DNA of 64,000 nt from Nitrospirales bacterium (GTDB lineage: Bacteria; Nitrospirota; Nitrospiria; Nitrospirales; UBA8639), in assembly GCA_963555755.3 (NCBI GenBank), contig OY820905.2, positions 608,001 to 672,000 of the forward strand. Direction: 5' to 3'. The translations under genes were made by a program, and so were the position numbers. The notes beneath the pieces are model-generated. The model did not search any database and had not been told where the DNA came from. It saw only the letters and a program-made list of their open reading frames with translations. Shown piece by piece: positions 1 to 64,000 of this stretch. Each line of letters starts with the position of its first letter. Positions within the stretch are counted from its first letter, which is position 1.

Positions 1-1270
1 GGGTTTGAACAATAAATTCAATGTCACGAATACCACCGGGACTCAATTTGACGTTACGATCATCATCTCCTTTTCGCTTCACTTTTTGATGAATTTGGGT
101 CCTCAGCGAGCGGACAGCATCCACAATATTTTGCACGGCCTGTTCTTCTTGCCCGATCACAAATGGACGAATCTTTCGAAGGAAGGATTTTCCGATCGAA
201 AGTTCTCCAGCAATGGCTCGTGCTTTTAAAAAGGCCAGCCGCTCCCAAGCTCGCCCACGAGTCTGATAATAATTTACGGCTTCGCTGATTGTCCAGGCGA
301 GTGGACCGATGGTCCCTTCAGGTCGCAAACGTAAGTCCACCCGAAACAAAAAACCTTCTGATGTTGAGACAGACATCACCTGCGTCAGCGTTCTAGCCAA
401 ATTTTGGAAATAATCTTCGTTGGAAAGGCGCGTCTGACCTTCCCCCGCATTTGTGTGGCCTGGACTGGACTCATACACGTAGACCAGATCGACATCAGAA
501 CTATAGTTGAGTTCACCTCCCCCGAGTTTTCCCATACCAAGCACGACAAATCCTGTCTTCTGTTCTTGTCCTTTTGAATCCGTATGATGGGGGCTTCCAT
601 GTTGTCTCTGGAGATCTTCGTTCACCAGCTGATACGCCGCATGAATTACGGTTTCAGCTAATTGAGAAAGGGCATGAAAGGTGTCTTGAACCGTCGCGAC
701 ACGAAACAGGTCACGAGCGCCAAGGCGAAGCATTTCTCGACGATGAAACCGTCGAAGGATGTCCAACTTGCGTTCATACGTTTTGACGAGACTTAGAGAT
801 TCGTATAAGAGCACGTGAAGACGTTTTTTTGTGGGTCGTCTTTGGAGAATGCGTTCGTCCTCTAGCCAATAGATCACTGTCGGGGACCGGATCAAGGTTT
901 CAGCCATGGCCGGACTGCTCCCAAATAACACACAGAGCAATTCTAAGAGATGAGGTGTTTGGCCCAAAAAGCTAAAGACCTGCGTCCGGGCATTGCCGGC
1001 TTCCAGAAACCGTTCCCAATCATTTAACGCCTGATCAGGGTCAGCAGTGTGTGAAACGGCTTCCAATAATTGATGAAGAATCGGTGCGAGTAATTTGCGG
1101 CTTCGTGGGAGCCCAGCCATCAATTGCAAATTGGCATCCGCCTTCCTCCAATCATTAAATCCATAGGGGGCTAAGAGGCGAGAAACTTCGGTCCCAGGCA
1201 AATCCGGTGACAGAAGAAGAGGAGTAGGATCAAGAGGAGTTGTCGTCAATGATGAATCAGAAGATGTCAT
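1..1270 (-). CDS. glnE: GlnE-family glutamine synthetase adenylyltransferase/removase (runs off window edge; visible domain is removase-like)
   Basis: Not in ORF track; hand translation from ATG 1270 is open to base 1 and gives GMGKLGGGELNYSSDVDLVY, FRVDLRLRPEG, RGRAWER, NVKLSPGGIRDIEFIVQ. Confidence 0.85.
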   Translation of the reverse strand, partial: MTSSDSSLTTTPLDPTPLLLSPDLPGTEVSRLLAPYGFNDWRKADANLQLMAGLPRSRKLLAPILHQLLEAVSHTADPDQALNDWERFLEAGNARTQVFSFLGQTPHLLELLCVLFGSSPAMAETLIRSPTVIYWLEDERILQRRPTKKRLHVLLYESLSLVKTYERKLDILRRFHRREMLRLGARDLFRVATVQDTFHALSQLAETVIHAAYQLVNEDLQRQHGSPHHTDSKGQEQKTGFVVLGMGKLGGGELNYSSDVDLVYVYESSPGHTNAGEGQTRLSNEDYFQNLARTLTQVMSVSTSEGFLFRVDLRLRPEGTIGPLAWTISEAVNYYQTRGRAWERLAFLKARAIAGELSIGKSFLRKIRPFVIGQEEQAVQNIVDAVRSLRTQIHQKVKRKGDDDRNVKLSPGGIRDIEFIVQT

Positions 1271-1350
1271 AACAGGAATAGCGGTACACAAATTTCGATT
1301 ATAGAAGGCTGGTCGAGGCCTTACAATGCCTACAATTTTTAGTATACTCC

Positions 1351-3663
1351 ATGATCATGACCACCCTGCCCACACTCACAACCCTGCAGAAAGTCTTGCC
1401 AGGCGTTGCTCCCGACGTGATTCAGGATTTTCTTGATCGGATGGACCAAGATTATTTTTCCCATTTCCCCAAAACAACGGTGGCGAAACACATCCAGTTA
1501 GTCAATGACTTAACCCCCGATCAACCCTGCGCACTCAATGTACAACCAGGAAAAGATACATCTCAGTTTAAACTCACACTCGTGGCCTATGACTATTTTG
1601 CCGAATTCGCCATGGTGTGTGGGTTATTATCTGCCTATGGCTTGGACATTCGGGAGGCGTTCATTTTCACTTCTCACGAAAAAGGAACACCATCATTAAA
1701 CCCGGCACGCCACAACATCCGCCATCTGAAATCTCGTAATTTTTCTGTTCAACGTCCGACACAGCATCCCGGTTTATCAAGAAAAAAAGTGGTGGATGTG
1801 TTTCGTCTGCAAGTCCTCTCAGGATGCACATTCAATGCGCAAGACCAACAAGCCTTCACCCATGAATTGATCGAGATGGTTCAGATGTTGAATTCTCGCC
1901 ACGCACAAGTCGTTCGAACACGGGTCAATCGAAAATTATTGGAAACTCTTGGAAAAAGAAAAACCTCGTTGACGAATTTGGTGCATCCGGTGGAGATTCA
2001 ATTCAATAATTCGATTTCTTCCCAAGACACTGTCATGGATATTCGAGCCACCGACTCACCTGCTTTCCTGTATGCCTTTTCCAATGCTCTCACCATGAGG
2101 GGTATCTATTTAACCAAGGCCATAATAGAAGTCGATGGCACAAGAGTCCGGAATCGGTTTTTCGTCAGAAGCCGACAGGGTCAAAAAATTGTGACGGCCG
2201 ATGCACAACAAGAACTGATGGTGGCTGCGGCCCTTATCAAAGAATTCACTCACTTTTTAACCTGGGCTCCGGATCCGACCAAGGCCCTTGATCATTTCGA
2301 TCAATTTCTGGACCAGCTACTGGAAGATCACCCCACCAAGAAAAAATTTACTTGGTTGACCCGGAAAGACTCCTTAGCCAATCTCGCCCAATTATTCGGG
2401 ACCAGTGATTTTTTGTGGGAAGACCTTCTCAGACGACAACACACAAATTTGCTCCCCATTTTCGAAGAATTTCACACACAAAGTGAACATCCTTCAAAAG
2501 AACAATTGATAGAAACGTTACGAGCAAGACTTGGGAAAACAAAAAACCCTGAAACTCGAAAAGCCATTCTGAATCAATTCAAGGACGAAGAGCTGTTCCG
2601 CATCGACATGAACCATATTCTTAAGAGTACCTCTCTCCCGATATTTTCCCAGGCCCTGACCACCTTAGCTGAAGTGATCCTGGACCAAGCGTTACTAGAG
2701 GCACAGTCGGTAGTCAATCAATCCCGTAAACCTCCAACAACCAAAAATAATCAATCCCTGCCAGTGACCATCTGTGGATTGGGAAAACTCGGGGGTCGCG
2801 AATTGGGGTACGCCTCGGATATAGAGATTGTGTTTATTTATGATATGGATCCCCACACTCCTCCACACCAACGCCCGATCATTGGAGAATACTACGAACG
2901 ACTGGTACAGGAATTTTTGCATTGGATCGAAGCCAAGCAGGAAGGTATTTTTCAAATTGATACTCGGCTTCGCCCACATGGAGAAAAAGGGCTCCTCGCA
3001 AATTCAATGGAAGAAATTCAACGCTATTACCATGTGGACGGCAGGGCTGTACCCTTCGAGCGTCAAGCCTGGATAAAACTTCGACACGTGGCCGGAGACG
3101 AAAATCTAGGCCATCACGTTGAAGGCCATCGAGATGAATTTGTGTACAGTTCAGAACCCTGGGCTCTCGATACAGCCCTACACTTACGACACCGACAGAT
3201 CCGTGAGCTTGTTCCCCATGGTTCGATTCATGTGAAATATAGCCCAGGAGGGTTAATCGACATTGAATACACCACGCAATACATCCAATTAACACATGGA
3301 AATCACAAACCAACCATACGCACAACCAATACGCTAGAGGCACTCAAATCATTAGAAACCACCAAGCATTTATCAAAGAAGGAATCCAAGGCCTTACAAG
3401 AAGATTATGTTTTTATGCGAAAAGTCATTGATGGCCTTCGTATCGTCCGAGGTAATGCCAAGGATTTAGTTCTGCCAAAGTCCGGCTCAGAGGATATGAT
3501 CTACCTGGCAAGGAGACTCGGGTATCTCACCAAAGTCTGGCAGGAAGGTGCCAAGGTTTTTGAACAAGACATTCAAAAACGGATGGATCGGGTGCATAAG
3601 CTGTTCACTAAACAATTTCCTCAATCCCCCTTAAAAAGAAAAATATCCTCCAAAAGGGTATAG
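1351..3663 (+). CDS. GlnE-type nucleotidyltransferase domain fused to two N-terminal ACT-like domains
   Basis: GLGKLGGRELGYASDIE, IDTRLRPHG, VKYSPGGLIDIEY; N-terminal segments (LVAYDYFAEFAMVCGLLSAYGLDI; IRATDSPAFLYAFSNAL) resemble GlnD-type ACT domains. Confidence 0.8.
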   Translation: MIMTTLPTLTTLQKVLPGVAPDVIQDFLDRMDQDYFSHFPKTTVAKHIQLVNDLTPDQPCALNVQPGKDTSQFKLTLVAYDYFAEFAMVCGLLSAYGLDIREAFIFTSHEKGTPSLNPARHNIRHLKSRNFSVQRPTQHPGLSRKKVVDVFRLQVLSGCTFNAQDQQAFTHELIEMVQMLNSRHAQVVRTRVNRKLLETLGKRKTSLTNLVHPVEIQFNNSISSQDTVMDIRATDSPAFLYAFSNALTMRGIYLTKAIIEVDGTRVRNRFFVRSRQGQKIVTADAQQELMVAAALIKEFTHFLTWAPDPTKALDHFDQFLDQLLEDHPTKKKFTWLTRKDSLANLAQLFGTSDFLWEDLLRRQHTNLLPIFEEFHTQSEHPSKEQLIETLRARLGKTKNPETRKAILNQFKDEELFRIDMNHILKSTSLPIFSQALTTLAEVILDQALLEAQSVVNQSRKPPTTKNNQSLPVTICGLGKLGGRELGYASDIEIVFIYDMDPHTPPHQRPIIGEYYERLVQEFLHWIEAKQEGIFQIDTRLRPHGEKGLLANSMEEIQRYYHVDGRAVPFERQAWIKLRHVAGDENLGHHVEGHRDEFVYSSEPWALDTALHLRHRQIRELVPHGSIHVKYSPGGLIDIEYTTQYIQLTHGNHKPTIRTTNTLEALKSLETTKHLSKKESKALQEDYVFMRKVIDGLRIVRGNAKDLVLPKSGSEDMIYLARRLGYLTKVWQEGAKVFEQDIQKRMDRVHKLFTKQFPQSPLKRKISSKRV

Positions 3664-3691
3664 GAGCCTGACCAAGTTTAGCGAAGAAACG

Positions 3692-3731
3692 AAAAGGCCC
3701 GTTCCTACTACTCAGCAGGAACGAGCCTTTT
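3692..3731. terminator. Bidirectional intrinsic terminator
   Basis: aaaaggcccgttcct...aggaacgagcctttt hairpin between convergent genes. Confidence 0.75.
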
Positions 3732-3754
3732 GACGTTTCGAGGCTTACGGTAGA

Positions 3755-5164
3755 CTACACATCATAGTACATGACAAATTCGTGCGGATGCGGTCGAATT
3801 CGTACTTGATCCACCTCATTATCCCGTTTGTAACCAATCCAAGCTTGCACCAAGTCTTCACTGAAGACTCCACCTTTTAACAGGAATTGATAATCGTTTT
3901 CCAAGTTACTCAAGGCCTCGTCCAAACTCGCCGGCATCGTCGGAATATTTCCTGCTTCTTCTGGAGCTAAATCATAGAGATTTTTGTCCATGGCTTCTCC
4001 AGGATCGATTTTATTTTGCACACCGTCAAGTCCGGCCATTAACATGGCGCTGAAGGCCAAATAACAATTCGCGGCGGGGTCTGGAAACCGCACCTCGATC
4101 CGTTTGGCTTTGGGGTTGGGAGAATACATGGGAATGCGAATTCCCGCCGATCGGTTTCGACTGGAATAGGCCAATAACACCGGAGCCTCAAAGCCTGGCG
4201 TTAATCGTTTATAGGAATTGGTCGTAGGATTGGTAAAGGCCGCCAAAGCTGGACTATGCTTGAGAATGCCTCCGATATAATGCAAGCACATCTTGGAGAC
4301 ACCAGCATATTCTTTCCCAGCAAACAGAGGTTTCTTATCCTTCCAAATACTTTGGTGCGTATGCATGCCCGTGCCATTGTCCTGAAATAATGGTTTCGGC
4401 ATAAACGTCGCGGTTTTGTTATGTCGCCGGGCCACATTTTTCACAATGTATTTATACAGCATCATTTTATCGGCCATACTGACCAATGTATCAAAACGAA
4501 GATCAATTTCTGCTTGTCCGGCAGTTGCCACTTCATGGTGATGTTTTTCAACATGCATGCCGGCCTTTTCCATTTCCCGAACCATTTCTGAACGAATGTC
4601 TTGCTGGGTATCCATTGGCGGAACAGGAAAATACCCTTCCTTATGTCGTGGGCGAGCGCCAAGGTTTTGACCTTCTTGACCAGAGTTCCAAATGCCTTCA
4701 TCGGAATCAATAAAATAGTACCCTGAATGACTGTTTTGATCGTAACTCGCATGATCAAAAACAAAGAACTCCGCTTCCGGTCCCCAAAAAGACACATCTC
4801 CAATTTTGGTGCCCTTTAAATATTGCTCAGCCCGCAGGGCAACACCTCGAGGGTCTCGTTCATAGCCACCACGAGAAATGGGATCTTGGACATTGCAGAT
4901 CATAGTCAGCGTCGGAATTTCCGTAAATGCATCCATTTTGGCTGTATTGGGATCCGGTACAACCAGCATGTCACTATTCTCAATCATCTTCCAACCACGG
5001 ATTGATGATCCATCAAACCCGGACCCATCCTTAAATAAATCCAAGTTGAGTTCAGACGTGGGAATGGAAAAATGCTGCCAGGTTCCAACCAAATCCACAA
5101 ACCTCAAGTCGACCATTTCGACTTTGTTCTTTTTTGCAAAATCCAAAACCTCACGGGCTGTCAT
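3755..5164 (-). CDS. glnA: Glutamine synthetase type I
   Basis: FDGSSI, HHHEVATAGQ, TFMPKP, RIEVRFPDP motifs; adenylylation-site Tyr in KNLYDL. Confidence 0.98.
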   Translation of the reverse strand: MTAREVLDFAKKNKVEMVDLRFVDLVGTWQHFSIPTSELNLDLFKDGSGFDGSSIRGWKMIENSDMLVVPDPNTAKMDAFTEIPTLTMICNVQDPISRGGYERDPRGVALRAEQYLKGTKIGDVSFWGPEAEFFVFDHASYDQNSHSGYYFIDSDEGIWNSGQEGQNLGARPRHKEGYFPVPPMDTQQDIRSEMVREMEKAGMHVEKHHHEVATAGQAEIDLRFDTLVSMADKMMLYKYIVKNVARRHNKTATFMPKPLFQDNGTGMHTHQSIWKDKKPLFAGKEYAGVSKMCLHYIGGILKHSPALAAFTNPTTNSYKRLTPGFEAPVLLAYSSRNRSAGIRIPMYSPNPKAKRIEVRFPDPAANCYLAFSAMLMAGLDGVQNKIDPGEAMDKNLYDLAPEEAGNIPTMPASLDEALSNLENDYQFLLKGGVFSEDLVQAWIGYKRDNEVDQVRIRPHPHEFVMYYDV

Positions 5165-5222
5165 TCTCTACCTCCTTCACAAAGATAAATTGAAGATCTT
5201 CGATACACTCCAGATCTATTGA

Positions 5223-5379
5223 GGGCTCGCGCAAAAATAACTTCCCATATTTGGGCGTCGACCCATCCCGCCTGTCGGCGTGGCTCGTCCTTTCAATCTG
5301 AGGAGCATGCGCAGTCCTCAAGCCCTGCCAGACAGGTGTCTCAGCACCCAAACATGAAAAATTATTCTTGCGCGAGCCC
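5223..5379. mobile_element. MITE family B, copy 1
   Basis: TIR gggctcgcgcaa(a/g)aataa; similar copies at 20969 and 63337. Confidence 0.8.
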
Positions 5380-5428
5380 TTAGGTTTCCTGCAATTGCAC
5401 CATATCGCAACACGGAGACAGCCGGTGA

Positions 5429-6772
5429 TTATGAATATGCGCTCTCATTATGCTGACTGAGATCCAATCCAACCTGTTCATCCTCGGCCGAAACCCGAAG
5501 TCCAATGGTTATATCGACAACTTTCAGAATGATAAACGTCCCGACCACCACAAAAATTATGGTGGCTACAGCCCCAACCAATTGGATGATAAACTGTCCA
5601 GGGTTGCCGAAGAATAAACCTTGGGCCCCAATCGAAGCAAATAATCCGACGGCGAGAATGCCCATGAATCCACCAACCCCGTGTATACCCACGACATCAA
5701 GCGAGTCATCGTACCCAAGTTTGACTTTCCGCACCACAGCCAAATAGCACACACTGCCCGCGACGAGCCCAATAAACAAGGCGGATAGAGGGCCCACAAA
5801 CCCAGCACACGGGGTAATAGTGGCTAATCCAGCAATGATTCCACTCGCAACACCAAGCGTGGTGGGTTTTCCTCTATGAAACCATTCTGCGACCATCCAA
5901 CTGAAAGCACCAGCGCAAGCGGCAAGATGTGTCGCGATAAAAGCGGCGGCGGCGATCCCATCTGCCGCCAACGCGCTGCCCGCGTTGAAGCCAAACCAAC
6001 CGAACCACAATAATCCGGCTCCTAAAACAGTCATCGGCAGATTACCGGGGGGCATCGGTTCCACCCCATACCCCTTCCTCTTACCAAGAACAATGGCACA
6101 AACCAGCGCGGCAAATCCGCAACTCATATGGACGACAGCGCCTCCAGCAAAATCCAAGACCCCATTTCCCTTCCACGCATCATTCATCCAACCCATATCG
6201 CTCATCCAGCCACCACCCCAGATCCAATGAGCCAACGGGGAATAGATAAAGGTCGACCACAGAACGGCGAAAGCCAACAAAGCTGTAAATTTCATCCGCT
6301 CAGCAAAGCTACCGGTAATCAAGGCCACTGTAATCGCAGCAAACATTAATTGAAAAAACATGAACGCCTGGTGTGGCACCGTCGAGGCATAGTCTGGACT
6401 TGGAGTCAGGCCTACACCATTCAGACCCACCCAGTCTAATCCCCCGATCACCGACCCCACGTCCGGGGCAAAGGCTAGCGAGTAGCCCCAAAGGACCCAC
6501 ACAATGCTAATGACGCAAAGAATAATAGCGGAATGCATGAGCGTGCCCAGGACATTCTTAGTCCGAACAAGCCCGCCGTAGAAAAGGGCCAGACCAGGGA
6601 GTGTCATGCACATCACCAGCGCCGAAGACATCAGAATCCATGCCGTATCTCCGGAATCAATGGTTGGTCCTCCACCCGAGGTCCCCTCCTGGGCCCATCC
6701 GGTTGATACACAAAACCCTTGCAAAACTGCCAGTGTCAGCATCAAAATTCTGTACTGTGTGGATCGCATCAC
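5429..6772 (-). CDS. amtB: Ammonium transporter
   Basis: DFAGGAVVH, WFGWFGFNAGS, DDSLDVVGIHG; signal peptide. Confidence 0.97.
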   Translation of the reverse strand: MMRSTQYRILMLTLAVLQGFCVSTGWAQEGTSGGGPTIDSGDTAWILMSSALVMCMTLPGLALFYGGLVRTKNVLGTLMHSAIILCVISIVWVLWGYSLAFAPDVGSVIGGLDWVGLNGVGLTPSPDYASTVPHQAFMFFQLMFAAITVALITGSFAERMKFTALLAFAVLWSTFIYSPLAHWIWGGGWMSDMGWMNDAWKGNGVLDFAGGAVVHMSCGFAALVCAIVLGKRKGYGVEPMPPGNLPMTVLGAGLLWFGWFGFNAGSALAADGIAAAAFIATHLAACAGAFSWMVAEWFHRGKPTTLGVASGIIAGLATITPCAGFVGPLSALFIGLVAGSVCYLAVVRKVKLGYDDSLDVVGIHGVGGFMGILAVGLFASIGAQGLFFGNPGQFIIQLVGAVATIIFVVVGTFIILKVVDITIGLRVSAEDEQVGLDLSQHNESAYS

Positions 6773-6847
6773 AAGATTACCTCAGGTTAAAGTGAATAGC
6801 TCTCGATGGCCCATCTGGCAATCGAGCCAACCCTTTTTCAGTCCTAA

Positions 6848-7219
<372 letters not shown>

Positions 7220-7296
7220 CTAAAGGATCTGCGACTCTCTATCAGGTATCACAGATCCCTTAATCAACCACATTAGCAGGCAAAAGTGCTCAATAT

Positions 7297-8634
7297 TTAT
7301 GAATACGCCCGTTCGTTGTGTTGGCTGAGATCGAGTCCAAGGACCTCTTCATCTTTGGTCACGCGAAGGCCGATGGTCATATCAAGGACCTTTAAAATAA
7401 TAAACGTACCAACAAAAGAAAATACCCAGGTTGCTCCAACGCCAATGGCTTGAATCGCGACCTGACCAGGATTCCCGAAAAACAACCCGGTTGCCCCACC
7501 GACACTGGCAAAGAGACCGGTCGCAATCGCGCCCCAAGAACCACCAATCCCATGAATCGCAAGAACATCCAGGGCATCATCAAACCCAAGTTTACTTTTC
7601 CACAGAACCGCTGCATAACAAAACGCCCCGGCGCCTACACCAATCACAATGGCAGATATAGGCCCAACAAAACCCGCGGCAGGAGTGATGGCCACCAACC
7701 CTGTGACGGCTCCACTGGCTGCTCCAAGAGCGGTGGGTTTGCCCCGATACGCCCATTCCACAACGAGCCAAGACAACGCCCCTGCTGCCGTCGCCACATG
7801 AGTGGCCACAAACGCACCCGCGGCGATTCCATCTGCCGCTAACGCGCTGCCTGCATTGAAGCCAAACCATCCAACCCACAGGAGCGACGCGCCAATCAAC
7901 GTGAAGGGAAGATTATGGGGGGCCATCTTCTCCGTACCATATCCATGACGTGTTCCGAGTACCAGTGCCGCCGCTAAGGCCGCCACGCCAGAACTAATAT
8001 GGACTACCGTTCCCCCAGCGAAATCCAAGGTTCCTTTTCCCTTCCAAGCATCCCTCATCCAACCCATATCGCTCATCCATCCCCCGCCCCATACCCAATG
8101 CGCTAAGGGGGAATAGATAAAGGTTGCCCAGAGTATCGCAAACAAGATAAACGCACCAAAATTCATTCGCTCAGCAATCGCACCGCTAATCAGAGCGACG
8201 GTGATCCCAGCAAACATGAGCTGAAACACCATAAAAGCCAAGTGGGGAATAGCTGTGCCGGAGAACGCCTCAGCCCCTACGCCACGGAGGCCTAAGAATT
8301 CAAAACTTCCGATTATTCCACTGATATCGGAGCCAAACGCAATCGTATATCCCCAAAGCACCCAGACAATACTCACCACACACACAGCGATAAAGCTATG
8401 CATCATGGTGCTGAGTACATTCTTATTCCGGACCATTCCCCCGTAAAATAACGCCAAACCGGGAATAGTCATGAGCAGCACTAACGCCGAGGCCGTAAGA
8501 ACCCAACTGGTATCACCCGCACTAATCGCCGCGGCTTCCCCAGACTCCTCACCAAACACTGGGGCAGCAAATGATAAAAGTAAAAACACTGAAATTAAAA
8601 ACAAGAGATACTTATATGTACTTTTTTTATTCAT
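7297..8634 (-). CDS. amtB: Ammonium transporter (second paralog)
   Basis: DFAGGTVVH, WVGWFGFNAGS, DDALDVLAIHG. Confidence 0.97.
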   Translation of the reverse strand: MNKKSTYKYLLFLISVFLLLSFAAPVFGEESGEAAAISAGDTSWVLTASALVLLMTIPGLALFYGGMVRNKNVLSTMMHSFIAVCVVSIVWVLWGYTIAFGSDISGIIGSFEFLGLRGVGAEAFSGTAIPHLAFMVFQLMFAGITVALISGAIAERMNFGAFILFAILWATFIYSPLAHWVWGGGWMSDMGWMRDAWKGKGTLDFAGGTVVHISSGVAALAAALVLGTRHGYGTEKMAPHNLPFTLIGASLLWVGWFGFNAGSALAADGIAAGAFVATHVATAAGALSWLVVEWAYRGKPTALGAASGAVTGLVAITPAAGFVGPISAIVIGVGAGAFCYAAVLWKSKLGFDDALDVLAIHGIGGSWGAIATGLFASVGGATGLFFGNPGQVAIQAIGVGATWVFSFVGTFIILKVLDMTIGLRVTKDEEVLGLDLSQHNERAYS

Positions 8635-8672
8635 TGTTATTGTCTCCCTCGCAACTTTTTTATGAAACTTCC

Positions 8673-9914
8673 CTAAAAGAGGAAGATCCCTTCAACCGCT
8701 AAGGTTGATTGGTTGTCACTGAACCCGACACCGTCTTGAAAGGTCTTTTGGTCAGACTTATCGTACCGAAATTCTGCTCGAGTAATTAAATTGGGAACTG
8801 GTTTAAATTGCAATGTGTAGGTCATCTCCCAAAGAGTTTGGCCTCCCGGGATAGCTGCATCGCTACCTGCATCGATAGCTGCATCGATAGCTGCACCAGA
8901 ACAAACAAGGGCATTGCCTAAAGGTGGCCCCCCGGCGCAACTTTGGGTGCCAGCTGCATCATCAAAAATTTCTGCACGTACTCGGGCACCCCATTGATCT
9001 GTAAAGTCATAGATAAAGTAACCAGCGACTCCACCCCAACGAGCCATAGTTGTTGCTGCGCCACCAGGATTGGCCTGGTTACCATAGTAAGCTTCAATAA
9101 CAACTTCTGCTTTATCCGTGACTTGGACATCTAAAATTCCGCCAAATAAGAGACGTTCAGAATTCGGTATATTTCGTGGACCTTCAGGTCCCCAGAAACC
9201 AAATAAAGAAACTCCCACATTATCCATAGGTGAAATGGAAAGAAGGGCTTCGATGGATTTGCTACTATTAAGATCAACCTGGGTACCTGTAAAAGAGTTA
9301 ATAACGCTAGCTGCAAAGGATACATAATCATTAAAGTCGTACGATCCTCGAAGACCAGTTACCGTGAAGGGTTCTCCCATTCCAAACATAAATGACCGGG
9401 AAAAATTTGGATTCACATAACTTTCAATCACCTCATATCCAACAAGGGTGTTCATTCGTCCTGCTTGAATAGTCAAACCATTTCCAATTGGGGCAATAAA
9501 TTGTACATATGCTTCCTGAAAATCAAAATCATCGGCTCCGGATCCCCCTGAAAATTTTGCATCCTCACCGAAATTTAACTTAAGCCGAAACCCCGCGCGA
9601 TCCTCCAGGCTTCCATCTCCATTTGCCCCCTTTTCGAAAACCAGTTGAGCATTATTGGGTCTGAAAGAATTTGAGTCTCCATCAAAACTCCTCATGTTAT
9701 TGATACCCGTACTAGGATTATTGAAGTTCTGAGTATAAGATGTTGACACAAACCCATAAAGGGAAAGATCTAATTTTTTTGAAAGGGAATGTTCTTCTTC
9801 CCGAGCCATGGATTCCGAAACAAAGACAGGCAGGATCAACAGCACCATGGCCATGATCGTCACCACGAAAGGCGTAAATATTTTTTGTACACAAGGAAAA
9901 ATCTTCAAGGTCAT
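8673..9914 (-). CDS. Outer-membrane beta-barrel porin
   Basis: Signal peptide, amphipathic strands, RAEFRYD near the end, C-terminal Phe; first gene of the amt run. Confidence 0.8.
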   Translation of the reverse strand: MTLKIFPCVQKIFTPFVVTIMAMVLLILPVFVSESMAREEEHSLSKKLDLSLYGFVSTSYTQNFNNPSTGINNMRSFDGDSNSFRPNNAQLVFEKGANGDGSLEDRAGFRLKLNFGEDAKFSGGSGADDFDFQEAYVQFIAPIGNGLTIQAGRMNTLVGYEVIESYVNPNFSRSFMFGMGEPFTVTGLRGSYDFNDYVSFAASVINSFTGTQVDLNSSKSIEALLSISPMDNVGVSLFGFWGPEGPRNIPNSERLLFGGILDVQVTDKAEVVIEAYYGNQANPGGAATTMARWGGVAGYFIYDFTDQWGARVRAEIFDDAAGTQSCAGGPPLGNALVCSGAAIDAAIDAGSDAAIPGGQTLWEMTYTLQFKPVPNLITRAEFRYDKSDQKTFQDGVGFSDNQSTLAVEGIFLF

Positions 9915-10118
9915 TGCTAGCTCCTTTCAAGAAAACATCGTGTTTTGATGGTTGTCATTCCACGTTTGCTTATCGACAACTCCGTCATGTTGCACTGCAT
10001 TGTGCAAAAAAATATATTTCAAACAAATGTATCCCCTCGGTTTAGTATCAAATACATACGGTGAATCCCTTAGCGATTTCGCCGCACATTAAACAGGATT
10101 TTTAACCGAAATCCAAGC

Positions 10119-10207
10119 AAAAAAAAGCCCTCAACCCTTGCTACAGACTGAGGACTACATCGTCCTAAATAGCTTTTGAAAACACACACCCAGACTTCAC
10201 CGTCCCA
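10119..10207 (-). promoter_or_regulatory. 5' leader attenuator: two hexaloop hairpins, the second overlapping an intrinsic terminator (ANTAR-like)
   Basis: Minus strand GGAC-GGTGAA-GTCT, then AGGAC-GATGTA-GTCCT, whose 3' arm starts terminator GTCCTCAGTCT...AGGGTTGAGGGC-T8. Confidence 0.65.
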
Positions 10208-10217
10208 GTATAAAACT

Positions 10218-10246
10218 TTTATAAACTGAAACGCTCTTGAAGTCAA
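10218..10246 (-). promoter_or_regulatory. sigma70-type promoter for the porin-amt operon
   Basis: TTGACT-17 bp-TATAAA on minus strand directly upstream of the leader. Confidence 0.7.
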
Positions 10247-10485
10247 GAAAAAATTCCTCGTTATGGAGAAAACCACGCCAAGGCGAATCCAGAGGTATTG
10301 GATTCTTAAAAACAGATCCCGGCTACATATTGTTCTATGTGTGACTTCTTCAATGTGGTACACCTATCTTTTCAAAATGGACCTTGGGATCCTGAGGCCA
10401 CCCTTGTTGCATCCTCAATCAATCCAAGGTCATTCAAAACGCATGGCGGTTTTAGTCATTGAACCAGGAATGATTTCGTTACACC

Positions 10486-11298
10486 ATGGGTAGCCTTTCC
10501 TCTTCAAGGTCAGATTCCTCAGTTCCCCCCAACCCTTGGGGTGGGCAAACCCTCATTGTCGATCAATCGGATTCAACATCATATCCCCGACCAAGTGCTG
10601 CGCTAAAAGATGCCGGATCCCAGGATCTCATTTATATTCGCCCCGGTCAGTATGAAGATCGTCTGTTCATTTCGGAAAAACCCATACACATCATGGGCGC
10701 TGGCCGTGATCAGGTTCAAATATTTAGCCGTCGAAGCGGACCTCTGTACCTACAAAAAATTCCACGCGGACACATTTCGGGAATTACCTTTCGGTATGTG
10801 GGGAGTGATCAACATTCCGCAATGAACATTCTTGATTCCACCTGCACCATCTCACAATGCCGAGCGACGGAGGGCATTTTATCCGGCATCGTCATCTATG
10901 GCTCACAGTGCCAGCCAACCCTTAGTGACAATGAAGTCTGCGCCAATCGTGAGTCAGGCATTTTCACATTTGGCGGAGCCCGCCCCTACATCACCAAGAA
11001 TGTGTGTTTTGACAATCATCATTTCGGCCTTGCGGTTCGAGACGATGGAAGCCACCCGGATCTCACAAAAAATATCTGCCACCATAATATGCTCAGTGGC
11101 ATCTTGTTATTTCATGGAGCAAAAGCCTTGGTACTCGAAAATACCTGTGAACAGAATTTCCATTGGGGAATTGTCATGACACCAGACAGCCAAACATCTC
11201 CTGAACAGGAACAATTACTTCAAGCCAATACCCTCACACACAATCCACGAGGCGCTCTCATCGTCACCCATGAACCCCTCAGCGAAATTGGCCGATAG
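10486..11298 (+). CDS. Right-handed parallel beta-helix repeat protein
   Basis: Repeats of N-x-C-x-x-N...SGI; IYIRPGQYE start typical of pectin-lyase-like folds. Confidence 0.8.
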   Translation: MGSLSSSRSDSSVPPNPWGGQTLIVDQSDSTSYPRPSAALKDAGSQDLIYIRPGQYEDRLFISEKPIHIMGAGRDQVQIFSRRSGPLYLQKIPRGHISGITFRYVGSDQHSAMNILDSTCTISQCRATEGILSGIVIYGSQCQPTLSDNEVCANRESGIFTFGGARPYITKNVCFDNHHFGLAVRDDGSHPDLTKNICHHNMLSGILLFHGAKALVLENTCEQNFHWGIVMTPDSQTSPEQEQLLQANTLTHNPRGALIVTHEPLSEIGR

Positions 11299-11312
11299 GA
11301 GATGTTGAACCT

Positions 11313-11434
11313 GGGAATGTTGAAAAAAGCCGCCAGCGGCGTTCTCGCCCTTTTGCCGTGCTCACGTACTATGAGTACGCTCCGCGCGTCAAAGCGCCTG
11401 CGGCCTTGCTGAGCGCACCTTTTTGAACCTCTCC
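11313..11434. mobile_element. MITE family A, copy 1
   Basis: TIR gggaatgttgaaaaa; core gccgtgctcacgtact...agtacgctccgcgcg seen 6 times in the window. Confidence 0.8.
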
Positions 11435-11566
11435 TGTCTGGCTTTTGTGGGTTCCTAAAAAAATGGAAGGGGTTTTGGAAATCTACGCGCAAAGATTATG
11501 GGTCTGTTGAATATTCAGGTCCATGACCCATAGGTACTCCAGGGAAGCCGGCTCGCATCAGTGGGA

Positions 11567-11712
11567 GGGAATGTTCAAAAAAGCATGCCCTGAGTCTTTC
11601 CGAAGGGTCTATCCAGCAAGGCCGCAGCCCTTTTGACGCGCGGAGCGTACTCTCAGTACGTGAGCACGGCAAAAGGGCGAGAACGCCGCTGGCGGCTTTT
11701 TTCAACATTCCC
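11567..11712. mobile_element. MITE family A, copy 2 (inverted relative to copy 1; REP-like insert)
   Basis: Same TIR and core; extra gcatgccctgagtctttccgaaggg. Confidence 0.8.
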
Positions 11713-11713
11713 A

Positions 11714-12091
11714 TTATGGACGACGAAGAAAGCCAATGGCCAACCACACCCAGCCCGTCAGGAAAAATAGGCCACCAAGGGGCGTGATGGCGCCAAGCCA
11801 TCGAGTATCAGAAAGAGCTAGCACATAGAGGCTACCTGAAAAAAATACAATTCCTAAGACAAACGCCCAAGCCGCATTTCGAAAAATCTTTGATTCATAT
11901 TGAGCGTACGCCCAGCCGGAAAACAATAACGCCAGGGAATGGAACATCTGATAGCGTACCGCTGTTTCAAACACCTCCATCATACGTTCGGAAAGTATTG
12001 GCCTGAGCATATGAGCCCCAAAGGCTCCAATCGCCACAGCAATACCAGCCAACACAGCACCCAACGCTAAGATCTGTCTTCCTGTCATCAT
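11714..12091 (-). CDS. DUF423-family membrane protein
   Basis: GAFGAH, YQMFH, FSGSLY, GAITPLGG; start placed at ATG 12091 after gagga RBS. Confidence 0.9.
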   Translation of the reverse strand: MMTGRQILALGAVLAGIAVAIGAFGAHMLRPILSERMMEVFETAVRYQMFHSLALLFSGWAYAQYESKIFRNAAWAFVLGIVFFSGSLYVLALSDTRWLGAITPLGGLFFLTGWVWLAIGFLRRP

Positions 12092-12108
12092 GTTCCTCAT
12101 CAATGTAT

Positions 12109-12338
12109 GGGCCTGTTGAAAAAGCATGCCCTGAGTCTGGCCGAAGGGTCCGCCAGCGGCGTTCTCGGCCCTTTGTCGTGCTCACGTACTTTGAGTACGC
12201 TCCGCGCGCCAAGCCTACTCCGCCGAAGTAGCCTTTGGCTACGAAGGCCGGGAGTGCCTGCGGCCTTGCCTGTGGAAGGGCGCGTCTTGGCGAACCTGGG
12301 TTGGGCGGGTCAGACAACGGGCCTTTTTGAACAGGCCC
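12109..12338. mobile_element. MITE family A, copy 3, with three internal palindromic inserts
   Basis: TIR gggcctgttgaaaaag/ctttttgaacaggccc; ~100 bp longer than other copies. Confidence 0.8.
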
Positions 12339-12418
12339 TTTGCCGGTGATGATTCATATGTATTAGTCAGATAAGGGTCTCACTCTAAATATTTTGAATT
12401 ATTCAAAAGCCCCTGTAT

Positions 12419-12640
12419 TTAAGGAGAACTCACGGTGGGAATGATTCGTCCCCAATGGATGCGTTGCCACATTCGCTCGTGTCCCCAATACAGGCCTATT
12501 TTAGCCAAAGAATCAATTGACCCCACAATGACTGCTGCTGTCAATTCTCCCGAGTAGATAAACACCACCATGGTGGTAACCATGGTGGCGATTACTCTCC
12601 AACTGATGCCTTTCGCCACACTCCGTAGATGCGTTTCCAT
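12419..12640 (-). CDS. DUF2061-family small membrane protein
   Basis: RSVAKGISWR, YWGHERMW. Confidence 0.88.
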   Translation of the reverse strand: METHLRSVAKGISWRVIATMVTTMVVFIYSGELTAAVIVGSIDSLAKIGLYWGHERMWQRIHWGRIIPTVSSP

Positions 12641-12674
12641 AGGGACTCCTAAATCTCAAAAGCAGGCGACACAG

Positions 12675-13154
12675 CTACGAATGGGCCGGCGCCTTTATCT
12701 TGGGTTTCTTCGCGGTCTTTGGTGCACCCTGTGTGGATTGCGCAAAATCCTGCAAGGAATAATGGTCGAGCACGCCAGCAATGGCGTTTCGAACTTCCAG
12801 CATCGGCATTTTAATCGGACATTGCGGCGCATTCGCATACGGACAATCTTGACACGTTTGATAGGCGGTCTGACTCACGCAGGGAATGGGCGCGAGAGGG
12901 CCATCCAACGCGCGAATAATCGAGCCCAGCGAAATCTGTTCAGGTTTTTTAATGAGTCGAAACCCACCGTCCACACCGGGACGACTCGCCAACACACCCG
13001 CGTGTTTCAACTGGAGAAGGATAGACTCCAAAAATCCCATGGGAATGTGTTGCCGTTCCGCGATATCAGATCGGCGGACCGGTCGTTGGCCATAGGCCTC
13101 CGTCAATTGCAACAAGGCGCGCAATGCGTATTCACTTTTTTTAGAAAATCTCAT
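12675..13154 (-). CDS. Rrf2-family transcriptional regulator
   Basis: SKKSEYALRAL, SRPGVDGGFRL, Cys-rich CVS...CQDCP...C segment. Confidence 0.92.
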   Translation of the reverse strand: MRFSKKSEYALRALLQLTEAYGQRPVRRSDIAERQHIPMGFLESILLQLKHAGVLASRPGVDGGFRLIKKPEQISLGSIIRALDGPLAPIPCVSQTAYQTCQDCPYANAPQCPIKMPMLEVRNAIAGVLDHYSLQDFAQSTQGAPKTAKKPKIKAPAHS

Positions 13155-13359
13155 AATTTCTAATAATGTTAGCTATTTTTATTAATAATTAAAAAAAACG
13201 CACCCATTTGTCAACAAACTAAGGGGCACGCCCCTTGGAGCATCCCCACAAAGGATGCACACTCCTTCCAATCCCGCAGTCGGAGGTTCAAAGGCTATTC
13301 ATACTATAAATTGAACTATTGTCGGTGTGTAGGCTTGCTAGCCGAAACTGTGCGAAGGT

Positions 13360-13435
13360 TGGTGGAGGGCAGGGGACTTGAACCCCTGACCCCAACGTTG
13401 CGAACGTTGTGCTCTCCCAACTGAGCTAGCCCCCC
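13360..13435 (-). tRNA. tRNA-Ala(CGC)
   Basis: 76-nt cloverleaf, G3:U70 pair, anticodon CGC, TTCAA loop, encoded CCA. Confidence 0.96.
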
Positions 13436-13507
13436 ACAATTTTGAATCAGAATTGTTTTCGGCAATCGAAGAAAATCACTTTATCAAAAGGTCCATACCC
13501 CTGCAAT

Positions 13508-14140
13508 TTATGAAGTCAACTCAAGAATTCTCACCTTCTTATCCTCAACACACAACCGTCTTTCAGCAAATAATTGGACTGCATGGGGGTACAACACATG
13601 CTCCTGCTCAAGAATGCGCGCAGAAAGAATGTCTACCGTGTCATCCTCATTAACGGGTACGCCGGTTTGTAAAATAATCGGCCCTTCATCGACCCCTTCC
13701 GTGACAAAATGCACGGTGCACCCTGAAATTTTCACGCCTGCGTCCAATGCCTGTGTTTGGGCGTTCAGACCAGGAAAGGCCGGGAGAAGCGACGGATGAA
13801 TATTCATCATTTGCCATTGATACGCATCGATCAGAACCGACGTGACAATTTTCATGTACCCCGCGAGTAGAACCAGTTGGACATCATGGCCCTTTAGCAC
13901 CTCCAGAATTTTCTGGTCGTACGCTTTTCGGGGTTGCGCCTCCCCTGCTACCGATTTCGGATCGAGAAAAATTCCCTTCATGCCATGTCGGTGGGCCCGC
14001 TCTAAGGCCATCGCATCGGGGTTATTACTCACCACTACAGCGATGGTCGCATCAAGTGTCTTGGTGTCGATGGCGTCAATGAGGGCTTGAAGATTTGAAC
14101 CACGACCGGAGGCAAGGACACCTAACCGAAGGGGGATCAT
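13508..14140 (-). CDS. purN: Phosphoribosylglycinamide formyltransferase
   Basis: [22 protein letters not shown]. Confidence 0.97.
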
Positions 14141-15186
14141 GCGTTCCCTTTAGAGGAATACGTGACAGAAGGCGAGCGTTGTGGATCTTCTACGATTTGC
14201 CCTATTCCCATCGCTTGCTCACCGAGTGCATTGGCGCGATCAATCACCGCCTGTTCTTGCTCCGCTGACACAACTAACACAAAACCAATGCCCATATTAA
14301 ACACCCGATACATCTCATCTTCTTCAACCTGCCCAAATTTTTGAATGTGAGAAAAAATCGGCGGGATGGGCCACGTGTTTTTGCGAATGTCCGCCCGGCA
14401 CCCTTGAGGTAAGACTCGGGGCACATTCCTGGTTATTCCGCCACCCGTGATATGGGCAAGACCATGAATTGAAAAATCTTTAATCAATGGCAATATTGTT
14501 TTGACGTAAATCCTGGTTGGCGTGAGTAGGGTCTCTCCTAACGTGTTATCCATCCCATCCAACGAACTGTCCAAGGATAACTCTGCCTGTTCAAGCAACA
14601 CACGTCGCGCCAAAGAAAACCCGTTGCTATGAAGCCCCGATGAGGCCAACCCGATTACCGCGTCACCTGGTTGAATCTTTTTCCCAGTGAGAATCGCCTC
14701 CCGTTCGACCACACCCACGGAAAACCCCGCAAGGTCGTATTCCCCTTTTTGATAAAAGGAAGGAAGCTCTGCCGTCTCTCCCCCAATTAATGAACAGCCC
14801 GCTTGCCGACACCCTTCGGCAATCCCCTGCACTATGGCTTCAGCTTTTGATACCACCAACTCCCCGACGGCTAAATAATCCAGGAAAAATAGCGGCTCGG
14901 CTCCGCTGACGATGATATCATTCACACACATCGCCACGAGATCAATGCCAACCGTGTCATGTCGATCCATGAGAAACGCCAGTTTGAGTTTTGTCCCGAC
15001 GCCATCGGTTCCTGATACCAGCACGGGATCAACATACCGTTCAGCCCCGAGCCGAAATAACCCTCCAAAGGCACCGATATCCCCCAGAACCTCAGGCCGA
15101 AACGTGGATCTGGCAAGTGGCCGAATACGCCGGACCACTTCTTCTCCGGCTTCGATATCAACCCCAGCTTGACGATAATCAGTCAT
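14137..15186 (-). CDS. purM: Phosphoribosylformylglycinamidine cyclo-ligase
   Basis: [30 protein letters not shown]. Confidence 0.97.
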
Positions 15187-15207
15187 ACATGAGTCCCGAC
15201 AAATTAA

Positions 15208-16512
15208 TTATTGAAGAATGAATTCCACGAGCGTTTCGATGTGCGCGGTTTGGGGAAACATATCAAAAAGTTGCACACGACTCATCTGATAGCCTGCCGC
15301 ACCCAAACGTTTCGCATCCCGCGCTAATGATGCCGCATCGCATGAAACATAAAAAATCCGACTCGATTTGGTTTGAATCAACGATTCAACACACGTCTTA
15401 CTGAGCCCTGCTCTTGGCGGATCCACCAGAACCACATCATAGTCTTCAGGTGGCGCCTGTCGTAAAAATTCTTCCGCGGTGGATGGCCGAAACCGACACC
15501 GGCCTATGTGATTCTGGGATGCAGATTTCCGAGCATCCGCGATCGCGTAAGGATTTTCTTCTACCACGGTAACCAACGCTCCCCTCCTGGCCAATGACAA
15601 TCCCAGACAACCTACGCCAGCAAATAATTCCAGAATTCGTGTCTGCGCGCATTCTCCAAGCCATTCTTCTAAGGTGTGATACATCATGGCATAGACTGAC
15701 CAATTGGCTTGCATGAACGACCGATCACTTATTCGAAAGGAGGCTGCATGAAATTGTTCAAACAGATGATCGTCCCCAGTGACCAGACGAACGGGAGCAT
15801 GCTTCCTTCGTGCTGGAGGAGCATCAGACGTCACGACGCATCCTGACACACTCGGAATTTCTTGAAAGGTCTTGAGGATGGATTCAGCTTGCCCTTGGTT
15901 GAGCCTGGGAGATTTAATAATCAACAGATGACTGCCAAAGGCAGCGGAGGCACGCACCTCAAGACTAGACAGAAACGCTGGCAAACGGGACAAGGCGCCC
16001 AAACGGGTTTTTACCTCCTCGACCACTAATCGAATGGATTCAGGAATGAGCAAACACCCGGTCGCTTCAACCGGTTGGTGCGAACGCTCCCGAAGAAACC
16101 CTAGTTGAAAGGTATTGTGTTCTTGAAACACCGAAAACCGAACCCACCGTCGGTACTCATACGGAAAGGGCGACGGCACGGGTGGCAACCATGCTTGAGG
16201 GGAAACCTGTCCAATCCGTCCAAAGGCCTCTTCCAGCATCTGCTGTTTAAAACGAAGCTGCGCTTCGTAGCGAACGTGCTGAAATTGGCATCCGCCACAT
16301 TGTTCATAGACAAGACATGGAGCAGCAATTCGGTCTGGTGAGGCTTCTTGGATTTGATCCAATGCGGCGAACTGGTATCCCTGACGCGAGGGCTTCGGCG
16401 TCACCATAACCAGTTCATCGGGCAAGACCCCGCGAACGAAGGTAACTTGTGACTCAATGTGAGTCAATCCCCATCCGCCCGCGACGATTCGCTCAATTTT
16501 GTAACTACTCAT
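15208..16512 (-). CDS. rlmD: RNA m5U methyltransferase (RlmD/TrmA family)
   Basis: CGGCQFQH Fe-S motif, DPPRAG, YVSC, DMFPQTAHIE. Confidence 0.85.
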   Translation of the reverse strand: MSSYKIERIVAGGWGLTHIESQVTFVRGVLPDELVMVTPKPSRQGYQFAALDQIQEASPDRIAAPCLVYEQCGGCQFQHVRYEAQLRFKQQMLEEAFGRIGQVSPQAWLPPVPSPFPYEYRRWVRFSVFQEHNTFQLGFLRERSHQPVEATGCLLIPESIRLVVEEVKTRLGALSRLPAFLSSLEVRASAAFGSHLLIIKSPRLNQGQAESILKTFQEIPSVSGCVVTSDAPPARRKHAPVRLVTGDDHLFEQFHAASFRISDRSFMQANWSVYAMMYHTLEEWLGECAQTRILELFAGVGCLGLSLARRGALVTVVEENPYAIADARKSASQNHIGRCRFRPSTAEEFLRQAPPEDYDVVLVDPPRAGLSKTCVESLIQTKSSRIFYVSCDAASLARDAKRLGAAGYQMSRVQLFDMFPQTAHIETLVEFILQ

Positions 16513-16542
16513 TTTTTAGTGGAACCTGAAGTTCCATCGCTA

Positions 16543-16862
16543 GGACTTGTCCAAAAATAACTTGAGTTTTTTAGTCTCATCTTCACGCCATCTTTGACCG
16601 ATCTTTGTGCCAAAAAACCTTGAAATATCTCGATATTCCGGCGCCTTTTCGTCACAACGATCAATCAAACCTAACATAAATCTGAGCCTCAAAACTCAAG
16701 GGCACCTCTAAAAACCGTCCTTTTCCGTGATGGCGGCGTCAGCCGCGTGCTCAAATCCTCATGTATTCGCCCATACACTCCGGTTTTCCGCGCACAGCTT
16801 CCTTGCCCTCACAAAAAATGCCGGGTTTTTAGAGGTGCCCTCAAGTTATTTTTGACAAGTCC
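16543..16862. mobile_element. C-like MITE containing a nested family D MITE (16700-16840)
   Basis: Outer TIR ggacttgtc.aaaaataacttgag; inner TIR gggcacctctaaaaacc flanked by duplicated tcaa. Confidence 0.8.
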
Positions 16863-16893
16863 TTCGTGCGAAACAGATTCGTTACCGTGAGGG

Positions 16894-18267
16894 TCAGGCT
16901 TCAGGCCGAAGTTCGACATTCAACAATTTAATCTTTCGATGTAAGTGACTGCGCTCAATCTTTAAGTCGTCAGCGGTCTTGGAGACTTTCCATCCATTAT
17001 CCCGAAGCCGATGCGTGATATATTCCCGCTCAAACGCATGTCGTGCCTCTCGCAATGACTCATACGAGTCTAAGGCACTGACTCGTTGAACAGACCCATC
17101 CGATCCGCCCGGCATAAAGGGAATGACATCGGAGGCGTCAATCACAGGTTTGGGTACCATGATCATCAAACGCTCGACCTGATTCCGAAGCTCACGAATG
17201 TTACCTGGCCAGTCGTGCCGAGCCAGCACTTGGAGTGCCCCATCAGTCACCTCTTTGAGCTTCATTCCCTGTTCTTCACCATGCACGCGCAGAAAATGTC
17301 GAACGAGTACCGGAATATCTTCACATCTATTCCGAAGCGGGGGCACCTCAATCGGTAACACATTAAGTCGATAGAATAAGTCTTCTCGAAACTTCCCCTT
17401 TTCAATTTCCTGCCGAAGGTCCTTATTCGAAGCCGCGATCACCCGAACATTCACTTTAATGAGCTTGCTACCTCCGATCCGTGTGAATTCCTGTTCCTGT
17501 AAGACTCGAAGGACTTTGGCCTGGGTGGCCACACTCATGTCGGCAATTTCATCTAAAAAGAGTGTGCCCCCATCAGCTAAATCAAATTTTCCGCGGCGCT
17601 GAGACACCGCACCAGTGAACGCACCACGTTCATGACCAAACAGTTCGGTTTCAATGAGGGTTTCCGGAATTGCAGCACAATTGACTTCCACAAACGACCG
17701 ATTGTAGCGTGGGCTCTGAAGATGAATGGCTCGGGCCACGAGTTCCTTCCCCGTCCCATTCTCTCCGGAAATAAGCACCCGACTGTTGGTGGGAGCCGCC
17801 GCGGCAATTTGCTGTCGCAGCGTTTCCATGACACGGGAATCCCCAACTAGTTCATAATGCCGTTCAACCTTGAAGCGTAAATTAAAATTTTCCTCCTCCA
17901 GTGTACGTTGATGGAGGGCGTTTCGAACGAGAATCGTGACTTTCTCGAGATCGAGTGGCTTCTCAAGGTAATCATACGCTCCAAGTTTCGTCGCCTTGAC
18001 CGCGGTCTCTACCGACCCATGACCGGACATCATCACGACCATCAAGTGAGGAAACTGGTGTCGGATACGCTTCAATATTTCCAATCCATCGATCTCCGGC
18101 ATCCAAATATCGAGAATCACGAGATCTGGCAGTTCAGCGCGAATCTGCTTTAAGGCTTCAGCCCCACTCTTGGCGAGCGACACCTGATACCCTTCATCCT
18201 CGAGAATACTGCTCAGCATATTCAGAATGGATGGTTCGTCATCAACGATGCAAATAGTCCCGGACAT
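16894..18267 (-). CDS. ntrX: sigma54-dependent response regulator (NtrX/NtrC family)
   Basis: Receiver domain, GENGTGKE, GAFTGA, WPGNIREL, Fis HTH; ATG 18267 has aaggag RBS. Confidence 0.85.
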   Translation of the reverse strand: MSGTICIVDDEPSILNMLSSILEDEGYQVSLAKSGAEALKQIRAELPDLVILDIWMPEIDGLEILKRIRHQFPHLMVVMMSGHGSVETAVKATKLGAYDYLEKPLDLEKVTILVRNALHQRTLEEENFNLRFKVERHYELVGDSRVMETLRQQIAAAAPTNSRVLISGENGTGKELVARAIHLQSPRYNRSFVEVNCAAIPETLIETELFGHERGAFTGAVSQRRGKFDLADGGTLFLDEIADMSVATQAKVLRVLQEQEFTRIGGSKLIKVNVRVIAASNKDLRQEIEKGKFREDLFYRLNVLPIEVPPLRNRCEDIPVLVRHFLRVHGEEQGMKLKEVTDGALQVLARHDWPGNIRELRNQVERLMIMVPKPVIDASDVIPFMPGGSDGSVQRVSALDSYESLREARHAFEREYITHRLRDNGWKVSKTADDLKIERSHLHRKIKLLNVELRPEA

Positions 18268-18371
18268 CCTACAACCACTCCTTAGCCATGCCATGAAAGA
18301 AAAAAAATATGGTCACAACACACAACGCATGAGTCAATGATATCACTACTGAGGGGCCAGATGTCACACCC

Positions 18372-20702
18372 TTAGGCTATGGGCAATTCAAGAGAAAACA
18401 CGGCACCTCGTGGCTGATGATTGGCCGCCTGAATCGTGCCATTATGGTCGGTCACGATGCGATGGACAATTGCCAGACCTAAGCCCGTGCCCGCCCTTCG
18501 CTTGGAAAAATATGGCATGAATAATTTATCCTGATCCTCGTGGCGAATGCCCGGCCCTTCGTCGGCCACGGTAATCTTCACGTATTGACGTTTCCAATCC
18601 ATTTCGGTCGTGACCCACAGCCGACCCTGTTGTTCCATGGCCTGCATGGCATTGTCAAATAAATTCACAAAGACCCGTCGCATTTGCTCTTGATCCATAT
18701 TGACGAGAGGTAAGGTGGGATCGAGGGAAAGAAGAAATTCAATGTTGTGATGCCCACCCGTATACAGCGCCACCACTTTTTCAATCACCTCGTGGAGCGA
18801 CGCTCGAACCATATGAGGAGCTGGCAGGCGGGCAAATTTTGAAAACTCATCGACCATTCGCTTGAGGCTTCCGACTTCATTCACGATGACACTCGTGGAT
18901 TGATCGAAAATATCATTAAAATCGGGAGCACCCTCAAAAAACTTTTTTCTCAACCGTTGCGCCGCAAGTTGGATCGGGGTCAATGGATTCTTAATTTCAT
19001 GGGCAATACGCTGGGCGACTTCTTGCCACGCCGCGGTTTTTTGCGCTTTAATCAACTCGGTACGGTCTTCAAATACCAACACAAACCCCAAATCCTTTCC
19101 GGACTCATTCCTCATCCGCGACAGATTCAATCCTATGGTTAATAATTTTCCTTGAACGTCCATTTGTCCTTCGAGGGTTAAGCTGTCTCGTCCATCCACG
19201 AGGATTCGATCATAGGCTTCTTGAAACAAATGAAAATGATTCGCTTTAAACACATCAAACACCGGACGGCTCCGAACCTCGTCGGCCCCAACACCGAGAA
19301 TGCGTTCAGCAGAATGATTGAACGTCGTGATGGCCGCATGAACGTCAATGGACAACACCCCCGATGCAATGGTTTCCACGACAGCTTCGGTATAGGCCCG
19401 CCGCCGATCCGCTTCGATGTTCGAATGCACCAGGGATTGATTGGCTTCTTCGAGTTCGGCTTTGCCAGTGGAAAGATCCGCGGCCATGCGATTAAACGAA
19501 TCGATTAAGGTGCCGATTTCATCAGTCGCGCTGACCGCAATACGCACACGTAAATCTCCACGCGCGACGGCTTCTGTGCCTTCAGCTAATTTTTGAATCG
19601 GCACAGTAATGCCGCGAGCCACATAAAACCCAAACCATGTTGCACTAAATACTAGCAGGACCGTCACTACGGCCACGAATAAATAGGCCCCGGCTTTGAT
19701 GGGATTTTCCATGGCTTTTATTTGACGAAACTCACTGTACTGGCGGGCGATGCCTTCCATTTTGGCCAGCAAGGCTTCCGGCACATATGTGCCGACCACG
19801 GCCACACCTTCGATGCCATCGGGATCATGGCTGGAGGAAATGGGAACCGCGGCTCGGATCAGACGCCCAACGGGGGCTTCCTGAACAGCGGTCAACGCTG
19901 TCCCCGTATCCAGCACCTTTAACACTAACTGGCCCGCAGGTAGATTCAACACCGAATTCGGTACGTCCGGATCAACCATCCGAGCCAGGGTTTCAAGCTT
20001 CGATGAAAAAATTTCGATACTGGTTAAATTGAACTCACCTCGTTTTCGAGCCATGGCGGCCATTAATATTTCCCGATGGTCAGGCTGCAACATGTCTTCC
20101 CGAAAAACTTCTTTGCTGATCGCCTGCGCGCTTTTCGTGGCCAACGCCATGTGACCTTCGTGATACATTCTGGCCATTTGCTCAGAATCTTTCAGCACCT
20201 GTTCGATATGATTGTTAAACCACACCTTCATGACTTCGCTAATCACCCCACTTGCCACAAAGGCCAATAGCAAGGTGGGAATCAGGGAAAAGCCAATAAA
20301 GGCAGCAATCAATTTTGTTCGAAAGCCAGAACCCAGCAGCCGGTGCCGCCGTTCAAAATATGCTTTGATTAAATTCCGCGACAGTAACAGGGTGAGCACA
20401 ACCAGCCCCACCACATCCAAATACACCAGAAATAACACAAGAGCATAACTCGCACTTGGAAGGAGTGAATCGGATTTGGGCATTCCGGTCATGCCATATC
20501 TGGCATAGTACATGGTGAGGAGCAGACTGGAGATAAGGAGAAGCAGGACGATCCAGACGGGTTTCAGGTGAAGATGTTTCGCCTTGTCGTCATCCCGAAT
20601 GAACCGCTCTCGTAATTTCGAGGATGGTAAAAGCCGGGGAACTAATTTTGACGGTGATGCCATGACAACCATTCCAGAGACGCGGTGCCAAATGGCACCC
20701 AT
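18372..20702 (-). CDS. ntrY: HAMP-PAS sensor histidine kinase (NtrY family)
   Basis: AWQEVAQRIAHEIKNPLTPI, GTGLGLAIV, N-terminal TM segments. Confidence 0.88.
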   Translation of the reverse strand: MGAIWHRVSGMVVMASPSKLVPRLLPSSKLRERFIRDDDKAKHLHLKPVWIVLLLLISSLLLTMYYARYGMTGMPKSDSLLPSASYALVLFLVYLDVVGLVVLTLLLSRNLIKAYFERRHRLLGSGFRTKLIAAFIGFSLIPTLLLAFVASGVISEVMKVWFNNHIEQVLKDSEQMARMYHEGHMALATKSAQAISKEVFREDMLQPDHREILMAAMARKRGEFNLTSIEIFSSKLETLARMVDPDVPNSVLNLPAGQLVLKVLDTGTALTAVQEAPVGRLIRAAVPISSSHDPDGIEGVAVVGTYVPEALLAKMEGIARQYSEFRQIKAMENPIKAGAYLFVAVVTVLLVFSATWFGFYVARGITVPIQKLAEGTEAVARGDLRVRIAVSATDEIGTLIDSFNRMAADLSTGKAELEEANQSLVHSNIEADRRRAYTEAVVETIASGVLSIDVHAAITTFNHSAERILGVGADEVRSRPVFDVFKANHFHLFQEAYDRILVDGRDSLTLEGQMDVQGKLLTIGLNLSRMRNESGKDLGFVLVFEDRTELIKAQKTAAWQEVAQRIAHEIKNPLTPIQLAAQRLRKKFFEGAPDFNDIFDQSTSVIVNEVGSLKRMVDEFSKFARLPAPHMVRASLHEVIEKVVALYTGGHHNIEFLLSLDPTLPLVNMDQEQMRRVFVNLFDNAMQAMEQQGRLWVTTEMDWKRQYVKITVADEGPGIRHEDQDKLFMPYFSKRRAGTGLGLAIVHRIVTDHNGTIQAANHQPRGAVFSLELPIA

Positions 20703-20790
20703 TGTTTAAATCGTTGAAAAGATTTTTTATTCTCTGTTTCGAAAATCGTCAGATGGTAGGCGGGAACTGAAAGGCCAAGCCACTCTTCCC

Positions 20791-20953
20791 GCACCCTTCC
20801 GCCTTACACCTTCCGTTGCACGAAGGCCATTTTTCCTTTTCTCTATAGATGGGTAGCCCACAGAACCATGGATTCGTGTCTGCTGTATTGTAAGCGGGAT
20901 GGAGTAGGATTGAAATGGCCTTCAACCCCATTGAAGGAGATACGGCGGTGTGC
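20791..20953. other. ~160-nt long imperfect hairpin (REP doublet or ncRNA)
   Basis: Nested complementary arms ccgcc/ggcgg and gaaggccattt/aaatggccttc. Confidence 0.5.
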
Positions 20954-20968
20954 ACAAATAGGTACTAA

Positions 20969-21125
20969 GGGTTCGCACAAGAATACCTTCCCAGGTTGGG
21001 GCGTCGATCCATCCATTCTGGCGACGTAGCTCGTCTTTTCCACACGCGGAGTATGCGCAGTCCTCGCGCTTTGCCAGACAGGTGTCTCAGCACCCAAACC
21101 TGGCAAGGTATTCTTGCGCGAACCC
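20969..21125. mobile_element. MITE family B, copy 2
   Basis: TIR gggttcgc.caagaatacc; overlaps the stop codon of the DUF1844 gene by 1 bp. Confidence 0.8.
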
Positions 21126-21547
21126 TAGGACGTAGGGTTTTTACCCGAGGCCGCCTCGACGTATTTCATGCGCAGGGTATACAGCATGTCCTTCATGACC
21201 GCGGCCTCATCCGAAGTTAAATTTCCTTTGGTTTTCTCTTCCAGAATCGAGAGAATGTCCACAATTTCCTTTGCCTGCGGCAAGTTCACCGGAGCATGGG
21301 GCTGATCAGGGCTCAATTTTTCCCCCATAAGCATTAAGGCCGAGGTTCCCAGGGAAAAAACAAATGAGGAAAATGCGAGCGGAGGAGCAGGTTCGTGGGT
21401 GTGTTCAGAGGCGGTTTGGGTATCTTGGGTTACCTCAGAACCTGGCGAAGAGGACGAAGGTGTTGCGGTTGAAGAAGGTTCTTCGCGAAATTGCCCGCGC
21501 TTATCACGAATAACAAACCCTTGTTGTTCTTCTTCCTCCTCAGGCAC
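21125..21547 (-). CDS. DUF1844-family protein
   Basis: FVIRDKR, NLPQAKEIVDILSILEEKTKGNL. Confidence 0.88.
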   Translation of the reverse strand: MPEEEEEQQGFVIRDKRGQFREEPSSTATPSSSSPGSEVTQDTQTASEHTHEPAPPLAFSSFVFSLGTSALMLMGEKLSPDQPHAPVNLPQAKEIVDILSILEEKTKGNLTSDEAAVMKDMLYTLRMKYVEAASGKNPTS

Positions 21548-21613
21548 GGCAACACCCCTTGATTATTGGAAAATGGAAATTATCACAATCCCCTTGAGCC
21601 CGCAAGATGGCTA

Positions 21614-21775
21614 GGAGCCTGTCCGAGATTAGGGATCGTTACAAAGGAGTGCTGGTTTGAGTCAGATATTTCGATCGTTTGAGGCGAATAGTGGTACTAT
21701 TCAACGAAAAGGATCGGAAGATCTGGCAAAATCCAGCACACCCACCGTAGATCCGCCTAATCTTGGACCGGTTCC
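21614..21775. mobile_element. MITE family E, copy 1
   Basis: TIR ggagcctgtccgagattagg; inverted homolog at 42429-42718. Confidence 0.75.
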
Positions 21776-21901
21776 TAACATTGAAGACCACCCCAAAAAC
21801 GGTATAATGGGGGCCTGTGTTCATGAAGGTCAAAAGGTTGATCTTACACTGTAAGGAAATAACTCTCATGTTCCCCAAGACACAACCGTTTTCCCAATAT
21901 T

Positions 21902-22783
21902 ATGTCACAAGCTTTTGACGATCTTGTCGCACTGGTGGCTCGACTCAGAGCCCCTGATGGCTGCCCATGGGATAGGAAGCAAACGCATGACTCGCTCAAA
22001 CCCTATCTCATCGAAGAATCCTATGAAGTCTTAGAGGCTTTGGATCGAAATGATCCCCGTCAACTTCGTGAGGAGTTAGGCGATCTGCTTCTGCAAGTCG
22101 TGCTCCATACTGAACTTGAATCAGAACAAAACCATTTCACCATGCAAGATGTCATCACAACATTGAATGAGAAACTGGTCAGACGACACCCCCATGTTTT
22201 CACCAAAGAAACCGGACCGTCCTTGAATGCCGACCAAGTCATTACCCAGTGGGAAAAAATTAAGCAGTCTGAACGCTCAGAGCAGGGGCAAGAAGAGTCT
22301 ATTCTGGAAGGGGTCCCTGCCTCCCTCCCCGCTCTTTTACGCGCCTACCAAGTGCAAAAACGTGCCTCTCGTGTGGGCTTTGATTGGGAGCAACCCGAAC
22401 AAGTCGTTGAGAAACTTGATGAAGAGCTGCAAGAACTCCGAGAAGCGACCATCCATCACCAATCCAGAGCAGCCTCCTCTTCCCACGGACAGGATGTGTT
22501 GATTGCCTGGAAAGCTATTGAACAGGAATTTGGTGACGTGCTCTTCACCATTGCAAATTTGGCAAGATTTTTGAAAATCAATCCTGAAGAAGCCTTACGA
22601 AAATCCTGCAACCGATTTGTGACTCGCTTTGCTACGATGGAACAACAAGCAGCGGATGTGGGAAAGGAGCTACAACAACTCAACCCGGAAGAATGGGAAA
22701 CATTTTGGGAAGTCGCAAAAAAGCATGAACGGAGTACCCACAACCTCCCCTCAGCCTCTTCAGGACGGAGTGATCAGTCATGA
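21902..22783 (+). CDS. mazG: Nucleoside triphosphate pyrophosphohydrolase
   Basis: GCPWDRKQT, EELGDLL, KLVRRHPHVF, GFDW. Confidence 0.96.
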   Translation: MSQAFDDLVALVARLRAPDGCPWDRKQTHDSLKPYLIEESYEVLEALDRNDPRQLREELGDLLLQVVLHTELESEQNHFTMQDVITTLNEKLVRRHPHVFTKETGPSLNADQVITQWEKIKQSERSEQGQEESILEGVPASLPALLRAYQVQKRASRVGFDWEQPEQVVEKLDEELQELREATIHHQSRAASSSHGQDVLIAWKAIEQEFGDVLFTIANLARFLKINPEEALRKSCNRFVTRFATMEQQAADVGKELQQLNPEEWETFWEVAKKHERSTHNLPSASSGRSDQS

Positions 22784-23409
22784 GTGACTCTGAAAAACAA
22801 AACGGAAGACGTGTCGGCGTTCACCCCATGATTGTGGTCTTCGGCGTGATTTTTGGTCTGTGGGCTTTCACCCAAGCCATCATTCCAGAATCAAAAAAGA
22901 TTCAACCGCCCCAAGGCCATGAATCCCAATCCGTGCAAACCGCCTCCATTCTGGAAGAGGCACGCACCACAGCCGTCCCCATATTTAAAATGACGGCTGC
23001 CGTACCAACGATGAATGCCATCAGCGTACTTGTCCCTGAACAAACGACTGACAGCCAGGTCGCCGCGTTGGTGGCCTACCTGCGTGATGCCCGCACAGAT
23101 GGGACTCTCTCTTCCATCCTGTCTCCCACGACCCCGAATAACCACCTTGGTCCATTTTCCATTGCGAACATCTTTATTTTTTCTGATCGCCAATATGCCG
23201 TCGAAGAAGCCATTCAGATTTTATCCGTGGGTGCACATGCCCCGGGGGATATTTATGGGAAGGAGATTCCCTATGAAGTGGCCATGGAACATGTCCGTGG
23301 CCATTATATGGTGAACCTCAACAACAAAACCAAACAGGACCAAGGCACACTGGGTTTTGGGGAAGTCGCCACCGGGCTCTATTCGCGTCGGTATCTCCCC
23401 ATCTTTTAG
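22780..23409 (+). CDS. Hypothetical membrane-anchored protein
   Basis: 209-aa ORF overlapping the mazG stop; one N-terminal TM segment. Confidence 0.75.
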   Translation: MSDSEKQNGRRVGVHPMIVVFGVIFGLWAFTQAIIPESKKIQPPQGHESQSVQTASILEEARTTAVPIFKMTAAVPTMNAISVLVPEQTTDSQVAALVAYLRDARTDGTLSSILSPTTPNNHLGPFSIANIFIFSDRQYAVEEAIQILSVGAHAPGDIYGKEIPYEVAMEHVRGHYMVNLNNKTKQDQGTLGFGEVATGLYSRRYLPIF

Positions 23410-23531
23410 GGGGATGTTGAAAAAGGGCGTCAGCGGCGTTCTCGGCCCTTTGTCGTGCTCACGTACTGCTGTACGCTCCGCGCGCCAAAGCGCCTGCGGC
23501 CTTGCTGAGCGCACCTTTTTGAACATCCCCC
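23409..23531. mobile_element. MITE family A, copy 4
   Basis: TIR gggggatgttgaaaaag/ctttttgaacatccccc. Confidence 0.8.
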
Positions 23532-23611
23532 TTGCTTTGGTGGGAGGGCAATTTAAATAATTTCAATGCGAAGGAGGAAAGCCTGACAGAGCAATTTTGG
23601 TGAGGAATAAT

Positions 23612-24019
23612 TTACAAGCCCACGATCTTTTGAATTTCCTGCCGTAAACGCTCACGCTCTTCTTTCATCCAACTTTCCAGTTTGGGGAAAAGGTAGGCTA
23701 ATGATCCAGTAAACGGCTCAATCATCACATCCCGACGGTCAACAAACATATTCGCTTCATTCGCCAGTTCAAGTTTTCGGTCTCCAATAGCACGAGTGAG
23801 AATTTGATTGACTCGAAGTTGCTGACCCGCCGATCCACCGGAAATTTCTAAAATTTTACTTTTAAAGACATTCAGTTCTTCTTCCAGCGAGATTTTCACA
23901 CGGATCCCTTGTGGGGTGCCCCAGTTGGGGCGTTGAACCGAATAATCATAAGACATGGCAGGCTCCTGGGGTTCCCGGTACGGACCCATTACATTTAAAA
24001 TGGTGTAGGACTCAGCCAT
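23612..24019 (-). CDS. Hypothetical protein
   Basis: 135-aa ORF with aaagga RBS. Confidence 0.75.
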   Translation of the reverse strand: MAESYTILNVMGPYREPQEPAMSYDYSVQRPNWGTPQGIRVKISLEEELNVFKSKILEISGGSAGQQLRVNQILTRAIGDRKLELANEANMFVDRRDVMIEPFTGSLAYLFPKLESWMKEERERLRQEIQKIVGL

Positions 24020-24085
24020 CAGAATTCCTTTGGAGCCTGCCCAAGATTAGACAGATCTACTGCGGGTGCGGGAATGAGAAGAAAG

Positions 24086-24133
24086 TGGTCGGGGCGAGAG
24101 GATTGGAACCTTCGACCCCCGCGTCCCCAACGC
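24086..24133 (-). repeat. att site: duplicate of the tRNA-Pro 3' portion
   Basis: 48-bp direct repeat of 42321-42368 with 3 mismatches. Confidence 0.92.
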
Positions 24134-24488
24134 CAATTTATTTGCAACGGTAGCCAACACAATGCCACACCGTACCATGCAAACACCGCGCCTAGCAAGG
24201 TGTTTACCTGCTTCTTGTTGCTTGGCGTGGTTTTGCTGGGTATGGGCGAACCGTGACTTTTTTCGTATTTTTTGAGTTGGAACCGTCACTCTAACCGTTA
24301 CCGTAAAAACACTATACGTACCAGGGTAGAAATCTCAGGGAGGCAATGGGTCGGTTCGCTACCGACTCGGCGGTGTGTTTCCTGACCATCGTACGGAAAT
24401 TAACATTCGGGTCTTCTCCCAAGTGAGTGGGTAAATTGGGGCGAGTAATGTCCTGTTCCTTCAGATTGTATCCTCTAACCGTAATAAT

Positions 24489-25465
24489 GGTTCTGTCGCA
24501 AATACTCGACCGAGACGAAAAGCATGTGATGGTTGGCCTGCACTACGCGGCGAGGGCATAGAACATTTCAGCAGAAGTTTTCCTATCTCCCGCGAGGGTT
24601 TTCATCTGACCTTTCTTGATCATGGCCATAATTTCAATCCCAGCTCATGTCCGTTGGGCCGCGTGAAAGGTTTTGAAGCCCAGCACCGATCGCGTGAGCC
24701 TTTTGATGCATCGGTGGTCTTGCTCGATAATATTGTTCAGATATTTGCACTGACGGATTGTAATACGTGTGTGATGGTCTCGATTCAACTGTTTCAGGCC
24801 CGCTTGGTTCGCCCCACTCTGATCGATATTCACCAGACTCGGGTTGCCGTTTTCATTGATAGCGTTCTTCAAAAAGCGTAAGGCAACTTGCGTATCTCGT
24901 GTCGCGGTCAAGAGAAAATCGATGGTATGCCCTTGCGTATCGATGGCCCGATAATAATATTTCCATTGGTCCTTGACCTGAATGTAGGTGTCATCCATTC
25001 TCCACCGAGTGCCGATGCGCTTTTTTTTACGCCGAAAGGCGGCTTCCAGTTGTGGCGAATCATGAATGACCCAGCGATTGATGGTACTGTGGTCAACGGA
25101 GAATCCACGTTCTAGCATCAATTCTTCAATATCCCTGTAACTAAGGACCTGAGAGAAAATAACTTGAACAATTTCGCGCCACGATTTGGGTTGGATTTGG
25201 ACGGAACGATTGAGAAAAACCCGAGGCATAGCACAGCTATGTTGAGGGTTTTTCGACTGAGGCCCATTCCAAGATGGCCCGAAGATTGGATGCGAAATTG
25301 TTCAAGTTATTTTCTCTCAGGTCCTAAGGGATTACACGAGATACCAACGAACGCTTTGCAGATCATGTCTTGATGAAAATGCGTCTCTTGAAGGATATGG
25401 CTACCATGATGGTCTCCCCCTCAAATAGCTTCAGGTTAACACATCAAGCTATTTGCGACAGAACC
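24489..25465 (-). mobile_element. IS6-family element with pseudogenised transposase
   Basis: 16-bp TIR ggttctgtcgcaaata; LSYRDIEE, WRMDDTYI, NNIIEQDHR motifs; disrupted 5' frame and MITE insertion. Confidence 0.9.
25145..25324. mobile_element. MITE family C inserted in the IS6 transposase
   Basis: TIR ggacctgagagaaaataacttgaacaatttcgc, TAA duplicated on both sides. Confidence 0.88.
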
Positions 25466-25473
25466 CATGTCTG

Positions 25474-26520
25474 TTACATACCAATCGTGTGACGAAGTAT
25501 GGGGGTGCGGGCAATGAGTAGGCAGGCCACGGTGCTAATGGAAAATGTCAAGAAAACTTCGATCCCGATTCCTGCCAAGGCGAATTGATTGAATAGGCCT
25601 TTCGTATAGGGTTTGAGGAGAGTTAGGAATATCACATGAATGAGGTACACCCCAAACGTCATGGGGCCAAGAAAGGCAAACGTTTCCAAGAGGAAATGGT
25701 TTAATGAAGTGGTAAAGAAATATTGAAGTAACAAAAAAATAGAGAAGGATTGAATGATCACGGCAAGGTGGAAATGGTCATAAAATTTAAAAGTTCGGTA
25801 ATCTTCGATTCCCAATAGGGCAATTTGTTGGCCTGTTCCTATGATGATAACCACACTTGATAAAGCGAAGCAGAGGGTGGCTATCCAACATTGTCCACTT
25901 GACAACATTCTATGACGTAAAATGAATCCCCCAATAAAAAACCCTAGATAGGGGATAAATCTGGTGAAGGCATTTAACGGGAGAAATATCGTCATATAAT
26001 CGCCTGCTGCCAAAATAAATGCTCCGATGGCGAGGCCCCAAAGGACAAAATTTTTCTGATATTTGACAAAGATCCGTAAAAATGGAGTGACCAGATATAA
26101 CCCTAGGATAATAAATAGAAAGTAGAGATGGTTATACGTCAATCCATTTAAAAGAGCTTTTAGGATAAATTCTTTGTCAACTGGTTCTCCATAGAGATAA
26201 TCATTCCAAAAAAAATAAAACGAGACCCAAAAGATGAATGGAGCCAAAATTCTCTTGGCACGTTTTTTATAAAAAATACGCCAAGATTCTTGTTTGGCCG
26301 GATCCAGCAAAAGGGCGCCACTTAACATAATAAACATAGGCACTGCCCAACGGCTGAGAGAATCGATGCTGTTACATATCCACCAGTTTTCGAGGCTAAT
26401 AGCGTCATATTGGATGACACCCTGGGCTGAGGAGTGAAGCGCAATGATTGTAAGCATAGTCACGACTCGCATGCCATCGGCATAGGCGATATGTTTATAG
26501 GGGGTGGGTCGATCGTCCAC
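25474..26520 (-). CDS. Acyltransferase_3-family membrane O-acyltransferase (WecH-like)
   Basis: DGMR...H, AVPMFIMLSGALLL, HLYFL, FGVYLIH; multiple TM segments. Confidence 0.88.
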   Translation of the reverse strand: MDDRPTPYKHIAYADGMRVVTMLTIIALHSSAQGVIQYDAISLENWWICNSIDSLSRWAVPMFIMLSGALLLDPAKQESWRIFYKKRAKRILAPFIFWVSFYFFWNDYLYGEPVDKEFILKALLNGLTYNHLYFLFIILGLYLVTPFLRIFVKYQKNFVLWGLAIGAFILAAGDYMTIFLPLNAFTRFIPYLGFFIGGFILRHRMLSSGQCWIATLCFALSSVVIIIGTGQQIALLGIEDYRTFKFYDHFHLAVIIQSFSIFLLLQYFFTTSLNHFLLETFAFLGPMTFGVYLIHVIFLTLLKPYTKGLFNQFALAGIGIEVFLTFSISTVACLLIARTPILRHTIGM

Positions 26521-26799
26521 AGGAATGTTCTTTCTTTTTGTGCCGCAGAATCGTTACTTCATAATCAACGGTGTCTTTTTGCCGCGCAGTTGATTGAATT
26601 CCAAGAAATGCAAAGGATCAATGGTGGTAAGGATAAAATAGTGAATACCTCTTACGGCAGCAAGTATGGGATTTTTTCTGCTGATTTTTTTAATCTTCAT
26701 ATGATTTTCAACTTATCTGGGAAAACTCATAACGATAGAATGCTTGGACGCAAGCCATATAGGTCTGGCTCGTTTCTACCCGCCAACGTGTAGCAGCCC

Positions 26800-27554
26800 A
26801 TGCGCAAAACTATTGTATTTACCTTTCTGGGTCTCGGCTTCTTTTTGGGGCAGTAGAGGTGGTGTTGAATGCCTTGCGGTTGGGAGACGATGCACCATTT
26901 ACACTTGATGGAACTCTTATCTATCGTCCGATCCCCACCGCTCGATATGCCTATATCCAAATGCCAGAAAATGGCGGAGAGGTGATTTGGACGGAATTTG
27001 ATGCACGAGGTGATCGTGTGATGGATAGTGGTGACCCAGCTACGGCAGATACTGTGATTGGCGTCTATGGGACTCATTTATTCAGGGAAGTTTTGTACAC
27101 AGTGAAGAAACTTTTTCCTATTTCCTCTACCAGGACTTACCGCACAAAGTTCAATCTTCCGTTGCCACGGTAAATGCCGGGACCGATGGATGTTTGTACT
27201 TCTTATGATTGGCAAATTGATAAGGATAAATTCCCAGATTATGATCTGCGTACATTGACCAACCTGATGACTAAGATGGCTGAAAGACATGGGATTTTCT
27301 CCATAAACCTTTTTAAGGTCTTCCAAGGGGAACGTTGTCATGAGTTGTATTATCACCACGGAAATAATTACTGGACCCCTCTGGGTCAAAAGCTTGCCGC
27401 GACGATGGTGGCTGACCATCTTATTCAGGATGAGACCCTTCACCTATCGTCTGTTCCTCCGTACAATCCGACTGGCAAGTTGTGTTCCTTTTCTCCCCTT
27501 GAATTGAAAAAACTTCCTAATGGAATATCTCTTGGGATGGTATGGTCAACTTAA
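26800..27554 (+). pseudogene. Frameshifted, internally deleted paralog of 39321-40595
   Basis: LRLGDDAPF...QMPENGGEVIWTEFD and YDWQIDK...ELYYHHGNN match that protein; middle part missing. Confidence 0.88.
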
Positions 27555-27971
27555 CGATCGATGGGCAAATTGAACCAGCTAAGCCAAGCTGCTTATGCGC
27601 ACACCGCTGCCTCCCAGACCTGAAACGCCTGGGGGCGCAACAGTCGATAATGGACCGCCTGCATGAGGTGGCGGCCGAGACAAAAGAGATTCTGTGTGAG
27701 TCCGTGTAACGTCAAAAACCGTTGAGCGTGAGTTGCTGAAGAAAACCCTCGCAAGGGTAAACTTTCGGCACCATTGACGAACGGTTTCATAGGTGACGGT
27801 GATGCCACGTTCGGCCAGCAATTCTTCGACTTCACGGAAACTGAGGCAGAAACGATGGGACAACCAGACGGCGTGACTGATAATTTCAGAAGGAAAGCGA
27901 TGGCGTTGGTAGCTGGGTTTTTGGTTTTCATGCTGCCCAGTCTGCCAAAGGCGGGTTAAGTTGACAATACC
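27539..27971 (-). mobile_element. IS6-family remnant (internally deleted)
   Basis: 17-bp TIR ggtat(g/t)gtcaacttaac; YQRHRFPSEII, LSFREVEELLAERGI fragment. Confidence 0.85.
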
Positions 27972-28118
27972 CGCACGACATACCAGAACTGAAAACACGT
28001 CAGCCACCAGAATACATCGGCGCAAAGCCTGACCCCCGGCTACCCAACCAATCACGTCTTGATTGTTGATTAATTGTCCTCGAAAATATCACGTCCAGGT
28101 TGACCAAGACAGCCAGTG

Positions 28119-29594
28119 CTAACGGGATAATCGATCGAGCACATTTCGGGTAATCCTTTCAACGACCTGGTCTCCGCCACGTAAGCCACGGGCCCAATCT
28201 GTCGTAGCCGCTGTAAAAACATTCCCGCCGCCGCCGCTCGTATAGATACCCATGCAGGCATTACCCTCTTGGTCGGGGGCAAAGCGTTCATGCCATATCC
28301 ACAATCCGTCAGGCCAACTGGCCGGCGCGGTTGCAAGAATCTGGAATGATTCCGGCGTGCCATCCCTATGCGTAGGCACGGGCCGACCGTTCTTACTCTC
28401 GAAATCGCAGCCGTCGACTTCATAACCAACAATCGAGTCCGTCCCGCCGAATTCATCATCATTGTTCAGGCCGGTTCCTTCAAAAACCCAATGGTCGGCG
28501 CGGTGGACAGTAAAGGCACCGGATCCATCCATATATTGACCCTGACTGCGATGCATGCCTCCGTGCATCATCCCAACACCCGTCAGCGAGTTTTCCGGCC
28601 GGTTAACGAGGTGATGACTCCACAGTGTAGTCAGCAAGGGGTTTGGACCACCCGGATTGTACAAGGGGTCGTCCCGATACCACTTTTTCCAGGACACCAT
28701 GGCTTGACCGTCATCCACAAAACGTATCTGCCACGTCACGGAATTACCACTGAAGAACGCCGCATTGCCGCCTTTGGCGATAAAGGCCTCGAGATGGTCT
28801 CGCATTCCCTTCGACCAGTACTCGTCATGTCCTACGCTAAGAATCAGCTTGTAATGGTTCAGTAGTTCAGGGTGGAATTCCAGGTCTTCATTGGCCGCGT
28901 AATCGATCTTATAGCCCTGTTGTTCGGCCCAGATGATGAAGTGTGCTTCCCATTCATAGACACCACTTTTGATCGGCCGCAAAAACGAGACCCGGTGTCC
29001 TTGCCGGTTATTGGTGCTGTTAAAAGAATACAAGCTTTTGCCGCCCCATGACTCGTAGGCGTTCCACATATTGGTGGTAAGCGGCATGAGAATTGACGTT
29101 CTTTCCCCCGGTGAACCTGCACGCACGATAAAAAACGTTGTTTGACCGTCTATCCATTCGGCCGGTCGGGTTGGGTCGGTGCCGCCTAAAAATACTTCGT
29201 AATAGCCGCTGACCCAGTCTGGCGGGACTTTCAGTGACAGGCCTACCGGCCAGCCGGCTCCGCGGGCCGATGCGTCAGGAGGTTTGTCGTAAGAGCGGCC
29301 CGACTCAACGATCTTTTTGAAAATCGGCTGTTGGACAGATCCGAGTCGCCTAATGGTAATCGTATAGCGATCAAGCCTGGACGAAATATGAAAATCAATA
29401 CGGTTTCCCGGCGCGTAGCTCCTTTTGTTTGTATAACCCTGAATGAATGGGGAAGAGGCATCGACTCCGACAGCAACGTAAAGATGTAGCGCCGAGAAAA
29501 AGCAAATGAGGAGCCCCCCAAAACACCTCAATCGAATCCTGGGGTGTTCGAAACCTGTAATGGGTTTCTTCACCGGACTCGAGCGTTGCAGCAT
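28119..29594 (-). CDS. N,N-dimethylformamidase beta-subunit-like domain protein
   Basis: WNAYESWGGKSLY, SVGHDEYWS, FFSGN, VGYEVD; start moved to ATG 29594 to avoid overlap. Confidence 0.8.
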   Translation of the reverse strand: MLQRSSPVKKPITGFEHPRIRLRCFGGLLICFFSALHLYVAVGVDASSPFIQGYTNKRSYAPGNRIDFHISSRLDRYTITIRRLGSVQQPIFKKIVESGRSYDKPPDASARGAGWPVGLSLKVPPDWVSGYYEVFLGGTDPTRPAEWIDGQTTFFIVRAGSPGERTSILMPLTTNMWNAYESWGGKSLYSFNSTNNRQGHRVSFLRPIKSGVYEWEAHFIIWAEQQGYKIDYAANEDLEFHPELLNHYKLILSVGHDEYWSKGMRDHLEAFIAKGGNAAFFSGNSVTWQIRFVDDGQAMVSWKKWYRDDPLYNPGGPNPLLTTLWSHHLVNRPENSLTGVGMMHGGMHRSQGQYMDGSGAFTVHRADHWVFEGTGLNNDDEFGGTDSIVGYEVDGCDFESKNGRPVPTHRDGTPESFQILATAPASWPDGLWIWHERFAPDQEGNACMGIYTSGGGGNVFTAATTDWARGLRGGDQVVERITRNVLDRLSR

Positions 29595-29607
29595 AATTAC
29601 CCCACCC

Positions 29608-30828
29608 CTAACATTGATAATCTTGTAATACCTCTGCCAAATATTCACCAATGAGACGATGGGCTCTCGCATTCGGATGTGGATCATCCGGCGAGAGGAT
29701 GAACGCTTCTCGGTTCGTTTGAATATTCGGAATTATCTGAGATACCCGAATGACTTGGAATTGACCTTGATCCAGTTGCTGGACGATTTGGTTTGCAAGA
29801 GTATATCCACTGCCCTTGTCCCAAAAAAGAACCAGAAATTGGGCGCCGTAGGTGTTTTCTAACTCGGATTTGGCCCGAGCCAGAATTTTTAGGTAAAGGG
29901 GAATGTCTTTCGAATCAAGCAACGTTGAATGAAGGAGGTGCGTCCGAATAAACTTATACAGTAAACTATCCTTTAAATAGCCAAGAAAGTATCTAAAGAC
30001 GGTGCCGTGGAAAGGCCCATTATACTCCACTCTACCTTCCTGATTCATGGTATAACGCGGGCCATAGAAATCCCAGGAAGTTTTCCCGGCCACTCTATCA
30101 ACATGGGCTGGAATCCCCTGATAAATCACCACCTGGAACGGGCCATCAACAAGGTCAGCCATCCGGCCCGTTTCTATCATCCGTAACATTTGATGGGGAC
30201 CATATCCGTGAAATCCCAAATTGTGGGCCCGAAATTTTCCCCCACCAGCGTCCTGGAAATAATAGGGCATGGTCTCAGTATCCCCAAGCCCTTCACCAAA
30301 TGTAATAGAGCCACCTGAAAAGACGACATTGCACAATCTGCCATTTTTTCTAAAGGGCGTTTCCCGAATGCCCTTTGAATTAATCGTATATTGGACCTGA
30401 TATAGCAACCGGTCCGCAAAGTGTTCCTGTACTGTAAATTTCCCTGTATTGGGTCCGTACCCCAACTCAGAATCATAATGGAAATACCAGAAAGGATAAT
30501 CTACTCTAACTTGATCTTCGACCTGATTGTAAATAACTAGGGAAACCTCCAGCAGCATCAGACACGCAAATAGGCTCATGAAGGAGAGAGCCAGATTTTT
30601 CGCCATCGGTTTCCTGAACCACATACAAAGCCAGCCGGACCAGATTGCACCCATCAAAAAAACCAGAGGGAAAGACCACCGTGTTTCCAAAAAATACAAC
30701 AAGGTGAAACAAAAAAGAGGGAGCACGACTAAGGACCAGAACCGAACGGCTGGTAAGGATTGAACAGGAGTCATTTCAGGGAATGGGAATCTTTGTGAGT
30801 AATAGAAAGAGCTGATCAGACTACACAA
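29608..30828 (-). CDS. Membrane-anchored SGNH/GDSL-like protein
   Basis: GGSITFGEG, NLGFHGYGPHQ, DPHPN; start uncertain. Confidence 0.8.
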   Translation of the reverse strand: MCSLISSFYYSQRFPFPEMTPVQSLPAVRFWSLVVLPLFCFTLLYFLETRWSFPLVFLMGAIWSGWLCMWFRKPMAKNLALSFMSLFACLMLLEVSLVIYNQVEDQVRVDYPFWYFHYDSELGYGPNTGKFTVQEHFADRLLYQVQYTINSKGIRETPFRKNGRLCNVVFSGGSITFGEGLGDTETMPYYFQDAGGGKFRAHNLGFHGYGPHQMLRMIETGRMADLVDGPFQVVIYQGIPAHVDRVAGKTSWDFYGPRYTMNQEGRVEYNGPFHGTVFRYFLGYLKDSLLYKFIRTHLLHSTLLDSKDIPLYLKILARAKSELENTYGAQFLVLFWDKGSGYTLANQIVQQLDQGQFQVIRVSQIIPNIQTNREAFILSPDDPHPNARAHRLIGEYLAEVLQDYQC

Positions 30829-31135
30829 TAACAGGTTTTAAGAAAAGGGAAGGCCAAAAAATTGTTTCTCAGAACTTATAACTCGGCACTATCCCTTTCT
30901 ACCTAAATGGAATGCCAGAATATTAAACCTAGAAACGGCAGTTGGGCACAAAAAAGACGTGTAAGATATTGGTGTGCATGGTGAAATAAAAAAAGTCGTG
31001 GTCACCTTTGTGGTGATGAGACATTTTTTTATTTTGCCAGGTGCGCCAAGAGCTTGCGCGGACTTTTGTGATCCAACTGCTGTTTCTAGGTTAAAGGCTG
31101 AAATACTAAAAGGCCCCCTCTCCTCCTTCTCATAG

Positions 31136-31175
31136 GCTGAACAAGACAACCAATAGGGTGCTCAGTCTGGAATCC
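31136..31175. repeat. 40-bp direct repeat, copy 1 (copy 2 at 32913-32952)
   Basis: Identical gctgaacaagacaaccaatagggtgctcagtctggaatcc. Confidence 0.9.
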
Positions 31176-31277
31176 GAGTGTGTGCTGAAAATCAAGGGAG
31201 GCATTGACCGGACTGTTTAACCGCTGCTCCGTTCATCATATTCACAGTGTCTCCCACCTTATGGCAAGTCGGTGAAT

Positions 31278-32465
31278 TCACATAAGTATGTTATTTACCA
31301 CGAAGTCCGCAATTATCTTATTAGCCATAGCATTGGGATGCCGGTCTTGGAGGTGCAATATGTATATTGATTCCTCTTCCTTTAAACGCGGTAATATATC
31401 GCTAATTTTGTGAAGCCTTAAGCTGCTCTCTTTTAGGCCTACAAGAACTTTTTTATAATGTTCATCCATTGTCTCATTCCACAGGAGCACATGAAATTCG
31501 CTCCCGGGGTACCTGGTTTCAAAAATCTTCCGAGCCTTGTCCACTATGCCAACAAACAAATTGATGTCATCTGCATTGATAGGCCTTTGGCTGCCCAGTA
31601 TTTTTTCGTAAACCAATGATTTTTGTAAGTATTCGGACAAGCCTGGCGGAATCAATCTGTTTTGGTCAAAAGACCCCACATAGTGGACCTGTCCATCCTT
31701 CCCGAGAATGTATTTCGGTCCATGTTGATCCCAACTCGCCAAACCGGCAGAGCGAGAAACATGGGAAACTAACGCTTGAAATATAGCGTATTGGGGAACG
31801 CATTCTACAATACCCTCCACAAGACCATGCTCCAGGGCGGAGAGCATCTGGTGCGGGCCGTACCCATGGAATCCAAAATTATAAACACGATAGATTCCAT
31901 GGGTTTTCCTACTTACCTGGTAGGGCATTGTCTGATCATCATTTACCCCTTCTCCAAAGGTAAATGAACCGCCGAAAAAGAGAAGGCATTTTTTACTCTC
32001 TTGTTCTTTAAGGGGAGATGATATTCGTAAGCCGTTGGGATCAATGGTATAAACAACGTCATAAACTAACTCATCCTCGTGATATAACTTCGAAGCTCCA
32101 ACATGGTTCTTGGTGGGGGAGTATCCGAGGATATCATTTTCTTTTTTATCAAAATAGCCTCTTGTATAAGTGCTTTCATACCGGGATTGTGGGGGCGGTT
32201 CTGCGCGGATCCAAAAAAAAGCTTCAAAAATACCTAGCGCAAAAAAGATCGCACAAAGATTTATCCACACAATTTTCCAAGAATCTTTAGAACTTACTTT
32301 TATAGCTGAGATACAGACAAATACCCAGGACAAGGCGGCCCAAAAAAAAGGCACCGGAAGGAAATTTAAGGATAGAAGAGGGACAATAACACCAAAAATT
32401 ACAAAAGCTGCGGAAACAGAGTATAGGTATTTCTTCTTTGATTTCAATTCAAGACCCGAATACAA
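31278..32465 (-). CDS. Membrane-anchored SGNH/GDSL-like protein (paralog of 29608-30828)
   Basis: GGSFTFGEG, NFGFHGYGPHQ, DRHPN; start uncertain. Confidence 0.8.
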   Translation of the reverse strand: MYSGLELKSKKKYLYSVSAAFVIFGVIVPLLSLNFLPVPFFWAALSWVFVCISAIKVSSKDSWKIVWINLCAIFFALGIFEAFFWIRAEPPPQSRYESTYTRGYFDKKENDILGYSPTKNHVGASKLYHEDELVYDVVYTIDPNGLRISSPLKEQESKKCLLFFGGSFTFGEGVNDDQTMPYQVSRKTHGIYRVYNFGFHGYGPHQMLSALEHGLVEGIVECVPQYAIFQALVSHVSRSAGLASWDQHGPKYILGKDGQVHYVGSFDQNRLIPPGLSEYLQKSLVYEKILGSQRPINADDINLFVGIVDKARKIFETRYPGSEFHVLLWNETMDEHYKKVLVGLKESSLRLHKISDILPRLKEEESIYILHLQDRHPNAMANKIIADFVVNNILM

Positions 32466-33751
32466 GGTGAAAGACCCCTCCCGGTTTTCCGAATAATTTT
32501 TCTTTATTTTTTTATGAGTGAATTAAGGTAAACAGGGTCTAAATGGAGTCTAAATGAAACTCCGGCGCTACCTAATGCAGGGGGAGTAGATGGTCGGCGT
32601 GTTCTAGCCCTAGATAACTCTCTTTTCCCTGCTATTTTCCCGATCATTTTCTCTCGTTCTCTTACACAACTGTCGCACTCCGGCTGTTGCATTATTGCCG
32701 TTGATTTATTGAACTGTTATTTTTTCCAATTTTCACTGAGATACCTAATTTGCTGACTTCATGCGTGTTTTAAGAGTGATGCAACAACTACCATGAAAGA
32801 CAAGTTTCCTTATTAAAACAGGAAGGAACTGTGCAATCGGGGATTCTTATCCGGCATTTCTCTAATTCCGAACTTTGGAGACATTCAAGGCCATCTTCCC
32901 TCCATCCCGTAAGCTGAACAAGACAACCAATAGGGTGCTCAGTCTGGAATCCCCCCTGGAACTTTTTCGGGGATTTTTGTAGGGTTTGGTTGAGACGATG
33001 TCTCAGACCATAGAAAAGCTGCACCATACCTTTTATACAGCAGGATATATTGGTTCGTAAACAATTGCAGATCCTCGATGCTGGACTGGATTCCAACATA
33101 GCGAAACACACTGTACATGAGAAACCCAGCATTCATTGATGCAAAGGCCATATGCGTCCAATATTGTTCGAAATAATCATCAACAGCCCCCACGAGCATG
33201 AGTACAACCATCCCATAGACAACCCCAATGTACAGGGCAGGAACACTGGTCCGCCCCAGAACTTTGGGGGTCCGGCAAAAGGGAGTCTTTTGTCCCGTCA
33301 GGGCTTGACGCATTGATTGGATGACCCCTCCAAGGTGGACGGGGACAAGTAGTAGATTGATGGCATACACCCGTGGCAAGTCCCTCCACTGATACCCAAT
33401 CAAGGTCAGGTCGTATCCGTACAGAGCAAAATAGGGCAATGCCGTCAGAGGTAACCACAGGCTGTTCATCTGATTATCAAAGGGATAAAACAGAAGAAGG
33501 ACCAACCCCACATTGACGCTCGTGATGGAGAGCAGATAATGGCTCCGCATGAGGCCTTCCTTTATGGTTCTCCACCTCATGGGTTGATTGAAAAGATACC
33601 GAAGCAAATTCGGGAAGATCAGAAGGCCTCCGTTGGCCCAGCGTCGCCGCTGGATTAATAACGCCCCAAAGTCAGGGGGCGTGGCACTATACGCCAAACG
33701 TTCTGGATAATTGTAGAGTTTCCACCCGCGAACCAGGGCCATTTCATTCTT

Positions 33752-34763
33752 TATGCCTTCCCATTTAACTAAGGTTGCTTCAGTTTATTGAATCCCAAGG
33801 GTTTTGAGCTGCTGGTCAGGATTTTCAACAAACTCTGGAAGGTACTCATTGGAGTCTCACGGCGGTTATAGCGAAAGACAAACTCATCAAGATAGTGTTG
33901 CAGGTATTTTGAATCCACTCCATGGTGAATCCCGTTCAGCCAGGTCTGCAGATTGCCGAACGCTCTATGGATGTGTGGAGCGTGCTTCCCAGCACTTGCT
34001 GGGTCACCCTGGGTCCGTCTCAGGTGTTCGTATCCTGCCAAGGCTTTTGCCGAGTATCCCTTCCAACCATCGGACTTGATCTTACTGCCCTCAGCGACAT
34101 GGCTATTGAGGAATGCTTTGATCTCGTTCTCTCCAGCGTCTTGAAGAATCGCTAATCGTAAACGCCCTGCTTTCTCTCGAAAGTGATCCCCTTGTGTGTA
34201 CGTGACAATTTCTACGGCTCCGGCTATTAACGTCTTGGTTTTCGCTTTCGCGACGCCACGGCCCGTTTTGCCTTTTACCGGTCCACCGATATGGGTTTCA
34301 TCGGCTTCAACTGTTCCTGCGAGCCGTTCACGGTTCTGTCGTACCATTCCTCGTCGCAATCTGTGGAGCAAATACCAGGCGCTATCCACCTTCTTGATAC
34401 TGAGTTGACGCTGCAATTGCACAGCACTGATGCCAGGTGTGTGCGTGGAGACGAAATAGGCAGCCCAAAACCAAAGCCGTAGCGGCAAGTGCGATCTATG
34501 CATCACTGTGCCGCTTAGCGGTGATGTCTGTCTATGACACGACGAACACTCAAACCGGAAATATTTTTTGAGCCACCAACCACCGCGATGACCGCAAGCT
34601 GGACACATAAACCCGTCTGGCCACCGAATCGCCCGCAAGTACTCGAAGCACGCTTCTTCGGTGTGGAACCTAACAGAAAAATCCAAGATATCAGCAGCAT
34701 ACCCTGTGTCCATAGTCCAGCAGACTAGTCTAGGGACTAACCTTAGTCAAATGGGAAGGCATA
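33752..34763 (-). mobile_element. IS1595-family element nested in the ISAs1 end
   Basis: TIR tatgccttcccattt.actaaggtt; 8-bp TSD tcattctt. Confidence 0.93.
33769..34713 (-). CDS. IS1595-family transposase
   Basis: Zn ribbon CPAC...CSSC, VEADETHIGG, SDGW, YLDEFVFRYNRR. Confidence 0.93.
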   Translation of the reverse strand: MDTGYAADILDFSVRFHTEEACFEYLRAIRWPDGFMCPACGHRGGWWLKKYFRFECSSCHRQTSPLSGTVMHRSHLPLRLWFWAAYFVSTHTPGISAVQLQRQLSIKKVDSAWYLLHRLRRGMVRQNRERLAGTVEADETHIGGPVKGKTGRGVAKAKTKTLIAGAVEIVTYTQGDHFREKAGRLRLAILQDAGENEIKAFLNSHVAEGSKIKSDGWKGYSAKALAGYEHLRRTQGDPASAGKHAPHIHRAFGNLQTWLNGIHHGVDSKYLQHYLDEFVFRYNRRETPMSTFQSLLKILTSSSKPLGFNKLKQP

Positions 34764-34814
34764 TCATTCTTTTTATAAGCAAGGGATTCCATGAGGTTTT
34801 TTGTGCCCTCTTTT

Positions 34815-36562
34815 TCAGGGCAGGGCCATGCGGATGGCTAAATGGGGCTTGCCCCAGAGCAGTCTACACGCCTGCGCGATATTGGTGTAGCCTTTCAGGC
34901 GTAAGAGACTGATGGCATAGCGTCTCAGACAGGTCATGACCATTGGGCCATTGAGACTTCGTATCTGACTCCTGTCTTCATCAAAGGTGACGTCCAACAC
35001 ATAATGCTGCTTATTCTCCACACTCCAATGCTTTCGGTTTTGCGAGAGGATGGTCTTCGGCCCCGCCTTGTCTTTGGACTGACTCGTGACACCGCAGACC
35101 GCTTCGACGGTCGTGAGGCCCTGCTTGAGATGCGTCACTTCCCTCTCAATGCAGAAGACTTGCTGGACATGAGGAAAGTTGACATAGGCATTCAGGGAGT
35201 CATCGCACCAGATCCTGCGGGTCGTGATCTGCCCATGGCCTTTCTCGGTGGTGGCATAATCGCACCGGCGTGCTCGCAACGCTAAGGCCTCAATGTCGTG
35301 CTTCAAGGTGGGCTGGTTTCCCTTGACGGTGAAGACGAAGTCGGCGCCGCGTTCGTGCACCAGGTACTCGGCAATCTCTTTCTGGGTGAGGAGCGCATCC
35401 GCCGTGATCACCTTCCCTGCGATCTCGAGCGCATCTAACAGGGGCCGCACGCAGGGGATCTCATTGGTCTTGGAGTGAACTTTTTTTGGGTGAGGTGGCG
35501 CCCGGCTTGATGGGTGACGGCGCTGAGGACGTGGGGCTGTTCGCTTGGGACCTTCGACGTCCCCCGCATGGTCTTCCCATCAATGGCAATGCCCTGATCC
35601 TCCCCGCCGAAGGTGTCCAGCCACCGGCCGAGCAGGGTATCGACTTCACAGGGGTCGACGGCCGTGATAAAGCGGTAAAGAGTGCTGCGGCTCGGGACGA
35701 GGTAGCGCCCCCCTCGCTGAGTACAGCCTAGCCGCTTGCGCATCGGCTGCGATAACTGCTGGGCCCAGTCCGAGATCGCTTCATAGCCGCGCGCGCCGCA
35801 CAAGGTGGCACAGAACATGATCGCCGTGAGGGCGCGTCGGGTGTGCCGTTGCCCTTGCAAATGGCGGGGATCGGTCAGCTGCACCACATACGTAAAGAGG
35901 GAGTCCGTCTGTTTTGTATTCAATCTCATCTGAGGCGCTTCTCCTTTCTGATAGGGCTGATCAAGCATCGGGCGTGCAAGGATCTCTCGGGCTTGGGGAT
36001 GCAGCCGCACGACTAGGATGCGCTTCGGTCTCTCATGCTGAACATAACACGTGTTCGACTTGCGAAACCCTCGTGTCAGACCGAGCTCGTGCCACCCGGC
36101 GGCCCGATAGCAGGTCCCGGTGAAGCGGGCAGGATCGACGAAGGTCTCTAAGAGGAGCAAGGGGTAGCCGTGGTACAGTTGCCAATCGGACGAGATCCGT
36201 TTCGCGCAGAGCGACAGGACTTTCGAGGCGAGGTTCTTTTGCGAACAGCCCGGCAGCATGAGAAACCGGGTGTTGTTGGCCAGTAAATGGAGTCGTTGCC
36301 ATTGAAAACAGGGGGGCCAGCCGATCCAGTGGTCTCGCGGTCTCGATTTGAGGGCCGCCGCCGCAAACACCAGCAAGGCCAGCCAGCGATCCTGCACACA
36401 GGCGAGATATTGTATCGATTGGCCAATCAGCGGGGCATGACCGAGGTAGTGGTGTCTGTCGAGAAGGGTCTTGAAGGCGTCCTTTTCGTCTCGGACAATT
36501 GGGCGAACCACGACTTGCCTCAGATCAATGTCCGGCTGTCCGCTTGGCGATTCGTCTGGCAT
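34815..36562 (-). CDS. DUF4338 (DruA-like) + ISAs1 transposase, two ORFs joined by a -1 frameshift at 35480-35487
   Basis: HHYLG...ETFVDPARFTGTCYRAAGW; DPR, IAIDGKT; after the shift KTNEIP, DALLTQ, HWSVEN, DVTFDED. Confidence 0.85.
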
Positions 36563-38123
36563 GCAAAAGAGTATGCCGTAAACGAAAAGAAAAAGCCAGC
36601 CTAAATCGATTATTCCTTATTATCTATAAAGTTACACTTTAATATGAAATAGCCCTGCCCGCGAACAATCAGATCAATACTCGATTCCGTATCCTCAATG
36701 ACCGTACGATCCTGGATAAATTTAATAGTGGGAAGGTTGGGGTCTCCGCTTTTTCTGGCGATTTCTTTTAAGGCGGATTTCCGCAGAAGGGCATTGGCCC
36801 CCACCCAATAGGTCCCTTCATATTGGGTGAATCCCTGATGGGTGATGTATTGAATATCAGTGGTAGCCCCCGCAATCCGCTCAATGAGGTTAGGGGCGTC
36901 GGGAATGGCACTATAAGGGGTTTGCGCAACGGCAACCCGGTGCTGTTGTGGTTGCTCCATAAAGTGGACCAACCGAAGAGTATAATCAGGTAAAATTAAA
37001 CTATCCGCATCCAGGGTCAACACATACTTGGCATCCGGGATATAGAAAGTATCCTTTTTCTTGGAACTCCGTTTAAGCACCAGTCCTTCCTGTCCTGTCT
37101 CTTCGAACAGGGAGTTGCCCATCAAGCCCATATACGTATTTAGGTTCATGGCCTTATTGGGTTCATGAGAAAGATTTCGGTAACGCTTCCGTTCAAAGCT
37201 AGAAATTTCACAAGAAAACAGAGCCTTGAGGAATCGATATTCTTGATGAATCACTTGGGAAAGCTTCTCCCCATTACTTGTTTGGTGCCGTAGTAACGTT
37301 GCGGCTCTCCTTTCCAACTGTTCATTGTGAACCAAAAGAATGTTTTGCACGAACCACCGGTTCGTGTGTGAATCCCCTTCAATACTGAAGGTTTGCTGAT
37401 GAAACCAGCTTTGAATCTCTTGAAAGAGATGGATCAAGTGACCGACTTCCCCATCAAAATGGCTTAGCCCTTTCTGCTCACGTTCACGAAAGGCCGCATA
37501 AGCCTTATCAATCTGGGCCTTCTGACTGTCTAATAATTCCTGAATGTGATGGGGGAGAGCCCGGAGAGCCGTAAGATTTTCTTGGTCTTTTCTTGCAGTT
37601 GGATGGGAAGGGTCATCAATGAGTAATACGATCCGGCAATGATGATAGTCTTGGAGAGCCGCGGACAACAGGGTTTGATAGACCACTCCGGGCTCTTCCT
37701 TAAACGCAGGTACCAAAATTGTTACCCAGGAAGCCGAACGTTTATACCAACCTTCTAATTCAAGTCGGGGGGTTGGAGAATGGGTAGCCCTTCTGGAGAA
37801 ATAGGCGTGGCGCGTGAATTGGTACACTAAGTTCCCATAAACAAGGAACATGACAACCCCCACAAAAAGGAGGGTTTCAACTTTTCCAAACAACCCCGCA
37901 TGTTGAAAAATTCCTGAATGGGAATAAAAGGTTTCCCATACAAACATGCTGAAGGCGAAAAGCGTGGTTCCGATCCCTAGCAGAGTTAGAAGGAAATCTA
38001 ATTTTGAGTGACGGTATAGAGTTGGTTGTGTTGGGTAAGATTCCATAAATGATTATTTTTGGTGCAGAAAGGTGGTTCAAAAAATCGCACGCTCCAATGC
38101 TTGAGAGGGTATGATCAACTTGA

Positions 38124-38267
38124 GGGCACCTCTAAAAACCGTCCTTTTCCGTGATGGCGGCGTCAGCCGCGTGCTCACATCCTCATGTATTCGCCCCCCA
38201 TACACTCCGGTTTTCCGCGCGCGGCTTCCTTGCCCTCACAAAACATGCCTGGTTTGTAGAGGTGCCC
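38124..38267. mobile_element. MITE family D, copy 2
   Basis: Near-identical to 16700-16840; ttga duplicated. Confidence 0.85.
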
Positions 38268-38372
38268 TTGAGCCAAATTTGGCTTCGTCAACACATGGAG
38301 CGTATTCCCTGATCTCTGCCAATTCAACATGTTATGTCCAGGTGAATTGTCTGTTCAGGGTCAAATTTTCCG

Positions 38373-38387
38373 TAAGTTGACAATACC
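38373..38387. mobile_element. Solo IS6-type terminal repeat
   Basis: taagttgacaatacc matches the IS end at 27957-27971. Confidence 0.6.
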
Positions 38388-39320
38388 CTAGACTTCATAA
38401 AAATGGGTGAATAAAAAAAGCCCTGTGGGGCGTCTCAATCCCCAAAGGCCATCCGTAGTCTCAACAGGGTTATCGTATCGTTAATGGTGGTGGGTTCGGT
38501 CGTCTCCTTCGACTCACCACCCCATCGTAGTTCAGCAGTGAAGTGTAAAGAACGGGGGTAATGAAAGTAAATTGGGTGTATTGGCTAGGTGAAGACCTTA
38601 AGAACGAATGGGATATCGAGAAGATGGAGCTGCCAGGGACAACGAAGCCCCCGCGACGACCGGACAAACTACGCGAGATTCGGTTTAGATACTATTTCTG
38701 GGCAGTCCTGGCGATGGGGGTACGGGAACGACACCTAGGGCTTCTTTTTTGCCAGAGGGGATCAAGCGTACCCATCATGGCATACCCAAATCATAAAAAT
38801 CCGCAGTATCGTTGCCATTCTCCTCCTGCCCGTCCTGGCGATACCCGCCTCACCAGAAAGTTTCGGATCATGCAGAATGTAGGGTTCTGGCAGCACAATA
38901 CGATCAGGTGCACATAAATTTATGGCACTCCTCGTGGGTGATGTCGCCTCTCCTTTTGAGCGAATGGCGTCATCTTGTATTTTTAGGTAGCTGCAGCATC
39001 TCATGCTGCCTCTTCCTGGCGTCAGAGCCCCTTGGTCCGTGGGAAGAGGGCACGATACGATCGTGCAGCGACACAAGCCAGACAGCTCACAGGAAGCAAC
39101 GCCATGGCCAAGAAACTCCATGTGGCCAGAATTGGATGGCGGTAGGATAGAACCATATATTCTGGATGATCCAAAGTATCCCCGCCACCCGCACCATGCC
39201 GTAGCTCTCCGGTTGTCGTGTACAGTGAACCACGACCCCCCTTATTGGTTATCCTAAGGGATATTCCATGAGGAAAATCTCACCAATCTTAGATTAGGAA
39301 ATATAGCATTTTTTTAATAC

Positions 39321-40595
39321 TTACTGATGGGTGTGCGACAGCTGAAGCGTGGCATCCTGAATTAGACGGTCTGCCACAATAGTGGCTGCAAGTTTTTGGC
39401 CACGGGGTGTCCAGTGATTATTGCCATGATGATAGTATAGCTCATTACAGGCTTTCACATGAAACACATCAAAAAGGTTGATAAAGGGGAGGCCGTGCTT
39501 GGCGGCACTCTTGGCAATGATCGTTGTCAAAAGGCGAGGATCATAGTCTGGAAAGGTTCTTTTATCAATTTGCCAATCATAGCCAGCGCAAACATCAATG
39601 GGTGACGGTATAATTAACAGAAGACCAAAAATATGAGATGTATCAAAAAGTGTCCGGAGTTCCCTGACTAATGAATCGAACAATGCAATTTTGGTTCGTG
39701 CAGAATGGCTAGTAGGCGCCGTGGAGACGTCCACATCGTAATGATCGCTTCGAATGTTATCTAAATGAATAATGGCTTTCTTACCAACTGAGTATTCCTG
39801 GAACTCGGCCTGACTGCGGGCCAACCAAGTTTCAATCCAGTTCGTTGCAGAATCAGTTTTATACGCACTATTAATCTCGACAGAGGACACGAAAGGGATT
39901 GTTAGATTCAGGCGTCTTTCTAATAGCACTCTGAGTTCCTTACGGATAAGGTCTGGAGCCCTGATGGCACGTTCAATGGCAAACATGTTTGAAAGTTGCC
40001 GTTTTCGCCTATACGACTCGATGACCTCAGGTGCCAGTTCGATTGTCCGAAACCCAAGACCACCGTTTTCTTGCCTAAAAAGAATTTTATTTCTGACGAG
40101 ATCACCAAGATCGTTGTCAGCAAATATGGAAAAAATAACCATGTCATGTCGAAACGCTGAGACAGCTTGTCGTAATCGTAAGTAGGTTTGATCGGGGCCG
40201 TACCCATCCAAGCCTGCATTGAAAGTGGCAATGGAAGGTTGGGCCCGTTGTTCCAATTCCTTGTGCAGGTAATAAGCAAAGGTTTCTTCACTTTGCACAA
40301 AACTACCCTGAATAAAAGAATCACCATACACACCAATAGCCAGATCGGCGGTGGCCAAGTTACCACCATCCATAACACGATGGCCCCGCTCATCAAATTC
40401 CGTCCAAATCACTTCCCCACCATTTTCCGGCATTTGGACAAAGGTAAACCGAGCTGAGGGGTTCGGATGATAGATGAGGGTTTCATCAAGAACAAACGGC
40501 GTATCGTCTCCCAACCGAATGGCATTCACTGCACCCTCCACCACTGCCAGACAGAAGCCGATGGTTAGCAAGGTAAATAAAATATTTTTTCCCAT
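39321..40595 (-). CDS. Membrane-anchored SGNH-like protein
   Basis: YGDSF, NAGLDGYGPDQ, NNHW; start MGKNILF supported by the paralog at 26800. Confidence 0.8.
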   Translation of the reverse strand: MGKNILFTLLTIGFCLAVVEGAVNAIRLGDDTPFVLDETLIYHPNPSARFTFVQMPENGGEVIWTEFDERGHRVMDGGNLATADLAIGVYGDSFIQGSFVQSEETFAYYLHKELEQRAQPSIATFNAGLDGYGPDQTYLRLRQAVSAFRHDMVIFSIFADNDLGDLVRNKILFRQENGGLGFRTIELAPEVIESYRRKRQLSNMFAIERAIRAPDLIRKELRVLLERRLNLTIPFVSSVEINSAYKTDSATNWIETWLARSQAEFQEYSVGKKAIIHLDNIRSDHYDVDVSTAPTSHSARTKIALFDSLVRELRTLFDTSHIFGLLLIIPSPIDVCAGYDWQIDKRTFPDYDPRLLTTIIAKSAAKHGLPFINLFDVFHVKACNELYYHHGNNHWTPRGQKLAATIVADRLIQDATLQLSHTHQ

Positions 40596-40727
40596 GGCAT
40601 TGTCAATGTAACGAAGATCAGACACTGAGCACACAACTCCCCAAGACATAATCCGTTGACTTGTTAGAGATCATGTTACGAGTTCTACACGTCGATGGAG
40701 CAAAATCTGGTTTAAATTGACAATACC
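40596..40727. mobile_element. IS6-type MITE abutting a start codon
   Basis: Ends ggcattgtcaat / attgacaatacc, 132 bp, no transposase. Confidence 0.7.
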
Positions 40728-40816
40728 AAATTCTAGGCTTTTCGGCTCGAAGATTGAAATAAAAAAGATAGAGAGGTAAGGGGCAGGGGGTAGCTGTGCG
40801 TTTCTACCTCGCGACT

Positions 40817-41005
40817 TTACCCCTTCCCCTTCGGCAGAATCCCCTTCTTCTCCATCTCCTGAACCCTAGCCCGCGCAAGGTCCATCAGGAACTGCTTGAC
40901 GGTCTTTCGCTCATACGCGGCGGCCATTTTGACCTTCGCCATCAACCCTCGCGGTATCTCCCGAAAATTCCACGCCCCGGTACCTTCGGCTGGTTGTCGT
41001 GCCAT
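40817..41005 (-). CDS. Small ribbon-helix-helix-like DNA-binding protein
   Basis: WNFREIPRGLMAKVKMAAAYERKTVKQFL strand-helix-helix pattern. Confidence 0.7.
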   Translation of the reverse strand: MARQPAEGTGAWNFREIPRGLMAKVKMAAAYERKTVKQFLMDLARARVQEMEKKGILPKGKG

Positions 41006-41057
41006 GACGGTAGCCTAGCACTATTGCTTGATGGCTGCAATGTCATTTAACAGACTT

Positions 41058-41075
41058 AACTATCATATGATAGTT
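41058..41075. promoter_or_regulatory. Perfect 18-bp palindrome, candidate operator
   Basis: aactatcatatgatagtt between two divergent small genes. Confidence 0.55.
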
Positions 41076-41116
41076 TACATACACTACATATTTTAGACCC
41101 AAAGGAGGTGACGCGC

Positions 41117-41269
41117 ATGCAGATGGAACGAGTGCTGGTCCAGTTTTCGGCATCGACCAAAAAGAAGCTGGATGATTTGCGAAAGTACGATTTCACGATC
41201 GCCGGTTTCATTCGTGCAGCCGTGGAAGAAACACTCAAACAACCTCTTACTTTCAAAAAAGGTCAGTGA
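41117..41269 (+). CDS. 50-aa ribbon-helix-helix-like protein (below ORF-track cutoff)
   Basis: aaggaggt RBS; MQMERVLVQFSASTKKKLDDLRKYDFTIAGFIRAAVEETLK; stop 3 nt before the integrase ATG. Confidence 0.75.
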   Translation: MQMERVLVQFSASTKKKLDDLRKYDFTIAGFIRAAVEETLKQPLTFKKGQ

Positions 41270-41272
41270 CAC

Positions 41273-42306
41273 ATGGCACGGAAAGGACACCAAGACCGCG
41301 GATTGATGAGTAAGGTGGACCCGACGGGGAAACTCCTGTGGTATGTCCGATTGATGCACGACGGCAAAGAAGGGCGATTCGGTAGTTTTCGACGAAGACC
41401 AAGGCGCCTCAATTCTATGAGAAAGCGAAAACCGAGCAGCATGAAGGCCGGTTCTTTCCCGAACGCGATCAGCATGGCAGGTATGAATTGGTCCAAGAGA
41501 CCATTGACCGCTATTTGGTGAGCATGAAAGGCATCCGGAAGGATTTGATGAAAGGCCGAAGCAATGGCCGAGTCAATAAGTATGTTGACTGGTTGCGGGC
41601 CTGTTTGAATGTGGCTATCAAGCAGAACAAGTTGACCGTCAACCCTGTGGCGAAGTTGAAATGTTTGCCGGAACCTGAGACCAAAACCCGATTGTTGACA
41701 CCTGAAGAAGAAGCCAAGTTGATGTCGGCGGTTGGTCCAACCATTGCCCCTTGGGTGCGGTTTGCCATTCTTACGGGGTTGAGGCAAACAGAGCAGTTGA
41801 CGATGGAATGGGCAAACGTGGACCTTGAATTGGGGATTGTCACCTTGCCAGAGACGAAAGCCGATGGGGTGCACTATGCCCCGTTGAACGAAGAAGCCAA
41901 GGACATTTTGAGGAACTTGGATTCCTGGCAACGATCGAAGTGGGTGTTTCCGAGTGGTAACCCCGCGACTCATGCAAACATTGCGAACCTCAAGCGATGG
42001 TTTAGAAAAGCGGTGAAACAGTCGGGCATTCCCTGGGTACGCTGGCATGACCTGAGACATTGCTTTGCCTCTCGGTTGGCCATGAGCAGGGCTCCACTGG
42101 GCACGATTGCGGCCCGGTTGAGGCATAGCGGAACGGGATTGGTGAAGCGCTATGCCCACTTGGACCCCGACCATTTACGACAAGCGGTGGAGGTGGTGGC
42201 AAACTTCGGGAAGGCCCAGAAACCGGAAGCCGCCACTAGGTTACAAAATGAAACCGTGACGGCAACCGGTACTGAGGAGAAAAATGAAGTCCGACCTAAT
42301 ACGTGA
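41273..42306 (+). pseudogene. Tyrosine recombinase/integrase, frameshifted near 41389
   Basis: TGLRQTE, WHDLRH, LRHS, KRYAH; N-terminal arm in a different frame. Confidence 0.88.
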
Positions 42307-42319
42307 GTCTTTGATTGTA

Positions 42320-42397
<78 letters not shown>

Positions 42398-42428
42398 ATG
42401 TATGAGAAACCAAGCTGATTAGGCCATA

Positions 42429-42718
42429 GGAGCCTGTCCGACATTAGCGGATCTACTGCGATTGCGCTGGAGGTGGCCAGCTTTTCCAATCGTTTTCGGG
42501 GAAGGTTGAAAAAGGCCGCCAGCTGCGTTCTCGGGCTTTTGGCGTGCTCACGTACTCCGTGTACGCTCCGCGCTCCAAAAGCCCTGCGGCCTTGCTGGAC
42601 AGCCTTTTTCAACCTTCCCCGTTTTCGTTAAATAGTCACCACTATTCGCCTCAAACGATCGAAAAATCTGCCTCAAACCAGTACAGTCTCGCGACGATCC
42701 CTAATGTCGGACAGGCTC
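42429..42718. mobile_element. MITE family E, copy 2, with nested family A (42498-42620)
   Basis: TIR gagcctgtccgacattag; inner element flanked by duplicated gttttc. Confidence 0.85.
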
Positions 42719-43807
42719 AAAGGGAAACCCATGAGCCTCAGCCACAGCCTGGTAGATGACATGACCATGTTGAACATTCACACCCTTGGCGAGCCACGGA
42801 TCAGCAGAAAGGGCCTGTTTGATCCCCGCGTCAGCCAATCGGACTATAAAAGGTAATGTGGCGTTGGTCAAGGCATGGGTCGCGGTCACCGGAACAATGC
42901 CTGGAATATTGGGGACTCCATAATGCAGCACCCCTTCAGATTCATACACTGGGTCGGAATGAGTGGTTGGTCGAATGGTCTCGACACACCCGCCTTGATC
43001 GACCGCCACATCAATAATGACGGAACCAGGTTTCATCGAGGACACCATCTCGCGAGAAACGAGCTGCGGGGTCCGCGCGCCTTTAATCATGGCAGCACCA
43101 ATGAGCACATCGGCCTCTCGGATGGCCTTCTCGATCGCAATCCGATTGGGGAACAGGGTGGTAATCGACACGCTAAAGCGCTCCTCCAGACGCTGTAATT
43201 GATCCACATCGACACTAAACACCGTCACCCGTGCTCCCATCCCGACAGCAAGTTGTGCGGCAGCCGCGCCAACTCCACCAGCGCCGAAAATGACCACATG
43301 AGCCGCTCTCACACCCGGCACACCTCCCAACAACAGACCCCGGCCACCACTAGTTCGTTCCAAATAATGCGCTCCAATTTGAATAGACATGCGTCCAGCA
43401 ATCTGGCTCATGGGAAGCAGCATGGGTAACCGCCCGGCATGGTCTTCGGTCGTTTCATAGGCAATCGCGGTCATACCCGAATTCACCAACGCATCCGTGA
43501 GTTCTTTTGACGCGGCTAAATGAAGAAAGGTAAACAGGGTGTGATGCGATTCAAAAAACGGCATTTCAGAAAGCAAGGGTTCCTTGACCTTTAAGATTAA
43601 GCCAGATTCTTTGAACACTTCCTCCTTGGAAGCCGAGACATGGCCGCCCATGTCTCGATAGTCTTCATCAGAGAAGCCACTACCCTGCCCGGCATCGTGC
43701 TCAATCCATACCCCATGCCCATGCCCCACCAGTTCAGCCACTCCTTCAGGTGTTAACGCCACTCGAAACTCATGATCTTTGATTTCCTTAGGAATACCTA
43801 TGTTCAT
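42701..43807 (-). CDS. ald: Alanine dehydrogenase
   Basis: IGIPKEIK..EFRV, KVKEP, DVAVDQGGC, VPNIPG. Confidence 0.96.
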   Translation of the reverse strand: MNIGIPKEIKDHEFRVALTPEGVAELVGHGHGVWIEHDAGQGSGFSDEDYRDMGGHVSASKEEVFKESGLILKVKEPLLSEMPFFESHHTLFTFLHLAASKELTDALVNSGMTAIAYETTEDHAGRLPMLLPMSQIAGRMSIQIGAHYLERTSGGRGLLLGGVPGVRAAHVVIFGAGGVGAAAAQLAVGMGARVTVFSVDVDQLQRLEERFSVSITTLFPNRIAIEKAIREADVLIGAAMIKGARTPQLVSREMVSSMKPGSVIIDVAVDQGGCVETIRPTTHSDPVYESEGVLHYGVPNIPGIVPVTATHALTNATLPFIVRLADAGIKQALSADPWLAKGVNVQHGHVIYQAVAEAHGFPFEPVRH

Positions 43808-44009
43808 GTCAGATTCCTTTCGGAAAAAAGTTGGGCCCCATGGTCAAATTGGAGATACCTCAAACCGTAGATAGAGTCCTCAATTCATTGTCTCATGGCT
43901 ACCGCCCAAACACTATTCATTTTCCCTGTTCGTTTATTGATGCCATACCCAGATTTTCCGAAATTTCACAACTTGCCCACCATGGGACTTCTAGAGTACA
44001 AAAGAAAGA

Positions 44010-44375
44010 ATGAGCGGCTTTACACACCATATTTTCATCTGCATCAACCAACGACCCAAAGGCGACCCACGCGGTTGTTGTGCGGATACGGGGTCGGTCG
44101 AATTGCACGCGTTTTTCAAGAAAGAAGTTGAACGTTTAGGGTTGAAAGGCATTGTCCGGGCAAACAAAGCCGGGTGTCTTGACCATTGTGAATATGGACC
44201 AAGCCTTGTTATTTACCCGGAAGGCGTGTGGTATTGGATGGGAAGTGAAGCCGATGTGACGGAGATCATGGAACGTCACATCATCAAGGGGGAACTCGTT
44301 GAACGATTACTCATGCCAGGTCATGATGTCCCACTCTTACAATTGAATTCTCGGGCAACACCTATTCCCAAATAA
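44010..44375 (+). CDS. Thioredoxin-like [2Fe-2S] ferredoxin
   Basis: HIFICINQR..CC, GCLDHC..GP..VIYPEGVWY. Confidence 0.92.
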   Translation: MSGFTHHIFICINQRPKGDPRGCCADTGSVELHAFFKKEVERLGLKGIVRANKAGCLDHCEYGPSLVIYPEGVWYWMGSEADVTEIMERHIIKGELVERLLMPGHDVPLLQLNSRATPIPK

Positions 44376-44451
44376 CATGGTATGCTGTTCCGTTCCCGCA
44401 CAACACCCCCAGTCGATTTTCATATAGCGTTTCGAGAATAACGAGACTCGC

Positions 44452-44871
44452 ATGTCCATCAACGAAGCAAAATGGAAGGCCAATCAAGATAAGGTCGCGT
44501 TCCTTAAACAATTTCCCGGATTGGTTCAGACATGGGAAGAAGCCATCGGGCAAACCGTGGAATCCGTTATTCCTCTTAAATCCAATTCCACAATAGCGGT
44601 TATTGTATTGTCAAATGGGCATTTTACCATCGCGCATGCCCCAGAAATCGAGCCCAAATTTTTGCGTGAAAGCATTGAAACGGCTCGTCCAACGTTAGAA
44701 CCTATCCATCCTGATGCATTTGTACAATATGATGTTCTCGCAAAACGTGACCATGAAGCAACACGGACGGCACGACTGGAAAATATTCTCGGTGCCATTC
44801 ACAATAACGTAGAAGAGATTCCTGAGTTGAAAGATCGTCTTCGATCACTCGTGAAGGAGTGGAATTCTTAA
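44452..44871 (+). CDS. Hypothetical protein
   Basis: 139-aa ORF between two ferredoxin genes. Confidence 0.75.
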   Translation: MSINEAKWKANQDKVAFLKQFPGLVQTWEEAIGQTVESVIPLKSNSTIAVIVLSNGHFTIAHAPEIEPKFLRESIETARPTLEPIHPDAFVQYDVLAKRDHEATRTARLENILGAIHNNVEEIPELKDRLRSLVKEWNS

Positions 44872-44872
44872 C

Positions 44873-45163
44873 ATGCGACGCCCAGCCAATATGCTCGATA
44901 TGTTTTCAGGCGGGTTATTTGAAGGAATTAAGCCTATGATGCTGACACGCGACCATTTAATCCGTCATCCGGACCGTTGCACACACAATGCCGTCTGTAT
45001 TCCGGTCTGTCCAACAGGGGCCTGGTTATCCACGCCACCGTATAAACTTGACGAATCACGCTGTATGGAAACCTGTCGATTGTGTCTCGATGCTTGCCCC
45101 ACACAAGCCATCTACGCAGTCTTTCGGAAAGGGGAGAAACTCATTACCCCGCAAAAGGAATAA
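44873..45163 (+). CDS. Dicluster-type ferredoxin
   Basis: CTHNAVCIPVCP and CMETCRLCLDACP. Confidence 0.85.
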   Translation: MRRPANMLDMFSGGLFEGIKPMMLTRDHLIRHPDRCTHNAVCIPVCPTGAWLSTPPYKLDESRCMETCRLCLDACPTQAIYAVFRKGEKLITPQKE

Positions 45164-45223
45164 GGTTCCCCCCAGGGGATGCTCAAATTACGTGGATCGA
45201 ATTATAGGGTTTTTGCGGGGTTG

Positions 45224-45375
45224 AAATTCGAAATCCGAATATCGAAATCCGAAACAAATCCGAAATGCACCACCCGAATGTTCCAAACAGTTCATTGTGT
45301 CTTGGTTTCGGATTTTCTTCTGTTATTTGGTTATTTGAATTTATTTCGAATTTCCACATTCGAGTTTCGGATTTA
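45224..45375. repeat. Heptamer-periodic inverted repeat element (family F, copy 1)
   Basis: aaattcg-aaatccg-aatatcg-aaatccg with mirrored copy; between convergent genes. Confidence 0.75.
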
Positions 45376-45404
45376 ATAATGTATGTCTCCGCAGAACCTA
45401 CACG

Positions 45405-46448
45405 TTACCCCACCGCTTTTCGAAAATGCCCCCAATAGGCTGTGCCCATATACGCACTACCTCCGGTCAAGGTCGTACTCAATACAATTCGGTAGACTTC
45501 CATTCGAGAAATTTTGAGTGAGTACGTTGGGTCCAGCATATTGCCACATGTGGTCAACAAGTGTAGCGTTCGAAGCGCAATGAGGATCGGCCACATGCAG
45601 GCTAATCGAAGACGAATTTCGAAACGCGGAATCGACATCGTGTAAAACCACCCTTGGTCTAGATGGGCGAGGGTAATCCCCACCAATTTTTGCAAGACAG
45701 GGTTAAATCTGGACATATTTTTTTTATCCAGGAGGTCCCTGGGTTCCAACCCAACGGATTGCAACAACTCCAATGGAATATAACAACGGCCTCGGCGAAG
45801 ATCCTTGGGAAGGTCTTTCAAAATATTGGTTAATTGCAGGCCCTTTCCAAACCGAATCCCAATTCGATTTTTCTGCTCCCGATCCCAGCGCCGACGAATT
45901 CGTGGAAGATGGGAGCACATCAGATTCGTCCAAAACTCTCCGACACAGCCAGCCACACGGTACATGTAGGTATCCAAATCAGCCATGGTCGGAAGCGCGG
46001 CCAATTGTGATTCCGATTCCCCAGAAAACACCTGCAAATCCATTTCCATCCCACTGATCAAGGTCAGGAGAACCTGACGAATTTCCTCCTGGTCTTCTAA
46101 CTCGAGCGTTTCATACAGGTGAAAACAGGCTTCCAAATTTTCGAGCAATTTCCGTTCGCCGGGATGCCCCTGTTGCGGAGCCATCATGGATTGGACTGCA
46201 CTAATTTCATCCCAGTTGAGATCTTCACGAACAAACTGAAGCTTAAACTGCTGAAGAAACAGCACGCGAGCACTTCGGTCCACCAGACCGGTATCAGCCA
46301 CCGTGTCGGCAGCACGCGCAAAGAGATAGGCTATGCCTACCTGCTTCGCTACGCGAGAAGGCAACACCGCCAATGTGAGATAAAATGATCGCGAGACCTG
46401 CCTCAATAAATCATGCAGGAGATAGTCTTCATTGGGCTCTTGACTCAT
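45405..46448 (-). CDS. Squalene/phytoene synthase-family protein
   Basis: VSRSF, RAADTVAD, YRVAGCVG, GLQLTNILKD, GRCYIP. Confidence 0.9.
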   Translation of the reverse strand: MSQEPNEDYLLHDLLRQVSRSFYLTLAVLPSRVAKQVGIAYLFARAADTVADTGLVDRSARVLFLQQFKLQFVREDLNWDEISAVQSMMAPQQGHPGERKLLENLEACFHLYETLELEDQEEIRQVLLTLISGMEMDLQVFSGESESQLAALPTMADLDTYMYRVAGCVGEFWTNLMCSHLPRIRRRWDREQKNRIGIRFGKGLQLTNILKDLPKDLRRGRCYIPLELLQSVGLEPRDLLDKKNMSRFNPVLQKLVGITLAHLDQGWFYTMSIPRFEIRLRLACMWPILIALRTLHLLTTCGNMLDPTYSLKISRMEVYRIVLSTTLTGGSAYMGTAYWGHFRKAVG

Positions 46449-46457
46449 GGGAGTAAG

Positions 46458-46907
46458 CTACCGAACTTCAAGGTGGCCTTCCATACCTTCATCACGATGC
46501 ATGGGAAAGAAGAGAAATTGTTTGTCGCAATAAAATGTATAGGTACCGGGCGTGGTTAAAAAAAGTTGAAGATTCACCGAATCCCCCGCGCTGATTTCGA
46601 TTTCATGATGAAGGCCCATCGCTGGATTATCAATCACAAAATTATGAGGGATCAGGAACGAATGATTTTCCAATCGAATCGAAACGGGCGTATCGGCTTG
46701 AATGATAATGTCATGTGGCGAAAAAGAATAACTTTCCATGACGATCGTAATCCGTTGCACCCCGTCTTCGTCCGGTACAAGTGAAATGGGAGGCGATGTT
46801 TCAGCAAATCCGGACACGGGTATCAAATATACAAGGAAAAGAAACCCACCCACCCATAGGAGTAGACATTTCGATACGCAAATCCATCGCTGGAAAATAT
46901 TTTCCAT
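46458..46907 (-). CDS. Cupredoxin-domain protein
   Basis: PHNF, PGTYTFYC...H...GMEG. Confidence 0.88.
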   Translation of the reverse strand: MENIFQRWICVSKCLLLWVGGFLFLVYLIPVSGFAETSPPISLVPDEDGVQRITIVMESYSFSPHDIIIQADTPVSIRLENHSFLIPHNFVIDNPAMGLHHEIEISAGDSVNLQLFLTTPGTYTFYCDKQFLFFPMHRDEGMEGHLEVR

Positions 46908-47189
46908 ATCAGCTGAAACTCAAGAAAATATCCGAAAAGGAGATTAACAAAAACTTTATAATTCGTTTATCATCACTGCTAACACCATTCTCAACCTTGA
47001 CTCATAAAAAAATGGTATTATATATCAAATAGTTAACAAAATTGATTGCTCTTTTTTCGTGTACCCTCCGCATCCTGCCGAAAGGGTACCATGAGTGACG
47101 GAGAAAGGCTTCAATACAACCGGAGATCTGAACTGACATGCACAAACATATGATTTTTCAATTCCCATGCCCTGTAGAGGAGAACATGA

Positions 47190-48074
47190 ATGAAAAAGCT
47201 TAAAGGTATTGGCCTGCTGCTTCTGTCCAATATACTCATCATTGCAACCCTTTCGATTACGTTCACCATTCTCTCCCAAGTGATCTTGCCTTACTTCGGC
47301 ATAGACATCCGCGGAATAGTTTCGGGGCCAAATCTGTTATTTGCATCCTTTTTTGGATTTGGTGGCGCCTTTCTCAGCTTGGCGTTGTCAAAATGGCTTG
47401 CAAAGAAGATGGTTGGGGCCACTCAAATTACCCACCCCCGAACCCAGGCCGAAATATTAGTGTTTGAAACAATCCAAAAAATTTCCGAACGGCTCAGTAT
47501 CACGATGCCTGAAGTGTACATTTATGAAGCACCAGACCCTAATGCTTTCGCCACAGGACCATCCAGGAACAAGTCGATGGTCGCCGTCTCCACGGGTTTA
47601 CTGCAAAATTTACATGAAGGGGAAATCCGGGCTGTGTTGGCTCACGAAATGGGGCATGTCTATCATGGAGATATGTTCACCACCACGGTCTTGGCGGGTC
47701 TTATGAATACCTTTGTGTATTTAATCGCCAATGTTGTGTATAGATTTTTGGCTGAACGAAGCGAGGGAATGGCCTTCATCGGGTACTTTATTATCCATAT
47801 GGCCCTTTCATTCCTTGCAATGATTCCCATTAGCTGGTGGTCACGACGCCGGGAATTTTCAGCGGATAAATTTGCGGCGAACACCGTGGGCAAGGACAAC
47901 ATGATCTCTGCCCTACAATCCATCAATCGATGGGTCAATCAAGTCCAATATCAGTATCATTCCGAGGACGCGTTAGCGACCATGAAAATTTCAGGTCAAA
48001 CTCGAAGTTTCATGCAATTATTCTCTACCCATCCACCAATTGAAGATCGTGTGACAGCACTTCAACAATTGTAA
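47190..48074 (+). CDS. htpX: M48 zinc metalloprotease HtpX
   Basis: PNAFATG, AHEMGH, SRRREFSAD, FSTHPP. Confidence 0.93.
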   Translation: MKKLKGIGLLLLSNILIIATLSITFTILSQVILPYFGIDIRGIVSGPNLLFASFFGFGGAFLSLALSKWLAKKMVGATQITHPRTQAEILVFETIQKISERLSITMPEVYIYEAPDPNAFATGPSRNKSMVAVSTGLLQNLHEGEIRAVLAHEMGHVYHGDMFTTTVLAGLMNTFVYLIANVVYRFLAERSEGMAFIGYFIIHMALSFLAMIPISWWSRRREFSADKFAANTVGKDNMISALQSINRWVNQVQYQYHSEDALATMKISGQTRSFMQLFSTHPPIEDRVTALQQL

Positions 48075-48103
48075 GAAGCAACGCCACATAGGTCCTAAAA
48101 GGA

Positions 48104-48142
48104 AAAAGCCGTCACCTTCCCTCGTTGTAGGTGACGGCTTTT
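48104..48142 (+). terminator. Intrinsic terminator
   Basis: aaaagccgtcacct...aggtgacggctttt. Confidence 0.8.
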
Positions 48143-48695
48143 CTTATTTCGGTCAAGGACCCCCCCCACGTTTAAAAATACCGAGCACTCCCCTCCCCTG
48201 ATAAACTCATAAATTTCCTAGAAAGGCAGATCAAGGCCAAAACTTTTTAACCCCTAGCGTGTTTTTTAATTTAAAAACGCTAACTTCCGATAGAATCAAT
48301 AAAACTTTCTAAGAAAATGAGTAAATTAATTCAGCTAAGCTATTATACTTATATTAACCCCCCAAAATGGGAACTTCAAATTCTTTCATGAAATTTGCGA
48401 TAATACAGCATTGGTTCTAATTTCACTTGGGTCAAATGTCCGAGAACTATTCGGGCGTATTTGTAATGGTGGAAACTGAAAAGGGTATGTGTTTAGGGTC
48501 TACGAGGAAACATGTGGAGGAATTCTGAAAGTCCGAAGGTCCGAGATCATTCGGTCGGGGGCTGGCGCATGTATCTGGGAATGCTGGCTAGTCTGGTGTC
48601 CAAGGGGCAACTATGTGGATGTAGAACAGCTTGATTGGCTTACATCGTACGCTTAAAGGTTACCATGATTTTTGTATTCCAACCGCAGTTTCTAG

Positions 48696-49427
48696 GTGTA
48701 CATTGAGGTTCATTTGGGAGAGATGAAAATGGGAATACTATCTAAACACACGTTCATCATTATTGTTGCACTAGGAATGACCATAACCCTGGGCGATCAC
48801 GCCCACAGTGGACATGGTGTGACTAATGTGTTGCGGCAAAATCTTGGTCAGCTCACAGAAATAGCGGACATCATTTTGGTTGGCAAAGTGGTTGAGATAC
48901 ATGATGGGCTGGCAGAGAACAATCTTCCTTACACCGAGATCACATTTGAGGTCAGTCGGTTGATAAAGTCAAGGGGTGATAAATTTAAAGATCGACCGAA
49001 ATGGGAACGCCGCCAGCTGAGCGATCGGCCAGATCGGCATACCTTTACTTATCGCCAATTTGGTTTATTGAAACCACGGGATATGGGCAACGGGATGGCT
49101 TTGGCCGCCACCTTGGATGGATTTCCCAAGTATGCGATGAACGAAGAAGTCATGGTCTTCCTCTATAAGCCTGCAGGCCTCAGTGGCTTTCGGACAACCG
49201 TCGGGCTAGCCCAGGGTAAGTTTTCTATCAAAAAAGGGAAAATGGTCAACCGCATCAATAACCGCCATTTGTTTGCCAATATGGAGATTGAACGAGAGAA
49301 GCTCCGGGTAGAGGAGCGGCACATGTTCACGCAACGCTCGGGCCCTCTTGATGCGAACATGGTCATTAACCTGGTCTCGCGTGCCGTCAAAGAAGGGTTG
49401 TTTACACGGTTTAAAGTTGCGCAATAA
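48696..49427 (+). CDS. Secreted hypothetical protein, translationally coupled to the next gene
   Basis: Signal peptide; taatg overlap; true start probably 48723 or 48729. Confidence 0.75.
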   Translation: MYIEVHLGEMKMGILSKHTFIIIVALGMTITLGDHAHSGHGVTNVLRQNLGQLTEIADIILVGKVVEIHDGLAENNLPYTEITFEVSRLIKSRGDKFKDRPKWERRQLSDRPDRHTFTYRQFGLLKPRDMGNGMALAATLDGFPKYAMNEEVMVFLYKPAGLSGFRTTVGLAQGKFSIKKGKMVNRINNRHLFANMEIEREKLRVEERHMFTQRSGPLDANMVINLVSRAVKEGLFTRFKVAQ

Positions 49428-52400
49428 TGAAATCATTTTCGAAAAAGCCATTTCTTGTTCTACTTTGTGGCCTACTGATTCTTGCCAGTTCCAGCTTGGC
49501 ACCTGCCGGCGGTCCTATATCCCTTTTTGATAGCGGAACACCTACTCTGTGGGGTGGTGGTGTCTTTGCTACTTTCCCGATTCCTTACCTTAAGGACCAA
49601 GGCCCTTTGGGGCCGTTGAGCAACAGTGAAGCAGACGCCCTCACCATTTTCAGTATGAACGAGTGGGATGCTGTCTCTACATCCACGTTTTCTGTGATTG
49701 ATGGTGGGGATACACCCTTCGATATCACATCCGCGAATGCTTCCAACTATCTTTTTAACTTTCATGGGTCTGTCATTGATGTCGTGTATGATGACAATGG
49801 AAGCATTTGTGCTGCCGTGTTTGGTTGCCCCCCTGGAGTGTTAGGACTTGGCGGACCCCTATTCGTTGGCACCACAGTTCCTGCAATTGCCTCAGCCCTG
49901 GTGTTAATGAATGGGGCGGCTATTGATCCATCAGATACTGGTGGCACCGCCTATCGAATCGTGTTCAGTCAGGAATCCGGCCACGCCATCGGCCTACATC
50001 ACGACCAAACCAATGGAGCCGTCTCGTTTTTTGGGGATGAATCTGCTCCAACCGGGTGCCCGAGTGTCGGAGCACCGTTCTTCTCCGATTTTACAGCGAT
50101 GTACCCCTTTGCCAGTGTTTCCCCAAGTGGCCCTGGCGCAGAAGCCGCTTCAATCGACCATCCGGAAGATCTCCATGCCCTGTCGAGGTTTCACCCCGTT
50201 GCAACCTATTCGGCCACAACGGGCACCATAACAGGGACGGTGTTTCAATCGGATGGTATCACGCCAGTCAATGGTGTAAATGTTATCGTGCGAAGTGTGA
50301 CCGATCCTTTTGGAGATGCTCGATCGACAATAACGGGTGACCTCTCCATTCCTACCGGTGATGCATTTGAAGGCACCTTTGTCCTGACGGGGTTAACCCC
50401 TGGAACGATTTACACGTTGGCTATTGATAATATTGTTGATGGTGCGTTTCCCCAACCTCCCGCCCCTTCCTTTACTGAAGAATATTGAAATGACACATCT
50501 GAATCCAGCAATTCGGCCACAGACAATCCTTGTGATCTGACTCCGATCATCCCCGTTGCAGGTTCAACCGTAGTTGCGAACTTTGTTTTAAACGGGCCGG
50601 ATACCACCGGCCCCACCGTCACGATTAACCAAGCCGCCGCGCAACTGGATCCAACGAACGCCTCCCCGATCAATTTCACGGCGATCTTCAACGAACCCGT
50701 CAGTAATTTTGCCACGGGCGACGTGACCCTCAGTGGCACCGCAGGGGCGACCACGGGCACCGTCACCGAGATTGCGCCCAATGATGGCACCACCTACACC
50801 GTCGCCGTCAGTGGCATGACGAATGATGGCACCGTCATCGCCGACGTGCTCGCCAACGCCGCCACGGATGGGTTGGGTAACGGCAACACCGCCTCCACCA
50901 GCACGGACAACACCGTCACCTTCGATGCCACTGCCCCCACCGTCACCATTGATCAAGCCACCACCCCCCCGCAACTGGATCCCACTAGTGCCTCGCCGAT
51001 TAACTTCGCCGTCGTCTTTAGTGAAAGTGTGGCCGACTTCGACAGCAGTGATGTCACCGTCAGTGGCACGGCCGGCGCCACCGCCGGGACCGTCACAGGC
51101 AGTGGGACCACCTATAACGTGGCGATCAGTGATATGACGGGCCCGGGAACGGTCGTCCTCGACATTGCGGCTGGCGTCGCGACCGATGGGCTCGGGAACC
51201 CGAACAGTGTCGCCACCATTCTCGATAACACCGTCACGTTTGTGGTTCCGGGGGAAGAGTTTCAACAAGATTCGGGAATCGATGGGATCGTAGCGCTGGA
51301 AGCCGAGCATGCCGATAGCAACACCCCCCAGGGCGCCCATAGCTGGATCGTCGCGACGAGTGTGCCGGGCTTCTCGGGCGACAGTGCGTTAGCCGCCACT
51401 CCGAACACGGGGATCAACAACGATACGAATTATGCCGCGCTCAGCCCGCGGCTGGACTTTGCCGTGAACTTTGTGCACACCGGAACGCACTATGTGTGGA
51501 TCCGCGGGCTGGCGGCGACGACCAGTGACGATTCGGTGCATGTGGGGCTGGATGGGCAAGAGCTGGCCAGCAGTGATCGCATCGACGGCTTTGGAACGAG
51601 TTGGACCTGGTCGCCGTCGACGCGAGATGGGGTGGTGGCCACCATGCAAGTCGCCACCGGTGGCCTGCATACGGTGAATGTGTGGATGCGGGAGGATGGG
51701 TTTGTCCTGGATAAAGTGGTCTTAACCATCAATGCCAGTTTCCCCACGCCGGTGGGCGAGGGGCCACCGGAAAGCCTGCAAGGCCCGCCACCGCCGCTGC
51801 ACACGCTCAATGTCACGGTGAACGGGAGTGGCAGTGTGACGAGTGTCCCAAGTGGGGTGGCGTGTCCGGGGACCTGTAGTGTTGACTATACTGAAGGGAC
51901 GGTGGTGATACTGACGGCAGTAGGCGATTCCGGGTTTGGCTTTGACGGGTGGAGTGGGGCCTGTACGGACACGGGGACCTGTAATATGACGATGGATCAA
52001 GCCCAGGCCGTGACGGCGACCTTCTCACTCCTGCCGCCGACGCCGCAGACCTTAACCGTCACGCTGAGCGGCAATGGGACCGTGAGCAGTGTCCCAGGCG
52101 GGATAAACTGTCCGGGCACGTGCACGATCGATTTTCCGCAAGACACGGCGGTCACCCTCACCGCCCAAGCGGATCCCGGCTCGGTGTTTATGGGATGGAG
52201 TGGTGCGGGGTGCAGTGGGATGGAGCCGTGTGTGGTACCGATGACTCAACCGCAGAATGTGACGGCCACCTTTGTGGTTCCGGGGGCAGAATTTCAACAA
52301 GATTCGGGAGTCGATGGGCTCGTAGCGCTGGAAGCCGAGCATGCCGATAGCAACACCCCCCAGGGCGTTCATAGCTGGAGCGTCGCGACGAGTGTGCCGG

Positions 52401-52825
52401 GCTTCTCAGGCGACAGTGCGATGGCCACCACGCCGAACACGGGGACCAACAACAATACGAATTATGCCGCGCTCAGCCCGCGGCTGGACTTTGCCGTGAA
52501 CTTTGTGCACACCGGGACGCACTATGTGTGGATTCGGGGAATTGGGGCGACGAACCTTGACGATTCCGTGCATGTGGGGCTGGATGGGCAAGAGCTGGCC
52601 AGCAGTGATCGCATCGACGGGTTTGGAGCGAGTTGGACCTGGTTGCAGTCGACTCGCGATGGGGTGGTGGCCACCATGCAAGTTGATACCGTTGGCCCCC
52701 ATACGGTGAATGTGTGGATGCGGGAGGATGGGGTGCTTCTGGATAAAGTGGTCTTAACCATCAATGCCAGTTTCCCCACGCCGGTGGGCGAGGGGCCACC
52801 GGAGAGCCTGAAAGGGCCGCCGTGA
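49427..52825 (+). pseudogene. Large secreted modular protein (metallopeptidase-like, Ig-like, carbohydrate-binding-like, beta repeats) with in-frame TGA at 50486-50488
   Basis: ORFs 49427-50488 and 50723-52825 share a frame with only one stop between; QESGHAIGLHH motif. Confidence 0.8.
51239..52822 (+). repeat. Internal ~550-bp domain duplication (51239-51790 / 52271-52822)
   Basis: Near-identical FQQDSG...GEGPPESL modules. Confidence 0.95.
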
Positions 52826-53824
52826 GTGGTTAGGACGCTCGGGTACAAATACAGGATTGCGGTGTAAAAACTAATTTTGGCCGAATCAACATAAGGGCGC
52901 GTGCCACCCCTTGGGCACCAGCCAGAATCTGAATATGATTGTATCTGAATAGGCACATTTCTGAGTGGCTTTGAGCCTGCAGGGCTTGAATACCTAAGTC
53001 CTTTTTTCGCATACCCCAATTCAATTCGGCTCCCCTCCTCTTCGGTTAGGGCGTGTGGGAGGGCATTTTGGGCCAAAAGGCTCTGGCTGCCAAGGGAAAC
53101 CCAAGGTCCAAGTGCAGTTCGTCATACGGGGTTGGATCACCTCAAGGGCATTGGAAAGCATGCTGTCCTCTACTCAATAAGCCTTCCCAGTTGGGGCTCA
53201 TTTTAAGAAATGTGAACCGCTACGATTTTCTCCGCTTCTCGAACTCACCGATTCAAAAACCAGCGCAGGCTTTTCGACCAAACCAGATGGCAGAAGAGTG
53301 TCTGCATTCTCGGGTGCTCAAGGCACACACCGTTGTCAGAAACAGGCAGTTCCCTAGGTATTCCAAAGATTGATCAATTCCTTTAAGGTACAAAGAAGGT
53401 TTTTAGTAAAACAAGATGTGCCATAGGCGAAAGAGGCTATAGAATATTTGAAAATTTCTCGATGGCCGGCAACGCCAGACACATACACTAAATCGGAAAG
53501 AGGAGTCTGAACTGGATTTTGTGAACTACTCCCAAACCGTAAAAAAAGAAGTTTTCATGTCTTACGTTTCACGCATTACGTCACAAAAGAACCCCGCTGG
53601 TGGCCTTTAGAGAAACAGTCCCGGAAAGAGAGAAACATGAAAAGGAGTGTAATGAACAGCGTGACTCAGGAGTTATTTGAAACCATTACTCGGATTCTTC
53701 AGGATTGAATGGTGAAGGAATACCTCGACCAAAGAAAATTTTTTGTCATCGATCGATTCTCACCTCAAAGATGGTCAAGAAATACTCAGGACTCGTTTTT
53801 TGAACAAATTGTGAGGAGATTTGC

Positions 53825-54583
53825 ATGAAATGTCATGAAGTTAATTACCACATTATTGGACACGAAATGCAGGTAGTCGAAGTAGAGTTGGATCCAGGGG
53901 AAACAGTCATCGCTGAAGCCGGAGCCATGAATTATTTCGAAGAAGGCATTAGTTTCGAGGCGAAAATGGGGGATGGCTCAACACCTGACGAAGGCATCAT
54001 GGGAAAATTATTTGGTGCGGGGAAACGCATGCTGATCGGAGAGTCGATGTTTCTCACGCACTTTACCAATCGAGGAACTGGAAAAAAATGTGTGGCCTTT
54101 TCTGCGCCCTATCCCGGTTCCATCATCCCGCTCAACATGTCCGAATTTGATAACGAAATTATCTGCCAAAAAGACGCCTTCCTCGCAGCGGCCTTAGGCA
54201 CGAGTATCCACATTACCTTTCAACGGCAACTCGGCACAGGGTTTTTTGGTGGAGAAGGATTTATCTTAGAAAAACTTGTCGGTGATGGCATGGTCTTTAT
54301 TCATGCCGGCGGAACCGTGGTCAGAAAAGATCTTCAAGGTGAAACGTTAAGATTAGACACTGGCTGCCTGGTCGCTTTTACGCCAGGAATCGAATATTCC
54401 ATTGAATCGGTTGGAAGCTTAAAATCGATGTTCTTTGGAGGGGAAGGGTTTTTTCTTGCTACGCTTCGAGGAACTGGTACGGTATGGATTCAAACCTTGC
54501 CTTTTTCGCGTTTAGCCGAACGCATCGTTCAAAGCGCTCCAAGCCTCGGAGGCAGTCGCAAAGGCGAAGGCTCGATCTTTTAG
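53825..54583 (+). CDS. TIGR00266/AIM24-family protein
   Basis: [24 protein letters not shown] twice. Confidence 0.92.
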
Positions 54584-55231
54584 GTTTTCTTGGCCACATG
54601 AGAGACAGGGATGAATCTTTTCGCTCATTGCCTTTCAAAACCAAATAATTTCTTCACACGTTTATTTTTGACGGTTTTTGCATTTCTCCCACAATTCTCC
54701 CCTGTTGTGAATTGGCGGCACACAGTGCAACCCTCAAGCTGACTACCCCCGTAGCGCTCGTTGCACTCGCCCTTAAACAAAGTAATAGTGGTTGGATCCC
54801 AAATGTCCGCGCAATCTCTTGGCGCACATTTTTTTTGCGTCTACCTGCCATTTCCAAATAATGTAACAAACCCTCATCGCAACCGGTTAAAAAAAGATGC
54901 TGAGGCCCTTCCAAAAAAAATGGCCGGAAAATCGAAACCTCAGAAGACTATCCACAGCCAAACCGACAAGTATTAATGCAAATGTCGGTATTTCACTGAC
55001 ATGCAGTCATTAACATTCTGTTCAGCTCAATCCAGACTCGCTGGTTGCATCTGTAGCAATCCCGGAGAAAGAATAAATTCTGTTGGATACCATACAAAAG
55101 AATCAAGCGGAAGATTCTAGTAAGAACATAGGGCAGGCTGTCCCATCGTCCGAAAAAACTGAAGACGAAAACCAGCCAAGCCCCGACTTACCATTCTTCG
55201 AGGTATCCCGATTAAAACGGAGGTCGAATCA

Positions 55232-55525
55232 ATGAATCGGACGTTACGAGACTGCACGTGCATCAATATCGATTCTCAGGGAGCCCTCCTGGATTTGGGG
55301 GAAGCCACATGCCCGGAGCTTCCAGTGGAAAGCAAGCTGTTTGTTATTCTCCAACTTGCCGGTGAAACCGTGAAACTCCCAGGGATCGTCCGACACCGAA
55401 AAGGAAACGTGTTGGGGATTTTCTTTCCCATCGAAGGCGATCCCAATTTCGAAGAAGAAAGAAAAGTGTTTTCCATTATCCTCCAAACCCTCGAACGAGG
55501 AATCGAACGAAGAACAAAGCGCTAA
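55232..55525 (+). CDS. PilZ-like domain protein (degenerate)
   Basis: NIDSQGALL, GIVRH..LGIFF; RxxxR motif absent from the ORF. Confidence 0.6.
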   Translation: MNRTLRDCTCINIDSQGALLDLGEATCPELPVESKLFVILQLAGETVKLPGIVRHRKGNVLGIFFPIEGDPNFEEERKVFSIILQTLERGIERRTKR

Positions 55526-55741
55526 CCCTATTCCCCTCACCCTCTTTTTCCGTTTTTCATTTTTCTCGATACTCTTCTCCTCGCTGACAAGCACTTTTTT
55601 TCCTTCTCCTTTTTATTTCCATCTGCTCCAATAGTTCCATCACGCCTTTCCGTTGCCTGAACATTTCTGTTAGGATTTTTCTGCAATAGGAATTTAGCTT
55701 GCGGTTTGAAGAAGCCGATTCAAATTGAAAGGAGAGATCTC

Positions 55742-56539
55742 ATGCGCCCATCTGCCACAATGTTCACAGCGGCTTTCCTTTTCGCTTCCCTTTTTACCGG
55801 TCAGGCGGGCCACGCCTTTCCCATCAGTTCCTATGCCTGGACCGATGCACAGTGGGAAAAACGGTGCGCCAACGTTCGCACTTCCTATAACCCGAACGCA
55901 CCTCTTCATAGCACGCAACTCACCATTTCGCACAAGGACCCACGATTCATCGACTTTCTCCATTGGGTGTGGGCCAATAAAATTATCGAGCATCAAGTCG
56001 AACAGGTCGGGGGCACTGAATGGGATGGTCCAACGAACGGCGTCATCTTTCACTGGGCGCCTGGGTCACGATGGGAAATGCATACGGTGGCGCCTTTTAA
56101 ACACGCCATTCACCACCTCACTGAAGAACATAATTGGGTCGATACGATGTTTAGCGATTTCTTTGATCAATTCAGCAAAAGTACAGGCGTGAGCATTGCC
56201 GAAAGACTTTCCGCAGACAAAGCCCCGACCTGGGCCATGTTTCTCAAGCATATTGGCGGTCCGGAAAGCCCGTACTATCGATACGTGTTTCATCAGGAAA
56301 GTTACATCGATACTGTCAACCAAAAAATCATCATGGTCGGTGGCCAAGGTGTCGAGTTTCACTATTCCTACGATCGGTATATGCACGAAGTGAAAGAAGT
56401 CCTCACCGATTGCAAAGCCTTTCAATTCTTTCAGCTCTACGATCAATATGGCCAAGGCTTTGCTTCAAACCTCGGCTGGGCCGGCCAACCCCTCCCCAAA
56501 CGCCAGCAACACAGTCAGACAGAAAGCCCGACTCCCTAA
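55742..56539 (+). CDS. Secreted hypothetical protein
   Basis: aaaggag RBS before ATG 55742; signal peptide. Confidence 0.75.
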   Translation: MRPSATMFTAAFLFASLFTGQAGHAFPISSYAWTDAQWEKRCANVRTSYNPNAPLHSTQLTISHKDPRFIDFLHWVWANKIIEHQVEQVGGTEWDGPTNGVIFHWAPGSRWEMHTVAPFKHAIHHLTEEHNWVDTMFSDFFDQFSKSTGVSIAERLSADKAPTWAMFLKHIGGPESPYYRYVFHQESYIDTVNQKIIMVGGQGVEFHYSYDRYMHEVKEVLTDCKAFQFFQLYDQYGQGFASNLGWAGQPLPKRQQHSQTESPTP

Positions 56540-56719
56540 TCCAAGCTCTGACGCTGATAAAGGCACACCCTTCCCCATACCGCATGCCCTCAAAAATATT
56601 TGATGCTATGCTATAGGGGCAATTCATTCCACAATCGTTGAGAATCCTGCCACTCTTTTTTCCTATCTCTTTCTTGGGTCTATCAACACAGATCAACGGC
56701 AATAAACAAAGACAATAAA

Positions 56720-56972
56720 CGTCGGAAAATTTTACAATTTTGAAATACAGTGAAAAGTGACTCCAATCATTTGATTCCAAAGGGAAAATCATACCTATTT
56801 TTTTCTACACCTTCTTAATTGGTAGTGACACTGTAAGAATATTTGACGATTCTTAATGAAGAACAACATTACTCGAAAGAGGAATATTTTTTATCACCTG
56901 ATGAAATTCGCCAAATATTCTAACAAGTTATAAAAAGCAATTGACCTGTAAAAATTTTGGCACATAGATTGC
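56720..56972 (+). promoter_or_regulatory. sigma54 promoter with upstream enhancer-like sites
   Basis: TGGCAC-N5-TTGC at 56958-56972; cgtc..ttaca-type sites at 56720-56736 and (inverted) 56832-56848. Confidence 0.75.
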
Positions 56973-57031
56973 TTCAAATATACCAAGACAGTCCACCTTA
57001 ATTTTCACTTTGATTGAAAGGAGACCAATTA

Positions 57032-57751
57032 ATGTTACGAACATTTCAACGGCACAAGCGAAGACCTCTCATCGGTTTGCTAATCGCTGTAGGGTTGACG
57101 TTAGGCCAAGCCATACCTGCCCAGGCATTAAATTTTGGATTTGAAATTTTCAATGTAAACGGCAATGTAAATGGATCTGTTACCGGGAGAATCCTGGGGT
57201 TGAATGATAATATGGTTAATCAGGCTGCATCCAGCGTCATCATTGATACTCTTCCAGAAGTATTTTCCCCAGTAGGGTCTATCCCAAACCCAGGAGGTTT
57301 TGGTAGCAATGTTCTCCCGTGGACTGAATTCACTGCAAACAATTTCTCCGTAGCTAACGGGGACATCACATCGTATGATGTCCGTCGTTCCACCGGCGTT
57401 GGGGGACAATTGTTTTTCCTCTCGGATACCCAGTTTGGTGGAGAAGCATTTTTAGGTGAAGATGTTAATGGAGACGGATTTTCAAATGACTTGCTGACAG
57501 GATCCCTGGACTTAGGAAGTCCGCAAAACGTTGTTTTCACACCTCTGAGTCAACCTAACAAAATATTCTTAGTTAAGATGCATTTGAGTCAAAGGAATGT
57601 GGGAACAGTCGACACAATGTTTAAAGCCCCAGAACTTTTCTTTGACATCATCTTGGCTCCCCCCCATCCCGTCCCAGAACCCAGCACCATGATTCTCTTG
57701 GTCAGCGGCTTGGCCGGAATCGTTGGCTGGCGTGCGAAAAAACGCAGCTAA
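57032..57751 (+). CDS. PEP-CTERM sorting-domain protein
   Basis: Signal peptide; VPEPST + TM + RAKKR tail; aaaggag RBS. Confidence 0.92.
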   Translation: MLRTFQRHKRRPLIGLLIAVGLTLGQAIPAQALNFGFEIFNVNGNVNGSVTGRILGLNDNMVNQAASSVIIDTLPEVFSPVGSIPNPGGFGSNVLPWTEFTANNFSVANGDITSYDVRRSTGVGGQLFFLSDTQFGGEAFLGEDVNGDGFSNDLLTGSLDLGSPQNVVFTPLSQPNKIFLVKMHLSQRNVGTVDTMFKAPELFFDIILAPPHPVPEPSTMILLVSGLAGIVGWRAKKRS

Positions 57752-57783
57752 GATTGTACTCTCGATAAACCTAACGTTGATTC

Positions 57784-57817
57784 AACCGCTCTACATCTTA
57801 CCGTGTAGGGCGGTTTT
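57784..57817 (+). terminator. Intrinsic terminator
   Basis: aaccgctctaca...tgtagggcggtttt. Confidence 0.8.
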
Positions 57818-57870
57818 GTTTTACTACTCTTTCACACGCCTTGGGCGCGGAGGCGGAGGGACCCCCATGG

Positions 57871-58012
57871 CAATGGCATTCGCTTAAGCGTAAAATCGCC
57901 TAAAAGTCGATACTTTTAACTTTTTCTATTTTTATAACATGTTGTTTTATTAGGATAAAATTTTTTTACTTTTTATAATTTTTTGTGATTTCGCCTTAAC
58001 CGAATGCCATTG
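57871..58012. mobile_element. AT-rich MITE with 10-bp TSD (IS4-like ends)
   Basis: TIR caatggcattcg.ttaag; TSD acccccatgg at 57861-57870 and 58013-58022. Confidence 0.85.
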
Positions 58013-58279
58013 ACCCCCATGGGGCCGCGCACGGGCAAACATGGTTTTGAGTCCTTTGGCCGAAACAAAAGCCTGTCCTGAGCTTGCCGAAGGAGCCTCG
58101 TCGCGCGGGGACGAAACCCTGCATAAAAATAATTCTGACAATAAAATTACCAGTCCAGAACTACAGATTTCTCCCTTCCTCCTTCGCAGGAGCTTCGGAG
58201 GACAAGCCGGTTGAAATGACACCCTAAATATCCACCTACCTTGCTTGCTCCAACCTCTCGTTCATGAGACACTTTTAAA

Positions 58280-59230
58280 ATGGAGTCGTCTCCCTTGTCC
58301 AATCAGGCCCTCACCCATCGGTTGTATTGGGGCCTCGCCATCAATGCCGTGATTATTGTCGCGGAATTCACCGGTGGCTACTTGATCAACAGCATTGGGT
58401 TGATGAGCGACGCCGGACATAACCTCATTGACCAAGGGGCTCTTTTTCTCGCCCTGTACGCTCATGTGCTCGCGGCTAAGCCTGCGACTGAAGAACGTAC
58501 CTTTGGGTATCACCGAGCAGGGATCCTCGCGGCCTTTGTCAACGGGTTTGTGTTGCTGCTGACAGCAGCCTTCCTTGGGTACTTGGCCCTGAGTCGATTT
58601 TTTACCCCAGTCGATGTTCCCGGAGGCTGGATCATCACCATTGCCAGCGTAACCTTCATTGCGAACCTGGCTGTGGCATTGTTGCTTCAAGCAGGAGCAA
58701 AAGACGATATAAATATTCGTGGCGCCTTTTTGCATATGCTGGCGGATGCGTGGGTATCACTGGGGGTGGTGTTGTGCGGAGTAGGCATTTTGTTGGGAGG
58801 ATGGACTTGGCTGGATCCGCTGATCAGTCTCCTCATTATCGGAGTGATCGTGAAAGGTGCGTGGCCGATTTTTCGTGAGTCGCTTGAGGTTCTGTTGGAA
58901 TCAACCCCGCCCGGAATAAAAACCACGCATGTGGTTGAAGCCATTGAGCAGATTCAAGGAGTAGACAATGTTCATGACCTGCATATTTGGGCGGTGGAAC
59001 CACGTCTCGTGATGCTCACATGCCATGTCATGGTGAACCGAGACAGCACACACCTTAAAGATGAAATGCTCTCGACGATTCGGGCACAGGTCGCATCGGA
59101 ATTTGGTATTCACCATTTGACCATTCAACTGGAAACCGAATGTGCCCAGGACAACAGCCAGCATTGCGATCTGAATCAACTGCCCCCCCGTTCGGCTTCC
59201 CCGGATTCAGACCACGCGCATTTGCACTAA
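58280..59230 (+). CDS. Cation diffusion facilitator transporter (CzcD/ZitB-like)
   Basis: SDAGHNLID, TFGYHR, AFLHMLAD, VHDLHIW, His tail. Confidence 0.93.
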   Translation: MESSPLSNQALTHRLYWGLAINAVIIVAEFTGGYLINSIGLMSDAGHNLIDQGALFLALYAHVLAAKPATEERTFGYHRAGILAAFVNGFVLLLTAAFLGYLALSRFFTPVDVPGGWIITIASVTFIANLAVALLLQAGAKDDINIRGAFLHMLADAWVSLGVVLCGVGILLGGWTWLDPLISLLIIGVIVKGAWPIFRESLEVLLESTPPGIKTTHVVEAIEQIQGVDNVHDLHIWAVEPRLVMLTCHVMVNRDSTHLKDEMLSTIRAQVASEFGIHHLTIQLETECAQDNSQHCDLNQLPPRSASPDSDHAHLH

Positions 59231-59239
59231 CATAAAACA

Positions 59240-59402
59240 ACTCCGAAACTCGAATATCGAAATCCGAACTAATTTCCAATGACCAAACCTCCAATAAGGA
59301 AAACGCTAGGAGTCAGCCGATAAAACTTGGGGTTTCGTTTGAAACATTCGAATTTGGTATTTCGAATTTGTTTCGGATTTTGATATTCGCATTTCGAGTT
59401 TT
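59240..59402. repeat. Heptamer-periodic inverted repeat element (family F, copy 2)
   Basis: gaatatcgaaatccgaa ... ttcggattttgatattc. Confidence 0.75.
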
Positions 59403-59454
59403 AAAAAAAATAAAAAGCCATAAGTCCGCAGAAATATTTACCCACAGGACCTTT

Positions 59455-60000
59455 TCACACCACCTGAGTTCCTTTTTGAAACCATTTTGATCGAATCACG
59501 GCGTAGCCTAGAGTCATCCCCACCATGCCACCCAGCCCCCACCCGGCTAAGACATCTGTTGGGTAATGCGCTCCAAGATAGATTCTGGACAATCCCACAA
59601 CCATCATCATCGTACCGACGACCCATCTGCATGATGGAAACACCACCCACAAAAACGCGGCAGCCGTTGCCGAGTTCATGGCATGATTTGAAGGCATGCT
59701 AAACGACCCACCACAACCCACGAGCTCCTGCATATGTAAAAACACCTGACAGGGTCGTGGCCGCGCAAAATAATTCTTTAGCTGCAGCCCAATAAAATCA
59801 CTCATACCAATGGCCATCCCCAATACCGGTGCTGCCACTATCCCTTGTTTCCAATTTAACCAGGTTCGATATCCCAAAAACGCCAACGCCAGGATCACAA
59901 AGTTGCCCGCATTGGAACACTCCAAGATAACCCAATCCAGCGCATCGGATTGACCGGCCCAACCATTGATTTCAAAAAACAACCTACTATCCCAGTTCAC
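59455..60000 (-). CDS. PAP2-family phosphatase
   Basis: K...RPRP, SMPSNH, SRIYLGAHYPTD. Confidence 0.92.
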   Translation of the reverse strand: MNWDSRLFFEINGWAGQSDALDWVILECSNAGNFVILALAFLGYRTWLNWKQGIVAAPVLGMAIGMSDFIGLQLKNYFARPRPCQVFLHMQELVGCGGSFSMPSNHAMNSATAAAFLWVVFPSCRWVVGTMMMVVGLSRIYLGAHYPTDVLAGWGLGGMVGMTLGYAVIRSKWFQKGTQVV

Positions 60001-60021
60001 GACTGTGAGTCTCCTTACTTA

Positions 60022-60200
60022 GGGCCTATGAAACAATAACTTGACAAAATCGCATCCCATCTTCGGGCCATCTTTGAACGCGCCTCAATCGAAAAAACCT
60101 CAACATAGGCATGCTATGCCTCGATTTTTTCTCAATCGTTACGTCCAATTCCGACCCAAATCTGGGCGCGATTTTGTCCAAGTTGTTGTTTCACAGGCCC
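60022..60200. mobile_element. MITE family C
   Basis: TIR gggcct.tgaaacaa.aactt; TTA duplicated. Confidence 0.85.
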
Positions 60201-60254
60201 TTACTTCTTTCAATATGGACGATATGTTAAGATTAGATTCTATTATTGATGAAA

Positions 60255-60376
60255 GGGGCTGTTGAAAAAGGCCCGTCCAGCAAGGCCGCAGGCGCTTTGG
60301 CGCGCGGAGCGTACTCATAGTACGTGAGCACGGCAAAGCGCCGAGAACGCCGCTGGCGGCCTTTTTCCACAGCCCC
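60255..60376. mobile_element. MITE family A, copy 6
   Basis: TIR ggggctgt.gaaaaaggcc and shared core. Confidence 0.8.
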
Positions 60377-60394
60377 TCAAAGGACCATTTTTCT

Positions 60395-61174
60395 ATGCTG
60401 ATTGATAGCCATGTGCATTTAGATGACCCGCGCTATGACCAAGACCGTGACCAGGTCTTTCAACGGGCGCACGAAGCTGGCATCGAAGCGTTTGTCACCA
60501 TCGGATGCGATCTCTCGACCAGCCAATCGGCTGCCAACCTCGCTGAAGCGCACGACAATGTGTTTGCCACGATTGGCGTTCACCCCCATGAAAGCAAAGA
60601 AATCGTCAATGGTTGGTACGACGAATTTCGAAAACTGGCTCAGCAACCCAAGATTGTGGCCTATGGAGAAATTGGCCTCGATTATCATTATGATCATTCC
60701 CCGCGAGATGTCCAACGTCAGCGATTTCGAGAGCAGGTTCAGTTAGCCAAGGAGCTTCATCTCCCCATTGTCATCCATACTCGCGAGGCCCAGGAAGACA
60801 CCATCACGATCTTGAAAGAAGAAGGCGCTGCTGATGTGGGTGGGGTGTTCCACTGTTTCTCTGGTGATGCTTGGTTGGCGAAAGATGCGTTGGACCTTGG
60901 ATTTTATCTCAGCTTCTCGGGGGTCATTACCTTTAAGAATGCTTCGATGCTGCGCGAAATCATCCAAACTGTTCCCTTAGATCGCATCATGGTAGAAACT
61001 GATTGTCCATACCTCACCCCGGTGCCGAAACGCGGGAAACGCAATGAACCGGCATTTGTTCGCCATGTAGCCGAGACCCTTGCCGACCTCGTAGGAAATG
61101 GCACGCCTTCTGCTTTTGAAGACATTGCTCGCATTACGGTGGAGAATACCAAGCAGTTATTTAAAATCCCCTGA
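60395..61174 (+). CDS. tatD: TatD-family hydrolase
   Basis: DSHVHL, GVHPH, GEIGLD, IHTREA, ETDCPYL. Confidence 0.93.
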   Translation: MLIDSHVHLDDPRYDQDRDQVFQRAHEAGIEAFVTIGCDLSTSQSAANLAEAHDNVFATIGVHPHESKEIVNGWYDEFRKLAQQPKIVAYGEIGLDYHYDHSPRDVQRQRFREQVQLAKELHLPIVIHTREAQEDTITILKEEGAADVGGVFHCFSGDAWLAKDALDLGFYLSFSGVITFKNASMLREIIQTVPLDRIMVETDCPYLTPVPKRGKRNEPAFVRHVAETLADLVGNGTPSAFEDIARITVENTKQLFKIP

Positions 61175-61712
61175 GCTGCCGGTTCCGGTTGCGCTGCGCT
61201 TTGGGAAGTTTGCGAGGATTGCCTTTTTTGTCCGGTCGTTTGAGTGAAGGCTCATCATCCATTTTTCCATAAGCCGTAGAAGCCGAATTCTTCGCCACAC
61301 GCCTACCGGGCTTTCCAACGTTCCCAACAGATTGCAGCTTTCTTTGAAACTCCTGCGCGCTGATAATGAAGGCGCCATGATCTTTCGCCGTAGCCACGAT
61401 CTCTAAATCCGAGGATACCACCACACAATCTCGTCCAAACTGCCTGGCCATCCGCTGGATGACTTGATCCGCACGCTCCCCAGCTTGCGTATAGATGACT
61501 TGAACACCTGATCGATGTTCCCGATGCTCCACATTGCGCTCCCGCCAGGCATCAAACACCACCGTGACAGGATGCCCCTTGCGATGTCGGTAACGAGACA
61601 ACTCTTGAATGAGCCGCTCCCGAACCTGTTCCCCATCTTGAGAGGACGACGCCATCCCCGTCCACCCTCGAACACCAAGGACATTATACCCATCAATAAT
61701 GACATGCATGCC
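61161..61712 (-). CDS. NYN-domain (YacP-like) ribonuclease
   Basis: IIDGYN, VVFDA, ERADQVI, VVSSD; start moved to the MGMH ATG. Confidence 0.88.
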   Translation of the reverse strand, partial: GMHVIIDGYNVLGVRGWTGMASSSQDGEQVRERLIQELSRYRHRKGHPVTVVFDAWRERNVEHREHRSGVQVIYTQAGERADQVIQRMARQFGRDCVVVSSDLEIVATAKDHGAFIISAQEFQRKLQSVGNVGKPGRRVAKNSASTAYGKMDDEPSLKRPDKKGNPRKLPKAQRNRNRQLRGF

Positions 61713-61780
61713 CATATCGAGAACCACGCTAACGCACACCTTGCTCACTGTCAAACCTGACGACCAACCACATTTCCATC

Positions 61781-63289
61781 TTGACAATAGCTCGATCTTC
61801 TGAGAAAACAAGAGAAACAGCTGTTCACAAAATAATGATCCTTCGTAGACTCATTCCCCTCACAACTCTACTTGTTTTCCTCAGTGTTCTCCCAGTTGGT
61901 CAAATTTCTCTTTTTGCCCAAACACAGAGTTCTGAGTCAAGACCGTTTGGACTGTCCCCAGTTGTTATCGCTAAAAAGGCCAAACAGACCTCCCGTGTTT
62001 CGTCCCCACTTCGGGTCAAAAATGTTCGCTATCACACACACAAAAAATATACTCGAGTGGTGTTGGATCTTCCTGCCCGAACTACCCTCAGAGAATTAAA
62101 GAATACAAAAAGAAATCGGGTGACCATTGAGCTTGCCAAATCACGACTGAGCAAACGCGCGTTGCGAAAAATCCAAAGTAGAGAATTTCCCAAATCCATT
62201 ACCATCAAAGAGGGAGCAGGTCAGACGGTCTCGATCACCCTCGACTTCACCGCCTTACGAAAGTACGAATTACTAACCCTCCGACACCCGAATCGCGTCG
62301 TGGTCGATTTATTTTATTCCAAAAAGAAACAGGTCGCGGTCTCAAAGCGAACACCGGCCAAAACGAAGAAATCAGCCAAGGTATCAGGACCACCACCTAA
62401 AAAAAAGGCGAAAAAGGTCGTTAAAAAACTCCAGCCTTCGACATCGACGAAATCAGCGAAAGCCGCGACTTCGCCGCCAAAGAAAAAAGCCATTGCCACA
62501 CCGGGCACGCCACCACCGAAAATAGCATCACCATCAAAAGGTAAGACTGCCGCAAACAAGAAGCTTACTCCACCACGCTCTCCTTTATTCACCGCAAAAC
62601 ATGTCAAAGATTTAGTTGTGGTCATCGACCCCGGTCATGGCGGCAAGGATCCAGGAGCCACGGGAAAGAAGGGAACCAAGGAGAAGCACATCACGTTAAA
62701 GATTGGGCAATACCTTAAAGACCTGATTCAAAAGCGACTTGGCTCGACAGTGTTCCTCACCAGAAACAAAGATACCTTTCTCGATTTGGAAAAACGGGTC
62801 GAGTTTGCCAATAAGAAAAAGGCCGACATCTTTATTTCGATCCATGTCAATTCCCATCCTCAAAAAAGAATCAAAGGGCTCGAAGTCTACCACTTCGGCA
62901 AAGCCAGTGATCCTCGTGCGTTGGTAGTGGCTGCGCGGGAAAATGGCATGAAATTGGAAGATAACGCCCCCCCTTGGCAATTCATCATCGCCGACAAAGT
63001 GAACGATCAGAAAATCGAGCAGTCGCAAACCTTTGCCTGGACCACGAATAAAACACTCGTGAAAACCTTAAAAGCCTCCTATACCGTAAAAGATCATGGG
63101 GTAAAGACCGCTCCCTTCTATGTCCTTCGATTTACAACCATGCCGAGCATTCTGGCTGAAGTCGCCTTTGTCTCCAATCCAGAAGAAGAAAAGCGGTTGC
63201 GAAGCAAAGCCTTTCAAAGGAAGCTTGCCGAAGGCATGTATAAAGGCATTCAATCGTATCTCAAGACCGCCTTCCCGACCATATCCTAA
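61781..63289 (+). CDS. N-acetylmuramoyl-L-alanine amidase (AMIN + Amidase_3)
   Basis: TRVVLDL, K/P-rich linker, IDPGHGGKDPG, FISIHVN, SILAEVAF; start may be ATG 61835. Confidence 0.93.
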   Translation: MTIARSSEKTRETAVHKIMILRRLIPLTTLLVFLSVLPVGQISLFAQTQSSESRPFGLSPVVIAKKAKQTSRVSSPLRVKNVRYHTHKKYTRVVLDLPARTTLRELKNTKRNRVTIELAKSRLSKRALRKIQSREFPKSITIKEGAGQTVSITLDFTALRKYELLTLRHPNRVVVDLFYSKKKQVAVSKRTPAKTKKSAKVSGPPPKKKAKKVVKKLQPSTSTKSAKAATSPPKKKAIATPGTPPPKIASPSKGKTAANKKLTPPRSPLFTAKHVKDLVVVIDPGHGGKDPGATGKKGTKEKHITLKIGQYLKDLIQKRLGSTVFLTRNKDTFLDLEKRVEFANKKKADIFISIHVNSHPQKRIKGLEVYHFGKASDPRALVVAARENGMKLEDNAPPWQFIIADKVNDQKIEQSQTFAWTTNKTLVKTLKASYTVKDHGVKTAPFYVLRFTTMPSILAEVAFVSNPEEEKRLRSKAFQRKLAEGMYKGIQSYLKTAFPTIS

Positions 63290-63336
63290 TCCTGTACCCT
63301 ATTCAGGCTGTGTGATACGGCAAGCCTTGTCCCTTA

Positions 63337-63858
63337 GGGTTCGCGCAAGAATAACTCCCCATGTTTGGGCGTCGATCCATCCCGTCTGGCGGCGTTGCTC
63401 GTCCCTTAGGGCCTGTGAAACAATAACTTGGACATCTCGCATCCCATCTTCGGGCCATCTTTGAACGTACCTCAATCGAAAACACCTCAACATAGGCATG
63501 CTATGCCTCGGTGTTTTCTCAATCGGTACGTCCAAATCCGACCCAAATCTGGGCGCGATTTTGTCCAAGTTTTTGTTTCACAGGCCCTTCCATACTAGGA
63601 GTATGCGCAGTCCTCGCGCCTTGCCAGACAGGTGTCTCAGCACCCAAACATGGAGAGTTATTCTTGCGCGAACCCTTAGAGCCTGTTAAACAATACCTGG
63701 GACAAAATCGCGCCTAGGTTTGGGTTAGATTTGGACGTAACGATTGAGAAAAAACCGAGGCATCGCACCGCTATGTTGAGGCTTTTTCGATTGAGGCACG
63801 TTCAAAGGTGGCCCGAAGATGGCATGGGATGTTGTCTCAGGTATTGTTTGACAAGCCC
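63337..63858. mobile_element. MITE stack: B (63337-63675) containing C (63409-63587), followed by a C variant (63679-63858)
   Basis: TIR pairs for each element, separated by TTA. Confidence 0.85.
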
Positions 63859-63872
63859 TTACATGCACGCTT

Positions 63873-64000
63873 ATGCCCACCTATAAACTCACCATAGAAT
63901 ATGACGGCACAGCGTATGCCGGCTGGCAACGCCAACCCGACCAACCTACGGTCCAACGTACGCTCGAAGAGGCCCTTTTTCAAATTTCACAAACCGGCAC
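63873..64000 (+). CDS. truA: tRNA pseudouridine(38-40) synthase (5' part)
   Basis: [28 protein letters not shown]. Confidence 0.9.

Follow-up and report, generated by a model that had tools for sequence, protein, structure and literature searches.

A divergent gene pair beside glnA in Nitrospirales: a stand-alone removase-type GlnE and a putative ACT-gated adenylyltransferase

Textbook control of glutamine synthetase (GS) is the GlnD-PII-GlnE cascade, and reconstitution of GlnE from its halves has reportedly been the subject of one earlier study. The closest described enzyme is the bifunctional GlnE (E. coli NP_417525.1; structures 1V4A and 3K7D), with removase (AR) and transferase (AT) halves. 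The Nitrospirales locus analyzed here resembles it in the NT and helical fold, in Tyr397 of GlnA, and in the amt-PII-glnA context. It differs in having two genes instead of one chain, with both proteins far below the NCBIfam full-length cut-offs. In addition, the non-AR half carries a GlnD-type ACT pair, has D-x-E in place of D-x-D, and forms its own clade.

Three other systems are comparable. In GlnD, the C-terminal linker-ACT-ACT region has its homologue in residues ~20-290 of the right protein of the pair; the right protein, however, lacks an HD domain, has its ACT pair N-terminal to a GlnE-type NT domain, carries an altered ligand loop, and reaches only 64 bits against TIGR01693 (GlnD), where the cut-off is 519. 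Isolated C-terminal AT domains are reported to adenylylate GS in vivo (PMC9249168). The engineered uAT of that report is an AT domain without AR that serves as a stand-alone GS switch-off enzyme, as the right protein would, but the constructs it describes are laboratory truncations without a sensor, whereas the gene presented here is natural, conserved, equipped with an ACT pair, and accompanied by a separate gene for the probable removase. Finally, fused ACT-containing GlnE proteins share the ACT-ACT-NT module (28-36% identical, one clade), but are single chains of 1150-1350 aa which databases label as plain GlnE. No description of a two-gene GlnE with an ACT pair was found in the literature searched, and the ACT-ACT-NT module appears to be unstudied.

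The locus and its conservation

The window is the whole analyzed stretch of 64,000 nucleotides; its relevant features are listed in Table 1. The first-pass annotation placed two GlnE-type genes head-to-head and 80 bp apart, which is borne out by the distance between ATG 1270 of the minus-strand left ORF (alternative start TTG 1291) and ATG 1351 of the divergent plus-strand right ORF. For the right gene, however, ATG 1357 is the most likely start: relatives usually leave 6-10 nt after the -10 box, which here extends to 1348. All the motifs named in that annotation (ELNYSSDVD, NVKLSPGGIRDIEF at 14-55, ELGYASDIE) were located, as was KNLYDL, in which GlnA retains its target tyrosine. GlnA matches TIGR00653 over cut-off.

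Table 1. Features of the locus (window coordinates; res, residues of the encoded protein)
Feature	Position	Strand	Details
Stand-alone AR-type GlnE gene (left)	1..1270, runs 334 bases past window edge	-	534 aa from ATG 1270; 541 aa from possible TTG 1291
Single Pfam GlnE NT domain, left gene	176..940, res 111-365	-	ELNYSSDVD 488-514 (N255, D259, D261)
Compact two-way sigma-70-like promoter	1298..1348	both	minus TTGTAA-17-TATAAT (1326 to 1298); plus CTTACA-17-TATACT (1320-1348)
ACT-ACT-NT gene, likely adenylyltransferase (right)	1351..3663	+	770 aa from ATG 1351; 768 aa from likely ATG 1357
Helical segment homologous to linker before GlnD ACT1	1408..1515, res 20-55	+	
ACT1	1528..1893, res 60-181	+	low-confidence basic loop ~110-140; conserved Y35/H47 upstream, D81, G91, D149
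ACT2	1993..2250, res 215-300	+	conserved D235, F239, L240
Single Pfam GlnE NT domain, right gene	2377..3123, res 343-591	+	ELGYASDIE 2800-2826 (G486, D490, E492), D537
Helical substrate-binding domain PF08335, right gene	3214..3615, res 622-755	+	
18-pair hairpin with flanking A and T runs	3692..3731	.	separates the ACT-NT gene from glnA (convergent)
glnA, type I glutamine synthetase, presumed substrate	3755..5164	-	Tyr397 at 3974-3976
Ammonium transporter	5429..6772	-	context
PII gene, the only one in the genome	6848..7186	-	T-loop Tyr51 retained
Second ammonium transporter	7297..8634	-	context

A promoter search of the intergenic region returned 2 hits against 0.5 expected, and their compact two-way layout is kept in relatives. 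The transcripts are predicted to be short or leaderless. The hairpin downstream of the right gene is likely a terminator. A complete glnD is present elsewhere in the genome.

A tblastn search of the whole genome found only these two GlnE-type loci, so that, as with bifunctional GlnE, each genome has one NT domain of AR type and one of non-AR type. Assembly error or a one-off frameshift was ruled out, as the layout is kept in all 20 order-level loci fetched; contigs from two sequencing runs, which may derive from the source sample, also span the stretch without indels. Small contigs on both genes occur in one metatranscriptome and are absent from another, although contigs from RNA libraries are not proof of transcription.

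The pair is divergently arranged in all 37 scorable loci of the order. Matches were found in 48 of 61 order genomes, and all 48 contain both halves. In genomes G112 and G178 both are absent and glnA directly abuts clpB, while in G124 the two halves are unlinked.

Assignment of the two NT proteins

The first-pass annotation cautioned that the left gene, which leaves the window, might be full length. The rest of the gene was obtained: its stop lies at G000:C1:607666, 334 bases beyond the window start, and the resulting 534-aa protein has a single Pfam GlnE NT domain. A full-length GlnE truncated by the window edge is thereby ruled out. The next gene beyond its end is an MCP-signalling gene.

The left protein keeps the NT catalytic carboxylates (D259/D261/D312) and in phmmer scores 208 bits to 1V4A (AR) against 164 to 3K7D (AT). 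Five AR signature residues (E. coli N169, R324, H/N382, Q385, Q391) set canonical N-halves (94-100% of 18) apart from C-halves (0-16% of 18). The left protein has all five, and each occurs in 92-100% of the 14 left proteins compared from the order. In several trees it clusters with the N-halves of canonical GlnE. The left protein is therefore very probably a removase, which would take AMP off glutamine synthetase.

The right protein, which like the left one has a single PF03710 domain, belongs to a group of 82 ACT-linked NT modules in which the AR signature residues occur in 0%. It scores 116 bits to 3K7D against 88 to 1V4A. Its catalytic residues D490, E492, D537, R539, R541, K629, and E639 are conserved; D490/E492/D537 are invariant across the 82 modules, all of which (82/82) have Glu in place of the second catalytic Asp. 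G697- and R828-like residues are common to the right protein and the C-halves. Of 11 diagnostic columns, 4 are N-half-like, 3 are C-half-like, and 4 are like neither in the right modules of the order. Structure searches rank 1V4A slightly above 3K7D, and the NT plus helical fold matches the two with VIA Z scores of 38.6 and 36.7, respectively.

Phylogenies placed the right protein outside the AR clade with a support of 96-98 (one such domain tree omitted 3 ORFs), and the best constrained tree unites it with the C-halves. In a 36-row tree the split between AR and the rest had a support of only 63. The first tree, made by a quick method, left out 7 rows missed by the motif pattern and 1 short row. 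Rooting with GlnD gave no resolution on the right module as sister of AT: its placement with AR (p 0.46) and outside both halves (p 0.44) were both unrejected.

Tblastn found no other AT candidate in the genome besides the right gene. By exclusion and on a few residues, the right protein is probably the transferase, with Tyr397 of GlnA as its likely target, although the trees do not settle its role. The earlier proposal that the two activities reside on separate proteins thus stands well supported for the removase, and for the transferase to the extent that these two arguments carry it. Of the outcomes named in the first-pass annotation as speaking against it, the two open to computation, a second NT domain in the left gene and a right N-terminus unlike ACT, were both looked for and not seen.

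The ACT pair and the proposed mechanism

The first ~290 aa of the right protein, previously described as containing two ACT-like segments, score and fold as a GlnD-type ACT pair (TIGR01693 618-841, E 1e-17; hhalign probability 98.2), and the linker-ACT-ACT order is collinear with the GlnD C-terminal region. Pfam ACT models stay below cut-off on the right protein itself (PF24931 E 0.003); among 13 relatives scanned they pass it in two (P0125, P0127), with E below 0.05 in 10. The ACT fold is present in the AlphaFold2 model with a mean pLDDT of 84.7, and VIA matches the region to aspartate kinase (152 aligned; Z 10.8, rmsd 3.5) and to the ACT-like domain of maize R (79/79; Z 6.7, rmsd 1.9). Folded from a single sequence, the region reached a pLDDT of 47, and a Foldseek search with the whole right-protein model gave no significant ACT match (best 9d2r, E 0.3). 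The gene is not a glnD fragment, as it has no HD domain and the complete glnD lies at another locus.

The glutamine response of GlnD requires its ACT domains (PMC11190351). The GlnD loop D-R-x-G-L-L corresponds to D-S-P-A-F-L in ACT2 of the right protein, and ACT1 differs too; the ligand may therefore differ. According to the same report, glutamine sensitivity remained in an ACT homologue with the conserved Asp mutated (PMC11190351). That the ACT pair gates the right protein by binding an amino acid is moderately favored, and the chance that this ligand is specifically glutamine is put at about even. Direct metabolite sensing is helped by the frequent occurrence of the module without GlnD and weakened by the presence of GlnD and PII Tyr51 here, as well as by the loop changes.

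The best reading, held with slightly better than even confidence, is a stand-alone, ACT-gated (likely by glutamine) adenylyltransferase with a separate removase. The 768-aa right protein would add AMP to GlnA Tyr397, switched by a metabolite on its ACT pair, and the 534-aa left protein would remove it. High glutamine would act through the ACT pair to activate the transferase and shut GS down, with no need for the GlnD-PII relay. The separate removase could be constitutive, or controlled by PII/2-oxoglutarate. If true, this natural two-protein version with its own amino-acid sensor would lead from glutamine to GS adenylylation in a single step, and would explain GS regulation in those nitrifiers and Chloroflexota where GlnD was not found. 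With the two activities on separate natural proteins, each could be assayed alone and the rules for writer and eraser tested directly. A natural one-way, sensor-gated transferase would also bear on truncated-AT work for ammonia-excreting diazotrophs, as presented in PMC9249168 and PMC7382387.

The wider subfamily, its origin, and alternative readings

The ACT-ACT-NT modules form one clade and are found alone, fused AR-first (AR-ACT-ACT-NT; Chloroflexota, Planctomycetota, Acidobacteriota, Calditrichota), or fused AR-last (ACT-ACT-NT-AR; Deltaproteobacteria). The right protein is a member of this wide subfamily with several architectures, and not a product of local fission within an E. coli-type chain. 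Among 20 loci from the other orders of the phylum the ACT pair occurs in none (18 two-NT chains, one cut by a contig end, one stand-alone AR). This, together with the different clade of the right NT module, rules out that such a chain was simply split. For an AR-ACT-ACT-NT chain, simple fission is disfavored: the AU test of a group named after seeing a tree gave p 0.12 with long branches kept, which does not support a mosaic origin, and supported it at p 0.006 with changed rows (E. coli AR, L062, and three ACT-NT rows dropped, others added). The AR halves of fused ACT forms make up a clade separate from the left protein, and the latter likely descends from the native glnE of the phylum. The native AR half was likely retained and the native AT half replaced by an ACT-ACT-NT gene of the wider subfamily.

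Fused forms of either order account for 108 of the best 150 representatives and 75 of 80 genome loci, which could be taken to mean that the two Nitrospirales proteins reassemble as a heterodimer acting like fused AR-ACT-ACT-AT, the split being merely genetic. The promoter region common to the halves, their joint loss in G112 and G178, and the regulatory domain which links the halves in E. coli (PMC12409994) are in line with this. It is nevertheless unlikely, as a fixed interface sits poorly with fusion in either order, the unlinked halves of G124, the 23 complete stand-alone ACT-NT genes whose flanks hold no AR gene, and the likely different ancestry of the halves.

GlnD is distributed unevenly. 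Genus g3 has the split pair in each of its 14 genomes, but GlnD was found in only 4 of them; the others include the single-contig G104, in which the own GlnD protein as query had no match at E 0.001. Among draft genomes with the fused form it was found in 5 of 50, where drafts may be incomplete. The genomes without GlnD are kin. It is kept in the source genome and in all 21 family relatives, and the ACT pair is therefore no simple replacement of GlnD. The retention of GlnD and PII Tyr51, the presence of PII in 5 of 5 GlnD-less genomes checked, and the ligand loops unlike GlnD in both ACT domains would suit a reading with the same enzyme roles in which the ligand of the ACT pair is not glutamine but, for instance, 2-oxoglutarate or a different amino acid, or in which the pair is a docking or oligomerization module for PII or GS. 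This is quite unlikely given that the pair is collinear with GlnD down to the linker before ACT1 and sits on an enzyme modifying GS, for which glutamine is the known signal (PMC6490700).

That the right protein is no plain GS adenylyltransferase, being bidirectional, a regulatory pseudo-enzyme, or directed at another target such as PII, is very improbable: its long-branch clade of unsettled sisterhood to AT, the invariant Asp-to-Glu change, and the many stand-alone copies far from glnA are outweighed by active-site residues invariant in 82 modules, its being the only partner of the AR-type domain in fused forms, the frequent presence of glnA less than 5 kb from fused genes (where a strict pattern for the Tyr motif matches 44 of 51 full-length GlnA), and the lack of another AT candidate in the genome.

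Returning to the ACT-gated transferase with a separate removase, a broader and doubtful extension would make ACT-ACT-NT a self-contained glutamine-sensing AMP writer for GS that bypasses the GlnD-PII-GlnE bicycle and that evolution has paired with interchangeable erasers: in Nitrospirales the native removase from its own gene, in other phyla a removase fused in either order, and in some Chloroflexota a non-homologous phosphodiesterase, which would be a new hydrolytic de-AMPylase. A phosphodiesterase takes the place of the removase in 10 of 80 metagenome loci, which lends indirect support to the writer role of ACT-ACT-NT. A sequence comparison with the PDB gave no match for this phosphodiesterase. 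Its family is not confined to this role, because of the 7 genomes that carry a relative, 5 have no GlnE domain.

The gene pair, its spread and its predicted promoter

After the head-to-head pair of GlnE-type reading frames at the start of the window come the genes glnA, amt, PII, amt and one for a porin, all on the minus strand. A split GlnE had been proposed in the first-pass annotation, with the reservation that the left gene might be full length beyond the window. The rest of this gene was obtained and the split holds: the protein ends at 534-541 aa with a single GlnE nucleotidyltransferase (NT) domain. Each gene encodes one such domain and one helical PF08335 domain (Pfam). No third GlnE locus was found in the genome by tblastn (2 contigs, 99.4% complete; one full glnD, one PII gene). 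Most close homologues carry the name Nitrospirales or Nitrospirota. A MITE-like element of ~160 bp with terminal inverted repeats lies directly upstream of glnA; it has 168 blastn matches of at least 140 bases across the genome (~88% identity).

Features of the window and loci pairing an ACT-NT gene with a phosphodiesterase gene
Feature	Location	Strand	Remark
Left gene, removase (AR) type	ATG 1270 (or TTG 1291) to stop 334 bases beyond window start	-	534-541 aa
Right gene, ACT-ACT-NT	window 1351-3663	+	likely start ATG 1357
MITE-like element	window 5221-5381		
BBP2 (PF07642) outer-membrane porin	window 8673-9914	-	heads the amt-PII-amt-glnA run
Metagenome loci	L210, L211, L213, L215, L217, L218, L226, L233, L234, L245		phosphodiesterase in the slot of the removase gene
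Draft Chloroflexota	G510:C61:5792-9164		ACT-NT + phosphodiesterase
Draft Chloroflexota	G534:C44:14320-17764		ACT-NT + phosphodiesterase

The right protein was matched in 48 of 61 order-level genomes. The second half was detected at E 1e-20 in 47 of these, and the 48th has it at its locus. All 20 order loci retrieved contain the split pair, and orientation is divergent in every scorable locus (37/37, of 38). Two genomes (G112, locus L204; G178, L205) lack both glnE halves, with neither beside glnA, and retain glnD as well as the Tyr motif of GlnA. Ordinary two-NT chains occupy 18 of 20 loci from other orders of the phylum. Two adjacent loci of N. moscoviensis are listed as GlnEB, without comment in the accessible part of that paper (PMC6131200). 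A literature search with limited coverage of subscription journals found no paper on GlnE with ACT domains or on glnE as two separate genes. The two-gene ACT-bearing GlnE is real and conserved, and so far it is apparently undescribed.

Of 37 loci, which are kin, 33 have a -10-like box 2-14 nt upstream of the right start, where shuffled sequence predicts 2.7, and 22 have one 2-16 nt upstream of the left start, where 1.9 are expected. The boxes are close to both starts and often 37-41 nt apart, and a two-way promoter with short or absent leaders is therefore predicted.

Our somewhat favoured reading is a stand-alone adenylyltransferase gated by its own ACT pair, most likely by glutamine, alongside a separate removase, the left protein. 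Both genes would be co-expressed from one promoter region, and both proteins would act on GlnA Tyr397. Reassembly of the left and right proteins as a heterodimer is an unlikely alternative. In G124, from another order of the same class, the halves are unlinked (L074, L191): glnA has an AR-type gene of 538 aa next to it, and the ACT-NT gene is found on a different contig.

The ACT pair and the probable division of activities

The two ACT-like segments noted earlier before the right NT domain were confirmed. Residues 22-289 match TIGR01693 positions 618-841, and a profile from 22 diverse relatives matches residues 663-891 of the genome's own GlnD (probability 98.2). VIA structure comparison of this region returned an ACT-bearing aspartate kinase (Z 10.8), a regulatory domain of threonine dehydratase (Z 7.8) and ACT-like domains from plants (Z 6.7, rmsd 1.9), Z below 8 on its own being common. 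Foldseek ACT matches were weak, and Pfam ACT models scored below cut-off on the right protein and above it in 2 of 13 relatives. When the right protein is aligned directly with 10 GlnD proteins, the helices before ACT1 and both ACT domains run collinearly, but its ligand loop is unlike that of GlnD. GlnD depends on its ACT domains to respond to glutamine (PMC11190351, PMC12702975), and an algal ACT homologue can do without the conserved Asp (PMC11190351). Another ligand, or a docking role for the pair, is slightly less probable still than a heterodimer.

In E. coli the N-terminal GlnE domain removes AMP and the C-terminal domain adds it (PMC12409994, PMC7382387). By phmmer the left protein scores 208 bits to the E. 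coli AR structure and 164 to the adenylyltransferase (AT) structure, the right protein 116 to AT and 88 to AR; fold searches with the right protein ranked 1V4A (AR) marginally first. Alignment of 181 NT modules shows five residues that are near-fixed in canonical N-halves but seldom found in C-halves; the left protein has all five, and none of the 82 ACT-linked modules has them. These 82 modules have the G697- and R828-like residues of C-halves, and their second catalytic position is always Glu. Over 11 diagnostic columns the right modules give no uniform signal: 4 columns are N-like, 3 are C-like and 4 resemble neither. In the trees the left protein falls inside the AR clade, and the ACT-linked modules all gather in a single clade that lies outside that of AR (support 100). 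The best GlnD-rooted constrained tree joins these modules with C-halves, alternatives not being rejected (p 0.46, 0.44). The phmmer scores, signature residues and tree placement thus make the left protein a well-supported putative removase, with transferase the likeliest role of the right protein by exclusion. The first-pass assignments are supported, well for the left gene and, for the right, through exclusion and a handful of residues. A non-standard activity of the right protein is improbable.

Origin and related architectures

The left protein groups with the canonical N-halves of the phylum and not with AR halves of ACT-bearing fusions (supports 96 and 100/98 in two trees). An AU test rejected the alternative grouping with long branches removed (p 0.006) and did not with them included (p 0.12), the tested group having been named after an earlier tree had been seen. 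Together these results suggest that the AT half was likely replaced in the lineage and that the AR half is native, akin to the phylum's N-halves.

Among the best 150 50%-representatives, ACT-NT-AR is found in 68, AR-ACT-NT in 40 and ACT-NT only in 38 (21 of 700-790 aa, the others partial or longer). The AR-last form carries Deltaproteobacteria names. In this permuted GlnE (P0139, P0274, P0378 and 65 further representatives; ~1250 aa) the ACT-NT module comes first and the AR module last, and the usual rule that the N-terminal half is AR would mislabel it. The best 80 genome loci listed for the diverse profile, mainly from Chloroflexota and Planctomycetota, comprise 75 AR-first fusions and 5 broken by contig ends. 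At four loci (L056, L057, L058, L060) the GlnE chain is of canonical type and extended at the N-terminus by 150-450 residues, which do not match the ACT pair of the right protein.

GlnD and a candidate phosphodiesterase partner

Full GlnD was found in the window's own genome, in 49 of 61 order genomes and in 5 of 50 genomes behind fused loci (covering 50 of the 80 loci; drafts of unstated completeness). In one genus (g3) GlnD was found in 4 of 14 genomes and the split pair in all 14. Searching five GlnD-less genomes with the window genome's GlnD returned nothing in three and only ACT2 of the ACT-NT gene in two; all five have PII with Tyr51 kept. Genomes in which glnD was not found include G027, G036, G044, G052, G100, G104, G144, G181, G183 and G185. 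The E. coli route relies on GlnD as the glutamine sensor and on PII-UMP to stimulate removal (PMC6490700). Since GlnD was not found in these genomes, that route cannot run there, which would fit direct sensing by the ACT-NT protein.

In a distant subclade, represented by 80 metagenome loci, 23 loci contain complete stand-alone ACT-NT genes with no AR gene within the available flank. A PF01663 phosphodiesterase (~400 aa) lies head-to-head with the ACT-NT gene in 10 of the 80; these ten include two near-identical pairs and are otherwise 40-57% identical. No such phosphodiesterase was found in the window's own genome. Within Chloroflexota, the phylum of G186, 7 of 401 genomes carry it. In two of the seven (G510, G534) it is head-to-head with the ACT-NT gene. 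No other GlnE domain, and so none of AR type, was found in these two drafts; in the other five no GlnE domain was found. Snake venom phosphodiesterase frees AMP from glutamine synthetase (GS) in vitro (PMC12409994), so a hydrolytic eraser is plausible, and the PF01663 protein is a candidate for a non-homologous GS de-AMPylase. GlnA with the Tyr motif is present in G534.
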